Origin: Silanimonas sp.
Lineage (GTDB): Bacteria > Pseudomonadota > Gammaproteobacteria > Xanthomonadales > Xanthomonadaceae
Length of the DNA: 64,000 bases
NCBI GenBank assembly: GCA_027532825.1
Contig: JAPZTL010000027.1
Span: 3,674 to 67,673, forward strand
Reading direction: 5' to 3'
Both the position numbers and the translations under genes were made by a program. This document shows, one piece after another, positions 1-64,000 of this stretch. Numbering within the stretch: the first letter of the stretch is position 1; each line of letters begins with the position of its first letter. Under the pieces are notes generated by a model. The model had not been told where the DNA came from, ran no database searches, and saw only the letters and a list, made by a program, of their open reading frames with translations.

Positions 1-385
1 CGGCGCGCAGCAGGGTGTTGTTGATGCGCTTGACCACCTGCGGCACCGAGTTGGCCGGGTACAGCGACTGGTCGGGGTACATCTCGCCGGCGAGGTTCGC
101 GTCCGCGGCGACCTGCCAGCCGGAGAGGTAGATGGCCTTCAGGCCGGCCTTGACCTGCTGCATGGCCTGGTTGCCGGTCAGCGCGCCCAGCGCGTTGATG
201 AAGTCTTCGGTCTGCAGGTAGCGCCACAGCTTCTGCGCGCCGAGCTTGGCGATGCTTTGCTCGACCGGGACGGTGCCGCGGAGGCGCACGACGTCGTGGG
301 CGGTGTAGTTGCGGGTCACACCCTTCCAGCGGGGGTTGGTGGCCCAGTCGTGCTTCAGTTGGTCGGCAGTCGGCAGCGTGCTCAT
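1..385 (-). CDS. aceA: isocitrate lyase (5' part; gene runs off the window start)
   Basis: Manual translation from ATG at 385: [27 protein letters not shown]...[32 protein letters not shown], a typical ICL N-terminus; lies directly downstream of malate synthase. Confidence 0.95.
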
Positions 386-429
386 GGCGGTGTCCTTTGG
401 GGGTTTCGCGTGGGGTCTGGGGTTCGGGG

Positions 430-2100
430 TCAGAGGTTCACGAGTTGCGGATAGGCCGCACTGGTGAGGAAGGCTTCAAGGGTGTCGGCGTGGGTGAGGC
501 GGTCGAGCAGGGCGATGGCGGCATCGAGGCGCTCGCCACCGGTGATCGCGCGGCGATCGCCGATCACGGAGGGCAGGTTGATCAGCGCGCGCTCGAACAG
601 CGCCCAATCCACCGGCGTGCCGTCGTCGAGGTGCAGCGGTTCGGCGGGGACGCCGTTCTTCGCCGCGACCTGCGGGTGGTGCAGCCAGCGCCACAGCTGG
701 GTGCGGCTGATCTCGGCGGTGGCGGCGTCCTCCATCAGGTGGTGGATCGGCACGCAGCCGCTGCCGGCCAGCCACGCCGCCATGTAGCGCACGCAGACGT
801 CGACGTTGTTGTCGAAGCCGGCGCGGGTGATGGTGCCGAGCGAGGGCTTCAGCAGGTCGTCGCGCGTCACCTGCACGTCTTCGCGCTTGACGTGGTGCTG
901 GTGCTTCGTGGGCATGTGCGCGTCGAAGACCTCGCGCGCGATCGGGATCAGCGCCGGGTGCGCCACCCAGGTGCCGTCATGGCCGGCGGTGACTTCGCGC
1001 AGCTTGTCGGCGCGCACGCGCTGCATGGCACGCTCGTTGGCCTCGTCGTCGCCCTTGATCGGGATCTGCGCCGCCATGCCACCCATCGCATGCGCACCGC
1101 GGCGGTGGCAGGTCTGGATCAGCAGCTCGGAGTAGGCCTTCAGGAAGGGCTGGGCCATCGTCACCTGGCCACGCTCCGGCAGCACCTTGTCGGCGTGGCG
1201 GCGCAGCGTCTTCAGCCAGCTGAAGATGTAGTCCCAGCGGCCGCAGTTCAGGCCGACGATGCGGCCGCGCAGCGCGTGCAGGATCTCGTGCATCTCGAAC
1301 ACGGCCGGCAGCGTTTCGATCAGCACCGTCGCCTTCATCGTGCCCACCGGCAGGTTGAGGCGCACCTCGAGGAAGGCCATCACCTCGTCCCACAGGCGCG
1401 CTTCCTCCATGCACTCCATCTTCGGCAGGTAGAAGTACGGGCCGCGCTCGCGCCAGGCCAGGGTCTTGGCGTTGTGGAAGGCGAAGGTGGCGAGGTCGAA
1501 CAGGCCACCGCCCATCGGCTGGCCGTCGACCGTCACGTGCACCTCGTCGAGGTGCCAGCCGCGCGGGCGGACGATCAGCACGGTCTTGCTGGCCGGGTCG
1601 AGCGCGTAGCGCTTGCCGGTCTCCGGCGCGGTGAAGGTGAGGATGCCGTCGACGGCGTCGCGCAGCGCGCGCTGGCCGGTGATCTGGTTGGCGAAGGACG
1701 GCGCGTTGCTGTCCTCGAAGTCGGCCATGAAGCAGTTCGCGCCGGAGTTCAGCGCGTTGATGACCATCTTCGGGTCGACCGGGCCGGTGATCTCGACGCG
1801 GCGGTCCTGCAGGGCCGCCGGGATCGGCGCCACGGTCCAGTCGCCTTCGCGGATCGAACGCGTGTCGGCGCGGAAGTCCGGCAGCATCCCGGCATCGAAC
1901 TCGGCCTGGCGGGCGACGCGGGCGGCCAGGCGCTGGCGGCGGGCCGGCTCGAACAGGCGGTGCAGGTCGGTGAGCAGGGCCTGCAGCTCCGGCACCAGGA
2001 TCGTGGCCTCACCCTCGACCGGGCGGCCGACGCGGCGGAAGCCGGTCGCGGCCTGCGTGGGGGAGTCGGGGGTGCGGGTGGGCTCGGTGGCGGTGCTCAT
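430..2100 (-). CDS. aceB: malate synthase A
   Basis: Motifs [45 protein letters not shown]; 556 aa. Confidence 0.97.
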
Positions 2101-2169
2101 GGGGCGAGGCGGGTCCGTAGGGCGGTGTCGGGGGCCGGACGCAACCGGCGTCGGGCATGGACCCCAAGC

Positions 2170-2245
2170 TCACCCTCCAAGCGAGTGTTGACAAAGCAAA
2201 TCTGTGGATACGATGTATGAGTTCCTCAAATATTTATTGGAAACC
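2170..2245. promoter_or_regulatory. AT-rich divergent control region for aceBA and lysR
   Basis: Unusually AT-rich stretch containing TTGACA at 2188-2193 and TACGAT at 2209-2214 (15-nt spacer, suboptimal); sits between divergent aceB and LysR starts. Confidence 0.4.
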
Positions 2246-3256
2246 ATGGCTAACGTGACGCGAAAGCGCCCTCAAAAGGCGGCTACGGAGCGGAAGCCCG
2301 AGGTCGATTCGGGGCGCTTCTACTACAAGGGCAGCCGCCTCAAGCCCTTGCAGGCCTTCTGCCAGGTGGCCCGACTGGGCTCGGTGAGCCGCGCCGCGGA
2401 GGCCCTGTTCCTCAGCCAGCCGGCGGTGTCCCTGCAGCTCAAGGCGCTGGAAAGCCACTACGGGGTGCCCCTGCTCGAACGTGTCGGCCGGCGCCTCTCG
2501 CTGACCCGCGACGGGCAAGCCCTCTACGACCTTGCGCGGCCGCTGATCGACGGCTTCGAGAGCCTCGACGAGGCCTTCCGCGGCAGCCAGGGTGGGCTCG
2601 ACGGCGGCGAACTGCACATCGCCGCGGGCAGCTCCACCCTGCTGCACCTGCTGCCGGAGCCTTTGGCCGCCTTCCGCGCGCTGCGCCCCGACGTGCGCCT
2701 GCACCTGCACAGCGTCACCGGCCAGGCCGGCCTCGCGAAACTGCGCGCCGATGAAGTGGACTTCGCCGTCGGCGCGATGTGGGAAGTGCCCAACGACATC
2801 GACTACGCGCCATTGCAGCGCTTCGACGCGATGCTGATCACCGCGCCGCAGCATCCGCTGGCGAAGAAGTCGGCGATCAAGCTCGAAGACCTGTCGCCGC
2901 ACGGCCTGATCCTGCCGCCGAAGCAGCTCTCCACGTGGCGCATGGTGACCACCGCCTTCGAACAGCGCCGCGTGCCCTACAGCGTCGCGATCGAGGTCGG
3001 CGGTTGGGAGGTGATCAAGCAGTACGTCGCGCAGGACCTCGGCATCTCGGTCGTTTCCGCGCTGTGCCTCACCGACGCCGACAAAGCGCGCCTCGTCGCG
3101 CGCCCGCTGCGCGAATACTTCCCCTCGCGCACCTATGGCGTGCTGGTGCGCAAAGGGCGATCACTGGCCGGCCCGGCCCGCGCCTTCGTCGACCTGATCA
3201 AGCCGGGGCTGTTCAAGCGCAAGGACTGGTTCGAGGCGGGGCATTCGGAGCGCTGA
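2246..3256 (+). CDS. LysR-family transcriptional regulator (CysB/Cbl-like effector domain)
   Basis: HTH LQAFCQVARLGSVSRAAEALFLSQPAVSLQLKALE plus LysR substrate-binding domain; ORF is open from 2204, ATG 2246 chosen as the likely start. Confidence 0.9.
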   Translation: MANVTRKRPQKAATERKPEVDSGRFYYKGSRLKPLQAFCQVARLGSVSRAAEALFLSQPAVSLQLKALESHYGVPLLERVGRRLSLTRDGQALYDLARPLIDGFESLDEAFRGSQGGLDGGELHIAAGSSTLLHLLPEPLAAFRALRPDVRLHLHSVTGQAGLAKLRADEVDFAVGAMWEVPNDIDYAPLQRFDAMLITAPQHPLAKKSAIKLEDLSPHGLILPPKQLSTWRMVTTAFEQRRVPYSVAIEVGGWEVIKQYVAQDLGISVVSALCLTDADKARLVARPLREYFPSRTYGVLVRKGRSLAGPARAFVDLIKPGLFKRKDWFEAGHSER

Positions 3257-3264
3257 AGCCGTCG

Positions 3265-3293
3265 TGTAAGGATCCGCGATGCCGGCGCGTATC
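3265..3293 (+). promoter_or_regulatory. candidate ECF-type promoter (TGTAAG-N17-CGTATC)
   Basis: -35-like TGTAAG at 3265-3270 and -10-like CGTA at 3288-3291, just upstream of an ECF sigma gene; ECF genes are often autoregulated. Inference only. Confidence 0.3.
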
Positions 3294-3301
3294 ACCCCGG
3301 C

Positions 3302-3877
3302 ATGGACGCCCTCACCGCCCCGATGACCGACACCATCGACCTCCGCCGCGAACGCTTCGCGATGCTGCTCGCCCAGCATCGTGGACTGCTGCGCAAGATC
3401 GCCTGGGGCTTCAGCGACTGCCCGGCCGACCGCGCCGACCTCGAGCAGGACATGGCCGCACAGCTGTGGGCCGTGTTCCCGGCGTGGGACGGCGAACGCC
3501 CCTTTGCCACCTGGGCTTACCGCGTGGCGCTCAACGTCTGCCTGAGCGGGCGGCGCGCGACGCAGGTGCGCGGCGGCCGCGCGATGCGCGCCCCGGGGCG
3601 CGGTACACCGGGCGCGACGGACTCGCTCGACGACGACGCACACGACCCGCTCGACCACCTCGTCGACCCCGGCGCCACGCCGGAACAGATCGCGCAGCAG
3701 CGCGACCTGCACCGCATCATCGCCGCGCTCGAACCGCTGAACCGCGCGCTGCTACTGCTCTGGCTCGACGACCTGCCCTACCGCGAGATCGGCGACGTGC
3801 TCGGCCTCTCCGAGAGCAACGTCGGCGTCCGCCTCAACCGACTGAAAGCGCGACTGCGCACTGAACTGGCCCCCTGA
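3302..3877 (+). CDS. ECF (sigma-70 group 4) RNA polymerase sigma factor
   Basis: Region 2 DRADLEQDMAAQLW...FATWAYRVALN and region 4 LLLLWLDDLPYREIGDVLGLSESNVGVRLNRLK; alternative start at ATG 3323. Confidence 0.92.
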   Translation: MDALTAPMTDTIDLRRERFAMLLAQHRGLLRKIAWGFSDCPADRADLEQDMAAQLWAVFPAWDGERPFATWAYRVALNVCLSGRRATQVRGGRAMRAPGRGTPGATDSLDDDAHDPLDHLVDPGATPEQIAQQRDLHRIIAALEPLNRALLLLWLDDLPYREIGDVLGLSESNVGVRLNRLKARLRTELAP

Positions 3878-3891
3878 TCATGGAGACCGCC

Positions 3892-4584
3892 ATGGACCTC
3901 GACACCCTCAAGACCACGTGGAAGGCGCTCGACGAGCGGCTGGCCCGCATCGAAACGCTGCAGGCGCAAGCGAACGACCTCGAGCGCGCCCGCGATGCGG
4001 AAGCCCGCGCCAAAGCCGGACAACTCGCCAGCCGCCGGGCGCTGCGCCCGCTGGCCATCGGCCTCGGCCTGCAGGCGATCGCCGGCGTCGTGCTCGCCAC
4101 GATCGCCGTCGCCTTCTGGGCGAAGCGCATGGACGCCGGCGCGCAGTTCATCGTCTACGGCGTGTTGGTGCAGGCCTATGCCGTCGCGCTGATCGCCTCC
4201 GCCGGCCACGAGCTCTCGCTGATCCGCCGCGTGCGGATGACCGGTGCGGTGCTCGACATGCAGGGCGCCCTCGCCGCGCTAAGGCGCTGGCGCGAAACGG
4301 CCGGCTGGGTGCTGGGCCTCGCCGGCGGCGTGATCTGGGTGCCGCTGCTGCTGATGGGCTTCGCCGCCGGCGGTGTCGACCTCTGGACCCAACGACCGGG
4401 ACTCGTCGGCGCATGGATCGCTTCCGGCATCGTCTTCACCGCGCTGATCGGTGCCGGCCTGCGCTGGGTGTATCGCCAACCGCGGCTCGCGGCGGCGATG
4501 CGGGCCGACCCCGCCGGCCAGAGCGTGCGTCGCGCCGAGCTGGCCCTGGCGGATGTGCGGGCCTTCGAGGCCGAAGGGCGCTGA
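3892..4584 (+). CDS. multi-pass membrane protein, probable anti-sigma or partner of the ECF sigma
   Basis: Begins 14 nt after the ECF stop with GGAG upstream; N-terminal MDLDTLKTTWKALDERL helix, then about four hydrophobic segments. Confidence 0.65.
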   Translation: MDLDTLKTTWKALDERLARIETLQAQANDLERARDAEARAKAGQLASRRALRPLAIGLGLQAIAGVVLATIAVAFWAKRMDAGAQFIVYGVLVQAYAVALIASAGHELSLIRRVRMTGAVLDMQGALAALRRWRETAGWVLGLAGGVIWVPLLLMGFAAGGVDLWTQRPGLVGAWIASGIVFTALIGAGLRWVYRQPRLAAAMRADPAGQSVRRAELALADVRAFEAEGR

Positions 4585-4589
4585 GCGCC

Positions 4590-6947
4590 CTACTCCGCCT
4601 CCACCACCACCTCGCGCTCGTCGGCGCGGCCGTGCTCGTCGACGGCGCGGAGCGCGAACCGTCCCGCCCGCGGCGGCACCCAGGCGATCGCCCGGCCGGC
4701 CTGCGAGGTGCCGATGAACGCGCCGTCGGCAAACCAGTAGACGCTGCGGGCGTCGGCGTCGGTGGTGGCGGCCAGCGCGATGCCGGGCCGTTCGCGCCCG
4801 TCGAAGCGCCAGCGGTAGCGCGTGGCCCGGTAGGGCTGGGTGATCTGCGGCGGGCTGCCCATCCACGCCGCGGCGCCGCGGCAGTCGGCACCGGGCGGCG
4901 GACGGCGGCGCGGCAGGCCGGCCTGCGCGAACACCCGCGCGAGGTCACTGGGCCAGAACTCATGGACCTCGCGGCGCATCGTCGCCGGATCGAAGGGCCC
5001 GCAGGCGACGCGCCCCGTGGCCGCGTCGATCTGCACGGGGCGATGGATCGCGCTGACCCGGATCGGCGAGACGCCGGGGATGAACCAGGTCTCGCCGCGC
5101 TGCGGGCACCAGGCGTTGGGCAGGTCGCCGCTCGCAAGGCAGACCGCGACGCGCCGGAGACGCGTGGCCATGCTGCGCTGCGGCGCGACCTCGAACCCGC
5201 GCGCGCGCATCGCGTCGGCGATGGCGAAGAACAGCGGCGCGGCGGCCTCGACGCCGACCAGCGCCGGGTTCGACCGGCCGTCGAAATGCCCGACCCAGAC
5301 GACGATCACGTAGGGGCCGACGACGCCCGCCGTCCACGCATCGCGGAAGCCCCAGCTGGTGCCGGTCTTCCACGCGACCGGCCAGCGCCCGAGGTCGCTG
5401 GCGGTGGCGCCGCCGGGCCGCGGGTGCTGCCGCAGCATGTCGAGCGTCATGAACGCCGCGTCGGGACTGAGCAGCGGCGGCCCGTCGACGCGCGGGTCCG
5501 CGGCGCGGAAGCGTAGCGGCCGGAACCGGCCATCGCCGGCGAGCACGGCGTAGAGCCGTGCCAGCTCCTCCGCACTGAGTTCGCCGCCGCCGAGCACCAG
5601 CGCCAGCCCGTAGTGCGCCTCGCTGCGCAGGTTGCGCACGCCGCTGCGCTCGAGCAGGTCGTACAGGTCGGGCGTGCCGAGCCGAGACGCAACGGTGACC
5701 GCGGGGATGTTGCGGCTGCGGTTCAAGGCATCGGTCGCCGTGACCGGACCGGTGAACCGGCCGTCGAAGTTCTCCGGCGTGTAGGCCCCGTAGGCCGTGG
5801 GCACGTCGCGCAACACGGTGGCCGGGTGCAGCTGCCCCTGGTCGATGGCAAGGGCGTACAGGAAGGGCTTCAACGTTGAACCGGGCGAACGCTGGGCCGC
5901 CGTGCCGTTGACCTGGCCGTCGATGGCGGCGTTGCGCCAGTCGGCCGAGCCGACGAGCGCGGCCACGCCCATGTCCCGGCTGTCGACGACCAGCACCGCG
6001 GCATTGTCGATGCCGCGCACCGCCTCGCGGCGGACGTGCGCGGCCACCTGCGCCTCGACCAGCCGCTGCAGCCGGGCATCCAGCGGGGTGGCCAGCTCCG
6101 GCGGACGCTGCCCCTGCAGGGCCTGCGCGGCCAGCACGCGATCGACGAAGTGCGGGGCGGCGAAGGGCAGGCGCGAGGGCGGACGCAGCCGCAGCGGCAG
6201 GGCCATCCGCGCGGCGAGGTCGTCATCCTCGCCGTGCTCCGCCACCCATCGCCGGTAGAGACGCTGCCGGGCCGCCGCGAGCCCCGGCCCGAGCGTCGTG
6301 ACGCCCCGGGCGTCGACGACGAAGCGCCCGCGCGCGGTCGGCGCCTGCGGCATCACCGCGAGGGCGAGCGCCTCGGGCAGGGTGAGCGCGGCGGCGGGCC
6401 GGTCGAAGTAGATGCGCGAGGCGGCGCCGACGCCCTCGATGTTGCCGCCATAGGGCGCGAGGTTGAGGTAGGCCTCGAGGATCTCGTCCTTCGAGTAGCT
6501 GGCCTCGAGCTGCAGCGCGCGGGCGATCTGCACGATCTTGCCGGGCACGTGGCGCGTCTCCAGCCGCCAGCGCAGGCGCGCGAGCTGCATGGTGATCGTC
6601 GAGCCGCCGATGCGCGGCCCGCCGCCGTACGTGCTGGTGGCGGCACGCACCAAGGCCACCGGGTTGACGCCCGGGTGACGGCGGAAATGCCGGTCCTCGT
6701 GGAGCAGAACGGCCTCGACGAGCGCGGGCGAGATCGCCTCGAGCGGCAGCCACTGCCGGTAGCGTTCGTCGGCCGCCAGCGTGAGGCGCAGCAGCCGGCC
6801 GTCGCGGTCGAGGACGGCCGTGCTGGTCGGCACGCCCGCCGACAGCGGCGGCCGGGGCCACTCCCGCCACGCCAGCAGCGCGAGGCCGAGGCCCAGCAGC
6901 GCGACGGCAACCCGCGCCGCCGCCCGTCGGGCCCGCCCCGACCTCAT
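4590..6947 (-). CDS. pbpC: penicillin-binding protein 1C
   Basis: Transglycosylase motifs EDRHF and GGSTITMQLAR; transpeptidase SxxK (STLK), SxN (SRN) and KTG; C-terminal Ig-like domain; overlaps the alpha-2-macroglobulin stop by 4 nt. Confidence 0.95.
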   Translation of the reverse strand: MRSGRARRAAARVAVALLGLGLALLAWREWPRPPLSAGVPTSTAVLDRDGRLLRLTLAADERYRQWLPLEAISPALVEAVLLHEDRHFRRHPGVNPVALVRAATSTYGGGPRIGGSTITMQLARLRWRLETRHVPGKIVQIARALQLEASYSKDEILEAYLNLAPYGGNIEGVGAASRIYFDRPAAALTLPEALALAVMPQAPTARGRFVVDARGVTTLGPGLAAARQRLYRRWVAEHGEDDDLAARMALPLRLRPPSRLPFAAPHFVDRVLAAQALQGQRPPELATPLDARLQRLVEAQVAAHVRREAVRGIDNAAVLVVDSRDMGVAALVGSADWRNAAIDGQVNGTAAQRSPGSTLKPFLYALAIDQGQLHPATVLRDVPTAYGAYTPENFDGRFTGPVTATDALNRSRNIPAVTVASRLGTPDLYDLLERSGVRNLRSEAHYGLALVLGGGELSAEELARLYAVLAGDGRFRPLRFRAADPRVDGPPLLSPDAAFMTLDMLRQHPRPGGATASDLGRWPVAWKTGTSWGFRDAWTAGVVGPYVIVVWVGHFDGRSNPALVGVEAAAPLFFAIADAMRARGFEVAPQRSMATRLRRVAVCLASGDLPNAWCPQRGETWFIPGVSPIRVSAIHRPVQIDAATGRVACGPFDPATMRREVHEFWPSDLARVFAQAGLPRRRPPPGADCRGAAAWMGSPPQITQPYRATRYRWRFDGRERPGIALAATTDADARSVYWFADGAFIGTSQAGRAIAWVPPRAGRFALRAVDEHGRADEREVVVEAE

Positions 6948-9900
6948 CGGGCCGGGGCCGTCACCGTCAGCGTGCCGGCCGCGTCACCCCGGGTGAGGAC
7001 GCGGGCGCGGTACAGGTGCTCCGCGAAGGCCGGCGGCACCCGGAAGCTGCCGGTGGCCGTGGCGCGGATCCGGTAGCGGAACTCGCGCACGTCAGGCGTC
7101 ATCGCGCCGTACAGCACGACGCGGTCTTCGCGGACCTCGGCGTGATCGGGCACGAAGGTCGAGCCCGCGACGGCCAGAACCGGCGCGGCCGGCTCGGATG
7201 CCTCCTCCGACGGCGCATCGGGCTCCCCATCGCCGTCGCGGTCCTGCGGCGCCGCGGCCTCGGCGGCGGCTGGCGGCGAGAGGACGACCTCGAAGCCACC
7301 CGGGAGCAGGTCGAGCACGGCGACGTGGTCCCAGCCCGCGCCGCGGACGCGGAGGCGGACCGTGAGCTCATCGCCCTGCGCCACCGTGGTCGTCGGGCGA
7401 CCTTCGGCGTCGAGGTAGTCGCGCTGGACCTCGAGGCCTCGGTCCTGCACGGCCGGTGGCGGCGTGCGGTCGAACCCGCGCTCGGTCTGCGCGACCCAGA
7501 GGCGCTGGCCGGCGTCCGGCGTGACCATCAGCCGGGTGGCGTCGCCCCGGTACTCGCCGGCCAGCACGCCGTCGGCCACGGTGCCGAACGGCGCCTTGCC
7601 GCCCGGCCACTCCTGCTCGAAGCGGACCGGGGCCGCGGGGGTGCCGCCAACGGCATCCAGCGCGAGGACCGCGAGCGCGGCGTTGAGGCTGTTAAGCCCG
7701 CTCTCCTGCAGCGGCGTCAACAGGCCGTCCACCGCCGCGGCCGGCAGCTCGCGCGCCTGCGACGGGAAATGCTTGCCGAGCAGGTAGAGGCGCCAGGCCT
7801 GCGCACCGGCCCGATCGTAGAAATCCTCCTCCGGGCCCTTCGCCGCGGGGGCGGCGGCCGTCAGCTCGCGGGCACGGCGGGCCAGCGGCGTGGCCGCGGC
7901 CGGCTGCTGCAGGCCCTGGTAGCTCGCGGCGACCAGCAGGCCCGCAAGGTCGTCGCGCCACGCCTTGGGCTGGTCGCGCTCGAGCTGCTCGACCAGCGCC
8001 GACAGCGCGTTGCCCGCCGCCTCGCCCTGCCGCACCTGCAGGTACACCGCGAGGGCGCGGGCGCGCAGGCCCGGCAGGTCGTTGCGGCGGCGGTCCACCG
8101 CCGCTTCGGCCAGCCACGCGTTGGCGCGATCGAGCAGGTCGCCCGGCACGCGCTCGCCGCGCTCGCGCGCTTCGACCAGCACGAGCACGGCGTACGCGCT
8201 GACGAACGGATCGACGTGGGCGCTCGCCGTCCATGTACCGAACCCGCCATCGCCGTTCTGCCGCGAGCGCAGCGCGCCAAAGAGTCCCGAGAGGTCGCCG
8301 TCGCCCGCCGCGCGCCCGAAGGCGGGATGCGAGCGCAGCACCAAGGCCGGCAGGGCCTTGCTCGCCAGCTGCTCGGTGCAGGTGTAGCGATAGTCCCCCA
8401 GCCAAGCCTGCAGGCCGACCAGCGCGACCAGCGGCGTCGACGACGCGGCGAGACGGCGTTGCGCGCGTTCGGCATGCAGGGCGCGCAGCGAAGTGATCGC
8501 CGTCGCGCGCTGCACGGCCCGCACCGACACGGTCGTCGTCGAGGGCACGACCGGGCGGACGGAGGTCTCGACCCGGCGCTGCGCCGCATGCGGACCGCTG
8601 CTCGCACGCAGCAAGAGGGCCTGCGGCCCCAGCGCCTGCCCGGCCTTGAGCCGCACGGTGACCACGCCTTCGGCGCCCGGCGCGAGGGTCAGGGGCTTTG
8701 GCGCCGGGCCTTCGAGGGCGAGCCCTGGGCCTTGCTGCACGGTGAGCTGGACGGTCGCCGGGGCCTTCGCCCCCTCGATCGTGTTGGCGACGCCCACCGG
8801 CACGTCGAACGTGTCGCCGGGCGCGACGTGCGTCGGCAGCGTCGGCGTCAGGACGAAGTCGCCCCGCACGGTGACGGTGCCTTCTCGGAGGGCCATGCGC
8901 GCCGGCGTCACCGCCACCGCGACGAGGCGCAGTTCGCCGTTGAAGTGGTCGGGCGGCGTGAAGGTGAAGCGCCGCGGCCCGTCCACGTCGACGACACCGG
9001 ACCACCACACGGCCGGCGCCTCGCCCTTGCGCTTGAACGGATTGAGGTGGCGCGCGCCCTCGCCTTCGCCGTCACCGCCGGGCGCGGCACCGCCGGCGAG
9101 ACGGCTGAACTCCGGCAGCAGCAGGTCGAGGATCTGGGCGCTCTCGACCTGGTGCATGCGCTTGGCGAAGAAGCGATCGAGCGGATCGGGCACGCGATAG
9201 CCCGCCACCTGCAGGATGCCCTCGTCGACCGCGAACACGGCGACGCGCGCGGGGCCGCCGGCGTCGAGGTCGATCGACAGCGGCTGGCCCGGCCGCGCCT
9301 TCGCCGGCGCGGTCATCGCCAGCGGCAGCTGGCGCGCCCCGCGGTCGATCGCGAACGGCACCACGCCCCAGGACAGCGGGCTGGTGTGCACCTCGTCGCT
9401 CGCCGGGTCGCGGAGCAGCGACACGCTGACGTAGGCGTTCCCCTCGAGGCCCTCGGGCAGCACGATGCGCTGCACGCTGCTGGTCGTGTCCGCCTTGAAC
9501 CACTGCTGCGCGTAGACCTGGTCGCGCTCGATGGTGATCAGGCCGGCGCCGGCGTAGGGCGCGCGGATCGAGACCTCGATGGCCTCGCCGGGCGCGTACG
9601 TCGGCTTCGAGAGGGTGACCTGCAGCTCGGCGTTGCGTTCGAGCGAGCGCGTCAGGTTGGCGTCGCCGACCACCGTCCAGTCGAGGCGGTTGAGGACTCG
9701 GCCTTCGCGGTCCTGAACCTCCAAGGTCCAGTCGCCCGGCGTCGCCGTCTCGAGCGCCACGGCCTGCGGTGCGGCCTTGGCGGGCAGCGCGCGCCGGTCC
9801 TTCTCATCGCGGCGCTCGCGCGAGACGAAGCGGTAGAGCCCGTCGTCGCCGCGCGTCAGCACCGACACCATGCGCCGCTCGATCCGCACCAGCTGCAGCC

Positions 9901-12784
9901 CGTCGATGGCGACCGGGCGACCGTCGGGGCCCAGCACGACGAGGTCGGCGCCCGCGCGGGCGCCGCGGTTGACGTAGGCGAGGCCCTCGCCCGCCTTGAG
10001 GCCGACGAGGTAGGGCGCATCGCTGACGAGCGCCTTGAGCGTCGCCGCGACGCCGCGGCCGCTGCCCGGCTCATAGGCGCGGACGAGCAGATCGACGCGG
10101 TAGGTCGCGCGTTCGAAGCCGTCGAGGCCGAGGTCGATCTCGGCACGACCCGTCGCATCCGTGCGCACGTCCTCGAGCGCGGGCTGCACGCCGTCGGCCG
10201 AGGTCGCCGGGTCGTGGAAGCGATACCCCGGCCACGCTGGGAAAGCCGGGACGCTCGGCGTGAGGCGCATCTGCGTCGCGACGCGGCGGTCCTGCGCGGC
10301 GGTGCCGAACAGGTTCTGCACGTCCACGACCGCCTTCAGGCCCGCCGGGCGCACCCAGCCGCCCGTGCCCGGCGAGGACAACCCGAGCGCCACGCGAAGC
10401 GTGTCCGGCTGGAACTCGCGCACCTGCACGCTCGTGCTGCCGACCAGCGTTCGGCTCGCGCCGTCGCGACCTTTGAGGAAGAGCTGCGCCATCCAGGTGC
10501 CGGAAGGGCCGCTTTCCGGCGGCGTGAAGTCGTAGCCCTCGAAGCCGGCGGCGCCGAAGCGCAGCGTGTCGCGGGCGACGAGTTGACCGGACGGATCGGT
10601 GATGTCGATCTCCAGCGGCGCGCCGACCGGCGTCCTCGACCAGTCCTGCGCACGCAGCACGAGGCCGAGGTGCACGGTCTCGCCCGGCCGGTACAGGCCG
10701 CGGTCGGAGAACAGCACGGCGGACAACGCGCCGGGGTCGACCGCATTGATCTCGCCGCCGACGTCGAAGCGCGAGGTGTCGAGCCGGCGCGCCCAATCGT
10801 CGAGGGGCAGGAAGCTCAGGTCGTCGCCGCTGGTGACCTGCAGCAGCACGGGGCGGCGTTCGCGGACGAAGGGCTCGAACGAGGGCAGCGTGGCCACGCC
10901 CTCGGCGGTCGTGTTGGCGGACGCCACCACCTGGCCGTTGCGCCCGACCACCGAAACGCGCGCACCCGCCACCGGCGTTCCGGCGGACAGGCTTTGCACG
11001 AACACCTTCCGCTTTCCGTCGAGCTCCGTCTTGGCCAGCACGCCGAGGTCGGTCAGCACGACCATCCGCGTGTCGGTGGCGGTGCCAGCGTCGCGGTCGA
11101 GGCGCTCGCGCGGCGTCAGCGCCGCCTCGTCGTCGCTCATCGAGCGCAGGCTGAGCAGGAACACGCCGCGCTTGCGCGCGTCGAAATAGGTGCCGAGATC
11201 GATGCCGCGGTAGCTCGCCCGGGCCGGGTCGTCGGTCGGCAGCGACAGCGTCTCCTCGAAGCGCTCGACCAGCTGGTCCTCCTCGACCCGCCACGTGGAC
11301 GGCTGCTGGAAGCTGCCATCGTTGGCGGCGACCAGCATCTGCAGCTGCTCGGGCACGACGCGTCCGACCTCGAGGCGCGCGTTCGCCACGTTACGGCCGA
11401 CGACGGTGACGCGGCGCTCGCCGCGCAGCGCCAGCAAGGCGCCCTCGCCGACGAAGCGGAGCAGGCTCGGATAGGCCGGCACTTCGACCACGCGCGACAC
11501 CGGCTCGCCCATCAGGAACCCGCCGAAGCTCTTCATCCCCTTCGGCAGCGCCACGTGCAGGCGGCGACCGGGCGGGGCCTGGAAGCGCAGCGCGTGGGTG
11601 TCCACCCATTCGCGCTCGGCGGCGATGAGCTCGGGGCGGAGCGGCGTGCCGGCGCGCAGCACCGCGGCGTCGATCTCGCCCTCCGACCATGGGTAGGGCA
11701 CCTGCCGCTGCGAGGCATCGTCCGGATCGGCCGGGTGGCCGGGGCGCGGCACGAAGCGCTCGGGCAGCAACACCACGCCCAGCTTGGCCACGACGTCGCG
11801 GTCGCGCAGCGTGTCGTTGAAACCCAGCACCAGCGCCTGCCGCGGCTGGCCGTCGGGGTCGTCCGCCACCACCGCATCGACGCTCGTCAACGCGACGCTG
11901 TAAAGCGAGGGCAGGTACACGGTGTTGTCGAGCTCGGCCGCCACCCCCGGCCCCGGCAGCCGGCTCTTCGCTCCCGCGGCGACGGCGAGTCGCACGCGGC
12001 CGCCGTTCTCGGGCACGGCCAGCGTCGAGGTCTGCACCCAGGCCCGCAGGCCGTCGCCATCGACGCGCAGTTCGGTCGAGGGCGCCGGCAGGGACCGGCC
12101 GGCGCCGTCCTCCGCGGTTGCGGCGAGACGCGTGCGCAGCCGCTCCTCGTCGAGCGGGTGCGAGGCGCGGAGGGTCCAGACCGCGCGCTTGATCGTCGGG
12201 TCCGAGGGGTCCTGGTAGAACTCCCCGCCCGCCACCTCGAGCGCGAACGGCGCGGTGTCGACCTGCCATTCGCGCGCCACGAGGACCTTGCCGGGCGCCA
12301 GCGCCCGCGCGGGATCGATGGACACGGTGTAGGACTGGCCGACCGGCCAGTCCTCGGCCGGCAGGAAGGCCAGCGTGCGGTCGTCCTCGAAGGCCCAGCG
12401 GCCGGCCAGGGCGGGCTCGAGCGTCAGGCCCTCGACGGCAGCCGCGGTGCCGGCGTCGGCGTCGGCGCCGACCGCCGCGAGCGGCGCGACCGATTCTTCG
12501 AAGCGCAGGCGCAGCGCACCGACCGTGATCGGCGTCGCGCGATAGTCGGTCGGCGACGGGCCTTCGACGGTGGCGGCGATGGCGTCGGGAGGAGGAGGCA
12601 CCGGGCGCGTGAACCACCATCCCGCGAGCGCCGCCAGCGCGAGGATCGCGACCGGGGCGCCGAGGCGGCGGCGCGGATCGGCGCGGAACCAGCCGAAGGC
12701 CTCGGCCAGCCAGGCCGGCGGCTGCCACGCGCCGAACACGCGGTTGGACCACGAAGACGGGGTGGGTTCGTCCGTGACGCTCAT
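6944..12784 (-). CDS. bacterial alpha-2-macroglobulin (YfhM-like)
   Basis: 1946 aa; MG domains (LFSDRGLYRPGETVH), thioester CTEQ, C-terminal receptor-binding-like domain (EVREDRVVLYG); classic pairing with pbpC. Confidence 0.93.
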   Translation of the reverse strand: MSVTDEPTPSSWSNRVFGAWQPPAWLAEAFGWFRADPRRRLGAPVAILALAALAGWWFTRPVPPPPDAIAATVEGPSPTDYRATPITVGALRLRFEESVAPLAAVGADADAGTAAAVEGLTLEPALAGRWAFEDDRTLAFLPAEDWPVGQSYTVSIDPARALAPGKVLVAREWQVDTAPFALEVAGGEFYQDPSDPTIKRAVWTLRASHPLDEERLRTRLAATAEDGAGRSLPAPSTELRVDGDGLRAWVQTSTLAVPENGGRVRLAVAAGAKSRLPGPGVAAELDNTVYLPSLYSVALTSVDAVVADDPDGQPRQALVLGFNDTLRDRDVVAKLGVVLLPERFVPRPGHPADPDDASQRQVPYPWSEGEIDAAVLRAGTPLRPELIAAEREWVDTHALRFQAPPGRRLHVALPKGMKSFGGFLMGEPVSRVVEVPAYPSLLRFVGEGALLALRGERRVTVVGRNVANARLEVGRVVPEQLQMLVAANDGSFQQPSTWRVEEDQLVERFEETLSLPTDDPARASYRGIDLGTYFDARKRGVFLLSLRSMSDDEAALTPRERLDRDAGTATDTRMVVLTDLGVLAKTELDGKRKVFVQSLSAGTPVAGARVSVVGRNGQVVASANTTAEGVATLPSFEPFVRERRPVLLQVTSGDDLSFLPLDDWARRLDTSRFDVGGEINAVDPGALSAVLFSDRGLYRPGETVHLGLVLRAQDWSRTPVGAPLEIDITDPSGQLVARDTLRFGAAGFEGYDFTPPESGPSGTWMAQLFLKGRDGASRTLVGSTSVQVREFQPDTLRVALGLSSPGTGGWVRPAGLKAVVDVQNLFGTAAQDRRVATQMRLTPSVPAFPAWPGYRFHDPATSADGVQPALEDVRTDATGRAEIDLGLDGFERATYRVDLLVRAYEPGSGRGVAATLKALVSDAPYLVGLKAGEGLAYVNRGARAGADLVVLGPDGRPVAIDGLQLVRIERRMVSVLTRGDDGLYRFVSRERRDEKDRRALPAKAAPQAVALETATPGDWTLEVQDREGRVLNRLDWTVVGDANLTRSLERNAELQVTLSKPTYAPGEAIEVSIRAPYAGAGLITIERDQVYAQQWFKADTTSSVQRIVLPEGLEGNAYVSVSLLRDPASDEVHTSPLSWGVVPFAIDRGARQLPLAMTAPAKARPGQPLSIDLDAGGPARVAVFAVDEGILQVAGYRVPDPLDRFFAKRMHQVESAQILDLLLPEFSRLAGGAAPGGDGEGEGARHLNPFKRKGEAPAVWWSGVVDVDGPRRFTFTPPDHFNGELRLVAVAVTPARMALREGTVTVRGDFVLTPTLPTHVAPGDTFDVPVGVANTIEGAKAPATVQLTVQQGPGLALEGPAPKPLTLAPGAEGVVTVRLKAGQALGPQALLLRASSGPHAAQRRVETSVRPVVPSTTTVSVRAVQRATAITSLRALHAERAQRRLAASSTPLVALVGLQAWLGDYRYTCTEQLASKALPALVLRSHPAFGRAAGDGDLSGLFGALRSRQNGDGGFGTWTASAHVDPFVSAYAVLVLVEARERGERVPGDLLDRANAWLAEAAVDRRRNDLPGLRARALAVYLQVRQGEAAGNALSALVEQLERDQPKAWRDDLAGLLVAASYQGLQQPAAATPLARRARELTAAAPAAKGPEEDFYDRAGAQAWRLYLLGKHFPSQARELPAAAVDGLLTPLQESGLNSLNAALAVLALDAVGGTPAAPVRFEQEWPGGKAPFGTVADGVLAGEYRGDATRLMVTPDAGQRLWVAQTERGFDRTPPPAVQDRGLEVQRDYLDAEGRPTTTVAQGDELTVRLRVRGAGWDHVAVLDLLPGGFEVVLSPPAAAEAAAPQDRDGDGEPDAPSEEASEPAAPVLAVAGSTFVPDHAEVREDRVVLYGAMTPDVREFRYRIRATATGSFRVPPAFAEHLYRARVLTRGDAAGTLTVTAPAR

Positions 12785-12917
12785 GGGGGGGCTCGCGCGG
12801 CGGGCGCGGCGGGGTGCCGCGCGTTCACTGCATCATAACGAGCCGCCCAACGCGGCCGAGGTCGAATCGTGGCGGCTTCGGGCCACCGATGGCGAAACGC
12901 GGGCAGGCGGGCCGCGA

Positions 12918-15900
12918 TCAGCCGGGAATCACCACGCCGGCCAGTTGGCCGAGCACCGCCTCCAGCGGCTCGGGGCGGTGCAGCAGGTAGCCCTGCGCGT
13001 GGTCGACGCCCATCTGGCGCACCCGGGCCAGCACTTCCGGGCGGTCGACGAACTCGGCGACGGTGCGCGCGCCGAGCACGCGGGCGACCTCGACGAAGCT
13101 GCGCACCGCGGCTTCGTCGAGCGCATCGTCGACGACATCCCGGACGAACTGGCCGTCGATCTTCAGGTAGTCGACGCGCAGGGCCTTCAGGTAGCCCCAG
13201 GACGAGGCGCCGGCGCCGAAGTCATCCAGCGCCACGCGCACGCCGAGGCCGCGCACGCGCTCGATGAAGACGATGGCGTCGGCCATGTTGGTGACCGCGG
13301 CGGTCTCGGTGATCTCGACGCACAGGCGTGCACAGATCGCCGGGCCGGCCGCTTCCAAGCGCTCGACGGCATGCCGGTGGAACGCGCGGTCGCCGACGGA
13401 CTGGCCGGAGAGATTGACGCAGAGCATCGTCGGCGCGGGCCCGTCGCCGAGGGCGGCCATGCGGTCCAACACGGCGCCGAGCACCCAGCGGTCGATGCGC
13501 GACGCGAGGTGGAAGCGCTCCGCGGCCGGCAGGAAGCCGGCCGGCGACACCAGCGCGCCGTCGACATCGACGAGGCGCAGCAGCACTTCGGCATGCAGGC
13601 CGCCGGCATCGCCCTGCAGCGCGTCGATGCGCTGGGCGAACAGCGCGAAGCGGCCTTCGTCCAACGCCCGCTCCAGCCGCGTGGCCCATTGCGCCTCGCC
13701 CTGCCTCGCCTGGATCGCCGCATCACTGTCGAACCACAGGTGGACGCGGTTGCGGCCCTCCTCCTTCGCGGCGAAGCAGGCCGAGTCCGCCGCCTGCAGC
13801 ACCGACTCCGCCGTCGGGAATCGGGCATCGACCGGGGCGAGGCCGATGCTGGCGCCGATGCGGAAGCGGTGGCCGTCGTGGTCGAAGCGGTAGACCTCGA
13901 GGCGGTCGCAGATCTGCTGGGCGACCCGCTGGCCCTGCTCGGGCGTGCAGCCCTGCAGCAGCACGGCGAACTCATCGCCCCCCAGGCGCGCCAGCAGGTC
14001 GCGGGACCGCACCGTGTCACCGAGCAGGCGCGCGACCTGCTGCAGCAACTGGTCGCCGGCGGCATGGCCGCAGGTGTCGTTGACGACCTTGAACTGGTCG
14101 AGGTCGATGTACATGACCGCGTGCGCCGTGTCGCCGTCCGCGGCGTTCGCCAAGGCTTCGCGCAGCCGGGCCTCGAGCTCCTCGCGGTTGTGCAGGCCGG
14201 TCAACGCGTCGTGCGTGGCGCGGAAGCGCATCTCGACGCCGAGCCGGCGCTGTTCGGTGACGTCGTGGAACACCAGCACGGCGCCCAGCAGGGTCCCGTC
14301 GGGATCGCGGATCGGGGCGGCGGAGTCCTCGACGCCGTATTCGCCGCCATCGCGAGACAGCAGCAGGGTCTGTGGCGCGAGCCCGACCACGCGGCCCTCC
14401 CGCAGGCAGGCGGCGACCGGATCCCGCGCCGGCTGGCGGGTCTCCTCATCGACGATCCTGAAGATCTGCGCCGCGGGCAAACCCTGCGCCTCGTCGCTCG
14501 ACCAGCCGGTCAAGCGCTCCGCCACGGGATTCAGCCAGGTCACGTGGCCGCGGACGTCGGTGGTGACCACCGCGTCACCGATCGACTGCAGGGTGACCTG
14601 CAGCAGTTCGCGCTCGCGCCGGAGGTCGGCCTCGGCGAGGCGCTGCGCCGTCACGTCCCAATTGATGCCGACGAGGCGCGCGGTCCGACCATCGCCCGCC
14701 GGCACCGCGCGGACCGCGGCGCGCAGGTGGCGGACGCTGCCATCCGGCCACACCACGCGGAACTCGATGCCGGTCGTCGATTCACCGGCGATCACGCGGC
14801 GCAGCGCCGCCAGCAGCGGCGCGCGGTCCTCGGGGTGGAGCCACTCGACCCAGTCGGCATAAGTCACGGGTTGGCCGGTGGCCGGGCGACCGTACTGGCG
14901 GAACACCCAGTCGTCCCAGTGCGCCTGCTTGGTGCCGACATCGACGTGCCAGACGCCGAGATGGCCGGAGTCGACGGCGAGCGCCATGCGTTCGCGGGCG
15001 TCCTCGATGGCGAGACGCTGGGCGCGCTGGGCGGTGATGTCCTGGAACGCCCCGACGAGCCGGACCACTCGATCCCCCTCGAACACAGGGCTGCCGACCG
15101 CGCGCGCCCAGAAGGCGGTGCCGTCCCGGCGGAGCAGGGGCAGTTCGAGATCCCATGGCCGCCCGTCGCGGAAGCCGGCCTCGACGGCGGCGCGCATGGT
15201 GTCGCGGGCCTCGGGCGCGTAGAAGCCGATCGCCTGGTCGACGGTCGGCACGAAGTCGTCGGGCACGCCGTGCAGTCGCCGCGTCGCCTGCGTCCAGTCC
15301 AGTCGCCCGCTGGCGAGATCGAGCGCCCAGCCGCCGACGCCGACCACCTCGCCGATGCTGTTGAGCAGGGTCTCGCTGCGACGCAGGGCAGCCTCGTCCG
15401 CCTTGCGGGAGGTGATGTCGCTGTGGATGGCCATGTAACCGTCGACGCGGCCATCGGCGGCGAACAGGGGCTGGATCTCGAGGTCGACCCAGTACCGGCG
15501 GCCGTCCTTGTGGCCGTTGAGGATCTCCACGCGACAGCCGTCACGGCGGCGCAGCGCGGCACGGATCGTCGCGACCGTGGCCGCGTCCGTCTCCGGGACC
15601 TGCAGCACCGCCCCAGGCTTGCGGCCGATGATCTCGTGCGGCGCGTACCCACTGATCCGGGTGAACCCGTCGTTGACCCAGGTCGCCCGCCCCTCGGCAT
15701 CCGCCACGACCACCGCGTGAGAGGTGAAGCGCACCACCTGCGAGAGGCGGGCGAGCTCGGCGGTGGCGCGGGCGACGTCGCGGCGGTCGCGCCGCCGGCT
15801 CTCCATGATCCGCGTCGCGGCCTCGGCCAGCGCTGCCAGCGCCTCGCGACGGGCGGCGTCCAGCCGACGGGGCGCGCGGTCGATGACGCACAGGGTGCCG

Positions 15901-16271
15901 ATGCGCTCACCGTCGGCAAGGACCAGCGGCATGCCGGCATGGAAGCGGAGCGCGGACGCGCCGGCGGCGGGGGCGTCGTCGGCGAAGCGCGCATCGCGCG
16001 TCGCGTCCTCGACCTCGAGCAGTTCCTCGCCCAGCAGCGCATGGGCGCAGAAGGCAGGCTCGCGGATCGTTTCGCCGAGGCCGACCTCCGACTGGACCCA
16101 CGACCGTCCGGCATCGACGAGGACGAGCAGCGCGATCGGCGTCCCGCAGATCGCGGCCGCGGCCCGCACCAGCGCGTCGAGCTCCGCCGCCGGGGTCGCG
16201 TCGGGCGCGACGGCTCCGCTCGGCGCGGCGAGGCGCCGCGACTCGTCGTCGGGCAGTCGTGCGGCAGGCAT
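12918..16271 (-). CDS. GAF-PAS(x4)-GGDEF-EAL cyclic-di-GMP signalling protein
   Basis: N-terminal GAF (FCAHAL...RFHAGMPL), PAS/PAC repeats, RSRD I-site with GGDEF, EVLLRL and LDDFGAG in EAL; ATG 16271 has GGGAG upstream (ORF open from 16304). Confidence 0.92.
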   Translation of the reverse strand: MPAARLPDDESRRLAAPSGAVAPDATPAAELDALVRAAAAICGTPIALLVLVDAGRSWVQSEVGLGETIREPAFCAHALLGEELLEVEDATRDARFADDAPAAGASALRFHAGMPLVLADGERIGTLCVIDRAPRRLDAARREALAALAEAATRIMESRRRDRRDVARATAELARLSQVVRFTSHAVVVADAEGRATWVNDGFTRISGYAPHEIIGRKPGAVLQVPETDAATVATIRAALRRRDGCRVEILNGHKDGRRYWVDLEIQPLFAADGRVDGYMAIHSDITSRKADEAALRRSETLLNSIGEVVGVGGWALDLASGRLDWTQATRRLHGVPDDFVPTVDQAIGFYAPEARDTMRAAVEAGFRDGRPWDLELPLLRRDGTAFWARAVGSPVFEGDRVVRLVGAFQDITAQRAQRLAIEDARERMALAVDSGHLGVWHVDVGTKQAHWDDWVFRQYGRPATGQPVTYADWVEWLHPEDRAPLLAALRRVIAGESTTGIEFRVVWPDGSVRHLRAAVRAVPAGDGRTARLVGINWDVTAQRLAEADLRRERELLQVTLQSIGDAVVTTDVRGHVTWLNPVAERLTGWSSDEAQGLPAAQIFRIVDEETRQPARDPVAACLREGRVVGLAPQTLLLSRDGGEYGVEDSAAPIRDPDGTLLGAVLVFHDVTEQRRLGVEMRFRATHDALTGLHNREELEARLREALANAADGDTAHAVMYIDLDQFKVVNDTCGHAAGDQLLQQVARLLGDTVRSRDLLARLGGDEFAVLLQGCTPEQGQRVAQQICDRLEVYRFDHDGHRFRIGASIGLAPVDARFPTAESVLQAADSACFAAKEEGRNRVHLWFDSDAAIQARQGEAQWATRLERALDEGRFALFAQRIDALQGDAGGLHAEVLLRLVDVDGALVSPAGFLPAAERFHLASRIDRWVLGAVLDRMAALGDGPAPTMLCVNLSGQSVGDRAFHRHAVERLEAAGPAICARLCVEITETAAVTNMADAIVFIERVRGLGVRVALDDFGAGASSWGYLKALRVDYLKIDGQFVRDVVDDALDEAAVRSFVEVARVLGARTVAEFVDRPEVLARVRQMGVDHAQGYLLHRPEPLEAVLGQLAGVVIPG

Positions 16272-16331
16272 CGCGGCTCCCTGGGGGGCAGGTCGGCCGA
16301 TCATGCCACCCGAACGGCCGGGCGCGACGCG

Positions 16332-17252
16332 TCAGAAGCGTCCGGCGTGGTAATCGGCGATCGCTTGGCGGATCTCTTCGGCGGTGTTCATCACAAAGGG
16401 GCCGTGCCAGACCACCGGCTCGCCGATCGGACGGCCGGCGACGAGGATCAGGCGGGCACCGGAAGGACCGGCGACCAGCGGCAGGTGGTCGCCTGCCGAG
16501 AGCACCGCGAGCTGGCCGGGGCGCACCGTCGCCTCGCCGCCGCTGGCGGGCAGCCGGGCCTCGCCCGCGAACACGTGGACGAGGGCGTGGTGGCCGGACG
16601 GCACCGGCACGACAAGCGAGGCGCCCGGTGCCAGCACCAGGTCGAGGAACAGCGGCTGCGTCGCCTCGGCCTGCACGGGGCCGGCGACGCCCGCGAACAG
16701 GCCGGCGACCACCTTGGCCGCGGCGACCGCGCCCGCCGCCGTGACCGCCGGCGCGACGTCGCCGGTGCGGCGCGCCACGACGCCGCCGGCGGCATCGAGC
16801 TCGACGACGGGCAGGCGCTCCGGCCCGATGTCCTGGTAGCGCGGCGGCTGCATCTTGTCCTTGGCGGGCAGGTTCACCCACAGCTGGAAGCCGCGCATCT
16901 CGCCCTCGACCTGCTCGGGCATCTCCGAGTGCACGATGCCGCGTCCGGCGGTCATCCACTGCACGCTGCCCGGCACCAGCAGGCCCTCGCCGCCGTGATT
17001 GTCGCGATGGCGCATGCGTCCCGCGAGCATGTAGGTCACCGTCTCGAAACCGCGGTGCGGATGCGGCGGGAAGCCGGCGATGTAGTCCTGCGGCCGGTCG
17101 GTGCCGAAGGCGTCGAGCATCAGGAAGGGGTCGACCGGCGGCTGCTGCGGCGTGCCGATCAGGCGCGTCAGCTTCACGCCGGCACCGTCCGAAGTCGGCA
17201 GGCCGGTGGAGAGACGGAGGACGTGGCGGGGGGAGGTGGTGGAGAGGCTCAT
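16332..17252 (-). CDS. pirin family protein
   Basis: DPFLMLD, GFPPHPHRGFETVTYM, QWMTAGRGIVHSEMP, GPFVMNT. Confidence 0.95.
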   Translation of the reverse strand: MSLSTTSPRHVLRLSTGLPTSDGAGVKLTRLIGTPQQPPVDPFLMLDAFGTDRPQDYIAGFPPHPHRGFETVTYMLAGRMRHRDNHGGEGLLVPGSVQWMTAGRGIVHSEMPEQVEGEMRGFQLWVNLPAKDKMQPPRYQDIGPERLPVVELDAAGGVVARRTGDVAPAVTAAGAVAAAKVVAGLFAGVAGPVQAEATQPLFLDLVLAPGASLVVPVPSGHHALVHVFAGEARLPASGGEATVRPGQLAVLSAGDHLPLVAGPSGARLILVAGRPIGEPVVWHGPFVMNTAEEIRQAIADYHAGRF

Positions 17253-17330
17253 GGCGCCATGCTTCGCCCTCGGCGGCCCGGGCTCAAGGCAACGGGCGCA
17301 ACGCCGGGTTCCCGGCGCGCAACGGCGGGA

Positions 17331-17945
17331 TCAGACGGTGCCGCGGTTCTTGCCAACGAAGGGCACGTACCAAGCGCGGATCCGCGCCATGTCGGCATCG
17401 AGGTCCGGGCCCATCTCGAGCAGCGGCCCGATGTGGATGGTCTTGGTCGGGTAGTCGAAAGCGATGCAGAGCACCGGGGCTCCGGCGGCCCGGGCGATCT
17501 TCCAGAAGCCGCTCTTCCACTGCTCGACGCGGCGCCGGGTGCCTTCCGGGGCCAGCAGGAACCACATCCGGTCGCTGGCCCGGATCTCGCGCGCCACCTG
17601 TTCGGCGATGCCGCCGGGGGCTGAGCGGTTCACCGCCAGGCCGCCGAAGCGACGCAGCATCCAGCCCAGCGGGCCGACGAACAGCTCCTGCTTGGCCATG
17701 AAGACGATGCCGAGGTCGAGGCCGATCTTCGCCGCCAAGCCCCAAACCGCGTCCCACCCCGAGCTGTGTGGCGCCACGACGATCACGAGGCGCGGCACAT
17801 CGGGGAAATCGCCCTCGAATCGCCAGCGACCGACGCGGTGGAACAGCCACCAGAACAGCACGCGGAGCGGACGAGGGACGTGCGTCCGCGGCGTGTGCGA
17901 AGCGATGGCCGGCACGCCCTGGCCGACGGGTCGTTCGTCGATCAC
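17331..17945 (-). CDS. lysophospholipid acyltransferase (PlsC family)
   Basis: APHSSGWD (HxxxxD), FMAKQELF, LAPEGTR motifs. Confidence 0.88.
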   Translation of the reverse strand: MIDERPVGQGVPAIASHTPRTHVPRPLRVLFWWLFHRVGRWRFEGDFPDVPRLVIVVAPHSSGWDAVWGLAAKIGLDLGIVFMAKQELFVGPLGWMLRRFGGLAVNRSAPGGIAEQVAREIRASDRMWFLLAPEGTRRRVEQWKSGFWKIARAAGAPVLCIAFDYPTKTIHIGPLLEMGPDLDADMARIRAWYVPFVGKNRGTV

Positions 17946-18370
17946 GGCTCCCGCTCCCAGCGCCGCGACGCCCGCTCGCGCTTCACCTGCGCGCGCTCGC
18001 GCTTGCTGCCGAGCCGGCGCTCGACCGAACCGCGCGTCGGCCGCGTCGCGATCCGCGGCTTGGGCGCATCGCGGGCGGCCTCGACGATCGCCTGCAGCCG
18101 CGCGCGCGCGTCCTCCCGGTTGCGCTCCTGGGTCCGGAAGCGCTGGGCCTGGATCACCAGCACGCCCTCGTCGGTCATGCGGCGGTCGCGGCGCGCCAGC
18201 AGGCGCTCGCGCACGGCCTCGGGCAGGGCCGTCGACGCCCGGACATCGAAGCGCAGCTCGACGGCGGTCGCGACCTTGTTGACGTTCTGGCCACCGGGAC
18301 CGCCGGCGCGCACGAAGCGCTCCACGATCTCGTGGTCCGGAATGGCCAGCGGCGCGCGGTCACCCCCCAT
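17942..18370 (-). CDS. arfB: alternative ribosome rescue peptidyl-tRNA hydrolase ArfB (YaeJ)
   Basis: GGPGGQNVNKVATAV, QRFRTQERNREDA, basic C-terminal tail. Confidence 0.96.
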   Translation of the reverse strand: MGGDRAPLAIPDHEIVERFVRAGGPGGQNVNKVATAVELRFDVRASTALPEAVRERLLARRDRRMTDEGVLVIQAQRFRTQERNREDARARLQAIVEAARDAPKPRIATRPTRGSVERRLGSKRERAQVKRERASRRWEREP

Positions 18371-18373
18371 GGC

Positions 18374-19630
18374 TCAACCCGCCGGCAGCCGGGGATGGCC
18401 GAAGGCGTCGCGCTCCTCCCCCGTGGCCGCGTCGCCGATGCGCTCGCGGACGCCGCGGCCGGGCAGGTCGACCGCGGGCTCGCCGCGCTGCGCCCGGAAC
18501 GCATTGGCGTAGGCGATCGCCGCACGCGGGTCCTGCGTCGAGGCCAGCAGCGCCGCGAGGCCCTCCCACGCCGCCGCGCCCCCGCCCTGCGCGATCGCGC
18601 GGTGGAACGCGGATTCCGCCCGGGCGCGCTGTCCGTCGCGGGCAGCCAGCCCGCCGATCGCGACCCAGAGGGCGGGCGACGTCGGATGGCCCGCCACCCA
18701 GGCCTCGGCGCGGGCCAGCCGCGCGTCGCCCGGGAAGGCCGGCAGTGCCCCCCACGCAGCGACGACCGCTTCGTCCCAGCGGGCATCGAGCGCCTCGGCC
18801 AGGGCCAGCTCGGCCTGGGCCTCGACGTGGAGCCGGCTCGCGCGGCCCGCCAGCGCGACGAGGACGGGCGCCCGCGCCCGCAGCGCCGCGGGCAATCCCT
18901 TCCAGCGGATCAGCAGGGTGCCGGCCTCCGCCGCATCCTCGAGCGCCGCGCACGCCAGACGGGTCTCGAGGGCAGCGAGCGCCGGGCCTTCGAGGCCGCG
19001 CTCACCGCGCAGATGCACCAGCATGGGCAGGGCCTCGTCGGCGCGCCCCAGCCTCGCGAGGGCCTCGGCCTTCAGCCGGACCCCCGACGGCGGCAGCGTG
19101 CTGCGGGCGGACGCGGCCTCGAGCGTCGCCAAGGCCTCGATGGCCCGGCCGTCCTCCAGCGCCGCCGCCGCCTGCTCGAGCGCCGCCGTCATGGGATCGG
19201 CCTTGGCCAGCGCGATGCGGTGCTCGCGCAGGCGCTCGTGGAGGCCGGCGGTCCTTGCGGCGGCGATGGCATGCAGCAGGGCCGGCACGCGATCGATGCT
19301 GGCGCGTTTCGCCGCCAGCGCCAGCAGCTGTTCGGCGCGCTCGGCGCGCCCCTGCTGCAAGGCCAGCAGCCCGTTCCCGAGGCGCTCCCGCGCCAGCCGT
19401 CGCGAATAGCGGCGCAGGGCGCGGAAGGGCAGCCGGAACAGCCACACGAGGGCGAGCAGCGCGGCGGTGGCCAGCCCCCAGGCGAGCGCCGCGACTTCGG
19501 CGCGCAGCGTCACGAGGTGCCCGCCCCACTGGATCACCACGAGGCCGTCCTGCTCGCGCAGCAGCTGCCAGCCCACGCCGCCGAGCAGCGCGAGCAGCAG
19601 GCCGCCGAGCAGCCAAGGGAACAGCTTCAC
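18374..19630 (-). CDS. hemY: HemY-like membrane/TPR protein
   Basis: GTG start overlapping the hemX stop; two N-terminal TM segments (GLVVIQWGG), then helical repeats; position in hemD-hemX-hemY. Confidence 0.8.
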   Translation of the reverse strand: MKLFPWLLGGLLLALLGGVGWQLLREQDGLVVIQWGGHLVTLRAEVAALAWGLATAALLALVWLFRLPFRALRRYSRRLARERLGNGLLALQQGRAERAEQLLALAAKRASIDRVPALLHAIAAARTAGLHERLREHRIALAKADPMTAALEQAAAALEDGRAIEALATLEAASARSTLPPSGVRLKAEALARLGRADEALPMLVHLRGERGLEGPALAALETRLACAALEDAAEAGTLLIRWKGLPAALRARAPVLVALAGRASRLHVEAQAELALAEALDARWDEAVVAAWGALPAFPGDARLARAEAWVAGHPTSPALWVAIGGLAARDGQRARAESAFHRAIAQGGGAAAWEGLAALLASTQDPRAAIAYANAFRAQRGEPAVDLPGRGVRERIGDAATGEERDAFGHPRLPAG

Positions 19631-20598
19631 GGCAGGCCTCCGCCGCGGCGCTGGGCGCGCAGCTGCGCCAGCGTGGTGCCGAGGACCGGCACGTCGATCG
19701 CCAACGGCGTGGCCGCCAGCGCCCCCAGGGCCTCCGCCTGCGCCTCCAACGGCGCGCCGGCCGCATAGAGACGACGCATCCAGCGCTCCGCGCGCTTGCA
19801 GGCGGCGGCGAGGCCCGCGTCGTCGCGGCGCTCGATCGCGATGCGCGCGAGGGCGAGTTCCAGGCGCAGCGCGGCTTCGCCCCGCTGCCGGTCGGCCGGC
19901 GCGAGCAAGTCCTGCGTGCCGCGCGGACGCACGTCGACGAGGGCCGCGAGCAAGCGCGCCCCGGCCGAGGCCTCGGGCGGCGCCGGGTCCTCGGCCGTCA
20001 GCACGGGCAGGACCGCGAGCGCCGCCTCGATGGCGTCGACCGCGCCGCGCGCGCCGGCGCGCGGGTCCGGCGGAAGGGCGGCCAACGCGGCCTGCTCCTG
20101 CGCGAGCGACTGGCGGAGATTCACGAACTGCGGCGCCGCGAGCGCGGCCAGCAGGCCATCGGCCAGGGCGTAGGCGCGGCGCGCGCCCTCGATGTCGCCG
20201 GACAACCCGAGGCGCGCGTCCGCGTAGGACAGCAGCAGGTCGATCTCGTCGAGTCGCAGGCGGACGCCCGGATCGCTGCCGGCCCCGGCGACCACCTGCT
20301 GGACGCTGTCCTCGAGCAAGGCGGCGCGCTGGCCGAGGCCGAGCACTTCGTCGCGCAGGACCTTGCTGCGCGCCTCGATGTCGGCGAGGCGCTGCTCGCC
20401 CCGCTGCTGGCCGCGCTGCAGCACGGCGACCGCTTGCTCGATGGCCAGCAGACGCTGGTCGATCGAGGCCGGCGCCAGCGGATCCTCCGCGACGGGCGCG
20501 GCCGGACGCGTCCACCACCACGCGATCGCGGCAAGGACGGCGACCACGGCAACGGTGGGCAGGATCCAGCGGGACTGGGACGACGCGGGGCGATCCAT
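19627..20598 (-). CDS. hemX: HemX-like protein
   Basis: N-terminal TM anchor, coiled coil, RLDEIDLLLSYADARL...AYALAD motif; position between hemD and hemY. Confidence 0.8.
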   Translation of the reverse strand: MDRPASSQSRWILPTVAVVAVLAAIAWWWTRPAAPVAEDPLAPASIDQRLLAIEQAVAVLQRGQQRGEQRLADIEARSKVLRDEVLGLGQRAALLEDSVQQVVAGAGSDPGVRLRLDEIDLLLSYADARLGLSGDIEGARRAYALADGLLAALAAPQFVNLRQSLAQEQAALAALPPDPRAGARGAVDAIEAALAVLPVLTAEDPAPPEASAGARLLAALVDVRPRGTQDLLAPADRQRGEAALRLELALARIAIERRDDAGLAAACKRAERWMRRLYAAGAPLEAQAEALGALAATPLAIDVPVLGTTLAQLRAQRRGGGLP

Positions 20599-20630
20599 CG
20601 GCGGGGGACAACGCGGGGGAGACGACGAGT

Positions 20631-21359
20631 TTACGGCTTCGCGGCGCACGCGGCCGCGATGAGCGCGGCCGGTCGCGGGCTTCCGGACTCGCGCACTTCG
20701 CCGAAACCCGCTTCGCGGGCGAGGGCCGCAAGGCGCGGTCCCGGCACCACGATCGTCCGGCGGTCCCGTCCGCCGGCGGGCAGGCGCCGCGCGAGACGCG
20801 CCAGGGCCTCCCCGCTGGTGGCGAGGAGGATACCGTCGAGGTCGGCAGCGAACGCGGCGAGCCGTCGCGCACCGCCGGGCATCGGCCGCCGCTCGTACAC
20901 CTCGGCCTCGTGGACCACGAAGCCCCGTTGTCGAAGCGTGGAAGCGATCAGGGCCCGACCTCCGGGCGCCGTCAGCAGGCCGACCGGGCCCTCGGTCGCG
21001 GCCAGCTCGGGCAGGCCAAGGAGACCCTCGCTGTCCATCCGCTCCGGGGCCACGACCCGGTGCGCGCCCGCCCGCGCCAGCGCGGCGGCCGTGCCGGCGC
21101 CGACGGCCAGGTCGAGGCCCGCCGGCGGCCACGCGACCTGCGCGGCCACCGCACGAACGGCGGACGGGCTGGTGGCGATGCGGAGCGGGCACGCCAGGGC
21201 CGCCGCCAGCCGCAGACCCGCGTCGCGCGGGCGCACCCGCACCATCGGCAGGACGCGCAGGCGCCGCCCTGCGGCTTGTGCCGCCTCGCGCAGCACCGCA
21301 TGCTCGCCCGCCGGCCGCAGGGACCACAGCGTGGGCGTCCGGTCGTCGATCCGTGCCAT
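20631..21359 (-). CDS. hemD: uroporphyrinogen-III synthase
   Basis: SLRP, ATSPSAV, AVGAGTAAAL, MDSEGLL, APGGR, EVYER and ATSGEAL motifs. Confidence 0.88.
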   Translation of the reverse strand: MARIDDRTPTLWSLRPAGEHAVLREAAQAAGRRLRVLPMVRVRPRDAGLRLAAALACPLRIATSPSAVRAVAAQVAWPPAGLDLAVGAGTAAALARAGAHRVVAPERMDSEGLLGLPELAATEGPVGLLTAPGGRALIASTLRQRGFVVHEAEVYERRPMPGGARRLAAFAADLDGILLATSGEALARLARRLPAGGRDRRTIVVPGPRLAALAREAGFGEVRESGSPRPAALIAAACAAKP

Positions 21360-21380
21360 CGCCCTACTCTCGCACAGCCC

Positions 21381-21851
21381 ATGCCCCCGACCGACCCATA
21401 CGCCGCGCAGCGCCAGCGCCTGCAAGCCCTCCTCGACGCCATGCCGCCGGTGGCGGCGCTCGGGCTCGCGGTCGACGGCCTCGACGACCGGTGCCTGCGG
21501 CTGGTCGCGCCGCTGTCGCGGAACGTGAACGACAAGGGCTGCGCCTTCGGTGGCAGCCTCGCCTCGGCCCTGACGCTGGCCGCTTGGGGCGCTCTCGAGA
21601 CCGCCCTGCACCACGTCGGCGAGGACGTCGACATTTACGTCGCCGACAGCCGGCTCGAGTACCTCGCGCCGCTCTACGGCGACCTCCTCGTGGAAGCCGC
21701 GATGCCGGACGCGGAGGCGGTCGCGGCGCTGTGCGGCAAGCTCGCCGCACGCGGCCGGGGCGGGCTGGTGATGGCGGCGGAGGCGAGGGACGCCGCGGGC
21801 CGCGTCGTGACGCGCCTCGAAGGCCGCTATGCCGCCGTGCGGCGCGGCTGA
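21381..21851 (+). CDS. YiiD C-terminal-type hot-dog thioesterase
   Basis: MPPVAALGL...APLSRNVNDKGCAFGGSL...AAWG...YLAPLYGD. Confidence 0.85.
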   Translation: MPPTDPYAAQRQRLQALLDAMPPVAALGLAVDGLDDRCLRLVAPLSRNVNDKGCAFGGSLASALTLAAWGALETALHHVGEDVDIYVADSRLEYLAPLYGDLLVEAAMPDAEAVAALCGKLAARGRGGLVMAAEARDAAGRVVTRLEGRYAAVRRG

Positions 21852-21882
21852 CATACTCCGCGCGCCGCTCCCGGAGACCGCC

Positions 21883-22290
21883 ATGACGCGCTTCGCCCCG
21901 CTCGCCCTCGTCCTCCTGCTCGCCGCCTGCGCCAGCGGCCCGGGCACCCAGGCCGACGCCCTGGATCGCGCCCTGTACGACTACTCGGCGGCGATCCGCT
22001 GGAACAACTTCGAGGTCGCGGCGGAGTCGGTCGATCCGGCCACCCTCGCCCGCGAGCCGCTGACCCCCTTTGAACTGGAACGCCTCAAGCAGGTGCAGGT
22101 GACCGGCTACACCGTCGTCGCCAGCCGGCCCACCCCCGACGGCGGCGTGGTCCGCGAGGTCGAGGTCCGGCTGGTGAACGTGCACACGCAGACCGAGCGC
22201 GTCGCAAGGGTGCGCGAGACATGGCGCTGGGACGAGCCGTCGCAGCGCTGGGTCCAGTCCGACGGCCTGCCCCGCTTCGCGAACGACTGA
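21883..22290 (+). CDS. small lipoprotein of unknown function
   Basis: Lipobox LLAAC after a signal peptide; GGAG upstream; GC3-rich codons. Confidence 0.75.
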   Translation: MTRFAPLALVLLLAACASGPGTQADALDRALYDYSAAIRWNNFEVAAESVDPATLAREPLTPFELERLKQVQVTGYTVVASRPTPDGGVVREVEVRLVNVHTQTERVARVRETWRWDEPSQRWVQSDGLPRFAND

Positions 22291-22367
22291 GCCTGTCGCC
22301 CACGATCGGCTGGCCGGGACCGCCGGGCCGGCGGATAATGCCGGCCCTTCCGCCTTCCGAGCGCCCG

Positions 22368-22805
22368 ATGTCCTGGGACCAGCTGACCGCCTTCGCGCAA
22401 TCCACCCCGATCCTGACCGCGGCCTTCGTCCTCCTCACGGTCGCGGTGATCGTCTCCCAGCTGCGCCAGCTCCTGTCGGGCATCCCGACGCTGAGCCCGG
22501 CCGCCGCGACCCTGCGGATGAACCGGGACGAGGCCCTGGTCGTGGACGTCTCCCCGGCCGCGGATTTCGCCAAGGCGCACATCCTGGGGTCGGTGTCCGT
22601 TCCGCTGGCCGACCTCGACCCCGACAAGCACAAAGTGCTGTCGAAGGCCAAGGAGCGCCCCGTCATCGTGGTCTGCCGGCAGGGCATCAGCGCGGGCGAC
22701 GCCGCCAAGCGCCTCAAGAAGGCCGGGTTCAAGGACGTCGCCGTCCTGGACGGCGGCATCGCCGGCTGGCGCCAGGCCGACCTGCCGGTCGCCAAGGGCC
22801 GCTGA
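22368..22805 (+). CDS. rhodanese-like membrane-anchored protein (YibN type)
   Basis: N-terminal TM, VVDV...FAKAHILGS, IVVCRQG, LDGGIAGW; lies upstream of secB. Confidence 0.9.
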   Translation: MSWDQLTAFAQSTPILTAAFVLLTVAVIVSQLRQLLSGIPTLSPAAATLRMNRDEALVVDVSPAADFAKAHILGSVSVPLADLDPDKHKVLSKAKERPVIVVCRQGISAGDAAKRLKKAGFKDVAVLDGGIAGWRQADLPVAKGR

Positions 22806-22919
22806 GCCCCCGGTCGGCCGGGCCCCTTGCCCCGGCCGCCCCCCGCCCCCACCCCCGTTTCCGGCGCATGCGATACTGCGGCGCTTTCCTGCCCACCTTT
22901 CTTTCCCGGAGTTGCCCCC

Positions 22920-23426
22920 GTGGCTGATGAGACCAACCCCGCCGTGACCGGCGCCGACGCCCAGGCCCAGTTCGCCATCCAGAAGATCTACGTCAAGGAC
23001 GTGTCCTTCGAGGCGCCGGGCACCCCGATGGTGTTCAACGAGCAGGGCAACCCGGACCTGAACCTGAGCCTGAACCAGAAGGTCGGCAAGCTGGCGGACG
23101 ACGTCTTCGAGGTCGTGCTGGGCATCAACCTGACCTGCAAGCTCGGCGACAAGACCGTCTACATCGTCGAGCTCGAGCAAGCCGGCATCTTCGCGCTGCA
23201 GGGCTTCGACGAGCGCAATCTCGACTTCATGCTCGGCACCTACTGCCCGAACGTGCTCTTCCCCTATGCACGCGCGCTGGCGTCCGAGCTGATCCAGGCC
23301 GGCGGCTTCCCGCCGTTCTACCTGCAGCCGATCAATTTCGAGGCGATCTACGCCGAGAGCCTTCGCCGCCGCGCCGAGCAGCTCAAGTCCGGCGGCCTGG
23401 CCGCCCCGGCCGCCGGCAACGCCTGA
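22920..23426 (+). CDS. secB: protein-export chaperone SecB
   Basis: [41 protein letters not shown]; GTG start with GGAG upstream. Confidence 0.97.
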
Positions 23427-23496
23427 TCCCTCGCCGGATCGCCCGCCCGGCCCCGCCGCCGGGCGATGCACCGCCCCGCTCCATGAGGACGCCGGC

Positions 23497-24525
23497 ATGA
23501 CCGCGACGAACACCGTCACCGTGCTGGGCTCCGGCTCCTGGGGCACCGCCTTGGCCGCGCAGATGGCGCGGCAGGGCCACGACACGCTGATCTGGGGCCG
23601 CGATGCGGCACAGGTCGAGGGCATCAACACCCGCCACGAGAACGCCCGCTACCTGCCGGGCGTGGCGCTGCCCGACGGCCTTCGCGCGACCACCGACTTC
23701 GAGGCCGCTGCCCGCGCGGCCTCGATGCTGCTGGTGGTGACGCCCAGCCACGCCTTCACCGAAACGATCCGCCGGCTCGCGCCGCTGCGTCCGGCGGGCT
23801 GCGGCGTGGCCTGGGCCACCAAGGGCTTCGAGCCGGGCACCGGGCGCTTCCTGCACGAAGTGGCCGGGGAGCTGCTGGGGCCGGACGTGCCGCTAGCAGT
23901 CGTGACCGGCCCGTCGTTCGCGAAGGAAGTCGCCCAAGGCCTGCCGACCGCCGTCACCGCGCACTCCGATGACGCCGACTTCGCCCAGGCCGTGGCGGAA
24001 AAGCTCCACGGCCCGGCCTTCCGCGCCTATACCGGCACCGACATGCTCGGCGCCGAGCTGGGCGGTGCGATGAAGAACGTGCTGGCCGTCGCCACCGGCG
24101 TCGCCGACGGCATGGGCCTCGGGCTCAACGCCCGCGCCGGCCTGATCACCCGCGGCATGAACGAGATGCTGCGCCTTGGCGCCGCGCTCGGCGCGCGCCC
24201 CGAGACCCTCATGGGCCTGGCCGGCGTCGGCGACCTGGTGCTCACCTGCACGGGCGACCTCTCGCGCAACCGCCGGCTCGGCTTGGCCTTGGGCAAGGGG
24301 CAGACCCTCGCCGAAGCGGTGGCCGCGATTGGCCAGGTCGTGGAGTCGGTGCAGACCGCCGACGAGGTCATGCGCCAGGCGGAAGCCCACGGCATCGACC
24401 TGCCGATCAGCCGCCAGGTGCAGCGCGTGCTGCACGGGGAGATCACCCCGGTCGAAGGCCTGAAGGAACTGCTCGCCCGCGAGCAGAAGCCCGAGTACCC
24501 CGAAAGCCTGTTCCGGGACGGCTGA
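23497..24525 (+). CDS. gpsA: NAD(P)H-dependent glycerol-3-phosphate dehydrogenase
   Basis: [38 protein letters not shown]. Confidence 0.97.
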
Positions 24526-24547
24526 ACCACCGCTGGTGCGCGCCGGA

Positions 24548-25156
24548 TCAGAAGCGGACACGCACGCCGATCCGGAACACCTCTCCGACGTCGTCGAACA
24601 GCACGTCGGTGGTGATGCCGATGCGCTTCGTGACCAGAACGTGCGCGCCAACCTCGCCGACCAGTTCGCGACCACGGTCGCCGGCCTCGAACGCCCCGGC
24701 GAGCGCGCGGACCTCGAAACGCTCGCCGACGCTGCCACGGAAGCCCACCGACAAGCGTGCGCCGCTGGCATCGTCCTCGAAAACGCCCGACCTGCCGATG
24801 CCGCGCCGGCGCACGTCGTCGCTGCGGAAAGCGAACTCGCCCTCAACGGCCCAGAAATCGCCGATCGCGTGGCGATAGCCGGCGCCAGCGTCGAAGCCGC
24901 GGCGCGAAACGTCGCTCCCGCCGTCCTCGCCCGAGGCGTCGATGACGCTGCCATGCAGGTACAGGCCCGAAGCGCCGGCCTCGGCGAGATCGAGGCTGCC
25001 GCGCAGGCCGCCGCCGAGGACGTCGCCGTCGCCGGCGACGAAACCCTCGACGAAGTCGTACGGGAGCGGCTCGGCGAGGGCCGCGACGGGCGCGACCAGG
25101 GCCAGCGCCAACGGGCCGGCGGCAAGGGCGGACGGACGGCGGTTCGTCGAAGGCAT
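24548..25156 (-). CDS. outer-membrane beta-barrel, divergent Ax21-like paralogue
   Basis: Signal peptide, LPYDFVEG motif, alternating beta strands, C-terminal RIGVRVRF. Confidence 0.7.
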   Translation of the reverse strand: MPSTNRRPSALAAGPLALALVAPVAALAEPLPYDFVEGFVAGDGDVLGGGLRGSLDLAEAGASGLYLHGSVIDASGEDGGSDVSRRGFDAGAGYRHAIGDFWAVEGEFAFRSDDVRRRGIGRSGVFEDDASGARLSVGFRGSVGERFEVRALAGAFEAGDRGRELVGEVGAHVLVTKRIGITTDVLFDDVGEVFRIGVRVRF

Positions 25157-25255
25157 CGCCAGGCGGGTCGAGGGAATCGGCTGGCACGATGCCGCGCGCA
25201 TCGTCGCAGATCAAGGGCGCGAGACCCGCGACGACGCGACGAGCCCCACGAACGA

Positions 25256-25281
25256 CGACGCCCGGCCGGGGCCGGGCGTCG
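25256..25281 (-). terminator. GC-rich hairpin downstream of the ax21-like gene (possible terminator)
   Basis: 11-bp stem CGACGCCCGGC/GCCGGGCGTCG with 4-nt loop; only a weak U tail on the minus strand. Confidence 0.35.
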
Positions 25282-25342
25282 CGGTGCCGAAGGCATGGGC
25301 CGGTTGCCCCGGTGCCGGGGCGGCGGTCCCCGCTTCGTTCGA

Positions 25343-25879
25343 TCAGAAACTGGCGCGCACGCCGACCGTGTAGATCCGGGCGCTGTCGTCGAACTCGATC
25401 TCGCCGGTGACGCCCCAAGTCTTGTCGAAGCGGTACTGCAGGCCGAACGTGCCGGTGAAGTCGCCATTGACGTTGCTGTAGTCGCGGTAGCTGACCTTGG
25501 CGAGGCCCTCGAGGTTCGAGGTGAGGCTGCCGCGCAGGCCGGTCGACACGCGGTAGCCACTCTCGCCTTCAGCGTCGGCGTATGCGGCCTCGGTGATCAG
25601 GTCGACGTTGTCGGCGAGGCCATGGGCGTAGCCGAGGCCGAGCTCCCACAAGTCGGCGTCGGCGCCGTTCTCGGAGTAGTTCTGGTAGCTGCCGAGGCCA
25701 TAGAAGCCCGTGTCGGCGAACGCGACCGAACCACGCAGGCCGAGCCCGTCGATGCGGTCGATGCCGTCGGCGTCGATGTTGTTGTAGGTGCCTTCGACGA
25801 AGGTGTAGCTGCGCTCGGCGGCCTGCGCCGACAGCGGCAGGGCGGCGGCGAGGGCCAGGGCGATCAGGGTGGTGCGCAT
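25343..25879 (-). CDS. Ax21/Omp1X-family outer-membrane protein
   Basis: MRTTLIALALAAALPLSAQAAERSYTFVEGTY resembles Ax21 AENLSYNFVEGDY; terminal Phe; located between gpsA and trmL as in xanthomonads. Confidence 0.82.
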   Translation of the reverse strand: MRTTLIALALAAALPLSAQAAERSYTFVEGTYNNIDADGIDRIDGLGLRGSVAFADTGFYGLGSYQNYSENGADADLWELGLGYAHGLADNVDLITEAAYADAEGESGYRVSTGLRGSLTSNLEGLAKVSYRDYSNVNGDFTGTFGLQYRFDKTWGVTGEIEFDDSARIYTVGVRASF

Positions 25880-26078
25880 GGCGATGTCCTTTCTTGTTCG
25901 TTGGGGGGTGGCTCGGGGGAGCCCCGCGGCAGGGCAGCCGCGAGGCCCCAACATCGCGAGGGCGGCGATCGATGGCAACCCAACGGACTCTGAACATTCA
26001 GCCGCGCGCAGGACAACGAAGGTCAGGGAAACACCGGATGGCGCTTGCGGCATGGCGTCGCGTTGGTGCACGCGCGCG

Positions 26079-26540
26079 TCAGGCGCCTTCGTACCCGCAC
26101 TGGCGCCACGCTTCGAACACGGCGACGGCCACGGCGTTCGAGAGGTTCAGGCTGCGCTGGCCCGGACGCATCGGCAGCGCGACGCGGGCGGAAGGATCGA
26201 AGCGCGCGAGCACCTGCGCCGGCAGCCCGGTGGTCTCGCGGCCGAACAGGAACGCGTCGCCGGGCCGGTAGGCCACGCGATCGAAGCGCGTCGCCTCGCC
26301 GGTCTCGACCACCCACCAGCGCGTGGGTCCGATCGCGGCGATGCAGGCCTCGAGATCATCGTGGACGGCCAGCGTCGCGTACTCGTGGTAGTCGAGTCCA
26401 GCGCGGCGCAACCGGGCATCGTCGACCTCGAAACCCAGCGGACGGACGAGATGCAGCGACGCGCCGGTGTTCGCGCACAGGCGGATCGCGTTGCCGGTGT
26501 TCGGCGGGATCTCGGGCTGGAAGAGGACGACGTGGAACAC
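26079..26540 (-). CDS. trmL: tRNA (cytidine(34)-2'-O)-methyltransferase
   Basis: HVVLFQPEIPPNTGN, LRRAGLDYH, FGRETTGLP, SLNLSNAVA (SPOUT fold). Confidence 0.96.
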   Translation of the reverse strand: MFHVVLFQPEIPPNTGNAIRLCANTGASLHLVRPLGFEVDDARLRRAGLDYHEYATLAVHDDLEACIAAIGPTRWWVVETGEATRFDRVAYRPGDAFLFGRETTGLPAQVLARFDPSARVALPMRPGQRSLNLSNAVAVAVFEAWRQCGYEGA

Positions 26541-26594
26541 GCGGGCGACGGGATCGGAGCGGGGGACGAGTATGCGCCCCGAGCGATGGCGTGC

Positions 26595-27398
26595 TCAGGC
26601 CCCGACGCGGCACGCGCGCAGCGGTTCGGCGGCAAGCCGCTCGAAGTCCGCGGAGGCCACGGGACGGGCGGGCTCGGGGAACTCGATCCGCACGGTCAGG
26701 GGGTCTTCGCCCGCGTCGTCACGAAGGTTCGACAGCCCCTCGAAGCGCAGCAGGCGGCGGTCGGCCTCGGCGTACACGACGTCGATGTGCGGGGCGAGCC
26801 ATCCCAGCAGGCCGCCGAGGCGGAGCCGGAAACGCCGGGCGGGTTCGTCGCCGTCCGCGGCGGCTTCGACTTGGTAGACCTTGAAGCCGTAGCTCGTGAG
26901 GCGCGACGGCACGAGGAAGTCCATCGGCACCCGCTCCCCGCGCGCCAGCGCCGGCCAATTGCCCCGCACCCACTGGTCGAAACCGGCATCCGCGACGAAC
27001 ACCCCGTCGGGCAGCATTGCCTGACGGGGCTCGGCGTCCGGGCGGTCGACGAAGACTTGGGCACCGCCCCGCCCCCGCTGCAAGCCCTCGCGGTAGCCGC
27101 TGCGCGCGTCCTCGAACTGGAAGGCGGGGGCCGATGGCGCCCCGCGGTAGTCGACGCGCTTGCGCGCGAACGGCGTGCCGTCGGTGCAGCGGTAGACGAC
27201 GAGGCGCTCGAGCGGGCCGCCGTCGGGCGCCGTCCGCATCAGGTGCTGTTCGCGGTAGAGCGGCCTGCCGTCGTCGAGCGCGGAGGCGAACCCGACCTCC
27301 TCGCGGAGGGACGCGACGACCGGATCGGCCATGAGCGTGGCGAGGACAAGCGCGGCGAGGCCGTGGCCCCGCGAAAGGACGGGACGATGGCTCACCAC
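26595..27398 (-). CDS. exported protein of unknown function
   Basis: Signal-peptide-like N-terminus, beta-rich body; start overlaps the SDR stop; strong codon bias. Confidence 0.7.
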   Translation of the reverse strand: MVSHRPVLSRGHGLAALVLATLMADPVVASLREEVGFASALDDGRPLYREQHLMRTAPDGGPLERLVVYRCTDGTPFARKRVDYRGAPSAPAFQFEDARSGYREGLQRGRGGAQVFVDRPDAEPRQAMLPDGVFVADAGFDQWVRGNWPALARGERVPMDFLVPSRLTSYGFKVYQVEAAADGDEPARRFRLRLGGLLGWLAPHIDVVYAEADRRLLRFEGLSNLRDDAGEDPLTVRIEFPEPARPVASADFERLAAEPLRACRVGA

Positions 27399-28102
27399 GG
27401 CAGCTCCTCTCCCCGGTAGTCGAGGAATCGCATCGCCCCGTCGCGGGGCAGGGCATCGATCACCGCCAGCAGGCCGGCGACGGCCTCGCGGGGTTCCAGT
27501 GGCGCCTGCGGCCCGCCCATCGCCGTGCGCACCCAGCCGGGGTGCAGCAGCACGCCGGCGATGCCGGCCGCATGCAGCGGCTCCGCGAGCAGCCGGCCCG
27601 CCATGTTCAGGGCGGCCTTGGCCATCGCGTAGCTGGGCGTGTAGAACCGGTCCGTCCGGGCGATCGACCCCAGCTGGGACGTGATGAACGCGACGGCGGG
27701 CGCCCGCCCCTCACCCAGCAGCGGCAGCAGCGCCTCCGTCAGCAGCAGAGGCGCCAGCGCGTTGGTTTCGAAGGCCTCGCGGAAGGCCGCGGGGTCCAGG
27801 GCGCCGAGACGCTCGTCGCGGACGAGGACGCCGGCGTTGTGGATGATCCGGTCGATCGCGCCCCAATGCGCCGCGACGACCTCCCGGACGGACGCGCGGG
27901 AGGCGGCGTCGCTCACGTCGAGCGCATGGACCCGGAGACGGTCCCCGGCCTCGTCCGCGAGCGCGGCGAGTGCCGGCGCGCCGGCGGGATCGCGGCAGGC
28001 CGCCAGCACGGCATCGCCGCGGGCGAGGCACTGGCGGACGAATTCGAGGCCGAGGCCCCGGGAGCCGCCGGTGACGAGGATGCGGGAGGGGAAAGTGGCC
28101 AT
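27392..28102 (-). CDS. short-chain dehydrogenase/reductase (CsgA/C-factor-like)
   Basis: TGGSRGLG, NAG, YAMAK (YxxxK), HPGWVRTAMGG. Confidence 0.92.
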   Translation of the reverse strand: MATFPSRILVTGGSRGLGLEFVRQCLARGDAVLAACRDPAGAPALAALADEAGDRLRVHALDVSDAASRASVREVVAAHWGAIDRIIHNAGVLVRDERLGALDPAAFREAFETNALAPLLLTEALLPLLGEGRAPAVAFITSQLGSIARTDRFYTPSYAMAKAALNMAGRLLAEPLHAAGIAGVLLHPGWVRTAMGGPQAPLEPREAVAGLLAVIDALPRDGAMRFLDYRGEELPW

Positions 28103-28222
28103 TCGCCGACCATGCGCCCGTGCCGGTCGCGCAGGCGTCAAGGCGACCCTGCCCTCCGGCACAGGTCGGCGACCCGCGGCAGGCGCTACCCTCGCTCGCC
28201 TCCCCCGTCGTCCGGACCCGCC

Positions 28223-31090
28223 ATGCCCCTGCTCCGACCGCTGACCCTCGCGCTCGCCCTCGCCCTGCCCGGCCTCGCCCTCGCGTCGTCGGCACCCGCC
28301 GCGGACGGCGGAACGCCCGCCGAGGTGCGCATTCCCTACGAGACGTTCACCCTGCCGAACGGCCTGCGGGTGATCGTGCACACCGACCGCAAGGCACCGA
28401 TCGTGGCCGTCAACGTCTGGTACCACGTGGGCAGCAAGGACGAGGAACCGGGCCGCACCGGCTTTGCCCACCTTTTTGAACACCTGATGTTCCAAGGCTC
28501 GGAAAACTGGAAGAACGAGTTCTTCGGCCCCTTCGAGCAGGTGGGTGCCACCGACCAGAACGGCACCACCAACACCGACCGCACGAACTACTTCCAGAAC
28601 GTGCCGACCACCGCGCTCGACCTTGCGCTGTGGATGGAATCCGACCGCATGGGCCACTTCGCCGGCGCCATCTCGCAGGAACTTCTGGATGAGCAGCGCG
28701 GCGTGGTGCAAAACGAGAAGCGCCAAGGCGAGAACCAGCCCTACGGCCGCGTCTGGAGCTTCCTCGCCGAGAAGGGCTTCCCGTCCGGGCACCCCTACAG
28801 CTGGAGCACGATCGGCTCGATGGCCGACCTCAACGCCGCCTCGATCGAGGACGTGAAGCGCTGGTTCTCGGCCTGGTATGGCCCGAACAACGCGGTGCTG
28901 GTGCTGGCCGGCGACATCGACCTCGCGACGGCGAAGGAAAAGGTGGCGAAGTACTTCGGCGACATCCCGGCGGGCCCAACCATGACGCAGCCGGCGGTGA
29001 ACCTCGCTGCCCGCACGGAAAGCGCCCGCTACACGATGACCGACCGCGTGCCGCAGTCGCGGCTGTATCGCGTGTGGAACACCCCGCAGTTCGGCACGGC
29101 CGACGCCCAGCAACTCTCGCTGCTGGCCCAGGTGCTCGCCGGCTCACGCAGCTCGCGCCTCGACAAGCGACTGGTGTTCGAGGAGAAGCTCGCCGACAGC
29201 GTCGGCGCCTTCTCATGGGGCAGCCAGCTCGCAGGCATGTTCATGCTGCAGGTCGACATCAAGCAGGGCGTCGACCCGGCCAAGGTCGAGGCCATCGTCG
29301 ATGAGGAAATGAAGAAGCTGCTGGCCGAGGGCCCCACAGCCACCGAGATCGACCAGGCGCGCACCGTGTTTGAAGCCGGGTTCATCCGCGGCATCGAGCG
29401 CATCGGCGGCTTCGGCGGCAAGGCCGACGTGCTGGCCGAGTGCGCCGTGTTCACCGGCGACCCCGGCTGCTACCGCCGCGATCTCGCCGTGCTGGGTGGC
29501 GCCACCGCCGCCTCGGTGCAGGCCGCCGGCCGCCAGTGGCTGGGCCAAGGCGACCTCACGCTGCTCGTCACCCCGGGCGACCGCCCGGCCCTGATCGAGG
29601 ACAACAGCACGGCGCGCGAGGGCTATGTGTCACCGCCGATCCCCGCCGTCGATCCGAGATTCACCACGGTCGCCAGCACGGTCGACCGCAGTGCCGGCCC
29701 GCCGATGCCCGACACCTATCCGGGCTTGAGTTTCCCGGCCCTGCAGCGCGCCACGCTGGCGAACGGCATGAAGGTCGTGCTGGCCGAGCGCAAGGGCCTT
29801 CCGGTGGTGCAGATGAGCATGGAGTTCACTGGCGGCTACGCGGCCGACCAGGGCCGCAAGCTGGGCACCTCGAGCTTCACGATGGGCATGCTCGACGAAG
29901 GCGCCGGCGACTACGACGCACTGCGGTTCGGCGACCGCGCCGAGTCGCTGGGCGCCCAGCTCAGCGCCGGCGCGAGCCTGGACGGTGGCAACGCCTTCCT
30001 CTCGGCGCTCACCGACAAGCTCGATGCCTCGCTCGCGCTCTATGCCGACATGATCCAGCGCCCGCGCTTCGCCGAAGCCGATGTCGAACGCGTTCGCGCC
30101 AGCTGGCTTGCCGGCATCAAGCAGGAAAAGGCCCGTCCGAACGCGCTGGCCAACCGCCTGCTGCCGCCACTGATGTACGGCGAAGGCCATCCGTACGCCA
30201 TCCCGTTCTCGGGCTCGGGCACCGAGGCCTCGATCGCCTCGCTGACGGTCGACGACCTGAAGGCGTTCCACGGCGACTTCGTTCGCCCCGACAACGCCAC
30301 CCTGATCGTCGTCGGTGACACCACGCTGGCCGAGATCACCCCGATGCTCGAGAAGCACTTCGGCGACTGGAAGGCCCCGTCCACGCCGGTGCCGCAGCCG
30401 GCCATCGCTCCCGTGGCCCTGCCCACCCAGCCGCGCGTGTTCCTGGTCGACCAGCCCGGCGCCCTCCAGGCCACGATCCTCGCCGGCCAACTGGCGCCGC
30501 CGACCACCGACGCGCGCGCCGTCGAGTTCGATATCGCCAACTCGGTGCTCGGGGGTGAGTTCAGCTCGCGCCTGAACATGAACCTGCGCGAGGAGAAGAG
30601 CTGGGCCTACGGCGCCTACAGCTTCACCTCGGGCGCCAAGGGCCAGCGCCCGTGGATCGCCTTCGCCCCGGTGCAGATCGACAAGACCGCCGAGGCCCTG
30701 CAGGAAATGCAGCGCGAGATCGCCGCCTACGCCGCTGGCTCCGAGCCGGCCACGGCCGAGGAGGTCGCCAAGATCCAGGCCACCGAGATCCGCAGCCTGC
30801 CGGGCTCGTTCGAGACGGCCAATGCGGTGCTGGGCCAGATCGGCGGCATCGTCCGCTACGGGCGCCCGGACAACTGGGTCGAGGTGCGCCGCTCGCGCAT
30901 CGAGGGCCTGAACCCGGCGATCGTCAACGCGGCGGCGAAGACCCTCGATCCGAAGGCGCTGACCTGGGTGGTCGTCGGCGACCTGTCGAAGATCGAGGCG
31001 CCGGTGCGCGCCCTGGACCTCGGCGAGGTGCAGGTCATCGACTCGGACGGCCGCCCGGTCGCCGCGCCGGCCACGACCGCCGCGCGCTGA
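28223..31090 (+). CDS. M16 (pitrilysin/insulinase-family) zinc peptidase, exported
   Basis: Signal peptide, HLFEH (HxxEH), two M16 halves; about 955 aa. Confidence 0.93.
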   Translation: MPLLRPLTLALALALPGLALASSAPAADGGTPAEVRIPYETFTLPNGLRVIVHTDRKAPIVAVNVWYHVGSKDEEPGRTGFAHLFEHLMFQGSENWKNEFFGPFEQVGATDQNGTTNTDRTNYFQNVPTTALDLALWMESDRMGHFAGAISQELLDEQRGVVQNEKRQGENQPYGRVWSFLAEKGFPSGHPYSWSTIGSMADLNAASIEDVKRWFSAWYGPNNAVLVLAGDIDLATAKEKVAKYFGDIPAGPTMTQPAVNLAARTESARYTMTDRVPQSRLYRVWNTPQFGTADAQQLSLLAQVLAGSRSSRLDKRLVFEEKLADSVGAFSWGSQLAGMFMLQVDIKQGVDPAKVEAIVDEEMKKLLAEGPTATEIDQARTVFEAGFIRGIERIGGFGGKADVLAECAVFTGDPGCYRRDLAVLGGATAASVQAAGRQWLGQGDLTLLVTPGDRPALIEDNSTAREGYVSPPIPAVDPRFTTVASTVDRSAGPPMPDTYPGLSFPALQRATLANGMKVVLAERKGLPVVQMSMEFTGGYAADQGRKLGTSSFTMGMLDEGAGDYDALRFGDRAESLGAQLSAGASLDGGNAFLSALTDKLDASLALYADMIQRPRFAEADVERVRASWLAGIKQEKARPNALANRLLPPLMYGEGHPYAIPFSGSGTEASIASLTVDDLKAFHGDFVRPDNATLIVVGDTTLAEITPMLEKHFGDWKAPSTPVPQPAIAPVALPTQPRVFLVDQPGALQATILAGQLAPPTTDARAVEFDIANSVLGGEFSSRLNMNLREEKSWAYGAYSFTSGAKGQRPWIAFAPVQIDKTAEALQEMQREIAAYAAGSEPATAEEVAKIQATEIRSLPGSFETANAVLGQIGGIVRYGRPDNWVEVRRSRIEGLNPAIVNAAAKTLDPKALTWVVVGDLSKIEAPVRALDLGEVQVIDSDGRPVAAPATTAAR

Positions 31091-31210
31091 CGTCGCGGGG
31101 GGGCCGGCCGCGCCGGCCCGGCGCGGAGTTAATCCCCGATTGACCCGACGCCCGGCACAATCCGGGCGTCGCCTTTTTCGCTCTTCCCCCGACCTCCCGG
31201 AGATCCCGCG

Positions 31211-31621
31211 ATGCGCCACTGCCGCCTGTCGATCGTTCCTTTCCTCGCCGTCGTCGCGCTCTCGGGCTGCTCCTTCGTCGAGATCCAGCCGGGCGGCGTC
31301 CAGGTGCGCGTCGCGACGCCGGGCCAGGCGCTGAGCTGCGAGCGTCGCGGCGAGATCGTGGTCTCCGTGAAGGACCGGCTCGGGCCGCTCGACCGCAACG
31401 AACTGCGGGTGCGCGACGAACTCGAGGTGCTGGCCCGCAACGAGGCGCCCGCGCTGGGCGCCGACACCGTGCAGGCGCTCGGCGATCCGATGGACGGCGA
31501 ACAGCGCTTCCGGGCCTACCGCTGCGGCGGTCCCGTCGGCCCGCGTCCGGCGGGGCCGGAGACCACCGTCGAGCCGCTGCCGGAGGGCGAGGCGGAAACG
31601 GCGCCCCTGCGCGACGAGTGA
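31211..31621 (+). CDS. DUF4156-like lipoprotein
   Basis: Lipobox LSGC, C...GE.V.SV, ARNEA..LGADTV...AYRC; commonly found upstream of oleA. Confidence 0.75.
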   Translation: MRHCRLSIVPFLAVVALSGCSFVEIQPGGVQVRVATPGQALSCERRGEIVVSVKDRLGPLDRNELRVRDELEVLARNEAPALGADTVQALGDPMDGEQRFRAYRCGGPVGPRPAGPETTVEPLPEGEAETAPLRDE

Positions 31622-31711
31622 ACCCGGCGGGCCGGGCGCGTGAAGGCCCCGGCCGGCAGGGTGCACAGGCGTGCGGTAAACTCCGGCGCTCGTTTCCCCG
31701 GGATCCTCCCC

Positions 31712-32728
31712 ATGCTGTTCCAGCACGTCTCCATCGCCGGCCTCGCCCACATCGACGCGCCCCACACGCTGTCGTCGGACGAGATCAACCTGCGGCTGAA
31801 GCCGACCCTCGACCGCCTCGGCATCAAGACCGACGTGCTTCGCGACGTCGCCGGGATCCGCGCCCGGCGCCTCTGGGACAAGGACATGCCGCTGGCGGAT
31901 GCCGCCACGGCCGTGGCGCGCAAGGCGATCGCCGAGGCCAACGTCGACCCGGCCAAGATCGGCATCCTGATCAACACCTCGGTCTCGCGTGATTTCCTCG
32001 AGCCGTCCGTCGCCTCGATTGTCTCGGGCCAGCTCGGCCTGGCCGACACCTGCCAGAACTTCGACGTGGCGAACGCCTGCCTCGCGTTCATCAACGGCAT
32101 GGACATCGCCGGCCGCATGATCGAACGCGGCGAGATCGACTACGCGCTGATCGTCAACGCCGAGAACGCCAACATCGTCTACGAGAAGACGATCGAGCGC
32201 CTGAACCGCGAAGGCATCACCGCCGACGAGTTCCGCAACGAGTTCGCCAGCTTGACGCTGGGCTGCGGCGCCGCCGCGATGGTGCTGGCCCGCCGCGAAC
32301 TGGTGCCGGACGCCCCGCAGTACCGCGGCGGCGTCACCCGCGCGGCCACGCAGTGGAGCCACCTCTGCCGCGGCAACCTCGACCGCATGGTCACCGACAC
32401 GAAGATGCTGCTGATCGAAGGCATCAAGCTCGCCCAGCTGACCTTCCAGGCCGCACGGCAGGCGCTGGGCTGGGCGGTGGAGGAGATGGACGAGTTCGTG
32501 ATCCACCAGATCTCGCGCGCCCACACCGAGGCCTTCCTGAAGACCTTCGGCATCGACCCGCGGAAGGTCCTGACCATCTTCCACGAGCACGGCAACATCG
32601 GCCCGGCCTCGGTGCCGATCGTGCTCTCCAAGCTCAAGGAAATGGGCCGCCTGAAGAAAGGCAAGCGCATCGCCCTGCTCGGCATCGGCTCAGGATTGAA
32701 CTGCTCGATGGCGGAAGTGGTCTGGTAA
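31712..32728 (+). CDS. oleA: OleA acyl-CoA condensing thiolase (olefin biosynthesis)
   Basis: MLFQHVSIAGLAH start; catalytic Glu (FLEP), Cys (NACLAF), His (IHQIS) and Asn (HGNIGPAS). Confidence 0.95.
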   Translation: MLFQHVSIAGLAHIDAPHTLSSDEINLRLKPTLDRLGIKTDVLRDVAGIRARRLWDKDMPLADAATAVARKAIAEANVDPAKIGILINTSVSRDFLEPSVASIVSGQLGLADTCQNFDVANACLAFINGMDIAGRMIERGEIDYALIVNAENANIVYEKTIERLNREGITADEFRNEFASLTLGCGAAAMVLARRELVPDAPQYRGGVTRAATQWSHLCRGNLDRMVTDTKMLLIEGIKLAQLTFQAARQALGWAVEEMDEFVIHQISRAHTEAFLKTFGIDPRKVLTIFHEHGNIGPASVPIVLSKLKEMGRLKKGKRIALLGIGSGLNCSMAEVVW

Positions 32729-32752
32729 GGCCCGCTGCGACCTGATGCGACG

Positions 32753-32776
32753 CGAGGGCCGGGCGACCGGCCCTCG
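32753..32776 (+). other. intercistronic stem-loop between oleA and oleB
   Basis: 10-bp stem CGAGGGCCGG/CCGGCCCTCG closed by a GCGA (GNRA) tetraloop; no U tract. Confidence 0.6.
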
Positions 32777-32831
32777 TCATTGAAGCGGCCGGCGGGCCAC
32801 GCCCCGCGCCGCGCGACACCGAAGGATTCCG

Positions 32832-33734
32832 ATGCCGCTACCGCTCGACACGCTCCCCGACTACCCCTTCACCCCGCAGCGCTTCGCTCGAGGGGCCGGT
32901 ATCGCGATGAGCTATCTCGATGAAGGCCCGCGCGATGGCGAGGTGGTGCTGATGCTGCACGGCAATCCGTCGTGGAGCTTCTACTGGCGCCACCTCGTGC
33001 TCGGACTGCGCGACCGCTACCGCTGCATCGTGCCCGACCACGTCGGCATGGGGCTGTCCGACAAGCCCGACGACAAGCACTACCGCTACACCCTGCAGTC
33101 GCGCATCGAGGACGTGGAGCGCCTGCTCGAACACCTCGGCATCACCGGCCCGATCACGCTGGCCGTCCACGACTGGGGCGGCATGATCGGCTTCGGCTGG
33201 GCCTTGAAGCGCCGCGGTCGGGTCAAGCGGCTCATCGTCACCAACACCGCCGCCTTCCCGCTGCCGAAGGAGAAGCCGCTGCCTTGGCAGCTGCAGCTCG
33301 GCCGCAACTACAACATCGGCGCCCTGCTGATCCGTGGCTTCAACGCCTTCGCCGCCGGCACCATCGACCAGTGCGCGTCGACCAAGGTGTCGCCCGAGGT
33401 GCGCGCGGCCTACGTCGCGCCCTACGACTCGTGGAAGAACCGCATCAGCACGCTGCGCTTCGTGCAGGACATCCCGCTGTCGCCGAGGGACAAGGCCTGG
33501 GCCTTCGTCGACGAGGCCGGCCGCACGCTGCACGAGTACGCCGACCGCCCGGCCTTCATCGGCTGGGGCCTGCAGGACTTCGTGTTCGACCACCACTTCC
33601 TGAAGGGCTTCACCGACGCGCTGCCCAAGGCCGAAGTGATGGCCTTCGACGACGCCCACCACTACGTGCTGGAAGACAAGCACGCGGTGCTGGTGCCGGC
33701 GATCCGCCGCTTCCTCGACGCGAACCCGCTCTGA
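32832..33734 (+). CDS. oleB: OleB beta-lactone decarboxylase (haloalkane-dehalogenase-like alpha/beta hydrolase)
   Basis: HGNPSW, HDWGG nucleophile, HHYVLED; second gene of the ole cluster. Confidence 0.92.
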   Translation: MPLPLDTLPDYPFTPQRFARGAGIAMSYLDEGPRDGEVVLMLHGNPSWSFYWRHLVLGLRDRYRCIVPDHVGMGLSDKPDDKHYRYTLQSRIEDVERLLEHLGITGPITLAVHDWGGMIGFGWALKRRGRVKRLIVTNTAAFPLPKEKPLPWQLQLGRNYNIGALLIRGFNAFAAGTIDQCASTKVSPEVRAAYVAPYDSWKNRISTLRFVQDIPLSPRDKAWAFVDEAGRTLHEYADRPAFIGWGLQDFVFDHHFLKGFTDALPKAEVMAFDDAHHYVLEDKHAVLVPAIRRFLDANPL

Positions 33735-33744
33735 CGCCACGACG

Positions 33745-35448
33745 ATGACGGCGACCGCCAACATCGCCGCCGTGCTGCCGCGCATCGCGGCGGAACGCCC
33801 GGAGCAGCCGGCGATGCGCTGCCCGGGCGGCCAAGGCGCCGACGGCTTCGCCCGCTACGACGTCGTACTCACCTATGGCGAGCTCGACCGTCGTTCCGAT
33901 GCCATTGCCGCCGGCCTGCAGGCCTATGGCATCCGCCGCGGCATGCGGACCGTCGTGATGGTGCGGCCGTCGCCGGAGTTCTTCCTGCTGATGTTCGCGC
34001 TGTTCAAGCTGGGCGCGGTGCCGGTCCTCGTCGATCCCGGCATCGACCGCCGCGCCCTGAAGCAGTGCCTCGACGAAGCTGCCCCCGAGGCCTTCATCGG
34101 CATCCCGCTGGCGCAGTTCGCGCGCCGCCTCTTCCGCTGGGGCCGCGGAACGGTGCGCCGCGTGGTGACCGTGGGCACCCGGGCGTGGCCGCTGTGGGCC
34201 GGCGAGACCCTCGCCCGCCTCGAGCGCCAGGGCGCGGCCCTGCTGGCGGCCCAGGCCGCGCGCGGCGAGGCCACGGCGATGCTCGCCGACACCCACGGCG
34301 ACGAGGTCGCGGCCCTGCTGTTCACCTCGGGCTCGACCGGCGTGCCGAAGGGTGTGGTGTACCGGCACCGTCATTTCCTCGCGCAGATCGACCTGCTGCG
34401 CGACGCCTTCGGCATCGCGCCGGGCGGCGTCGACCTGCCGACCTTCCCGCCCTTCGCGCTGTTCGATCCGGCGCTGGGCCTGACCTCGATCATCCCGGAC
34501 ATGGACCCGACGCGGCCGGCAAACGCCGACCCGCGCAAGCTGCACGACGCCATCCGGCGCTTCGGCGTCACCCAGCTGTTCGGTTCGCCCGCGCTGATGC
34601 GCGTGCTGGCGGAGCACGGCGAACCGCTGCCGACCCTGCAGCGGGTCACCTCGGCCGGCGCGCCGGTACCGCCCGACGTGGTTGCGGCGATGCGCCGGCT
34701 GCTGCCCGAGGACGCGCAGTTCTGGACGCCGTACGGCGCCACGGAGTGCCTGCCGGTCGCGGTCATCGAGGCCCGCGAGCTCGAGACCACGCGCGAAGCC
34801 ACCGAAGGCGGCGCCGGCACCTGCGTAGGGCGACCCGTCGAAGCCAACACCGTGCGCATCATCCGCATCGTCGACGAGGCCATCGCCTTCTGGCGCGAGG
34901 ACCTGGTCGTCGGGCCGGGCATCGTCGGCGAGATCACCGTCGCCGGGCCCAGCGCCACCGACGAGTACTTCGCGCGCCCCGAAGCCACCCGAATGGCCAA
35001 GATCCGCGAGCGCATCTCGGCGCGCGAGGAGCGCATCGTCCACCGGATGGGCGACCTCGGCTATTTCGACGCCGAGGGGCGGCTGTGGTTCTGCGGCCGC
35101 AAGAGCCACCGCGTCGAGACCGCGGGCGGCCTGATGACGACCGAGCAGATCGAGCCGATCTTCAACACGCATCGCCGCGTGGCGCGCACGGCGCTCGTCG
35201 GGGTGGGCGTGCGCGGCATGCAGACGCCGGTGCTCTGCGTCGAACTGAAGGCCGGCGTGCCCGAGAGCGAGTGGGTGCACGTGCAAGCCGAGCTGGAACG
35301 CCTCGCCATGCGCGAGCCGAAGACGGCACGCATCCACCATTTCCTGCGCCATCCAGGCTTCCCGGTGGACATCCGGCACAACGCCAAGATCGGCCGCGAG
35401 AAGCTCGCCGAATGGGCGAAGGCGCAGCTGCGCGGCGTCCTCCACTGA
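33745..35448 (+). CDS. oleC: OleC beta-lactone synthetase (AMP-binding family)
   Basis: [43 protein letters not shown]. Confidence 0.93.
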
Positions 35449-35479
35449 ACCGCGACGCGGCCCGGAGGAAGCTCTCGCC

Positions 35480-36505
35480 ATGAAGATCCTCGTCACCGGT
35501 GGGGCCGGCTTCCTCGGCCAGGCGATCTGCCGCGGCCTGCTCGCGCAGGGTCACATGGTCATCAGCACGCAGCGCCGCCGCTCCATCGACCTCGACGCGA
35601 TGGGCGTCGAGCAGCGCTTGGGCGACCTCGCCGACGCCGCCCACGTGCAGCGTGCGCTCGAGGGCGTCGACGCGGTGTTCCACAACGCCGCCAAGGCCGG
35701 CCACTGGGGCAGCGAGCAGAGCTACATCGACGCCAACGTGACCGGCACGATGAACGTGCTGGCGGCGTGCCGCGCGCACGGCATCACGCGCCTCGTCTAC
35801 ACCTCGACACCGAGCGTGGCGCACAACGGCCGCGTGCCCTGCGAGGGCGGCAACGAGATCAGCACGCCCTACGCGCCGGCGTTCAAGGCGCCCTACCCGC
35901 GCACCAAGCAGATCGCCGAAAAGGCGGTGCTGGCCGCGAACGGCAGCGCGGTGGCGGGCGGTGGCACCTTGAGCACCGTCGCGCTGCGCCCTCGGCTGAT
36001 CTGGGGCCCCGGCGACACCAACCTGTTGCCGCGCCTCGTCGAGCGCGCCCGCGCCGGACGCCTGCGCTTCATCGCCGGTGGCCATAACCGCATGGACACG
36101 ACCTACGTCGACAACGCGGCCGACGCGCACCTGAAGGCCTTCGCCGCGCTGGGCCCCGGTTCGGCCTGCGCCGGCAAGGCCTACTTCATCTCGAATGGCG
36201 AGCCGCAGCCGGTGCGCGAGATCATCAACGGCCTGCTGGTGGCGGCCGGCGAGCCGCGCGTCGAGGCCAGCGTGCCCTTCGCCGTGGCCTACGCCGCCGG
36301 CGCGCTGTGCGAGGTGCTCTGGCACACGCTGCCACTGAAGGGCGAACCGCCGATGACGCGCTTCGTCGCCGAGCAACTCGCCACGCCGCACTGGTACGAC
36401 CTCACCGCCGCGAAGCGCGACTTCGGCTACGTGCCGCAGGTCCGCGTGGCCGAGGGCTTGGACCGCCTCGCGCGCTGGTGGCGCGACGCGCACCGCAGCC
36501 CCTGA
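35480..36505 (+). CDS. oleD: OleD 2-alkyl-3-oxoalkanoate reductase
   Basis: [31 protein letters not shown]. Confidence 0.93.
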
Positions 36506-36515
36506 TCGAGGCGCC

Positions 36516-37190
36516 TCAACGCCCGTCGCGTTTCCAAGGGCGGATCAGCCCCGGCGGTCGTTGGTCGCGTTCGCGCGCCTCGCCAGCGCGGGCCGACTGC
36601 GTGGCTGCCCGCGGCGCGCCGCTGCGGCGGTGCCGCGCGGGCGGTTCCGGCGCCGGCACCTCGCGCCATTGTCCGGCCGCCAATCCGTCCAGCGTGTACG
36701 GGCCGATGGCCTCGCGCACCAGCCGCAGCGTGGGCAGGCCTACCCCTGCGGTCATGCGCCGCACCTGCCGGTTGCGGCCTTCGCGGATCACCAGCCGCAG
36801 CCACGCGTCCGGCACCGTCTGCCGCACCCGCACCGGCGGCACGCGCGGCGGCAGCCACGCGGGCACCTCGATGACCTCGACCCCGGCGGGCTTGGTCGGG
36901 CCGTCGTTGAGAACGAGGCCGTCGCGGAGGCGCTGCAGCGCCTCGTCCGTCGGCGTGCCTTCCACCTGCACGAGGTAAGTCTTGGGCCAGTCGAACTTCG
37001 GCGAACCGATCGCCGCCACCAGCGCGCCGTCGTCAGTCAACAGCAGCAGGCCTTCGCTGTCGAAGTCGAGCCGGCCCGCCGCGTAGACGCCCTTCGGCAG
37101 ACCGAAGCCTGCCAGCGTCGGCCGCGGCGGCTGGCTGCGGTCGGTGAACTGGCACAGCACGTTCATCGGTTTGTGGAAGGCGACGAGCAT
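36516..37190 (-). CDS. rluE: rRNA pseudouridine synthase (RluE-like)
   Basis: FHKPMNVLCQF, AAGRLDFDSEGLLLLT (catalytic Asp), EGRNRQVRRMTA. Confidence 0.85.
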   Translation of the reverse strand: MLVAFHKPMNVLCQFTDRSQPPRPTLAGFGLPKGVYAAGRLDFDSEGLLLLTDDGALVAAIGSPKFDWPKTYLVQVEGTPTDEALQRLRDGLVLNDGPTKPAGVEVIEVPAWLPPRVPPVRVRQTVPDAWLRLVIREGRNRQVRRMTAGVGLPTLRLVREAIGPYTLDGLAAGQWREVPAPEPPARHRRSGAPRAATQSARAGEARERDQRPPGLIRPWKRDGR

Positions 37191-37245
37191 GGTCGGGATT
37201 CTAGGGGCCAGCGGATAGACTGCGGCCATCCACCGACGATCGCCC

Positions 37246-39009
37246 ATGCATCCCCTCCGCCGACTCTTCGGCTACGCCCGCGCCTACCGCCGGGACGCCG
37301 CCCTCGGCACGGTCTACTCCGTGCTCAACAAGGTGTTCGACGTCCTGCCCGAGCTGCTGATCGGCGTGGCGGTGGACGTCGTCGTCAATCGCGAGGACAG
37401 TTTCCTCGCCGGCTTCGGCCTCGCCGACCCGATGCACCAGCTCGCGCTGCTCACGGCGCTGACGGTCGTCGTCTGGGTGCTCGAGTCCGCCTTCGAGTAC
37501 CTCTACGCGCTGAAGTGGCGGGGCCTCGCGCAGGACCTCCAGCACGAGCTCCGCCTCGCCGCGTACGGCCACCTGCAGCAGCAGCCGCCCGGCGCGATCC
37601 GCGAGGCGCGCGCCGGACGGCTGATGGCCGTGCTCAACGAGGACGTGAACCAGGTCGAACGCTTCCTCAACACCGGGGCCAACGACCTCATCCAGGTCGC
37701 GGTCGGCTCCTCGCTGGTGGGCGTCTTCTTCTTCGTGGTGACCGCCGACCTCGCGGCGCTGGCGCTGCTGCCGGTGCCGCTGATCCTCGTCGGCGCGTTC
37801 TGGTTCCAGAAGCGCCTGCAGCCCCGCTACGCCGCCGCACGCGAGGCGGCGGCGACGGTGTCCGCGCGCCTCGACAACAACCTCGACGGCATGGCCACGA
37901 TCCAGGCCTACACCGCCGAGGCCGCGGAGCTGGCCCACGTGCGCGACGCGTCCGACGCTTACCGCGCGGCCAACGCGGAGGCGATCCGTTTCTCGGCGGC
38001 CATCACGCCGGTGATCCGCATGGCGGTGCTGGCCGGCTTCGCCGCGACCCTGCTGTATGGCGGCCACCTCGTGCTGTCCGGCGACCTCGGCGTCGGCAGC
38101 TACTCCGCGCTGGTGTACCTGACCCAGCGCCTGCTGTGGCCGCTGACGCGGCTCGCGGAAATGACCGACCTCTACAACCGCTCGATGGCGTCGGTCACGC
38201 GGGTGATGGACCTGCTGGAGACCCCGCTGCCGCCGCGCGCGACCGGCGTCCTCGAGCACCGACCGCGCGGCGCGTTGGCCTTCGAGGGCCTGCGCCACGC
38301 GTACGAGGGCCGCGTCGTGCTCGACGGCATCGACCTCGCCGTCGCGCCGGGGCAGACGGTCGCGCTGGTCGGCGCCACCGGCGCGGGCAAGAGCACCCTG
38401 CTGAAGCGCCTGCTCGGCTTCCTGCCCGCGCAGGGCGGCCGGATCACGCTCGACGGCATCGATCTGGCCGGCATCGACCCGAGTGCGCTGCGCCGGCACG
38501 TGGCCTATGTCGCGCAGGACCCCTTCCTGACCGACGGCACGGTGGCCGAGAACATCGCCTATGGCGATGCGCGGCCGGACCGGATGCGGATCGAAGCGGC
38601 GGGCCGTGGCGCGGAAGCGCATGGCTTCATCACGGCCCTGCCCGGCGGCTACGACGCCCCGGTCGGCGAGCGCGGCGCGCGGCTCTCGGGCGGGCAGCGC
38701 CAACGCATCGCGCTGGCCCGTGCGCTGTACCGCGATCCGGCGCTGCTGCTGCTCGACGAGGCGACCTCGGCGGTGGACAACGAGACCGAAGCCGCGATCC
38801 AGCGCTCGCTGGCCACCCACGCCAAGGGCCGGACCACGCTGGTCGTGGCCCACCGGCTCAGCACCGTGCGCCACGCCGATGCCATCCACGTGCTCGATGC
38901 GGGCCGCATCGTAGAGTCGGGGACGCACGATGCCCTGCTCGCCCGCAACGGCGCCTACGCCGCCCTGTGGCGGCTCCAGACCGGAGAGTCCACGCCCGAT
39001 GCCCCATGA
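37246..39009 (+). CDS. ABC exporter, fused permease/ATPase (MsbA-like)
   Basis: TM domain, Walker [18 protein letters not shown] signature, LLLDEATS. Confidence 0.93.
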
Positions 39010-40708
39010 CGTCAGCCTGATCGCCATGCTGGCCGCCGCCTTCGGCGGCGCCCTCGTCCTCGGCTACCTCGCGCATCGCGTCGGGCTTCCGGCCATCGTC
39101 GGCTTCCTCGCGGCCGGGGTCCTGATCGGCCCGCACACGCCGGGCTACGTCGCGGACGCCAAGCTGGCCATGCAGCTCGCCGAGATCGGCGTGATGCTGC
39201 TGATGTTCGGCGTCGGCCTGCACTTCTCGCTCGACGACCTCAAGAGCGTCCGGCGCATCGCGCTGCCCGGCGCGCTGCTGCAGATCGGCGTCGCGGTCGC
39301 GATGGGCATGGGCCTCGCCGCATGGTGGGGCTGGTCGCCGGGTGCGGGCTTCGTGTTCGGCATGTGCCTCTCGGTGGCCTCGACCGTCGTGCTGCTCAAG
39401 GCGCTGGAGGCGCGCGGCCTGCTCGACGGTGGCGACGGCAAGATCGCCGTGGGTTGGCTGGTCGTCGAGGACCTCGTCATGGTCCTCGTGCTCGTGCTGC
39501 TGCCCGTGCTGGCGCCGCTGCTCGCCGCGGACGGCCCCGGCGACGGGATTCCCGAGGGCCTGTGGGCGACGCTGGGCACCACGCTGCTGAAGGTCGCCGC
39601 CTTCTTCGTGGTGATGCTGGTGGTCGGGCGCCGCCTGCTCCCCCGCTTGCTGTGGTGGGTCGCGCGCACCGGCAACCGCGAACTGTTCACGCTGGCGGTG
39701 ATGTCGGCGGCGATCGGCGTCGCCTTCGGCGCGGCGGCGCTCTTCAGCGTGTCGTTCGCGCTGGGCGCGTTCTTCGCCGGCATGATGATGCGCGAATCGG
39801 CCTTCAGCCACCGCGCGGCGGAAGAGTCCCTGCCCTTCCGCGACGCCTTCGCCGTGCTGTTCTTCGTTTCGGTCGGCATGCTCTTCGACCCGGCGGTGGT
39901 CGTCGAGGCCCCCGGCAAGCTGCTCGCGGTGGTCGGCGTGATCATCGTCGGCAAGACCATCGCGGCGATCCTGCTGGTGCGGCTGCTGCGCTACCCCTGG
40001 CGCACCGCGCTGACGGTGGGCGTGAGCCTCGCCCAGATCGGCGAGTTCAGCTTCATCCTCGCCGGCCTCGGCCTGGCGCTGGGGCTGGTCGACGCCACGG
40101 TGATGAGCCTCGTCGTCGCCGGCGCGGTGATCTCGATTGCCCTCAACGGCGCGCTGTTCTCGCTGGCGGAGCGGCTGAAGCCGCGCCTCGCGGCACGCGA
40201 CGGCGCCGCGACGGGCCCCGAGCAGGACCTCGCAGACCCGCTGGCGGTGCTGCCCGACGCGGTCCCGGCGCAGTCGCTGCGCGGGCACGTGGTCATCGTG
40301 GGGCATGGGCGGGTCGGGGCGCAGCTGGGCGACGAACTCGCCGCAGCGGGACGCGCCCACGTGGTGGTCGACAGTGACCGCGCGCGCGTCGAAGCCCTGC
40401 GGGGCAACGGCCGCGCGGCGGTCCTGGGCGACGCCACGCGACCGGAGGTGCTCGTGCAGGCGCACGTCCAGCACGCCGCGGCGCTGGTGGTCGCGACGCC
40501 GGATATGCTGGCCGCCCGGGCCATCGCGCAGACCGCCCGCCAGCTCCGCCCGGCGCTGCGAGTCTTGGTGCGCACCCACAGCGCGGAGGAGGCCGAACTG
40601 TTGGAACGCCAGCAGCTCGGGGAGGTGTTCTACGGCGAGCGGGAGCTCGCACTGGGCCTCGCCCGCCGGCTGCTCGAGGCGCCGGCCAACGACGCCGGCG
40701 GCGCCTGA
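38999..40708 (+). CDS. CPA2 cation:proton antiporter with TrkA-N domain (YbaL/KefB-like)
   Basis: LAEIGVMLLMFGVGLHFS, WLVVEDL, QIGEFSFIL, VIVGHGRVG. Confidence 0.92.
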   Translation: MPHDVSLIAMLAAAFGGALVLGYLAHRVGLPAIVGFLAAGVLIGPHTPGYVADAKLAMQLAEIGVMLLMFGVGLHFSLDDLKSVRRIALPGALLQIGVAVAMGMGLAAWWGWSPGAGFVFGMCLSVASTVVLLKALEARGLLDGGDGKIAVGWLVVEDLVMVLVLVLLPVLAPLLAADGPGDGIPEGLWATLGTTLLKVAAFFVVMLVVGRRLLPRLLWWVARTGNRELFTLAVMSAAIGVAFGAAALFSVSFALGAFFAGMMMRESAFSHRAAEESLPFRDAFAVLFFVSVGMLFDPAVVVEAPGKLLAVVGVIIVGKTIAAILLVRLLRYPWRTALTVGVSLAQIGEFSFILAGLGLALGLVDATVMSLVVAGAVISIALNGALFSLAERLKPRLAARDGAATGPEQDLADPLAVLPDAVPAQSLRGHVVIVGHGRVGAQLGDELAAAGRAHVVVDSDRARVEALRGNGRAAVLGDATRPEVLVQAHVQHAAALVVATPDMLAARAIAQTARQLRPALRVLVRTHSAEEAELLERQQLGEVFYGERELALGLARRLLEAPANDAGGA

Positions 40709-40709
40709 C

Positions 40710-41123
40710 TCACTCCTCGCTGAAGGCCACGACCTTCATCGTGAAGCGGCCGAAGACCTTGCCCTCTTCGCCGCTGCCCAGCGAGGCGACGCGGATTCGG
40801 TAGACGCCGTCGACCTTGGTCTCGGCAACCGCGAGCGGATCGAAGTTGCCGTCGGCGCGGTCGTCGTTCTCGATGGCCTGCGAACGATCGGGGTTGAACA
40901 CGGTCACCTTGGCGTCGAAGTCACTGGACTTCACCGAAACGATCAGGAACTGGCCCGCCTTGGCCTCGACGCGGTAGTCGCGGCTCACGCCCTGGTCGGA
41001 CGTCGGTGCGTCCTCGGCGGTGAGCTGGCCTTCGACGGTCTGGCCGATGCGGACCAGGGGGGCCTCGGCGGAGGCGACGAGGGGAAGGAGGGCGAGTGCG
41101 GAAGCGAGGACGGTGAGGCGCAC
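40710..41123 (-). CDS. small exported protein, PPC-like beta-sandwich
   Basis: GTG start, signal peptide, GQLT.ED...D.Y..EAKAGQ...V.SSDFDA...ENDD...G.YRIRV pattern. Confidence 0.7.
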   Translation of the reverse strand: MRLTVLASALALLPLVASAEAPLVRIGQTVEGQLTAEDAPTSDQGVSRDYRVEAKAGQFLIVSVKSSDFDAKVTVFNPDRSQAIENDDRADGNFDPLAVAETKVDGVYRIRVASLGSGEEGKVFGRFTMKVVAFSEE

Positions 41124-41226
41124 GGGGGGCTCCGAGGGCGCGCGCCGGGATGGCGGGCGTGAGGCCAGTGTAGAGGCCACGCTCGGTCGCCGGGCCACGA
41201 CGGCCCGGCGTCCCCTCGGATGCAGT

Positions 41227-42111
41227 TCAGCCGGCCGGCTTGCGGAAGCGCAACGTCATGCGGTCCGACTCGCCGATGGCCTCGTACTTCGCCTTGTCAC
41301 CGCCCTCCGGCACGTCGAGGGTCGGTGGCAGGGTCCATACGCCGTTCGGGTGGTCCTTGGTGTCCTTCGGGTTGGCGTTGATCTCGCTCCTCGCCTCCAA
41401 CACGAAGCCCGCAGCCTCGGCCAGGGCGATGACCTGCGCCTCGCTGACATAGCCGTTGATCTGCTCGCGCGGCACGTCGGCGTTGGCGCGGTGCTGCTCG
41501 ACGCCAAGCACGCCACCCGGCTTCAGCACGTCGAAGAACGCCTTCATCTGACCCTCGGCCTGGCCGTTGCGCATCCAGCCGTGCAGGTTGCGGAAGGTCA
41601 GCACCGCGTCGGCCGAGCCCGGCTCGCCATAGACGGGGGCCGTGGGATCGACTTCGCGGAGCACGACCGCGTCGAACTGGGCGGGCGCCGCAGCGAGGCG
41701 CTCGCGCAGCTTGACGTTGTCGCCGGTGAAGTACTCGCGGGCGCGCTCCGAAGCGGCCTTGGCCGGGTCGTTGATCGCCGCGACGTAGGTGCCGCCGCCC
41801 TGCTTGATCCACGGGGCGAGGATCTCGGTCCACCAGGCGCCGCTGCCAGGGCTGATTTCCACCACCGTCATGCCCGGCTGCAGGCCAAAGAAGGACAGGG
41901 TCGGACCGGGGTGGCGGAAGCCATCCCGCGCGACGTTGGCGGGCGTGCGCCATTCGCCAGCGATCGCGGCATCGAGGGCGGCCTTGGCCTGCTCGTGCGC
42001 GTCGTGTGCGGCGGCGTCGGCCGGCTTGGCGTCGCCGCCGTGGTTGTGCGCGAAAGCGGCGGGAGCGGCGCAGGCGGCGGCAAGGGCAAGGGCGAAGAGG
42101 CGGTGGCGCAT
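41227..42111 (-). CDS. class I SAM-methyltransferase-like protein with signal peptide
   Basis: RDGFRHPGPTLSFFGLQPGMTVVEISPGSGAWWT, DAVLTFRNLHGW, GESDRMTLRF; N-terminal MRHRLFALALAAACAAPAAFA. Confidence 0.85.
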   Translation of the reverse strand: MRHRLFALALAAACAAPAAFAHNHGGDAKPADAAAHDAHEQAKAALDAAIAGEWRTPANVARDGFRHPGPTLSFFGLQPGMTVVEISPGSGAWWTEILAPWIKQGGGTYVAAINDPAKAASERAREYFTGDNVKLRERLAAAPAQFDAVVLREVDPTAPVYGEPGSADAVLTFRNLHGWMRNGQAEGQMKAFFDVLKPGGVLGVEQHRANADVPREQINGYVSEAQVIALAEAAGFVLEARSEINANPKDTKDHPNGVWTLPPTLDVPEGGDKAKYEAIGESDRMTLRFRKPAG

Positions 42112-42280
42112 GGACGAGGCTCCGGGTGGCTGTGGCGTGAAGGGTGCGCAGACCCGCGTTACGGGCGTGGCAAGGCGCACCCTGTTCGCCGAGGCTGGAC
42201 GCCGCTTCGACCACTCGACGACGCCCACGACGGGGCGGACGCGCTAGTCTCGGGCTCCAACACCGCCCGACGAGCGCCTC

Positions 42281-42727
42281 GTGCCCGTGCCTCCCGACCG
42301 TCCTTCCGGACCCTTCCGCGCCCACGGCGACATCGAGGTGCTGAAGGACGGCTCGATCATCCGGGCCGCTGGCGCGGGCCCCTTCAATGTGGAAGCCGTC
42401 GCGGCCTACGCGCAGCAAGTGGCGCGACTGGTCGCCGGCGTCGAGCCCGGCGGGCGGTTCGTGGTGATCGCGCGGATGAGCCGCAGCATCCTCGCACCGC
42501 CCGAGGCGTGGGCCGCGCTGGAAGCGAGCATCGGCAGTCGAAAGCGCGGCCCGTCGCGCCAGGTCGGTGCCGCCTGGGTGAAGGAGGGCGAGGTCGAGGG
42601 CTGGGCCCTGATGCTGCCCAGGGTCAACGCGATCTACCGCGCCATCGACGTGCCCTTCCGCGGCTTCGACGACGAGGCCACGGCGACTGGATGGGCCCTG
42701 GACGTGCTCGGCGGCCGCGAGCCCTGA
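42281..42727 (+). CDS. hypothetical protein, STAS/SEC14 (SpoIIAA-like) fold suspected
   Basis: GC3-rich ORF; the C-terminal F.DE..A..W pattern resembles SpoIIAA-like small proteins; inference. Confidence 0.55.
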   Translation: MPVPPDRPSGPFRAHGDIEVLKDGSIIRAAGAGPFNVEAVAAYAQQVARLVAGVEPGGRFVVIARMSRSILAPPEAWAALEASIGSRKRGPSRQVGAAWVKEGEVEGWALMLPRVNAIYRAIDVPFRGFDDEATATGWALDVLGGREP

Positions 42728-42743
42728 GGCACCGCTCGATGCG

Positions 42744-43445
42744 TCAGTACGGTGGACGGGTGCGGCGGCCGACCGAGTAACAGGCGCAAGCCGCGTGCTC
42801 CAGACGATCCCGATCGAGGATCAGCAGCTCGCCGCGGGAGTAACGGATGATGCCGGCGCGATGCAATCGGCCTGCCGCAATCGTTACGGCGCTTCGCTGC
42901 ACACCCAACAGTCCCGCGAGGCGCAGGTGGGTGAAGCGGAGCTCCGACTCCCCGACCCGATCCTGCGCCCGCAGCAACCACAGTGCCAAGCGGGAAGGAA
43001 GCGAGTGGAAGCGGGTGCAGGGAACGGCCCGCGCGACCTGCGCGAAAAGCTGGGTCACCGCGCGGTCGACCAGCCGGCGAAGGATCGCGTTGGCGTCGAG
43101 CTCGGCGCGGAATCGAGGAACGCCGATCCGCCACGCACGACCGCCGACGAGGACGACGGAGCGCATCGCGGACGGTGCAACACCCAAGGCCAGCATCGCA
43201 CCGTCGACACTTTCGCGGCCGATCACGGCGACTTCGAGCGCCTCATGCCCACCCACCTCGGCAAGCACCCCGATGAGTCCGGCCTGCGGGAAGTGCACCT
43301 GCGCATGGCTCCGCCGGGCGAAGACCAGACGCTCGTCGACAACCAGTTCGACGTCGTCGCACTGCGCGAGGAACCGCTCGCCGAGGGCGCGAGGCAGTTG
43401 GCCCAGCAGGGCGTTGCCACGATTCGACGGTTTCAAGATGGCCAA
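42744..43445 (-). CDS. Crp/Fnr-family regulator (divergent copy)
   Basis: NALLGQLP, cNMP-binding-like domain (EVAVIGRE), RFHSLPSRLALWLL, HTH FTHLRLAGLLGVQRSAVT, ACACY; TTG start. Confidence 0.85.
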   Translation of the reverse strand: MAILKPSNRGNALLGQLPRALGERFLAQCDDVELVVDERLVFARRSHAQVHFPQAGLIGVLAEVGGHEALEVAVIGRESVDGAMLALGVAPSAMRSVVLVGGRAWRIGVPRFRAELDANAILRRLVDRAVTQLFAQVARAVPCTRFHSLPSRLALWLLRAQDRVGESELRFTHLRLAGLLGVQRSAVTIAAGRLHRAGIIRYSRGELLILDRDRLEHAACACYSVGRRTRPPY

Positions 43446-43757
43446 GCGCGTCTCCTCGAGGGCGTCGGCAGACGCGCTCTCTCAGTCGTCGCAGGCGCCA
43501 CGCAACGGCAGGGGAACCGGAACCACCCGCAGCAATGGATGGGCGAACTCGCCATCAGGGCTCATCGAATCGGCCCCAGGCTGCTCCACCGGCTCCGACG
43601 GACGCCACCGGGCGTCTTTCGATGGCAGCGGAGCGCTGGGGACGAGGAACAACGCTCCTCCCGATCGCCGGGACAAGGCACGTTCCGCACGGGAACGCGC
43701 TGGCGATGTCCATAGGTCGTCATTCGGCCTGTCCCGGCGTTCGTGGAGGACACGACG

Positions 43758-44129
43758 TCACACCTTGTGACGTGCGAGGAAGCGGGCCACCTGGCCGTCG
43801 GCCTCCGAGCGCTTGACGCCGTAGCGCTTCTCGACGAGCGACGCGAGATCGGCCGCCTGGCCGTTGGTCTTCAGCAGTTCGTCCGCGCTGATCTTGGTCC
43901 ATTCCGCGCGCGCTGCACCCACCTGGGTGCTCCAAGGACCGCGCCCGCCTTTCGACTTCGCGGTGATGTCGGACGGCTGGCCCATCAGGGCATCGTCGCC
44001 CTTGGCCGCAGTCGGGGCTGCGGCGGCGGCATGGGAGAGGGCCTCGCCATCGGGGAGATGGAAGGCCGGCGTGGGCTGCGGCATCGCGCCCTTGGCGGGG
44101 ATGTCATGCGTGTTCTTTGAGGTGGTCAT
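43758..44129 (-). CDS. CsbD/YjbJ-like general stress protein with N-terminal extension
   Basis: C-terminal half W.TQVGAARAEWTKISADELL...LVEKRYG...EAD.QV..F matches the CsbD pattern. Confidence 0.75.
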   Translation of the reverse strand: MTTSKNTHDIPAKGAMPQPTPAFHLPDGEALSHAAAAAPTAAKGDDALMGQPSDITAKSKGGRGPWSTQVGAARAEWTKISADELLKTNGQAADLASLVEKRYGVKRSEADGQVARFLARHKV

Positions 44130-44220
44130 GGGGGGGATCTCGATGGGGGTTCCCGTGCCGGGAGGCGGCGGGCCGGCATGGGCCGGACATCGAGACTGCG
44201 CTTCCCGTGGAAGAACATCG

Positions 44221-44234
44221 GTGCGCTACGCCAC
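44221..44234 (-). promoter_or_regulatory. Crp-like box upstream of the csbD-like gene
   Basis: GTGGC-GTAG-CGCAC on the minus strand, 22 nt before hexamer CAGTCT (44198-44193). Confidence 0.6.
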
Positions 44235-44260
44235 GCAGCAATGATCGACGACGCTCTCGC

Positions 44261-45001
44261 TTAGCGGGCGAACTTGGGCGGCGCGCTCGAAGGCACGTAG
44301 TGCAGCAAGCGGTCGTACTCGTGCTTGACGACGGCGTAGCACTCGCAGCAGCGCGCTTCGAGGCCCGGGCGATCGAGCACGGTGATGTGGCCACGGCTGT
44401 ACTCGATCAGCCCCTGCTTCTGCAGCTTGCCGGCCGCTTCGGTCACGCCTTCGCGGCGCACGCCCAGCATGTTGGCGATCAGCTCCTGCGTCATCTGCAG
44501 CACGGGGCCGTCGAGGCGGTCGATCGACAGCAGCAACCAACGGCAGAGCTGCTGATCGATGGAATGGTGGCGGTTGCACACCGCCGTCTGGGCCATCTGC
44601 GTGAGCAGGGCCTGCGTGTAGCGCAACAGCAACAGCAGCAGATCACCGTGGCGGTTGAACTCCTCCATCAGCACCGGGCCGGCGAGGCGATACGCCCAGC
44701 CCGCGCTCTGCACGACCGCACGGCTGGGCGTGCTCGCGCCGCCCATGAACAGCGCCACGCCGACGATGCCTTCGTTGCCGACCACCGAGATCTCCGCGGA
44801 GGCGCCGTCCTCCAGCACGTAAAGCAGGGAAACGATGCTGTCCGTGGGGAAATAGGCGTATCGCATCGCGTCGCCCGGCTCGTAGAGCACCTTCCCCAGC
44901 GGAAACGGCACGCGCTCGAGTTTCGGAAACAGGCGCTGCCGTACCTCACTAGGCAGGGCGTCGAGCAGGTGGTTCCGTTCGGGCGAGGGGGCGTTGGGCA
45001 T
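44261..45001 (-). CDS. Crp/Fnr-family transcriptional regulator
   Basis: NHLLDALP, YFPTDSIVSLL, EISVVGNEG, NRHHSIDQQLCRWLL, HTH MTQELIANMLGVRREGVTEAA, CECYAVVK. Confidence 0.95.
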   Translation of the reverse strand: MPNAPSPERNHLLDALPSEVRQRLFPKLERVPFPLGKVLYEPGDAMRYAYFPTDSIVSLLYVLEDGASAEISVVGNEGIVGVALFMGGASTPSRAVVQSAGWAYRLAGPVLMEEFNRHGDLLLLLLRYTQALLTQMAQTAVCNRHHSIDQQLCRWLLLSIDRLDGPVLQMTQELIANMLGVRREGVTEAAGKLQKQGLIEYSRGHITVLDRPGLEARCCECYAVVKHEYDRLLHYVPSSAPPKFAR

Positions 45002-45037
45002 GCCGTCCGAGCATACGCCGCCGCCTTCACGGCCTAT

Positions 45038-45051
45038 GTGTGGTAGCGAAC
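45038..45051 (-). promoter_or_regulatory. Crp-like box at the crp-family gene's own promoter
   Basis: GTTCG-CTAC-CACAC on the minus strand, 22 nt before hexamer TATGCT (45015-45010). Confidence 0.6.
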
Positions 45052-45061
45052 ACAGGCGTGT

Positions 45062-45075
45062 GTGTGGCGCCGCAC
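45062..45075 (+). promoter_or_regulatory. Crp-like box upstream of the entericidin operon
   Basis: GTGTG-GCGC-CGCAC; the hexamer 22 nt downstream (GATGCC) is a weaker -10 match. Confidence 0.5.
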
Positions 45076-45131
45076 CGACGCTACGGCGGATCCGACGGAT
45101 GCCGGCGTCCCCTCGACCCGCGGAGCGTGCC

Positions 45132-45332
45132 ATGAACCACCGAACCCCCCGACCCCGGAACGTCCTCCTGATCGGCATGGCCTTGATCGCCATGCTGGTG
45201 CTGGGCGCCTGCAACACGATGCGCGGCGTCGGCAAGGACACCGAAGCCGTCGGTGAAAAGATCCAGGACGAAGCCGAGCAGCACATGGATGACGATGAGA
45301 AAGACGACCGCCGCGAAGGAGCCCCCCTGTGA
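45132..45332 (+). CDS. entericidin A/B family lipoprotein
   Basis: LGACNTMRGVGKD...GEKIQ, followed by an acidic tail. Confidence 0.85.
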   Translation: MNHRTPRPRNVLLIGMALIAMLVLGACNTMRGVGKDTEAVGEKIQDEAEQHMDDDEKDDRREGAPL

Positions 45333-45787
45333 AAACGCCCCTGATCCCGATGATCGGCCTGGCGCTCGTGCTGACGGTCGGATGCCAGAAATCCCCATCA
45401 GACGCCGCCGACGACCTGGCCGCCGAGCGCGCCAAGGCCAGTGATGACATCGCCGAGGCCCGCGACGAAGCGGCGGTCTCCATGGAGGAGGCGGACGAGG
45501 CCCTCGTCGATGCGGAACAGACGCGCGACGAGGCCGTGGTCGACGCGCAGGACGACATGGGCTCTGCGACCGCGGACATCCTGGCCGAGAGGGCGGAAGC
45601 CAACTACACCCTCGCGACCAAGGAAGCGGACGCCCGCGCCCGGGTAGCCATGGAGAAGTGCGAAGCCCTCAGCGGCGTCGACCAGACGGCGTGCAAGAGC
45701 GAGGTCGACGCAACGCGTGCGGTGGAGGAGACACGAGCCATTGCCGACCGCGATGCCGCGCTGGCGGAGGCGAAACGCCAGGACTGA
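45329..45787 (+). CDS. acidic helical lipoprotein of unknown function
   Basis: GTG overlaps the ecn stop (GTGA); lipobox LTVGC; C-terminal EKCEALSG...ACK Cys pair. Confidence 0.75.
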   Translation: MKTPLIPMIGLALVLTVGCQKSPSDAADDLAAERAKASDDIAEARDEAAVSMEEADEALVDAEQTRDEAVVDAQDDMGSATADILAERAEANYTLATKEADARARVAMEKCEALSGVDQTACKSEVDATRAVEETRAIADRDAALAEAKRQD

Positions 45788-45891
45788 GGGAACGACCGGC
45801 GGCGGATGGCCACTGCCGGTGCCATCGGACGGGGCCCTTTGCCGGGCCCCGTCGTCGTTGGCGGTGCGGTCATGCCGTGCACGAGACCCTC

Positions 45892-46155
45892 TCAGCCGCC
45901 GATCCAGCGCCTCGCGATCAGGCCCAGCAGCGGAGCAAGACCGAGCTTCCGCGCCGGCGACCACATCCGGATCGCCAGCAGCAGGGCGAGCAGGCTCACG
46001 ATCGGATGGCGCCGGGCCAAGGCCAAGCCGTCCATGACGCGATCGGCCACGTGCAGCGGGCCCGAACACTGGACGCACTGCACGGCAAGTTGGATGCGCT
46101 GGGTCTGGGCCAGCGCCGCGAGCTCTCGCCGACGAACCGCCACGGCCGTCGTCAT
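45892..46155 (-). CDS. YqjK-like protein
   Basis: RRRELAALAQTQRIQLA N-terminus with hydrophobic C-terminus; third gene of the elaB-yqjE-yqjK-like trio, overlapping by 4 nt. Confidence 0.6.
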   Translation of the reverse strand: MTTAVAVRRRELAALAQTQRIQLAVQCVQCSGPLHVADRVMDGLALARRHPIVSLLALLLAIRMWSPARKLGLAPLLGLIARRWIGG

Positions 46156-46562
46156 GGCGGCGACGCGCGCAGGATGGCGTGGTCCTTGCCCAACTCCTCG
46201 AGCGTGGCGGCGAACCAACGCGGCGCGCGGCGAATGCGCTCCAAGGCCACGGCCACGGCGGCCGCCCCGAAGAGCAGCAGGACGAAAGCCGCGCCGACGA
46301 GCACGGCGACCCGGTCTTCGCTGGCGACGGCGAGCACGGCGGCGGCCAAGCCGGCCGCGACGGCCAAGCCGAACGCGAGCAATGCGGCGACCCACCACGA
46401 CAACACAACGATCAGGCGCCACAGGGCCTGGTCGAGGTCGACTTCCATCAAGGCGAGCCGCGTTTGTGCGATCGCCACCATCGTGGCCGCGAGGTCCGCC
46501 AGCGCGGCCATCAGGCCGCGCCGACGGGGGGGGGATGCGCCGCCCGCGGCCACCTCGCTCAC
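46152..46562 (-). CDS. YqjE-like (Actinobacterial holin-X/phage holin family) membrane protein
   Basis: QTRLALMEVDL, two TM segments, PRWFAATLEELGKD. Confidence 0.8.
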   Translation of the reverse strand: MSEVAAGGASPPRRRGLMAALADLAATMVAIAQTRLALMEVDLDQALWRLIVVLSWWVAALLAFGLAVAAGLAAAVLAVASEDRVAVLVGAAFVLLLFGAAAVAVALERIRRAPRWFAATLEELGKDHAILRASPP

Positions 46563-46918
46563 CGGCGCCGCAACAGGAAGCCCATCAGCAGGCCCACGCC
46601 GGCACCGATGCCGATGGCGGTCCAGGGATGCTGGTGCACGTAGCGGTCCGTGGCCGTGGCCGCGTCACGGGCCTGCGCGGCGACGGCCTGCTGGGCGTCG
46701 GCGATCCTCAGGTTCGCGGCGCGCAGCGAATCGCGCGTGCGGGCGCGGATGCCGTCGAGGGCTTCGCCGCCGTGCTGCGCGGTGGCCTTCAGCAGGGCTT
46801 CGGCGTCCGACATCGCGGTGCGGACATCGGCGATCAGCGGTTCCATCGACAGCGACGGTGCGCTGCGGTCGGGAACGATGCCACTGGACTTGTCGAGGGT
46901 CTTTTCGAGGGGATTCAT
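46559..46918 (-). CDS. ElaB/YqjD/DUF883-family membrane-anchored ribosome-binding protein
   Basis: DAEALLKAT...TDRYVHQHPWTAIGIGAGVGLLMGFLLRRR. Confidence 0.9.
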   Translation of the reverse strand: MNPLEKTLDKSSGIVPDRSAPSLSMEPLIADVRTAMSDAEALLKATAQHGGEALDGIRARTRDSLRAANLRIADAQQAVAAQARDAATATDRYVHQHPWTAIGIGAGVGLLMGFLLRRR

Positions 46919-46949
46919 GGGGACACTCCTGGGGGGAAGGAAACGAGGT

Positions 46950-47096
46950 TCATACCCGCTGGCCGCGCAGCAAGCGGATGACGATGATCACGACGGCGAC
47001 GACGAGCAGCAGGTGGATCAACCCACCCATCGTGTAAGCCGTGAAATAGCCCAGCGCCCAGAGAAGGACGAGCAGGACGGCAATGGTTTCGAGCAT
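46950..47096 (-). CDS. lmo0937-family small membrane protein (48 aa, not in the ORF track)
   Basis: Manual translation MLETIAVLLVLLWALGYFTAYTMGGLIHLLLVVAVVIIVIRLLRGQRV; GGAG upstream. Confidence 0.85.
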   Translation of the reverse strand: MLETIAVLLVLLWALGYFTAYTMGGLIHLLLVVAVVIIVIRLLRGQRV

Positions 47097-47170
47097 GGCG
47101 GCGGCTCCGGGTGGCGTGATCGATCGATCACGAGGAGGGCTGAGGATGCGCCGCGGGCTCGCGGATGACG

Positions 47171-47184
47171 GTGCGGTGCCGCAC
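47171..47184 (-). promoter_or_regulatory. Crp-like box upstream of the lmo0937-elaB operon
   Basis: Perfect GTGCG-GCAC-CGCAC, 22 nt before hexamer CATCCT (47148-47143). Confidence 0.65.
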
Positions 47185-47188
47185 GCAG

Positions 47189-47220
47189 CAAAAGAAACGG
47201 GGCGCTTGGAGCGCCCCGTT
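47189..47220 (-). terminator. Rho-independent terminator of icd
   Basis: 11-bp stem AACGGGGCGCT/AGCGCCCCGTT followed by UCUUUU on the minus strand, about 27 nt after the icd stop. Confidence 0.85.
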
Positions 47221-47247
47221 CCGGTGTCGCGATGTCGGCGTTTCCGA

Positions 47248-48573
<1,326 letters not shown>

Positions 48574-48667
48574 GGGGCCTCCAGTGAACGCGTGAGCCCG
48601 CATTGTCGCGGTTCCGGGCCGCCCGGGGAAAGCGCGGGGGTTAAATCGACGTGAGTGGCCGGCGGAC

Positions 48668-49927
48668 TCAGGCCGCGGGAGCGTCCGGGAGCGGGGTCGG
48701 CGCCCGGGCCGGCCAGCCGAAGAAGGCCTGGACCTCGTCGCGGCGGGCCAGCGCGTCGGCCTCGCCAAGGGCCAGCAGTTCGCGGGTGAACGCCGCTTCG
48801 AACAAGAGGTAACTGGCGAGCACGCCGCCCCCGGCGGCGGTCCCCTGCTCGCGGCCGGCGCGCCGGCTCACGCCCACCGCACCGAGCATGGTCCGCACCG
48901 GGCGCGGCAACTCGCCGATGTGGCGGGCGGCGATGTCGTCGATGCGTTGGCTGGGCGCGATGACGAGCATGTCCACCGGGCGGAGCGCCGACTGCGAGCG
49001 CAGGTCGGGCGGCAACAGGGACAGCGTGGCGTTGATGCGCCGCGCGCGTTCGATGTCGACCGCCAGCGCGTCGAGGAAGATGTTGGACATGGCGTGGCCG
49101 CCGATCTGCGCGAGCGTGGGATAGCCGCCCGCATCCCTCCGGATCGACGGCGGCTCGTGGAGTCGGCCCGCGCCGATCACCAGCACACGGTCGGCGCCGA
49201 GGTGGATGGCCGGCGAGATCGGCGCGGTCTGGCGCATCGAGCCGTCGCCGAACCATTGCGGCTGCCCGTCGAGGCCCAACGGCTGCGCGGGGAAGACGAA
49301 GGGAATCGCCGATGAGGCCAGCAGGTGCGTCGTCGTGATCCGGTCGCGCACGGCGATGCGCTGCGACCGCGCCCACGGCTTCTGGTGCGGGCCGGCATCG
49401 AAGAAGGTGACGTGCGTGCCCGAGCTGTAGCTCGACGCGCTGACGGCGAAGGCGCGGAGCACGCCGTCCCGCACCAGCCCCGGGATGCGCTCCATGGCCA
49501 CACGCTCGGCCAGCAGCTGCGCCAAGGGGGCGTTGTCCAGCAGGGAGCGGGGCTTGGCCCGGTGCCAACGGGCCAGCGCCCAGCCCACGGTGAACATCGT
49601 CAGCCAGCGCGCGCCGCTGCGGACCACGCCGAAGGCGTCGGCGCGGTACACCTCGCTGGCGCGGAAGTCATGCCAGATCCGGTGCAGGCGCTGCACCGCG
49701 CGCGGGTAGTCGTCGGCCTCGCTGGCCAGCGCCGCGGCGTTGATCGCCCCCGCCGAGGTGCCGGTCATCACTTTGAACGGCGTCGAGGACCCGGTGGCCA
49801 CGCACTCGTGGCGGATGCGCTCGATGCCATGCAGCACGCCGACCTGGTACGCGGCACGGGCACCGCCGCCGGTCAGCACGAGGCCGACGCAGCGGTCGTG
49901 GCGTGGTTGGGCATCCGCCATGGCCAC
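48668..49927 (-). CDS. patatin-like phospholipase
   Basis: [17 protein letters not shown] nucleophile, DGS; start at 49927 or 49921. Confidence 0.9.
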
Positions 49928-50075
49928 CTCCGGGGCGCGATCCGGCGCGCCCGACGCGGGCCAGTGTGCGCCCAGGCCGGCGGCACGGGGAAGCCCTCCG
50001 GATGAGGTGTTTTCCTACCCGGGATGCCGATGTCGGATGACGGTCATGGAAGCGCCGCGGGCGCACGCTGCCTCC

Positions 50076-50300
50076 ATGGCCTTCCATCCCCGCCCCCCTG
50101 CCGGTTCCCTCGACCCCGCCCCCGCGGTGGACTCCTCGCCCGTCGCCGTCGACGCGGTGGCGTGGGCCCAGACGGTGTGGGCGGACCGGGAGGCCTGGAT
50201 CAACTCCCGCGGTGGCGTGGAATCGGTGTTCACCGCCGCCCAGGTCCTCGGGTGCCGCGAGGAAGCGGTGCGCTGGCTGAAGACCCGCACGCGCATCTGA
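50076..50300 (+). CDS. small hypothetical protein (74 aa)
   Basis: MAFHPRPP...WAQTVWADREAWINSRGG...WLKTRTRI; almost all third codon positions are G/C; fills the gap between patatin and S9. Confidence 0.55.
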   Translation: MAFHPRPPAGSLDPAPAVDSSPVAVDAVAWAQTVWADREAWINSRGGVESVFTAAQVLGCREEAVRWLKTRTRI

Positions 50301-50362
50301 CACGCCCTCCCGACGCCGGACGGTGGCACAGTGCGGGTCCCGCCCCCACCGAGCCGCCGTTG

Positions 50363-52435
50363 ATGCCCACGCGTCGCCCCGCTGCACGCCCCCTGTCCCT
50401 CGCCCTCTGCGCCGCGGTCGGCACCTGCACCGGGGGCGGCGCCGGCGCCGCCCCGGTCGTCGCTCCCTTCGGCAGCTGGGCCAGCCCGGTCGCCGCGGCC
50501 GATCTCGCGAAGGCGGCGATCGCGATGAGCGATGTGCGCGTGGACGGCGACGCCCTCGTCTGGCGGGAAAGCCGCCCCGCCGAGGGCGGGCGCCAGGTGC
50601 TGGTGCGCCGCGAGGCAGACGGCCGCACCCGCGTGCTGACCCCTGAGGGCTTCGGCGTCCGCACCCGGGTGCAGGAGTACGGCGGCAGCAGCCACTGGGC
50701 GGTGCCCGGCGGGGTGGTGTTCGCCAATTTCGCCGACCAGCGCCTGTACCTGCAGCGCGGCGACGCCGCGCCGGTCGCGATCACGCCCACGGGCTACCAG
50801 TACGCCGACTGCGTCGCCGATACGGCGCGGGGCGCGCTGCTCTGCGTCCGCGAGGACCACACCGCGGCGACGAAAAAGGTCAACGGCGAGGAGCGCAACG
50901 AGATCGTGCGCCTCACCGTGCCGGCACCGGGCGCGGCGCACGACGCGGATGCGCCGGCCGCGGCCGGCGAGGTGCTGGTCACCGGCCACGACTTCGTCGC
51001 GTACCCGCGCCTGAGCCCCGACGGCAAGCGGCTCGCGTGGATGAGCTGGGAGCACCCGCAGATGCCGTGGGAACACACGCGCCTGCACGTCGCGCCGCTG
51101 CGCGCCGACGGCCGGGCGGGGGACCCGCAGGTCGTGTTCGGCGGCGACCGCGCGGTGATGGAACCGCAGTGGGGCGAGGACGGCACGCTGTACTTCCTCG
51201 ACGAGGCCAGCGGCTGGTGGAACCTGCACGCGTGGGACGGCGCGGCCGTACGCGCGGTGGCGCCGATGCCGCGGGAGTTCGGCGGGGCGCTGTGGCAGCT
51301 CGGCATGGAGACCTACGCGATCCGCGGCGGCCAGGCCTACGTGCGGACCAGCCTCGCGGCGGTGGACCAGCTCGGCGTCATCGATCTCGCCAGCGGCGCC
51401 TACCGCGCCCTGGACCTGCCGCACGTCGCCTTCGGGGACGTCCGGCTCGATGCCCGCGGCCGCATCGTCACGCTGGCCACGCCCGCGGACGACGAAACCG
51501 CGCTGGTGGCCATCGACCCCGCCGATGGCGGCCTCGAGGTGCTGCACCGCACCACCGAGCGCACGCTCGATCGCGCTTTTGTCTCGGTCGGCGAGCGCAT
51601 CGAGTTCCCGACCGCGCCCGGGCCCGACGGCGCGCCGCGCACGGCCCACGCCACCTACTACGCGCCGGTGAACCCCGGTTTCCGCGGCCCCGACGGCGCC
51701 CGGCCGCCGCTGCTGGTGCTGGTGCACGGCGGACCGACCTCGGTGTCCAAGCCGACCTTCTCGCTGCAACGCCAGTACTGGACCACGCGCGGCTTCGCCC
51801 TGGTGGACGTCAACTACGGCGGCTCGACCACCTTCGGCCGCGACTACCGGAAGCGCCTGAACGGGCAGTGGGGCGTCGTCGACGTCCAGGATGCCGTCGC
51901 CGCGGTGGATTTCCTCGTGGCGCAGGGCAAGGCCGACCCGGCGACGGTGGCGATCCGTGGCGGCAGCGCCGGCGGCTTCACCACGCTCGCCGCGCTGGCC
52001 TTCACCGACCGCTTCAAGGCCGGCGCCAACTACTTCGGGGTCAGCGACATCAAGGCGCTGGCCGCCACCAGCCACAAGTTCGAACGGCTTTACGACGTGT
52101 CCCTGGTGGGCCCGCCGGACGAGGCGCTGTACCGGGCGCGTTCGCCGCTGTTCCACCTCGAAGGCTTCACCGAGCCGCTGATCACCTTCCAGGGCGACGA
52201 GGACCGCATCGTGCCGCCGGCCCAGAGCCGCGCCATCGTCGAGGCGCTCGACGCCAAGGGCGTGATGCACGCGTACCTCGAGTTCGAAGGCGAGCAGCAC
52301 GGCTTCCGCAAGGCCGAGAACATCGTCCGCGCGCAGGAGGCCGAGCTGCTGTTCTACGGCAAGGTGTTTGGCTTCACCCCGGCCGATCCGGTGCCGCCGT
52401 TCGAGATCCGGCACGCGCGCGCGCCGGCGCCGTAA
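50363..52435 (+). CDS. S9-family prolyl oligopeptidase/acylaminoacyl peptidase, exported
   Basis: Signal peptide, APFGSWASP, propeller, VHGGPT, GGSAGG nucleophile, FQGDED and EQHGF triad. Confidence 0.93.
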   Translation: MPTRRPAARPLSLALCAAVGTCTGGGAGAAPVVAPFGSWASPVAAADLAKAAIAMSDVRVDGDALVWRESRPAEGGRQVLVRREADGRTRVLTPEGFGVRTRVQEYGGSSHWAVPGGVVFANFADQRLYLQRGDAAPVAITPTGYQYADCVADTARGALLCVREDHTAATKKVNGEERNEIVRLTVPAPGAAHDADAPAAAGEVLVTGHDFVAYPRLSPDGKRLAWMSWEHPQMPWEHTRLHVAPLRADGRAGDPQVVFGGDRAVMEPQWGEDGTLYFLDEASGWWNLHAWDGAAVRAVAPMPREFGGALWQLGMETYAIRGGQAYVRTSLAAVDQLGVIDLASGAYRALDLPHVAFGDVRLDARGRIVTLATPADDETALVAIDPADGGLEVLHRTTERTLDRAFVSVGERIEFPTAPGPDGAPRTAHATYYAPVNPGFRGPDGARPPLLVLVHGGPTSVSKPTFSLQRQYWTTRGFALVDVNYGGSTTFGRDYRKRLNGQWGVVDVQDAVAAVDFLVAQGKADPATVAIRGGSAGGFTTLAALAFTDRFKAGANYFGVSDIKALAATSHKFERLYDVSLVGPPDEALYRARSPLFHLEGFTEPLITFQGDEDRIVPPAQSRAIVEALDAKGVMHAYLEFEGEQHGFRKAENIVRAQEAELLFYGKVFGFTPADPVPPFEIRHARAPAP

Positions 52436-52468
52436 GGCCGGGACATGACGTGGTCGGCGGTTCGGCAG

Positions 52469-52489
52469 CCTGTCACCGGCGTTGACAGG
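52469..52489. promoter_or_regulatory. inverted repeat CCTGTCA-N7-TGACAGG upstream of the HDOD gene
   Basis: Perfect 7-bp arms containing TTGACA, nested in a larger imperfect hairpin (52444-52503). Confidence 0.4.
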
Positions 52490-52538
52490 TCGCCGCCGTC
52501 ATGGACCGGCCGGCAGGCTAGGCTCCCCTACGCGCGGG

Positions 52539-53969
52539 GTGCTCCCGCAGGACCCTCCCGTGGCAGGCTCGGAACGCAGCGGACTCCCGAAAAACACGAC
52601 CGGCTGGGCCAAGCTGCTGCTCGCCCAGCAGTTGCCCGTGCTGGCGCGCACGGCGCAGGGCATCAGCGAATGCGCGCGTGATGACGGCACCTCGGGCGCC
52701 GACCTCGCCGCGCTGATCCTCCGCGACGCCGGCATGACCACGCGGGTGCTGCGGCTCGCGTCCAGCCGCCTCCACAACCCGCATGGCCAGCGTATCCGCA
52801 CCGTCAGCCGTGCGGTCGCGCTGCTGGGTTTCGACGTGGTCCGCGAGATCGCTCTCGGCATCGCCGTGCTCGATGTGCTCGGTGGCCGTCATGCCGGCTG
52901 CGCGCAAGCCGCCGCGGAGGCAGCGCGCGCCCTGCGGGCCGCGGTGCAGGCCCGCGCGCTCGCCGAGACGGCGGGCATCGAGGCCCCCGAAGAAGTGTTC
53001 ATCGCCGCGCTGCTGCAGGACATCGGCCATCTCGCCTTCTGGAGCGCTGTGCCGCAGTGGTTGCCGGAGTGGCGGCAGGACGCGGCACAACCGCCCCTGC
53101 AGGCCGCGCAGCGGGTGGCCGCCGACATCGGCCTCGACCTCGACGGCCTCTCCCTCTTGCTGAACGCCGAACTGCGGCTGTCGCCGCTGCTGGTCGGCGA
53201 CCCGCACACCCCCGGCCGGCTCGCCGCCGGCCTCGCGCGGCGCTGGGTGGACGCCCTCGAAACCGGCGGCCGCCGCGAGGATCTCGACGCCGCGCTGGCG
53301 GACGCGGCCAGGGCCTTCCGCCTCGACCCCGCGGCGCTGCGCGAGCAGGTCGCCGTCCAGGCCCGGCAGGGCGACGCGCTCGTCGAGGACCTCTTCGACC
53401 CGGCCGTGCGCGCCCTGCTGCCGGTGCCGCGACGCCTCGACGAGCCCGGCAACGACGCGGCGGCCGCGCCGGCGCGGGCCGATCCCGCGCTGGCACTGGA
53501 CGTGCTGCGCGACCTCGCCGAGCTTCAAGCCAGCGGACGGCCCGATCCCGGCATGGCGCTGTCGATGGTGATGGAGGGCCTGCAGCGCGCCGCCGGGTTC
53601 GACCGCGTGCTGTTCGCCCTGCTCTCGCCGGACCGCACCGAGCTCCGGCTGCGCTCGGTACTGGCGGCGCAGCGGCAACCCTTGACCACCGTGTTCCCGT
53701 TGGCGATGCGCGACTGCGGCCGCCTGCTCGACCTGCTGGCCCAGCCCCGGGTGCAGGACCTCACCACGACGGCGCCCGACACTGGCCGCTGGCTGCATCG
53801 CCTCGGGGCCCGCGAGGCCCTGCTCGGACCGCTGGTCGTCGACGGCCGCGTCCTCGGCCTGCTGCATGCGGACCGCGCCGTGAGCGGCGATGCCATCGAG
53901 CACGACGCGCGCACCCTGTTCACGCTGCTGCTGCAGCAGGCCAATCTCGCCCTCGCCAACGCGAAGTAA
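52539..53969 (+). CDS. HDOD-GAF signal-transduction protein
   Basis: LILRDAGMTTRVLRLAS...TVSRAVALLGF (HDOD), AALLQDIG; C-terminal GAF (GFDRVLF...LGLLHADR); start uncertain (52482, 52539 or 52560). Confidence 0.85.
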   Translation: MLPQDPPVAGSERSGLPKNTTGWAKLLLAQQLPVLARTAQGISECARDDGTSGADLAALILRDAGMTTRVLRLASSRLHNPHGQRIRTVSRAVALLGFDVVREIALGIAVLDVLGGRHAGCAQAAAEAARALRAAVQARALAETAGIEAPEEVFIAALLQDIGHLAFWSAVPQWLPEWRQDAAQPPLQAAQRVAADIGLDLDGLSLLLNAELRLSPLLVGDPHTPGRLAAGLARRWVDALETGGRREDLDAALADAARAFRLDPAALREQVAVQARQGDALVEDLFDPAVRALLPVPRRLDEPGNDAAAAPARADPALALDVLRDLAELQASGRPDPGMALSMVMEGLQRAAGFDRVLFALLSPDRTELRLRSVLAAQRQPLTTVFPLAMRDCGRLLDLLAQPRVQDLTTTAPDTGRWLHRLGAREALLGPLVVDGRVLGLLHADRAVSGDAIEHDARTLFTLLLQQANLALANAK

Positions 53970-54021
53970 GCGGGCGTCGCCGTCTCAAGCCGTGCGAATC
54001 CCATCGGGTATCGTTCGGCCC

Positions 54022-57000
54022 ATGCGCGACGAATGGACCATCGACCCGGAACGCGGCCTCTGGCTGTTCCGGGCCAGCCGGCTGGAAGCCCTGCTCGATC
54101 CCCTCGAGGCCCTGCTGACGCACCTGCCGCCGGCATCGCCACTGGCGCCGCAGACGGTGCTGGTGGGGCATCCAGGCCTGCGGCATTGGCTGCGCGATGG
54201 CCTCGCCCGCCAGCGCCGCGACGGCATCGTCGCCCATCTCGACATCGTGCTGCCCAGCCCCTGGCTCGACGGCCTCGCACGGCGCGTGCTGGGCGAACCA
54301 CTGCTGGGCATCCGCGCCTGGCAGCGCGAGGTGTTGCGCTGGCGCCTCTTGCCGCTGTTGCCGCAACTCGACGAACCGCGGGTCGTGGCCGCGCTGGCCA
54401 ACGACGTTGACGGTCGCGAGGCCTTCGCCTTGGCCGATCGCCTCGCCGCGGCGCTGTCGCCGCTGATGGTCTACCGCGAAGGCTGGCTGCGCCGCTGGGA
54501 CGAGGGCCGCGAGGCCGTCGCCGGCGATGCCCTGCTGCGCAGCGCGTGGCGTGCGCTGCGCCGCGGCACGGCCTCGCGCCATCGCGGCGAGCGTCTCGTG
54601 GCGCTGGCCCGTCGCTTGCGCGAGGGCACGCCGCCGACGGACCTCGACGACGGCCCGCTGCACGTGTTCGGGCTCAACCACCTGCCCCTGCTCGAACTCG
54701 ACGTGCTGCGCGCGTTGGCGCGGCATCGCCCGGTGGTCTTCCACGTCGCCGATCCCTGCCGCGAACATTGGGTGGGCCTCCCCTCGGGCCGCGAGGCGAT
54801 GCAGCGCGCGCTGAACCGCGAGGACCGCGGCGAAAGGGAATTCCTCGCCCTCGACCACCCGCTGCTGGCGGCGTGGGGCCGGCTGGGCCAGCACTTCCTG
54901 CTCGAGCTGGAGAACGGCGAGCTGGCGCTGGAAGAGCGCAGCGGCAAGGACTGGGAGGAGCGACGCGACGATCCCGCGCCGGAGGCCCTGCTGACGCGCC
55001 TGCAGCGCAGCCTGCTGTTGAACGACATGGCGGCGCTCGCCCCGCCCGCCGGTGTGTCGCGCGAGGTCGCGCGCACCGACGCCAGCCTGCGCGTGCACGC
55101 CTGCGCCACGCCCCTGCGCGAACTCGAAGTCCTGCGCGACGCCTTGTGCGAGGCGTTCGCTTCGATGGACGGCCTGCAACCGTCCGAGGTCGTCGTCGTC
55201 TCGCCCTGCATCGAGCGCTACCGCGCGCTGATCCCCGCCGTGTTCGGCGAACCCGGCCGCCGCGACAGTGCCTGGCCTTACCACCTCGCCGACATCCCGC
55301 TCTCGGCGACGCATCCGATCTACCGCGCCCTCGACTTGGCACTCGGCCTGCCGGCACGCCGGCTGACGGCGCAAGGCGTGCTCGACCTGCTCGACATCGA
55401 CGCCGTGGCCGCACGCTTCGGCCTCGACGGCGGCGTACGCGACACCTTGCGCCACGCCCTGGAGCGTGCGCGCGTGGCCTGGGGCCTGGATGGCGCCGAC
55501 CGCGCGCGCTTCGGCGCGCCCGACGACGACACGCACAGCCTCGCCTGGGGCCTCGACCGCGCCCTCGCCGGCCACGTGTTCGGCGGCCGCACGCCCGGTG
55601 TGCGCGCCCTGCCCGATGGCGAGCGCGTGCTGCCGCTGGCGGGCGTGGACGAAGGCGTGGCCGAGGTGCTCGGGCGGGCCCACGCCCTGCTGCTGGAACT
55701 GCGCGACTGGGTGGCCCTCGGTGTGGCGGCGCACGCCCCCGACGACTGGTCGGCGCTGCTGCAGCGGCGCTTCGAGGCCTTGCTCGGCACGCCCGCGCTC
55801 GACACCGACGGGCGCGAAGCCCTCGACACCACGAAAGGCCTCGTCGTCGCGCTGCGGGAGGAATGGCGCGATGCCGGCCTCACGACGCCGCTGCGTTGGG
55901 CCGCCGTTCGCGAGGCCCTGCTGGCGAAGCTCGCCGCAGTGCCCGAGCGGCAGCGCTTCCTGATCGGCGGCATCACCTTCTGCGGCATGGTGCCGCAGCG
56001 CGCGATCCCGTTCCGCGTGGTGGCCGTGCTGGGTCTCGACGAAGGGGCGCTGCCGCGCCACGTCGAGGATGGCGGGCTCGACCTCCGCCGCCTGAAGCCG
56101 CAGCGCGGCGACCGTGACCTCGCCAGCGACGACCGCTACCTGTTCCTCGAAACGGTGATGGCGGCCCGCGAGCGCCTGCATTTGAGCCACGTCGGCGTGG
56201 GCGCGAACGACGGCCGGCCGCGCAACCCGGCCGCGCCGCTGGCGGAACTGCTCGACACGCTGGCGCGATTCGGCGATGTCCCCGACGCCAACGCGGGCAC
56301 CACGTTGTTCGACAAGGACGAGGGTCGCTGGCCCTGGCAGCGCCGCGCACCGCTGCAGCCCGCAACGCTGGTCGCGGCGCTGGCGGACGCACCGACGCCG
56401 ACGGCCGGTGAGGCGGCGCCGACCGCGGCGCTTCCGTCGGCGGCGCTGGACCTCGACACGCTGTGCCGCTTTTTCCAGCAGCCGGCGCAGCAGGTGCTGC
56501 GCCAGGCCTACGGCGTGCGCCTCGACGCGCTCGAAGACGATCGCCTCGACGAGAGCGAACCCCTGCTGCCGCGCAGCGATCCGCGCGAGGCCTGGGCGAA
56601 GCAGATGCTGTTGGACGCGCTGGCGTCAGGCGCGACGGTGATCGACGAGCAGCCGCCGGAGGCGTGGTGGCTCGAAGGCCGCTTGCCGCCGGGCGCGCTG
56701 GGCCACGCGGCGTGGGAGGCGGAAGCCGAGAAGGCGCGGAAGGCCCTCGCCGCGCTGCGGCCCGCGGAGAGCGCTCTGCCGTGGCCTTTGCCGCCGGCGC
56801 ACTCGCGCCCCGTGCGCGTCGCGCTGAAGGGCGGCGAGCTGCGCGGCCAGGTGGCCGTGCACGAGGCGGCGGACGGCACGCTTTGGCTGCTCGATGCCGC
56901 GCCGGGCAAGGAGCCGAAGGAACTGCATTTCGGCCTGCGCGTCCCGGCCTTCCTTCGGTGGGCCGCGCTGCGCGCCAGCACCGACGCACCGGTGCGCGTG

Positions 57001-57417
57001 GCACTGATCACCAAGAAGGGCGTGGCGCCCTGGGGCGACGTCATGGCGGCGGAGGATGCGCTGTTCCTCGCGCACCCCGACCGTGCCCTTGCCCTGGGTG
57101 GCGTGGGCGCGCGGGTCGAGGCGCTGGTCGATTTCCGCGCCGCCGTACTGGCGGGCGCGCGCCGCTACAGCCCGGCCACCAGCTGGGCGGCGGCGACCAC
57201 CGACGATGACGACGCGATCGCCGACGCGTGGGGGGGCGGTGACTTCCGCACCGGCGAGCGCGATTACGCGCCGGGCTATGCCGCCCTGCTCGGCCGCGAC
57301 TGGCAGCTGCTGCCCGGCAGCGACAGCCTCGCCCGGTTCCGCGACGACGCCCGCGTGCTCGCGAAGGCGCTCCCCGGCGAGCCCCGCGCGACCGGCGCCG
57401 ACGGAGACGCCGCATGA
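54022..57417 (+). CDS. recC: exodeoxyribonuclease V gamma subunit
   Basis: HPLLAAWGRLGQ, LHACATPLRELEVL-like motif, WGLD, GITFCGMVPQRAIPFRVVAVLGL, DRYLFLE. Confidence 0.95.
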   Translation: MRDEWTIDPERGLWLFRASRLEALLDPLEALLTHLPPASPLAPQTVLVGHPGLRHWLRDGLARQRRDGIVAHLDIVLPSPWLDGLARRVLGEPLLGIRAWQREVLRWRLLPLLPQLDEPRVVAALANDVDGREAFALADRLAAALSPLMVYREGWLRRWDEGREAVAGDALLRSAWRALRRGTASRHRGERLVALARRLREGTPPTDLDDGPLHVFGLNHLPLLELDVLRALARHRPVVFHVADPCREHWVGLPSGREAMQRALNREDRGEREFLALDHPLLAAWGRLGQHFLLELENGELALEERSGKDWEERRDDPAPEALLTRLQRSLLLNDMAALAPPAGVSREVARTDASLRVHACATPLRELEVLRDALCEAFASMDGLQPSEVVVVSPCIERYRALIPAVFGEPGRRDSAWPYHLADIPLSATHPIYRALDLALGLPARRLTAQGVLDLLDIDAVAARFGLDGGVRDTLRHALERARVAWGLDGADRARFGAPDDDTHSLAWGLDRALAGHVFGGRTPGVRALPDGERVLPLAGVDEGVAEVLGRAHALLLELRDWVALGVAAHAPDDWSALLQRRFEALLGTPALDTDGREALDTTKGLVVALREEWRDAGLTTPLRWAAVREALLAKLAAVPERQRFLIGGITFCGMVPQRAIPFRVVAVLGLDEGALPRHVEDGGLDLRRLKPQRGDRDLASDDRYLFLETVMAARERLHLSHVGVGANDGRPRNPAAPLAELLDTLARFGDVPDANAGTTLFDKDEGRWPWQRRAPLQPATLVAALADAPTPTAGEAAPTAALPSAALDLDTLCRFFQQPAQQVLRQAYGVRLDALEDDRLDESEPLLPRSDPREAWAKQMLLDALASGATVIDEQPPEAWWLEGRLPPGALGHAAWEAEAEKARKALAALRPAESALPWPLPPAHSRPVRVALKGGELRGQVAVHEAADGTLWLLDAAPGKEPKELHFGLRVPAFLRWAALRASTDAPVRVALITKKGVAPWGDVMAAEDALFLAHPDRALALGGVGARVEALVDFRAAVLAGARRYSPATSWAAATTDDDDAIADAWGGGDFRTGERDYAPGYAALLGRDWQLLPGSDSLARFRDDARVLAKALPGEPRATGADGDAA

Positions 57418-60400
57418 GCGCCGCCCTCGACTGGACCACCGCGCCGCTGCAGGGACGGCTGCAGATCGACGCCAGCGCCGGCACCGGCAAGACCTGGACG
57501 ATCGCCGCGCTCTACCTGCGCCTGCTGCTCGACGATGCCGACGGCCGCGCGCGCCCGTTGCCCGAGCAGGTCGTGGTCAGCACCTTCACCGAGGCCGCCG
57601 CGCAGGAGCTCGGCGCCCGACTTCGGCAACGCGTGGAAGAGGCCCTGCGCTGGTCGCAAGCGCCGCTGGCCCCGCCGGCCGCTGGCGCGGAAGACCCCGT
57701 GCGCGCCTGGGTGCGCCAGCGTTGGGATGCCTCGCCGGGCCGACGCGAGGCCGACCGGACGCACCTGCTGGCCGCGCTCGCGCAGCTCGACCGCGCGCCG
57801 ATCGGCACGCTGCACGGCCTTTGCCATCGCATCCTGTCCGCGCACCCGCTGGAGAGCGAGCAGGGCTTCCAGCCGCTGGCGCTCGGCGACGGCCGCCGCG
57901 TGCTCGAGGCCATGGCCCGCGACCTGCTGCGCCGCATCGGTGCCGGCGAACCGCCGGCGCACGCCCGTGATCTGCCCAAGCGCTGCAGCACCCTCGAAGG
58001 CCTGACAACCGCCATCGCCGCCCTGCTGCAACCGGGCGTGGTGGTGACGAAACCGCCGACGCACGAAGCCCTGCGTGCGAGCGTGACGCCCTGGCTCGAC
58101 GCACAGCTTCGCGCGCTGGCGAACCTGGACGGGAACTACACACGAAAGAACGCCGCGCCCTACACGCAAGCCTTGGCCGTGGTGGCCTTCCTCGACGGCG
58201 GGCCGGTGCTGCCTCTAAAGCTGGATGCCCTTGCGGGCGACGGTGAACCGTCGTCCCTCGTACTGGAACCCGCGCGCGTGATCCTTCTCGACCCGGCGTT
58301 CCGAACCGCCATGCGCGGCTTCGCCGCAACGGTCGAACAGGCCACCAACGCCGAGCGCGCGTTCTGGGCGTGGTGGTGGCCGCAGCTGCGCGCGATGCAG
58401 CGCGCCCACAGCCTCGAGATCGGCGAGAGGGGCTTCGACGGCCTCATCGAGCAGGTCAGCCGGGTGATGCGGGCGCCGGATTCGCCGCTGCCCGACGCCG
58501 TTTTCGCGCGCTGGCCCATGGCGCTGGTCGATGAGTTCCAGGACACCGACGGCGCGCAATACGCCCTGCTCGACCGCCTCTACCGCGATCGCGATGGCGC
58601 GAAGCGCGGCTTGCTGGCGATGGTCGGCGACCCGAAGCAGGCCATCTACGGGTTCCGCGGCGGCGACATCACCGCCTACCTCGCGGCCTGCCGCGACGCC
58701 GATGCGGTGCTTCGTCTCGGCACCAACCAGCGCTCGTCCACCCCCTACGTCACCGCCTGCAACACGCTGTTCGACGGCGACCGCGCGCGCCTCGGCACCG
58801 GCGGCACGCCCATTGCCTACACGCCGGTGCAGGCTGCTGGCCGCGCCGATGCCAAGCCGTTGTTCGAGAACGGACAGCCGATCGCGGCACCGCTGGTGTT
58901 CCATCACCACGACGCGGCCCAACCCAACAGCCTGATGCGCCCGAGGGCGATCGAGGCCTGTGCGGCGCTGGTCGTCGACCTGCTGGCATCGAGGCGCCAT
59001 CGCTTGAACGGCCGACTGCTGCAGCCCGGGGACATCGCCGTGCTGCTGGTCTCGAACGCCGAGGTCTCGGCCCTCCGTCGCGCGTTGCAGCGCCACGGAG
59101 TGCCCTGCGCGGGCCAAGGCCGGCAGACGGTGTTCGATTCCGAGTGGGCGCGCGACCTGCTGATCGCCCTGCACGCGGTGCGCCATCCCGGTGACGCCGG
59201 CGCCCTGCGCGCGGCCCTGCTCACGCCGCTGTTCGGCCTCCAGCCCGCGTACCTGCCGGCCCTCGAAGCGAATGGCGAACTGGACGCCTGGCGCGAGCGC
59301 TTCGTCGCGCTCCGGCAGCGCTGGTCGCGAGCCGGCGTGCTGGCCGTGGTGCAGGCCCTGATCGACCTCGCCCTGCCCGTGCTGGCGCGCCGCGACGAGA
59401 AGGACGGCGAGCGCGCGCTCACCGACCTGCGCCACCTCGGCGAGCTGCTGCAGCAGGAGGCGGAGGCCGGGCACTCGCCCGGGGCCCTGCTCGACTGGAT
59501 GCGCGCGCAGCGCGAGGACGAGGAGGCCATGGCCGGCGACGAGCGCAGCCTTCGCCTTGAATCCGACGCGAAGCGCGTGCGACTGATGACCCTGCACGCC
59601 AGCAAGGGCCTGGAGTTCCCGGTGGTGCTGCTGCCCACGCTGTGGGCCCACGAGCACCGCGCGCCGAAGGCCCCCACCATCGCCTCGCAGGACGATGACG
59701 GCCGCCGCGCCGCGGTGTTCGAAGCCTCGGCAATGAAGGACGCGAAGGAAGCGCTGCAGGACGAGCGCTTCCGCCTGCTCTACGTCGCGCTCACGCGCGC
59801 GGAGCAGGCCTGCCACGTGTTCACGTTGCCGCCGGGGCGGCCGGCGAAGCGCGGCGTCAGCAGCGCGAAGGCCGACCCCGACCGCTCGGCGCTGGATGCG
59901 CTGCTGTCGCGTTGGCCTGACGATGCGCGCGGGGGCCCGGGGATCGCGTGGCGACAGGGCTGGCCGGCGCCACCGGCATCGCGCGATGTCACGCACGACG
60001 AAGCATCCCCGGCGGCCGAAGCCGTGCCGCCCGCACCCATCGGCTTCCGCCTGCCAGGCCGCTACAGCTTCTCGGCCTTGAGCGGCCACGGCGAGCGCCG
60101 CCACGTCGAGGCCAGCGCCGCCGACGACGAGCGCAGCGCCGTGCCCGAGGGCGAGATGACGCCGGACGCCACGGCGGCGCCATCGCCCACCGTCGACGCC
60201 GACGCAGCGGCCACGTGGCAGGCCCTCGCCACGGTGCGCGGCACCGGCTTCGGCCAGGCCGTGCACGAGCTGTTCGAGGCACGCGAACCGGGCCAGCGTT
60301 TCATGACCGATCCCAGCCGCGTGCTGCGCGCGCTGGCGCAGCACGCGGTGCGCACGGCCGACGGCAGCCCGCTCGCGGCCGTGGTGCCGCTCGTGGCGGC

Positions 60401-60971
60401 CATGCTCGACCGCTGCCTCGCGGTGCCCCTGCCGACCGGTGGCAGCACGCCCTGCACGCTCGGCACCCTGTCGACTGCGCGACAGGCGCATGAGCTCGCC
60501 TTCCAGTTCCACATCGACGAGGCCTCGATGGCGGACCTGCGCCGCCTCGCCGCCGCGCACGGCGAACCTTCGCTGATCCCCGAAGGCCCGTTGGACCGGC
60601 TGCGCGGCGCCATGGTCGGCGCCATCGACCTCGTGTTCGAACACGACGGGCGTTTCCACGTGCTCGACTACAAGACCAACGCGCTGCCCTCGCCGGCCGA
60701 CTACGCACCCGAAGCGCTGGTGGCGGCGATGGATGCGCAGCACTACCGCTTCCAGGCCTTCCTCTACACCCTCGCCGTGCATCGCCACCTGCGCCAGCGC
60801 CTTCGCGACCGCTACGCCTACGCCACCCACGTCGGCCCCGCGATCTACCTGTTCGTTCGCGCCGCTGGCCTCGCCCCCGAGGTCGCGCCCGGGCTCGGGC
60901 TGTGGTCGCAACACTTCGCGGAGGCGCTGGTTCTCGGCGCGGACCGCCTCTTCGCCGGAGCTTCGGCATGA
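57414..60971 (+). CDS. recB: exodeoxyribonuclease V beta subunit
   Basis: ASAGTGKT, VDEFQDTD, GDPKQAIYGFRG, TLHASKGLEFP, YVALTRA, nuclease GAIDL...DYKTN. Confidence 0.96.
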   Translation: MSAALDWTTAPLQGRLQIDASAGTGKTWTIAALYLRLLLDDADGRARPLPEQVVVSTFTEAAAQELGARLRQRVEEALRWSQAPLAPPAAGAEDPVRAWVRQRWDASPGRREADRTHLLAALAQLDRAPIGTLHGLCHRILSAHPLESEQGFQPLALGDGRRVLEAMARDLLRRIGAGEPPAHARDLPKRCSTLEGLTTAIAALLQPGVVVTKPPTHEALRASVTPWLDAQLRALANLDGNYTRKNAAPYTQALAVVAFLDGGPVLPLKLDALAGDGEPSSLVLEPARVILLDPAFRTAMRGFAATVEQATNAERAFWAWWWPQLRAMQRAHSLEIGERGFDGLIEQVSRVMRAPDSPLPDAVFARWPMALVDEFQDTDGAQYALLDRLYRDRDGAKRGLLAMVGDPKQAIYGFRGGDITAYLAACRDADAVLRLGTNQRSSTPYVTACNTLFDGDRARLGTGGTPIAYTPVQAAGRADAKPLFENGQPIAAPLVFHHHDAAQPNSLMRPRAIEACAALVVDLLASRRHRLNGRLLQPGDIAVLLVSNAEVSALRRALQRHGVPCAGQGRQTVFDSEWARDLLIALHAVRHPGDAGALRAALLTPLFGLQPAYLPALEANGELDAWRERFVALRQRWSRAGVLAVVQALIDLALPVLARRDEKDGERALTDLRHLGELLQQEAEAGHSPGALLDWMRAQREDEEAMAGDERSLRLESDAKRVRLMTLHASKGLEFPVVLLPTLWAHEHRAPKAPTIASQDDDGRRAAVFEASAMKDAKEALQDERFRLLYVALTRAEQACHVFTLPPGRPAKRGVSSAKADPDRSALDALLSRWPDDARGGPGIAWRQGWPAPPASRDVTHDEASPAAEAVPPAPIGFRLPGRYSFSALSGHGERRHVEASAADDERSAVPEGEMTPDATAAPSPTVDADAAATWQALATVRGTGFGQAVHELFEAREPGQRFMTDPSRVLRALAQHAVRTADGSPLAAVVPLVAAMLDRCLAVPLPTGGSTPCTLGTLSTARQAHELAFQFHIDEASMADLRRLAAAHGEPSLIPEGPLDRLRGAMVGAIDLVFEHDGRFHVLDYKTNALPSPADYAPEALVAAMDAQHYRFQAFLYTLAVHRHLRQRLRDRYAYATHVGPAIYLFVRAAGLAPEVAPGLGLWSQHFAEALVLGADRLFAGASA

Positions 60972-62713
60972 GCGCCCAACCGCATCCGCTGATGCTCCGT
61001 TCCACCACCGGCCTGCCCGAACACTGGCGGCCCATCGACCGCCTGCTGCATCGCTGGGTGCTCGCCCACGGCGGTTCGAACGACCTCGCCCGGCTCGGCG
61101 GCGCGCTGAGCGCGGCGACGGGCGAAGGCCACAGCGCGCTCGCCGTCGAGGACGCGCTGCGCCTCGGCGCGCCGACGCTCGATCGCGACACGCTGGACGC
61201 CCTTGCCGGCCCATGGCTCGGACGGCCCGAGGACGACACGCCCTTCGTCCGCGATGGCGAGGTGCGTGTCTACCTGCGCCGCTACTGGAGGGCGGAAACC
61301 GCCATCGCCGACGCGGTCGCGGGGGCCGTGCGCGCCACGCTTCCCGTCGCCGCCACCGCCATCGACGACGCCATCTTGGACGACCTGTTCGGCGGGCCTG
61401 CAGCGCCCGACAGCGAACCCCAGCGCGAGGCGGTGCGGCGTTGCCTGCGCACGAGGCTGTTCGTGCTGACGGGCGGGCCGGGCACCGGCAAGACCACGAC
61501 CGTGCGGCGCATGCTGATCGCACGCCAGCGGCTGCAGGACGCGCCGCTGGCGGTGCGTGTCGCCGCGCCCACCGGCAAAGCGGCCCAGCGCTTGGCCGAA
61601 TCGCTGCGCGAAGGCGGCGGCCTGCAGGGCGACCCGGTGGCGCTCACGGTGCATCGCCTGCTCGAGGTCCAGCCGCGCGCACAGACCTTCGGCCGCCATC
61701 GCGACCGCCCGGTCGACGCCGACCTCGTCGTCGTCGACGAGGCCTCGATGCTGGACCTCGAAACCCTGCAGGCGCTGCTCGACGCCCTTCCACCGCACGC
61801 GGCGCTGTGGCTGGTCGGCGACGCCGACCAGCTCAGCCCGGTCGGGCCGGGCTCGGCGCTGCAGGACCTCGTGCAGGCCCTCGACGCGCTCGACCCGACG
61901 CCGCTGGTGCGGCTCGCGCACAGCTTCCGTGCCGACGGGGCGCTCTCGGTGGTGAACGGGGCGCTGCGCCGCGGTGACGGCGCGGCCCTTGCCGATGCGA
62001 TCGACCGCAGCGCGGGCGCGGTGCGCGTGCTTGGCACCACGACCCCTGCGGGGGTGCAGGCAGCCCTGCGCGACTGGGCCGAGGCCCTGGACGCCGAGGG
62101 ACCGATGCCCGACCTGCCGGCCGACCCGACCAGCGCCGCCGGCATCGCGACGACCGCCCTGCGGAGCCTTCGCGCCCGCCAGTGGCTGTGTGCCGTCCGC
62201 GAGGGCGCGTTCGGCAGCGTCGAGGCGAACCAGCGCCTCGATGCGGCCCTGCGCCGCCGCGCGGGACGTGCCGCACTGGGCGAGTGGTACCCCGGACGCC
62301 GCGTGCTGGTGACCCGCAACGACGCCGACACCGGCCTCTTCAATGGCGATGTCGGCCTCTGCCTCGCCGACGCCGACGGCCGCCTGCGCGTGTGGTTCGA
62401 AGCGTCGTCCGGCAGCGGCAGCGCGACCGTGCGCGCCCTGCCGCTTGGCGCATTGCCGGCGTTCGATCTCGCCTTCGCGCTCACCGTGCACAAGAGCCAG
62501 GGATCGGAGTACGGCGAGGTGGCGGTGCTGTTGCCCCCCGATCCGACGCACCGCGTGCTCTCGCGCGAACTGCTCTACACCGCCGCTTCGCGCGCCAAGC
62601 GCGCGCTCACCCTGCACGCCGAGGACCGCGTCATCGACGCCTGCCTCGCCCGCCCCGTGCGCCGCGCCGGAGGACTGCACATGCGGCTGGCCGAGGCCCT
62701 CGGACCGCGCTGA
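60968..62713 (+). CDS. recD: exodeoxyribonuclease V alpha subunit
   Basis: TGGPGTGKTT, APTGKAA, VDEASM, GDADQL, FALTVHKSQGSEY, RELLYTA. Confidence 0.96.
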   Translation: MSAQPHPLMLRSTTGLPEHWRPIDRLLHRWVLAHGGSNDLARLGGALSAATGEGHSALAVEDALRLGAPTLDRDTLDALAGPWLGRPEDDTPFVRDGEVRVYLRRYWRAETAIADAVAGAVRATLPVAATAIDDAILDDLFGGPAAPDSEPQREAVRRCLRTRLFVLTGGPGTGKTTTVRRMLIARQRLQDAPLAVRVAAPTGKAAQRLAESLREGGGLQGDPVALTVHRLLEVQPRAQTFGRHRDRPVDADLVVVDEASMLDLETLQALLDALPPHAALWLVGDADQLSPVGPGSALQDLVQALDALDPTPLVRLAHSFRADGALSVVNGALRRGDGAALADAIDRSAGAVRVLGTTTPAGVQAALRDWAEALDAEGPMPDLPADPTSAAGIATTALRSLRARQWLCAVREGAFGSVEANQRLDAALRRRAGRAALGEWYPGRRVLVTRNDADTGLFNGDVGLCLADADGRLRVWFEASSGSGSATVRALPLGALPAFDLAFALTVHKSQGSEYGEVAVLLPPDPTHRVLSRELLYTAASRAKRALTLHAEDRVIDACLARPVRRAGGLHMRLAEALGPR

Positions 62714-62716
62714 GCC

Positions 62717-62788
62717 GCGGAATCGCGGAATCGCGGAATCGCGGAATCGCGGAATCGGGGAATCGCGGAATCGCGGAATCGCGGAATC
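62717..62788. repeat. tandem repeat, 9 copies of 8-bp GCGGAATC (copy 6 is GGGGAATC)
   Basis: Read directly from the sequence; begins 4 nt after the recD stop. Confidence 0.97.
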
Positions 62789-62927
62789 TCTACATAACCG
62801 GTAGACATTCGCCGGGCGCTGGCGCGCAGGCCACCCTGAAAGCCCCGGGAGCCATGGCGCCCGTCGCCCATGCGACGTCGGATCCACGCCGTGCCTCCCC
62901 CCGACGCCTTTCCGGAGCACGACGACC

Positions 62928-64000
<1,073 letters not shown>

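Follow-up and report, generated by a model that had tools for sequence, protein, structure and literature searches.

In a freshwater Silanimonas, a 5-kb accessory cluster combines genes of small membrane and envelope stress proteins with a gene of a Crp/Fnr-type regulator. The cluster is located in the window, the 64,000-nucleotide stretch of contig JAPZTL010000027.1 that was analysed. Three of its genes are on the minus strand: crp1, encoding a divergent Crp/Fnr paralogue of 233 aa (42744–43445); a 123-aa gene whose C-terminal half resembles YjbJ/CsbD (43758–44129); and crp2, encoding a Crp/Fnr-family regulator of 246 aa (44261–45001). They are followed on the plus strand by ecn, the gene of a 66-aa small lipoprotein of the entericidin family (45132–45332), and by the gene of a 152-aa Ala/Glu-rich lipoprotein (45329–45787). 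The minus-strand operon at the right end begins with the gene of a 48-aa membrane protein of the lmo0937 family (46950–47096) and continues with genes of an ElaB/YqjD-like C-tail-anchored protein (46559–46918), a yqjE-like membrane protein (46152–46562), and a yqjK-like protein (45892–46155). The right border of the module is the intrinsic terminator of icd (47194–47222, minus strand), formed by a 13-pair stem and a T-run. This gene list and the terminator boundary had been proposed in a sequence-only reading of the window, and the list agrees with the Pfam and NCBIfam searches, in which the csbD assignment is sub-threshold.

The plus-strand open reading frame at 42281–42727 encodes 148 aa without any Pfam or NCBIfam match, and no box of the kind described below was found upstream of it. 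Its paralogues adjoin the conserved left-flank gene in the cluster-less genomes G002 and G008, and it is duplicated in G004. Because the paralogues occupy the same site in cluster-less congeners, the open reading frame is counted as backbone of a variable slot, outside the stress module. Genes in the flanks encode an ABC transporter, a Kef-type antiporter, a PPC-domain protein, Icd, a patatin, and an S9 peptidase. As the sequence-only reading had noted, there is no integrase among the flanking genes and no tRNA gene near the cluster, the only one in the window being at 26225–26319. No direct repeats flanking the cluster were found.

Families of these cargo proteins belong to the sigma-S or sigma-B stress regulons of other bacteria. 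The lmo0937-family (DUF5670) protein scores 60.8 bits with NF033488 (cut-off 30) and 58.3 bits with PF18919 (cut-off 23.5). The ElaB-like product belongs to DUF883 (N-terminal domain PF05957, 29.2 bits, cut-off 25.4; C-terminal glycine-zipper anchor DUF883_C, PF19029, 56.7 bits, cut-off 27) and matches NF007709 (ElaB) with an E of 8e-15. The YqjE-like protein matches PF07332 (Phage_holin_3_6) with 41.2 bits, and the YqjK-like protein PF13997 with 28.2 bits (cut-off 28.1). Ecn belongs to the entericidin family (PF08085, 32.2 bits, cut-off 23.3) with a lipobox LGAC read from the sequence, and falls below the NCBIfam equivalog cut-offs of both EcnA and EcnB; it is encoded by the single entericidin gene at the locus, which lacks a toxin/antidote pair. 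The start of the 152-aa lipoprotein gene overlaps the ecn stop, and the gene is co-transcribed with ecn. Its product has a lipobox LTVGC, also read from the sequence, and a weak match to the Lpp/OprI alanine zipper (E 1e-3), and homologues are encoded near crp2 in G026, L056, L070, and L109. The csbD-like product scores 14.6 bits against the CsbD family PF05532 (cut-off 40) and is missed by a whole-genome PF05532 search; residues 64–121 have only a weak match to YjbJ (NF007748, E 1.7e-4). Nevertheless, homologues with 31–47% identity are encoded near crp2 orthologues at nine distant loci. Purifying selection acts on all genes of the cluster, with a dN/dS of 0.06 for the csbD-like gene. In contigs of a lake metatranscriptome, which derive from a strain about 92% identical, with depths taken from assembled contigs and with two of the runs only guessed to be RNA, one contig (43734–44095) covers the csbD-like gene and a single contig (46528–47034) links the start of the yqjE-like gene, elaB, and lmo0937.

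Crp2 apparently represents a very conserved and so far undescribed subfamily of CRP/FNR regulators. The family was found at more than 515 loci, the best 80 of which share 71–95% identity with Crp2, and the identity between orders (Pseudomonas, Nevskia, Aeromonas, and others) is 71–79%. The AlphaFold2 model of Crp2 (pLDDT 92.5) has an N-terminal beta-barrel of the cNMP-binding type with strands in residues 29–107 (PF00027, cNMP_binding, 32.3 bits, cut-off 27.5), a long dimerisation helix (120–145), and a winged helix-turn-helix (172–195; HTH_Crp_2, 62.5 bits), and ends in an extra pair of C-terminal helices bearing Cys219-x-Cys221. Residues 1–140 contain no cysteine, whereas conserved cysteines are at positions 142, 153, 219, and 221. 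Cys142, His146, Cys219, Cys221, and the helix-turn-helix, including the recognition helix LGVRREGVTE, are invariant in the family. Foldseek aligned the model to CRP, GlxR, MtbCRP, FNR, and NtcA with TM scores of 0.60–0.79, of which MtbCRP and GlxR gave 0.72–0.79.

Three known types of regulator were considered and rejected for Crp2. It does not have the ligand contacts of a cAMP-binding CRP, since Glu72 is replaced by Val82 and a two-residue insertion in the phosphate-binding loop shifts the arginine of the Arg82-Ser83 contacts (hhalign, probability 85%). It also lacks the N-terminal cysteine cluster of the oxygen sensor FNR, in which Cys20, 23, and 29 together with Cys122 bind [4Fe-4S]. Clp is the c-di-GMP-responsive CRP of xanthomonads and recognises sites of the TGTGA-N6-TCACA type. 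Its structure (3iwz) ranks 32nd by fold with 16% identity to Crp2, and it gave no sequence match at E 1e-3. The replacement of CRP Glu72, the position of Cys142 and His146 at the hinge, and Cys219-x-Cys221 in the C-terminal extension suggest that Crp2 may contain a metal, Fe-S, or thiol switch, the Cys/His site being predicted from conservation. The cluster ligands of Bacillus subtilis Fnr are C-terminal, and IscR has a 3Cys-1His ligand set. Crp2 similarly has three conserved cysteines and a histidine, two of the cysteines being C-terminal, but this is an analogy alone and the spacing differs.

A palindrome TGTnCG-N4-CGnACA was found de novo upstream of crp2 orthologues. Up to 35 of the 80 upstream regions contain TGT[GTA]CG half-sites separated by a 4-nt spacer, and exact copies of the box were observed 57 times, compared with 2.1 ± 1.8 in dinucleotide shuffles. 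Forty-one boxes lie no more than 300 nt upstream of a crp2 orthologue, and a further 14 stand before the downstream paralogue. Box A, TGTGTGGTAGCGAACA (45037–45052; TGTGCGGTATCGAACA in G003, G004, and G006), precedes crp2 and outscores every other site of the 3.09-Mb genome, with a position-weight-matrix (PWM) score of 25.6 against 15.1 for the runner-up. The crp2 promoter has a −10 hexamer TATGCT (45010–45015, minus strand), which is kept in G003, G004, and G006; in G011 the hexamer is TAAGCT. The predicted start near 45003 implies that crp2 would be leaderless. Box B, TGTGTGGCGCCGCACC (45061–45076, PWM 10.3), faces ecn and is kept in all five Silanimonas loci; its candidate −10 at +29.5 is GATGCC here and AATGCT in G003, G004, and G006, and the predicted start is near 45110. 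Box C, GGTGCGGTGCCGCACG (47170–47185, PWM 10.1), precedes lmo0937 and is kept in G003 and G004, as is the 'gaggatgcgc' at the −10 of the operon. The −10-like hexamer CATCCT (47143–47148, minus strand; predicted start near 47136) is 29.5 nt from the centre of box C. In G011, where icd is absent, box C reads TGTGCGGCATCACAC, and all three boxes are retained there despite the divergence of the surrounding spacer. A weak box, GGTGCGCTACGCCACG (44220–44235), is located upstream of the csbD-like gene and scores only 5.1; the hexamer CAGTCT begins at 44198 (minus strand), precisely 29.5 nt from the centre of this box, and the predicted start is near 44186. Thus, all four boxes in the window have a hexamer at exactly this distance, and three of the four hexamers have A2 and T6.

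The 29.5-nt offset is the geometry of a class II site, with a predicted box centre at −41.5. In distant genomes, an A2/T6 hexamer is present at this offset toward the gene in 29 of 76 boxes, compared with 9 facing away from it and 1–14 at other offsets. A search of the region for a sigma-70 consensus promoter found none. On the cross-genome matrix, 46 sites of the genome reach the score of about 10 that boxes B and C have, and over the whole genome intergenic DNA holds no excess of boxes (31 of 130, compared with 22% intergenic). It is possible that the regulon is local in this organism, or that the rough gene set hides further members. Elsewhere, the box precedes lmo0937, CsbD, DUF3309, BON, and YeaQ-type genes and lipid-modifying genes, and in Pseudomonas a cyclic-glucan synthase gene.

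Together with the distribution described below, these features would be best explained if the cluster were a long-resident chromosomal copy of a widespread, horizontally spread regulatory module centred on Crp2 and employing class II activation, a reading to which we assign a probability of about 0.62. A Crp2 dimer would bind TGTnCG-N4-CGnACA centred at −41.5 and activate four weak promoters, none of which has a −35 element. From box A, Crp2 would drive its own leaderless promoter, and transcription may read through into the csbD-like gene and crp1. Box B would serve ecn and the lipoprotein gene, box C the lmo0937-elaB-yqjE-yqjK operon, and the weak box the csbD-like gene. The cargo consists of small inner-membrane and envelope proteins. 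Positive autoregulation of crp2 would turn the module into a switch. The link between the boxes and the regulator is drawn from their co-localisation and conservation.

Alternatively, the boxes could be targets of Crp1, of a heterodimer of Crp1 and Crp2, or of a further Crp-family protein of the genome such as the Clp homologue, and crp2 would be just one of the regulated genes. Crp1 shares 32% identity with Crp2 and retains C142, H146, C219, C221, and Y222, with a recognition helix GVQRSAVTI and a C-terminal CACY. It matches HTH_Crp_2 (46 bits) but not cNMP_binding, and aligns over its full length to the paralogue family with 32–45% identity. Its dN/dS relative to G003 is 0.15, and the codon score of crp1 is in the 8th percentile. 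Binding by Crp1 would agree with the presence of a crp1-type paralogue directly 3′ of crp2 at about 25 of the 80 loci, where the same box precedes the paralogue, with the retention in Crp1 of the equivalent of CRP Arg180, although Ser replaces Glu181, and with the departure of boxes B and C from box A at outer and central positions. However, a neighbouring paralogue is missing from most of the loci that have strong boxes, the recognition helix of Crp2 and the box core are both invariant, and Crp1 of Silanimonas is fast-evolving (branch length 7.7), the first Arg of its helix being replaced by Gln. A binder other than Crp2 is therefore unlikely. The earlier proposal that the cluster has two Crp regulators of its own is half supported, as the boxes fit the conserved Crp2 family.

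The full module is present in 5 of 13 Silanimonas genomes, and a sixth (G005) has a divergent regulator pair alone. In the remaining Silanimonas, ldhA/lctP or other cargo fills the slot, which is bounded by a conserved gene and by icd. Among 41 related genomes, lmo0937-family and DUF883 genes are almost confined to those with Crp2: for the lmo0937 family, 7 of 7 occurrences are in Crp2-positive genomes and 0 of 29 in the others (p 3.5e-5, or 0.007 once the Silanimonas clade is collapsed), and for DUF883 7 of 8 are in Crp2-positive genomes. The GC content of the stretch is lower than that of the flanks (0.67–0.70 and 0.71–0.76), as had been remarked by eye, but it is typical of the genome: the region GC of 0.694 is in the 27th percentile of 4.9-kb windows (genome mean 0.697), and that of icd is lower still. 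Codon use is also ordinary, so the argument from composition is not supported. The dS of the cluster equals that of the flanks. The cluster lacks the integrase or transposase, the tRNA or direct-repeat borders, and the atypical composition of a classical genomic island; it resembles one in that, at a conserved site, some close relatives have it and others do not. The module is vertically inherited within one Silanimonas subclade, and there is no sign of recent transfer.

These observations also bear on the sequence-only interpretation of the cluster as a portable stationary-phase/desiccation island, in which a dedicated Crp regulator substitutes for the RpoS that xanthomonads are reported to lack. 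No RpoS scoring above the curated cut-off was found in the genome (the best match, 291 bits against 378.7, is RpoD), and Xanthomonas oryzae is likewise reported to lack it (PMC13382473). ElaB of Escherichia coli is controlled by RpoS and OxyR (PMC6389858), and the module is accessory and has its own operator. Nevertheless, bona fide RpoS is present in 6 of the 8 Crp2-bearing genomes tested (Pseudomonas, Aeromonas, Marinobacter, Aquipseudomonas, Rheinheimera, and Chromobacterium), with the same boxes and target families, and the module is missing from most RpoS-less relatives in the family. Together with the ordinary composition and flank-like dS, this makes replacement of sigma-S by Crp2 quite unlikely.

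It is also conceivable that Crp2 is a repressor and that the box over the −35 position silences the stress genes until a signal arrives. A site centred at −41.5 extends into the DNA contacted by RNA polymerase and could equally serve repression, autoregulated repressors are common, and the absence of a sigma-70 consensus promoter is compatible with both models. However, the exact −41.5 register, a one-offset peak among 76 independent sites, and the missing −35 element are hallmarks of class II CRP/FNR activation, and the lake RNA contigs represent the elaB operon strongly and show transcription of crp2 as well, which makes repression improbable. A last reading, in which unrelated genes happen to be adjacent and the palindromes are chance or structural elements, is highly improbable: over the whole window, matches to the loose pattern GTNYG-N4-CRNAC are no more frequent than expected (5 found, 6.7 expected), but three of the five matches are within 280 nt of promoter DNA of the cluster, the motif was rediscovered independently at 78 other loci, the −10 register holds, and the genes co-occur phyletically.

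As a predicted class II activator, Crp2 shares with CRP and FNR of E. coli the fold, the Arg-Glu pair of the recognition helix, and the centre at −41.5. Its box and the E. coli operator TGTGA-N6-TCACA are both 16-bp palindromes with GTG...CAC at CRP spacing. The identity is only 16–22%, and in addition to the differences from CRP and FNR given above, Arg185 of CRP is Glu, the two C-terminal helices with Cys219-x-Cys221 are additional, and the regulon appears to be local rather than global. SdrP of Thermus thermophilus is a CRP-family, cAMP-free activator of stress and stationary-phase genes in an RpoS-less organism. SdrP is mentioned in PMC12040651, and DdrI of Deinococcus radiodurans matches the same description (PMC11253593). 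Neither is among the PDB sequence matches of Crp2, and nothing was found that ties them specifically to it in sequence; both have regulons spread over the chromosome and lack the Cys/His signature and the link to plasmids. The sigma-S-dependent yqjCDEK, elaB, ecnAB, and yjbJ genes of E. coli have DUF883, YqjE, YqjK, and entericidin in common with the cluster, including the yqjD-yqjE-yqjK order; YqjD associates with ribosomes in stationary phase (PMC8778775). The likeness to yjbJ is sub-threshold. Unlike the E. coli set, the Silanimonas genes are grouped in a single cluster that has a Crp-type operator and lies in an RpoS-less genome, and an lmo0937-family gene heads the operon.

A related arrangement is present on pKLC102 of Pseudomonas aeruginosa, whose Crp2 orthologue WP_009875850.1 is 77.7% identical to that of Silanimonas. 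The same box precedes the gene, of 87 aa, that heads a run toward crp2. Boxes also precede a 164-aa gene, a gene of a fatty-acid hydroxylase/cyclopropane-fatty-acid synthase fusion, and a desaturase gene, which makes four of the cargo transcription units around crp2. The cargo of pKLC102, a known carrier of the glucan synthetase gene chvB (PMC3731849), consists of cyclic-glucan and lipid-remodelling genes, not elaB and ecn. pKLC102 is conjugative, with a MobH relaxase and MPF_G, whereas the Silanimonas copy has no mobility genes. Members of the Crp2 family are found with the same boxes on plasmids as well as on this conjugative island. Related modules of regulator and boxes, with different envelope-stress genes, travel on plasmids such as pKLC102.

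The cluster lies in a Silanimonas genome of 3.09 Mb and 69.7% GC, where ten open reading frames on both strands are found between a conserved gene for a 294-residue protein (41227-42111) and icd (47248-48573). The sequence-only reading observed this cluster correctly. Pfam and NCBIfam bear out the two Crp/Fnr-family genes, crp1 (42744-43445, minus strand) and crp2 (44261-45001, minus strand), the entericidin gene (ecn), which overlaps a gene for a lipoprotein, and the series of lmo0937-family, DUF883 (ElaB/YqjD), YqjE-like and YqjK-like genes. The gene described as CsbD-like matches YjbJ only over the C-terminal half of that protein and falls below the family threshold. The open reading frame at 42281-42727 has no family match and is counted as backbone of the interval. 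The icd terminator is clear at 47194-47222, and no tRNA, integrase or bordering repeat is present near the cluster, which confirms the reported absence of the first two.

In Silanimonas, the interval between the 294-residue gene and icd is a hotspot for cargo genes. The identical arrangement with identical flanks is found in three congeners (G003, G004 and G006). The more distant congener G011 has the order patatin-lmo0937-elaB-yqjE-lipoprotein-ecn-crp2-crp1, lacking icd and the csbD-like gene, and the incomplete assembly G005 contains, on a contig of 4 kb, only a divergent pair of regulators, with a crp2 match of 73%. Seven congeners lack crp2, and in four of them the interval is filled by genes for D-lactate dehydrogenase or lactate permease, or by other cargo. 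At the compared loci L129, L130, L127 and L128 (genomes G002, G010, G007 and G008), the contents are D-lactate dehydrogenase alone, with lactate permease, with a further large gene, or an unrelated secreted protein of 353 residues. The variable occupancy of one site in sister genomes supports the accessory status of the cluster. Outside this interval, a Kef-type antiporter gene (Na_H_Exchanger and TrkA_N domains, 38996-40708) is positioned between an ABC transporter and a PPC-domain gene in this genome only. Its orthologue in G003 and G004 is 75% identical and sits on the same contig at a distance of about 25 kb; therefore, the region has undergone local rearrangement.

Composition is rejected as a sign of foreign origin. 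Compared with stretches of equal size across this genome, the GC content of the cluster (0.694) falls at the 27th percentile, and the codon scores of its genes lie between the 24th and 69th percentiles, with the exception of crp1 at the 8th. Nor is there support for a recent recombination event in which a G003-like donor supplied the mt333-icd segment. The idea is based on icd being 99% identical to that of G003, with the patatin gene nearer to G007; however, nucleotide identities of 89-92% are also found at 32-36 kb, and relative to G003 the synonymous divergence (dS) of crp1, crp2 and lmo0937, at 0.43-0.59, comes near the 0.51-0.67 of the flanks. For icd and elaB, dS is low, which fits high expression. 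Every gene is under purifying selection in the comparison with G003. Thus, the module is accessory, yet its inheritance has been vertical from the ancestor of this subclade onwards.

The putative operator of Crp2 was identified by counting pairs of palindromic hexamers in the upstream 350 nt of 80 crp2 orthologues. TGT[G/T/A]CG with a spacer of 4 nt occurs in up to 35 of the 80 regions. Sites with at most one mismatch cluster just upstream of crp2 (41 within 300 nt, and 14 more before the paralogue), and exact sites number 57, versus 2.1 in shuffles. The predicted box, TGTnCG-N4-CGnACA, is extended by the position-weight matrix to cTaTGTnCGnTAnCGnACAtAg. The box between crp2 and ecn (45037-45052) has a score of 25.6, the best in the genome; the next anywhere scores 15.1. 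Two further boxes, at 45061-45076 and 47170-47185, score about 10 each and are retained in G011 despite diverged spacers. A genome-wide scan, resting on rough calls of 2036 genes that miss short ones, found neither a second strong site nor intergenic enrichment, and thus no genome-wide regulon in this genome. A candidate box in the 3' end of crp1 (42760-42773) scores -4.1 and is not supported. Two other repeats were dropped as operators. The perfect 16-nt palindrome GTGATCGATCGATCAC (47116-47131) lies in the 5' leader predicted for the lmo0937 operon; it is missing from G003, G004 and G011 and not conserved in G006, and is therefore unlikely to be an operator. The 8-3-8 inverted repeat ACGTCACAcctTGTGACGT (43753-43771), overlapping the csbD-like stop codon, is not followed by a T-run and is not conserved in congeners (G003, G004 and G006).

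In each of the four local boxes, a hexamer begins exactly 29.5 nt from the box center on the side of the gene: TATGCT for crp2, GATGCC for ecn, CATCCT for lmo0937 and CAGTCT for the csbD-like gene. This spacing places the boxes at a predicted position of -41.5 and predicts a leaderless crp2 with transcription starting at 45003; the other predicted starts are at about 45110, 47136 and 44186. In other genomes, a hexamer with A2 and T6 is found at this offset towards the gene in 29 of 76 boxes, compared with nine boxes facing away and 1-14 at neighboring offsets. The cluster region contains no sigma-70 consensus promoter, which fits a putative dependence on an activator. Here, at 45001-45015, the predicted -10 hexamer of crp2 ends 8 nt ahead of the ATG; the distance from the box to the crp2 start codon is 74-122 nt in G011 and most other genomes.

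Expression was assessed in assembled contigs of lake metatranscriptomes from a strain about 92% identical, a source of undefined conditions that provides no raw reads. One contig spans the csbD-like gene, and another links the start of yqjE, elaB and lmo0937 at an assembler depth far above that of icd; fragments of crp2 have low depth. These genes are transcribed and the lmo0937-elaB-yqjE operon is real, while the contigs are uninformative on regulation.

Crp2 is 71-79% identical to proteins of Pseudomonas, Nevskia, Marinobacter, Aeromonas, Nitrosomonas, Chromobacterium and even Acidobacteriota bins; orthologues also occur in laboratory Pseudomonas such as P. capeferrum WCS358 and P. brassicacearum. 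The family is present at more than 515 loci, and 8000 proteins reach E ≤ 1e-40; all are annotated only as "Crp/Fnr family". No variation is seen in the recognition helix or at four Cys/His positions, and C142, H146, C219, C221 and Y222 are common to Crp2 and the paralogue family. The predicted structure of Crp2 (pLDDT 92.5) has the CRP fold with two additional C-terminal helices around Cys219 and Cys221; C142 and H146 are positioned where the dimer helix ends, beside the hinge. Unlike cAMP-binding CRP, Crp2 does not retain the contact residue Glu72, and unlike FNR it has no N-terminal cysteine cluster. Sequence and fold searches of the PDB returned only generic CRP/FNR relatives with 16-22% identity. 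In a tree of Crp2 proteins, in which most deep branches are without support, the Silanimonas sequences group in a single supported clade, and the Lysobacterales sequences are scattered overall. The scatter is compatible with transfer, which it does not prove. A crp1-type paralogue is located directly behind crp2 in about 25 of 80 loci. In this genome, crp1 is evolving far more rapidly than crp2 (a branch of 7.7 in the tree; 87% identity to G003 versus 95% for crp2) and has a GC3 of 0.79, at the 5th percentile; despite this speed, its dN/dS of 0.15 indicates purifying selection.

At distant loci, the box is found ahead of crp2 itself and of genes of the lmo0937-family, canonical CsbD, DUF3309, DUF3096-like, BON and YeaQ types. 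Among 41 related genomes, lmo0937-family genes are confined to those with Crp2 (7 versus 0/29), the count for DUF883 genes in the co-occurrence comparison is 7/8, and canonical CsbD does not correlate with Crp2. The Crp link has a curious parallel in Listeria monocytogenes, where lmo0937, the gene after which the family is named, is reported to be regulated by PrfA, a Crp/Fnr-family protein, and to be sensitive to a sigma-B inhibitor (PMC3225968). Proteins 60-80% identical to Crp2 are encoded by 21 plasmid records. The best match is on the conjugative P. aeruginosa element pKLC102, between a chvB-like gene and the MobH relaxase; chvB is known to be carried by this element (PMC3731849). Boxes precede an 87-residue gene leading towards crp2, a 164-residue gene, a fusion of fatty-acid hydroxylase and cyclopropane-fatty-acid synthase, and a desaturase. 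At pKLC102 86782-101495 (locus L143), boxes scoring 13-21 are positioned before four transcription units around the Crp2 orthologue. The cargo end beside mobH looks like one putative Crp2 regulon. On a Burkholderia multivorans plasmid, crp2 is located amid DUF3309, Spy/CpxP, PRC-barrel and YSC84 genes, several of which are boxed. For the family as a whole, there is good support for the proposal of a portable module under its own Crp regulator; at this locus the proposal is supported by the conserved operators, but not by composition.

RpoS scoring above the curated threshold was not found in this genome, and its absence is likewise reported for Xanthomonas (PMC13382473). However, six of eight other Crp2-bearing genomes tested have RpoS. 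Therefore, the Crp2 family is not a stand-in for sigma-S, and neither the suggested replacement of RpoS nor the proposed stationary-phase/desiccation trigger is supported by the analyses made; at most, the family may provide sigma-S-independent control wherever it is acquired. A separate open reading frame of 709 residues (L002 1426-3555; genome G000, contig C29, about 13.7-15.8 kb) combines N-terminal ankyrin-like repeats with complete sigma-70 regions 2-4. It scores 211 bits against the RpoS model and is not RpoS. It adjoins a gene for a 476-residue HATPase/MORC-like protein, and apparently belongs to an accessory or defence-type island.

ElaB/YqjD, lmo0937, CsbD, DUF3309 and entericidin are among the commonest genes of unknown function, and such small stress proteins are usually accounted for only as targets of sigma-S or sigma-B. 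The literature searched contained nothing specific on the Crp2 subfamily or on a Crp link to these genes, which is no proof of absence. The regulator family is the most interesting product of the analysis, with its clear predicted operator, an apparently readable regulon of envelope and small-membrane-protein genes, the conserved Cys/His signature, and carriage by plasmids and pKLC102. It is possible, with a probability of about one in four, that Crp2 controls an unrecognised, horizontally mobile, sigma-S-independent envelope-stress regulon that spans Gamma- and Betaproteobacteria and extends to P. aeruginosa pKLC102 and Burkholderia plasmids. Crp2 would sense redox state, metal or oxygen via a Cys142/His146/Cys219/Cys221 site bridging the hinge and the C-terminal extension, and the box would make the regulon readable from sequence in thousands of genomes. 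The present analysis links the small stress genes to a specific Crp-type regulator that is extremely conserved, has a clear predicted operator and is carried by plasmids and conjugative islands. If the link is true, these genes would have a testable regulator, the Crp2 regulon would be predictable from sequence in many bacteria, and there would be a candidate reason for the presence of cyclic-glucan and lipid-remodelling genes on islands such as pKLC102. For xanthomonad relatives without RpoS, Crp2 would offer one concrete route of stress-gene control rather than a general replacement of RpoS.
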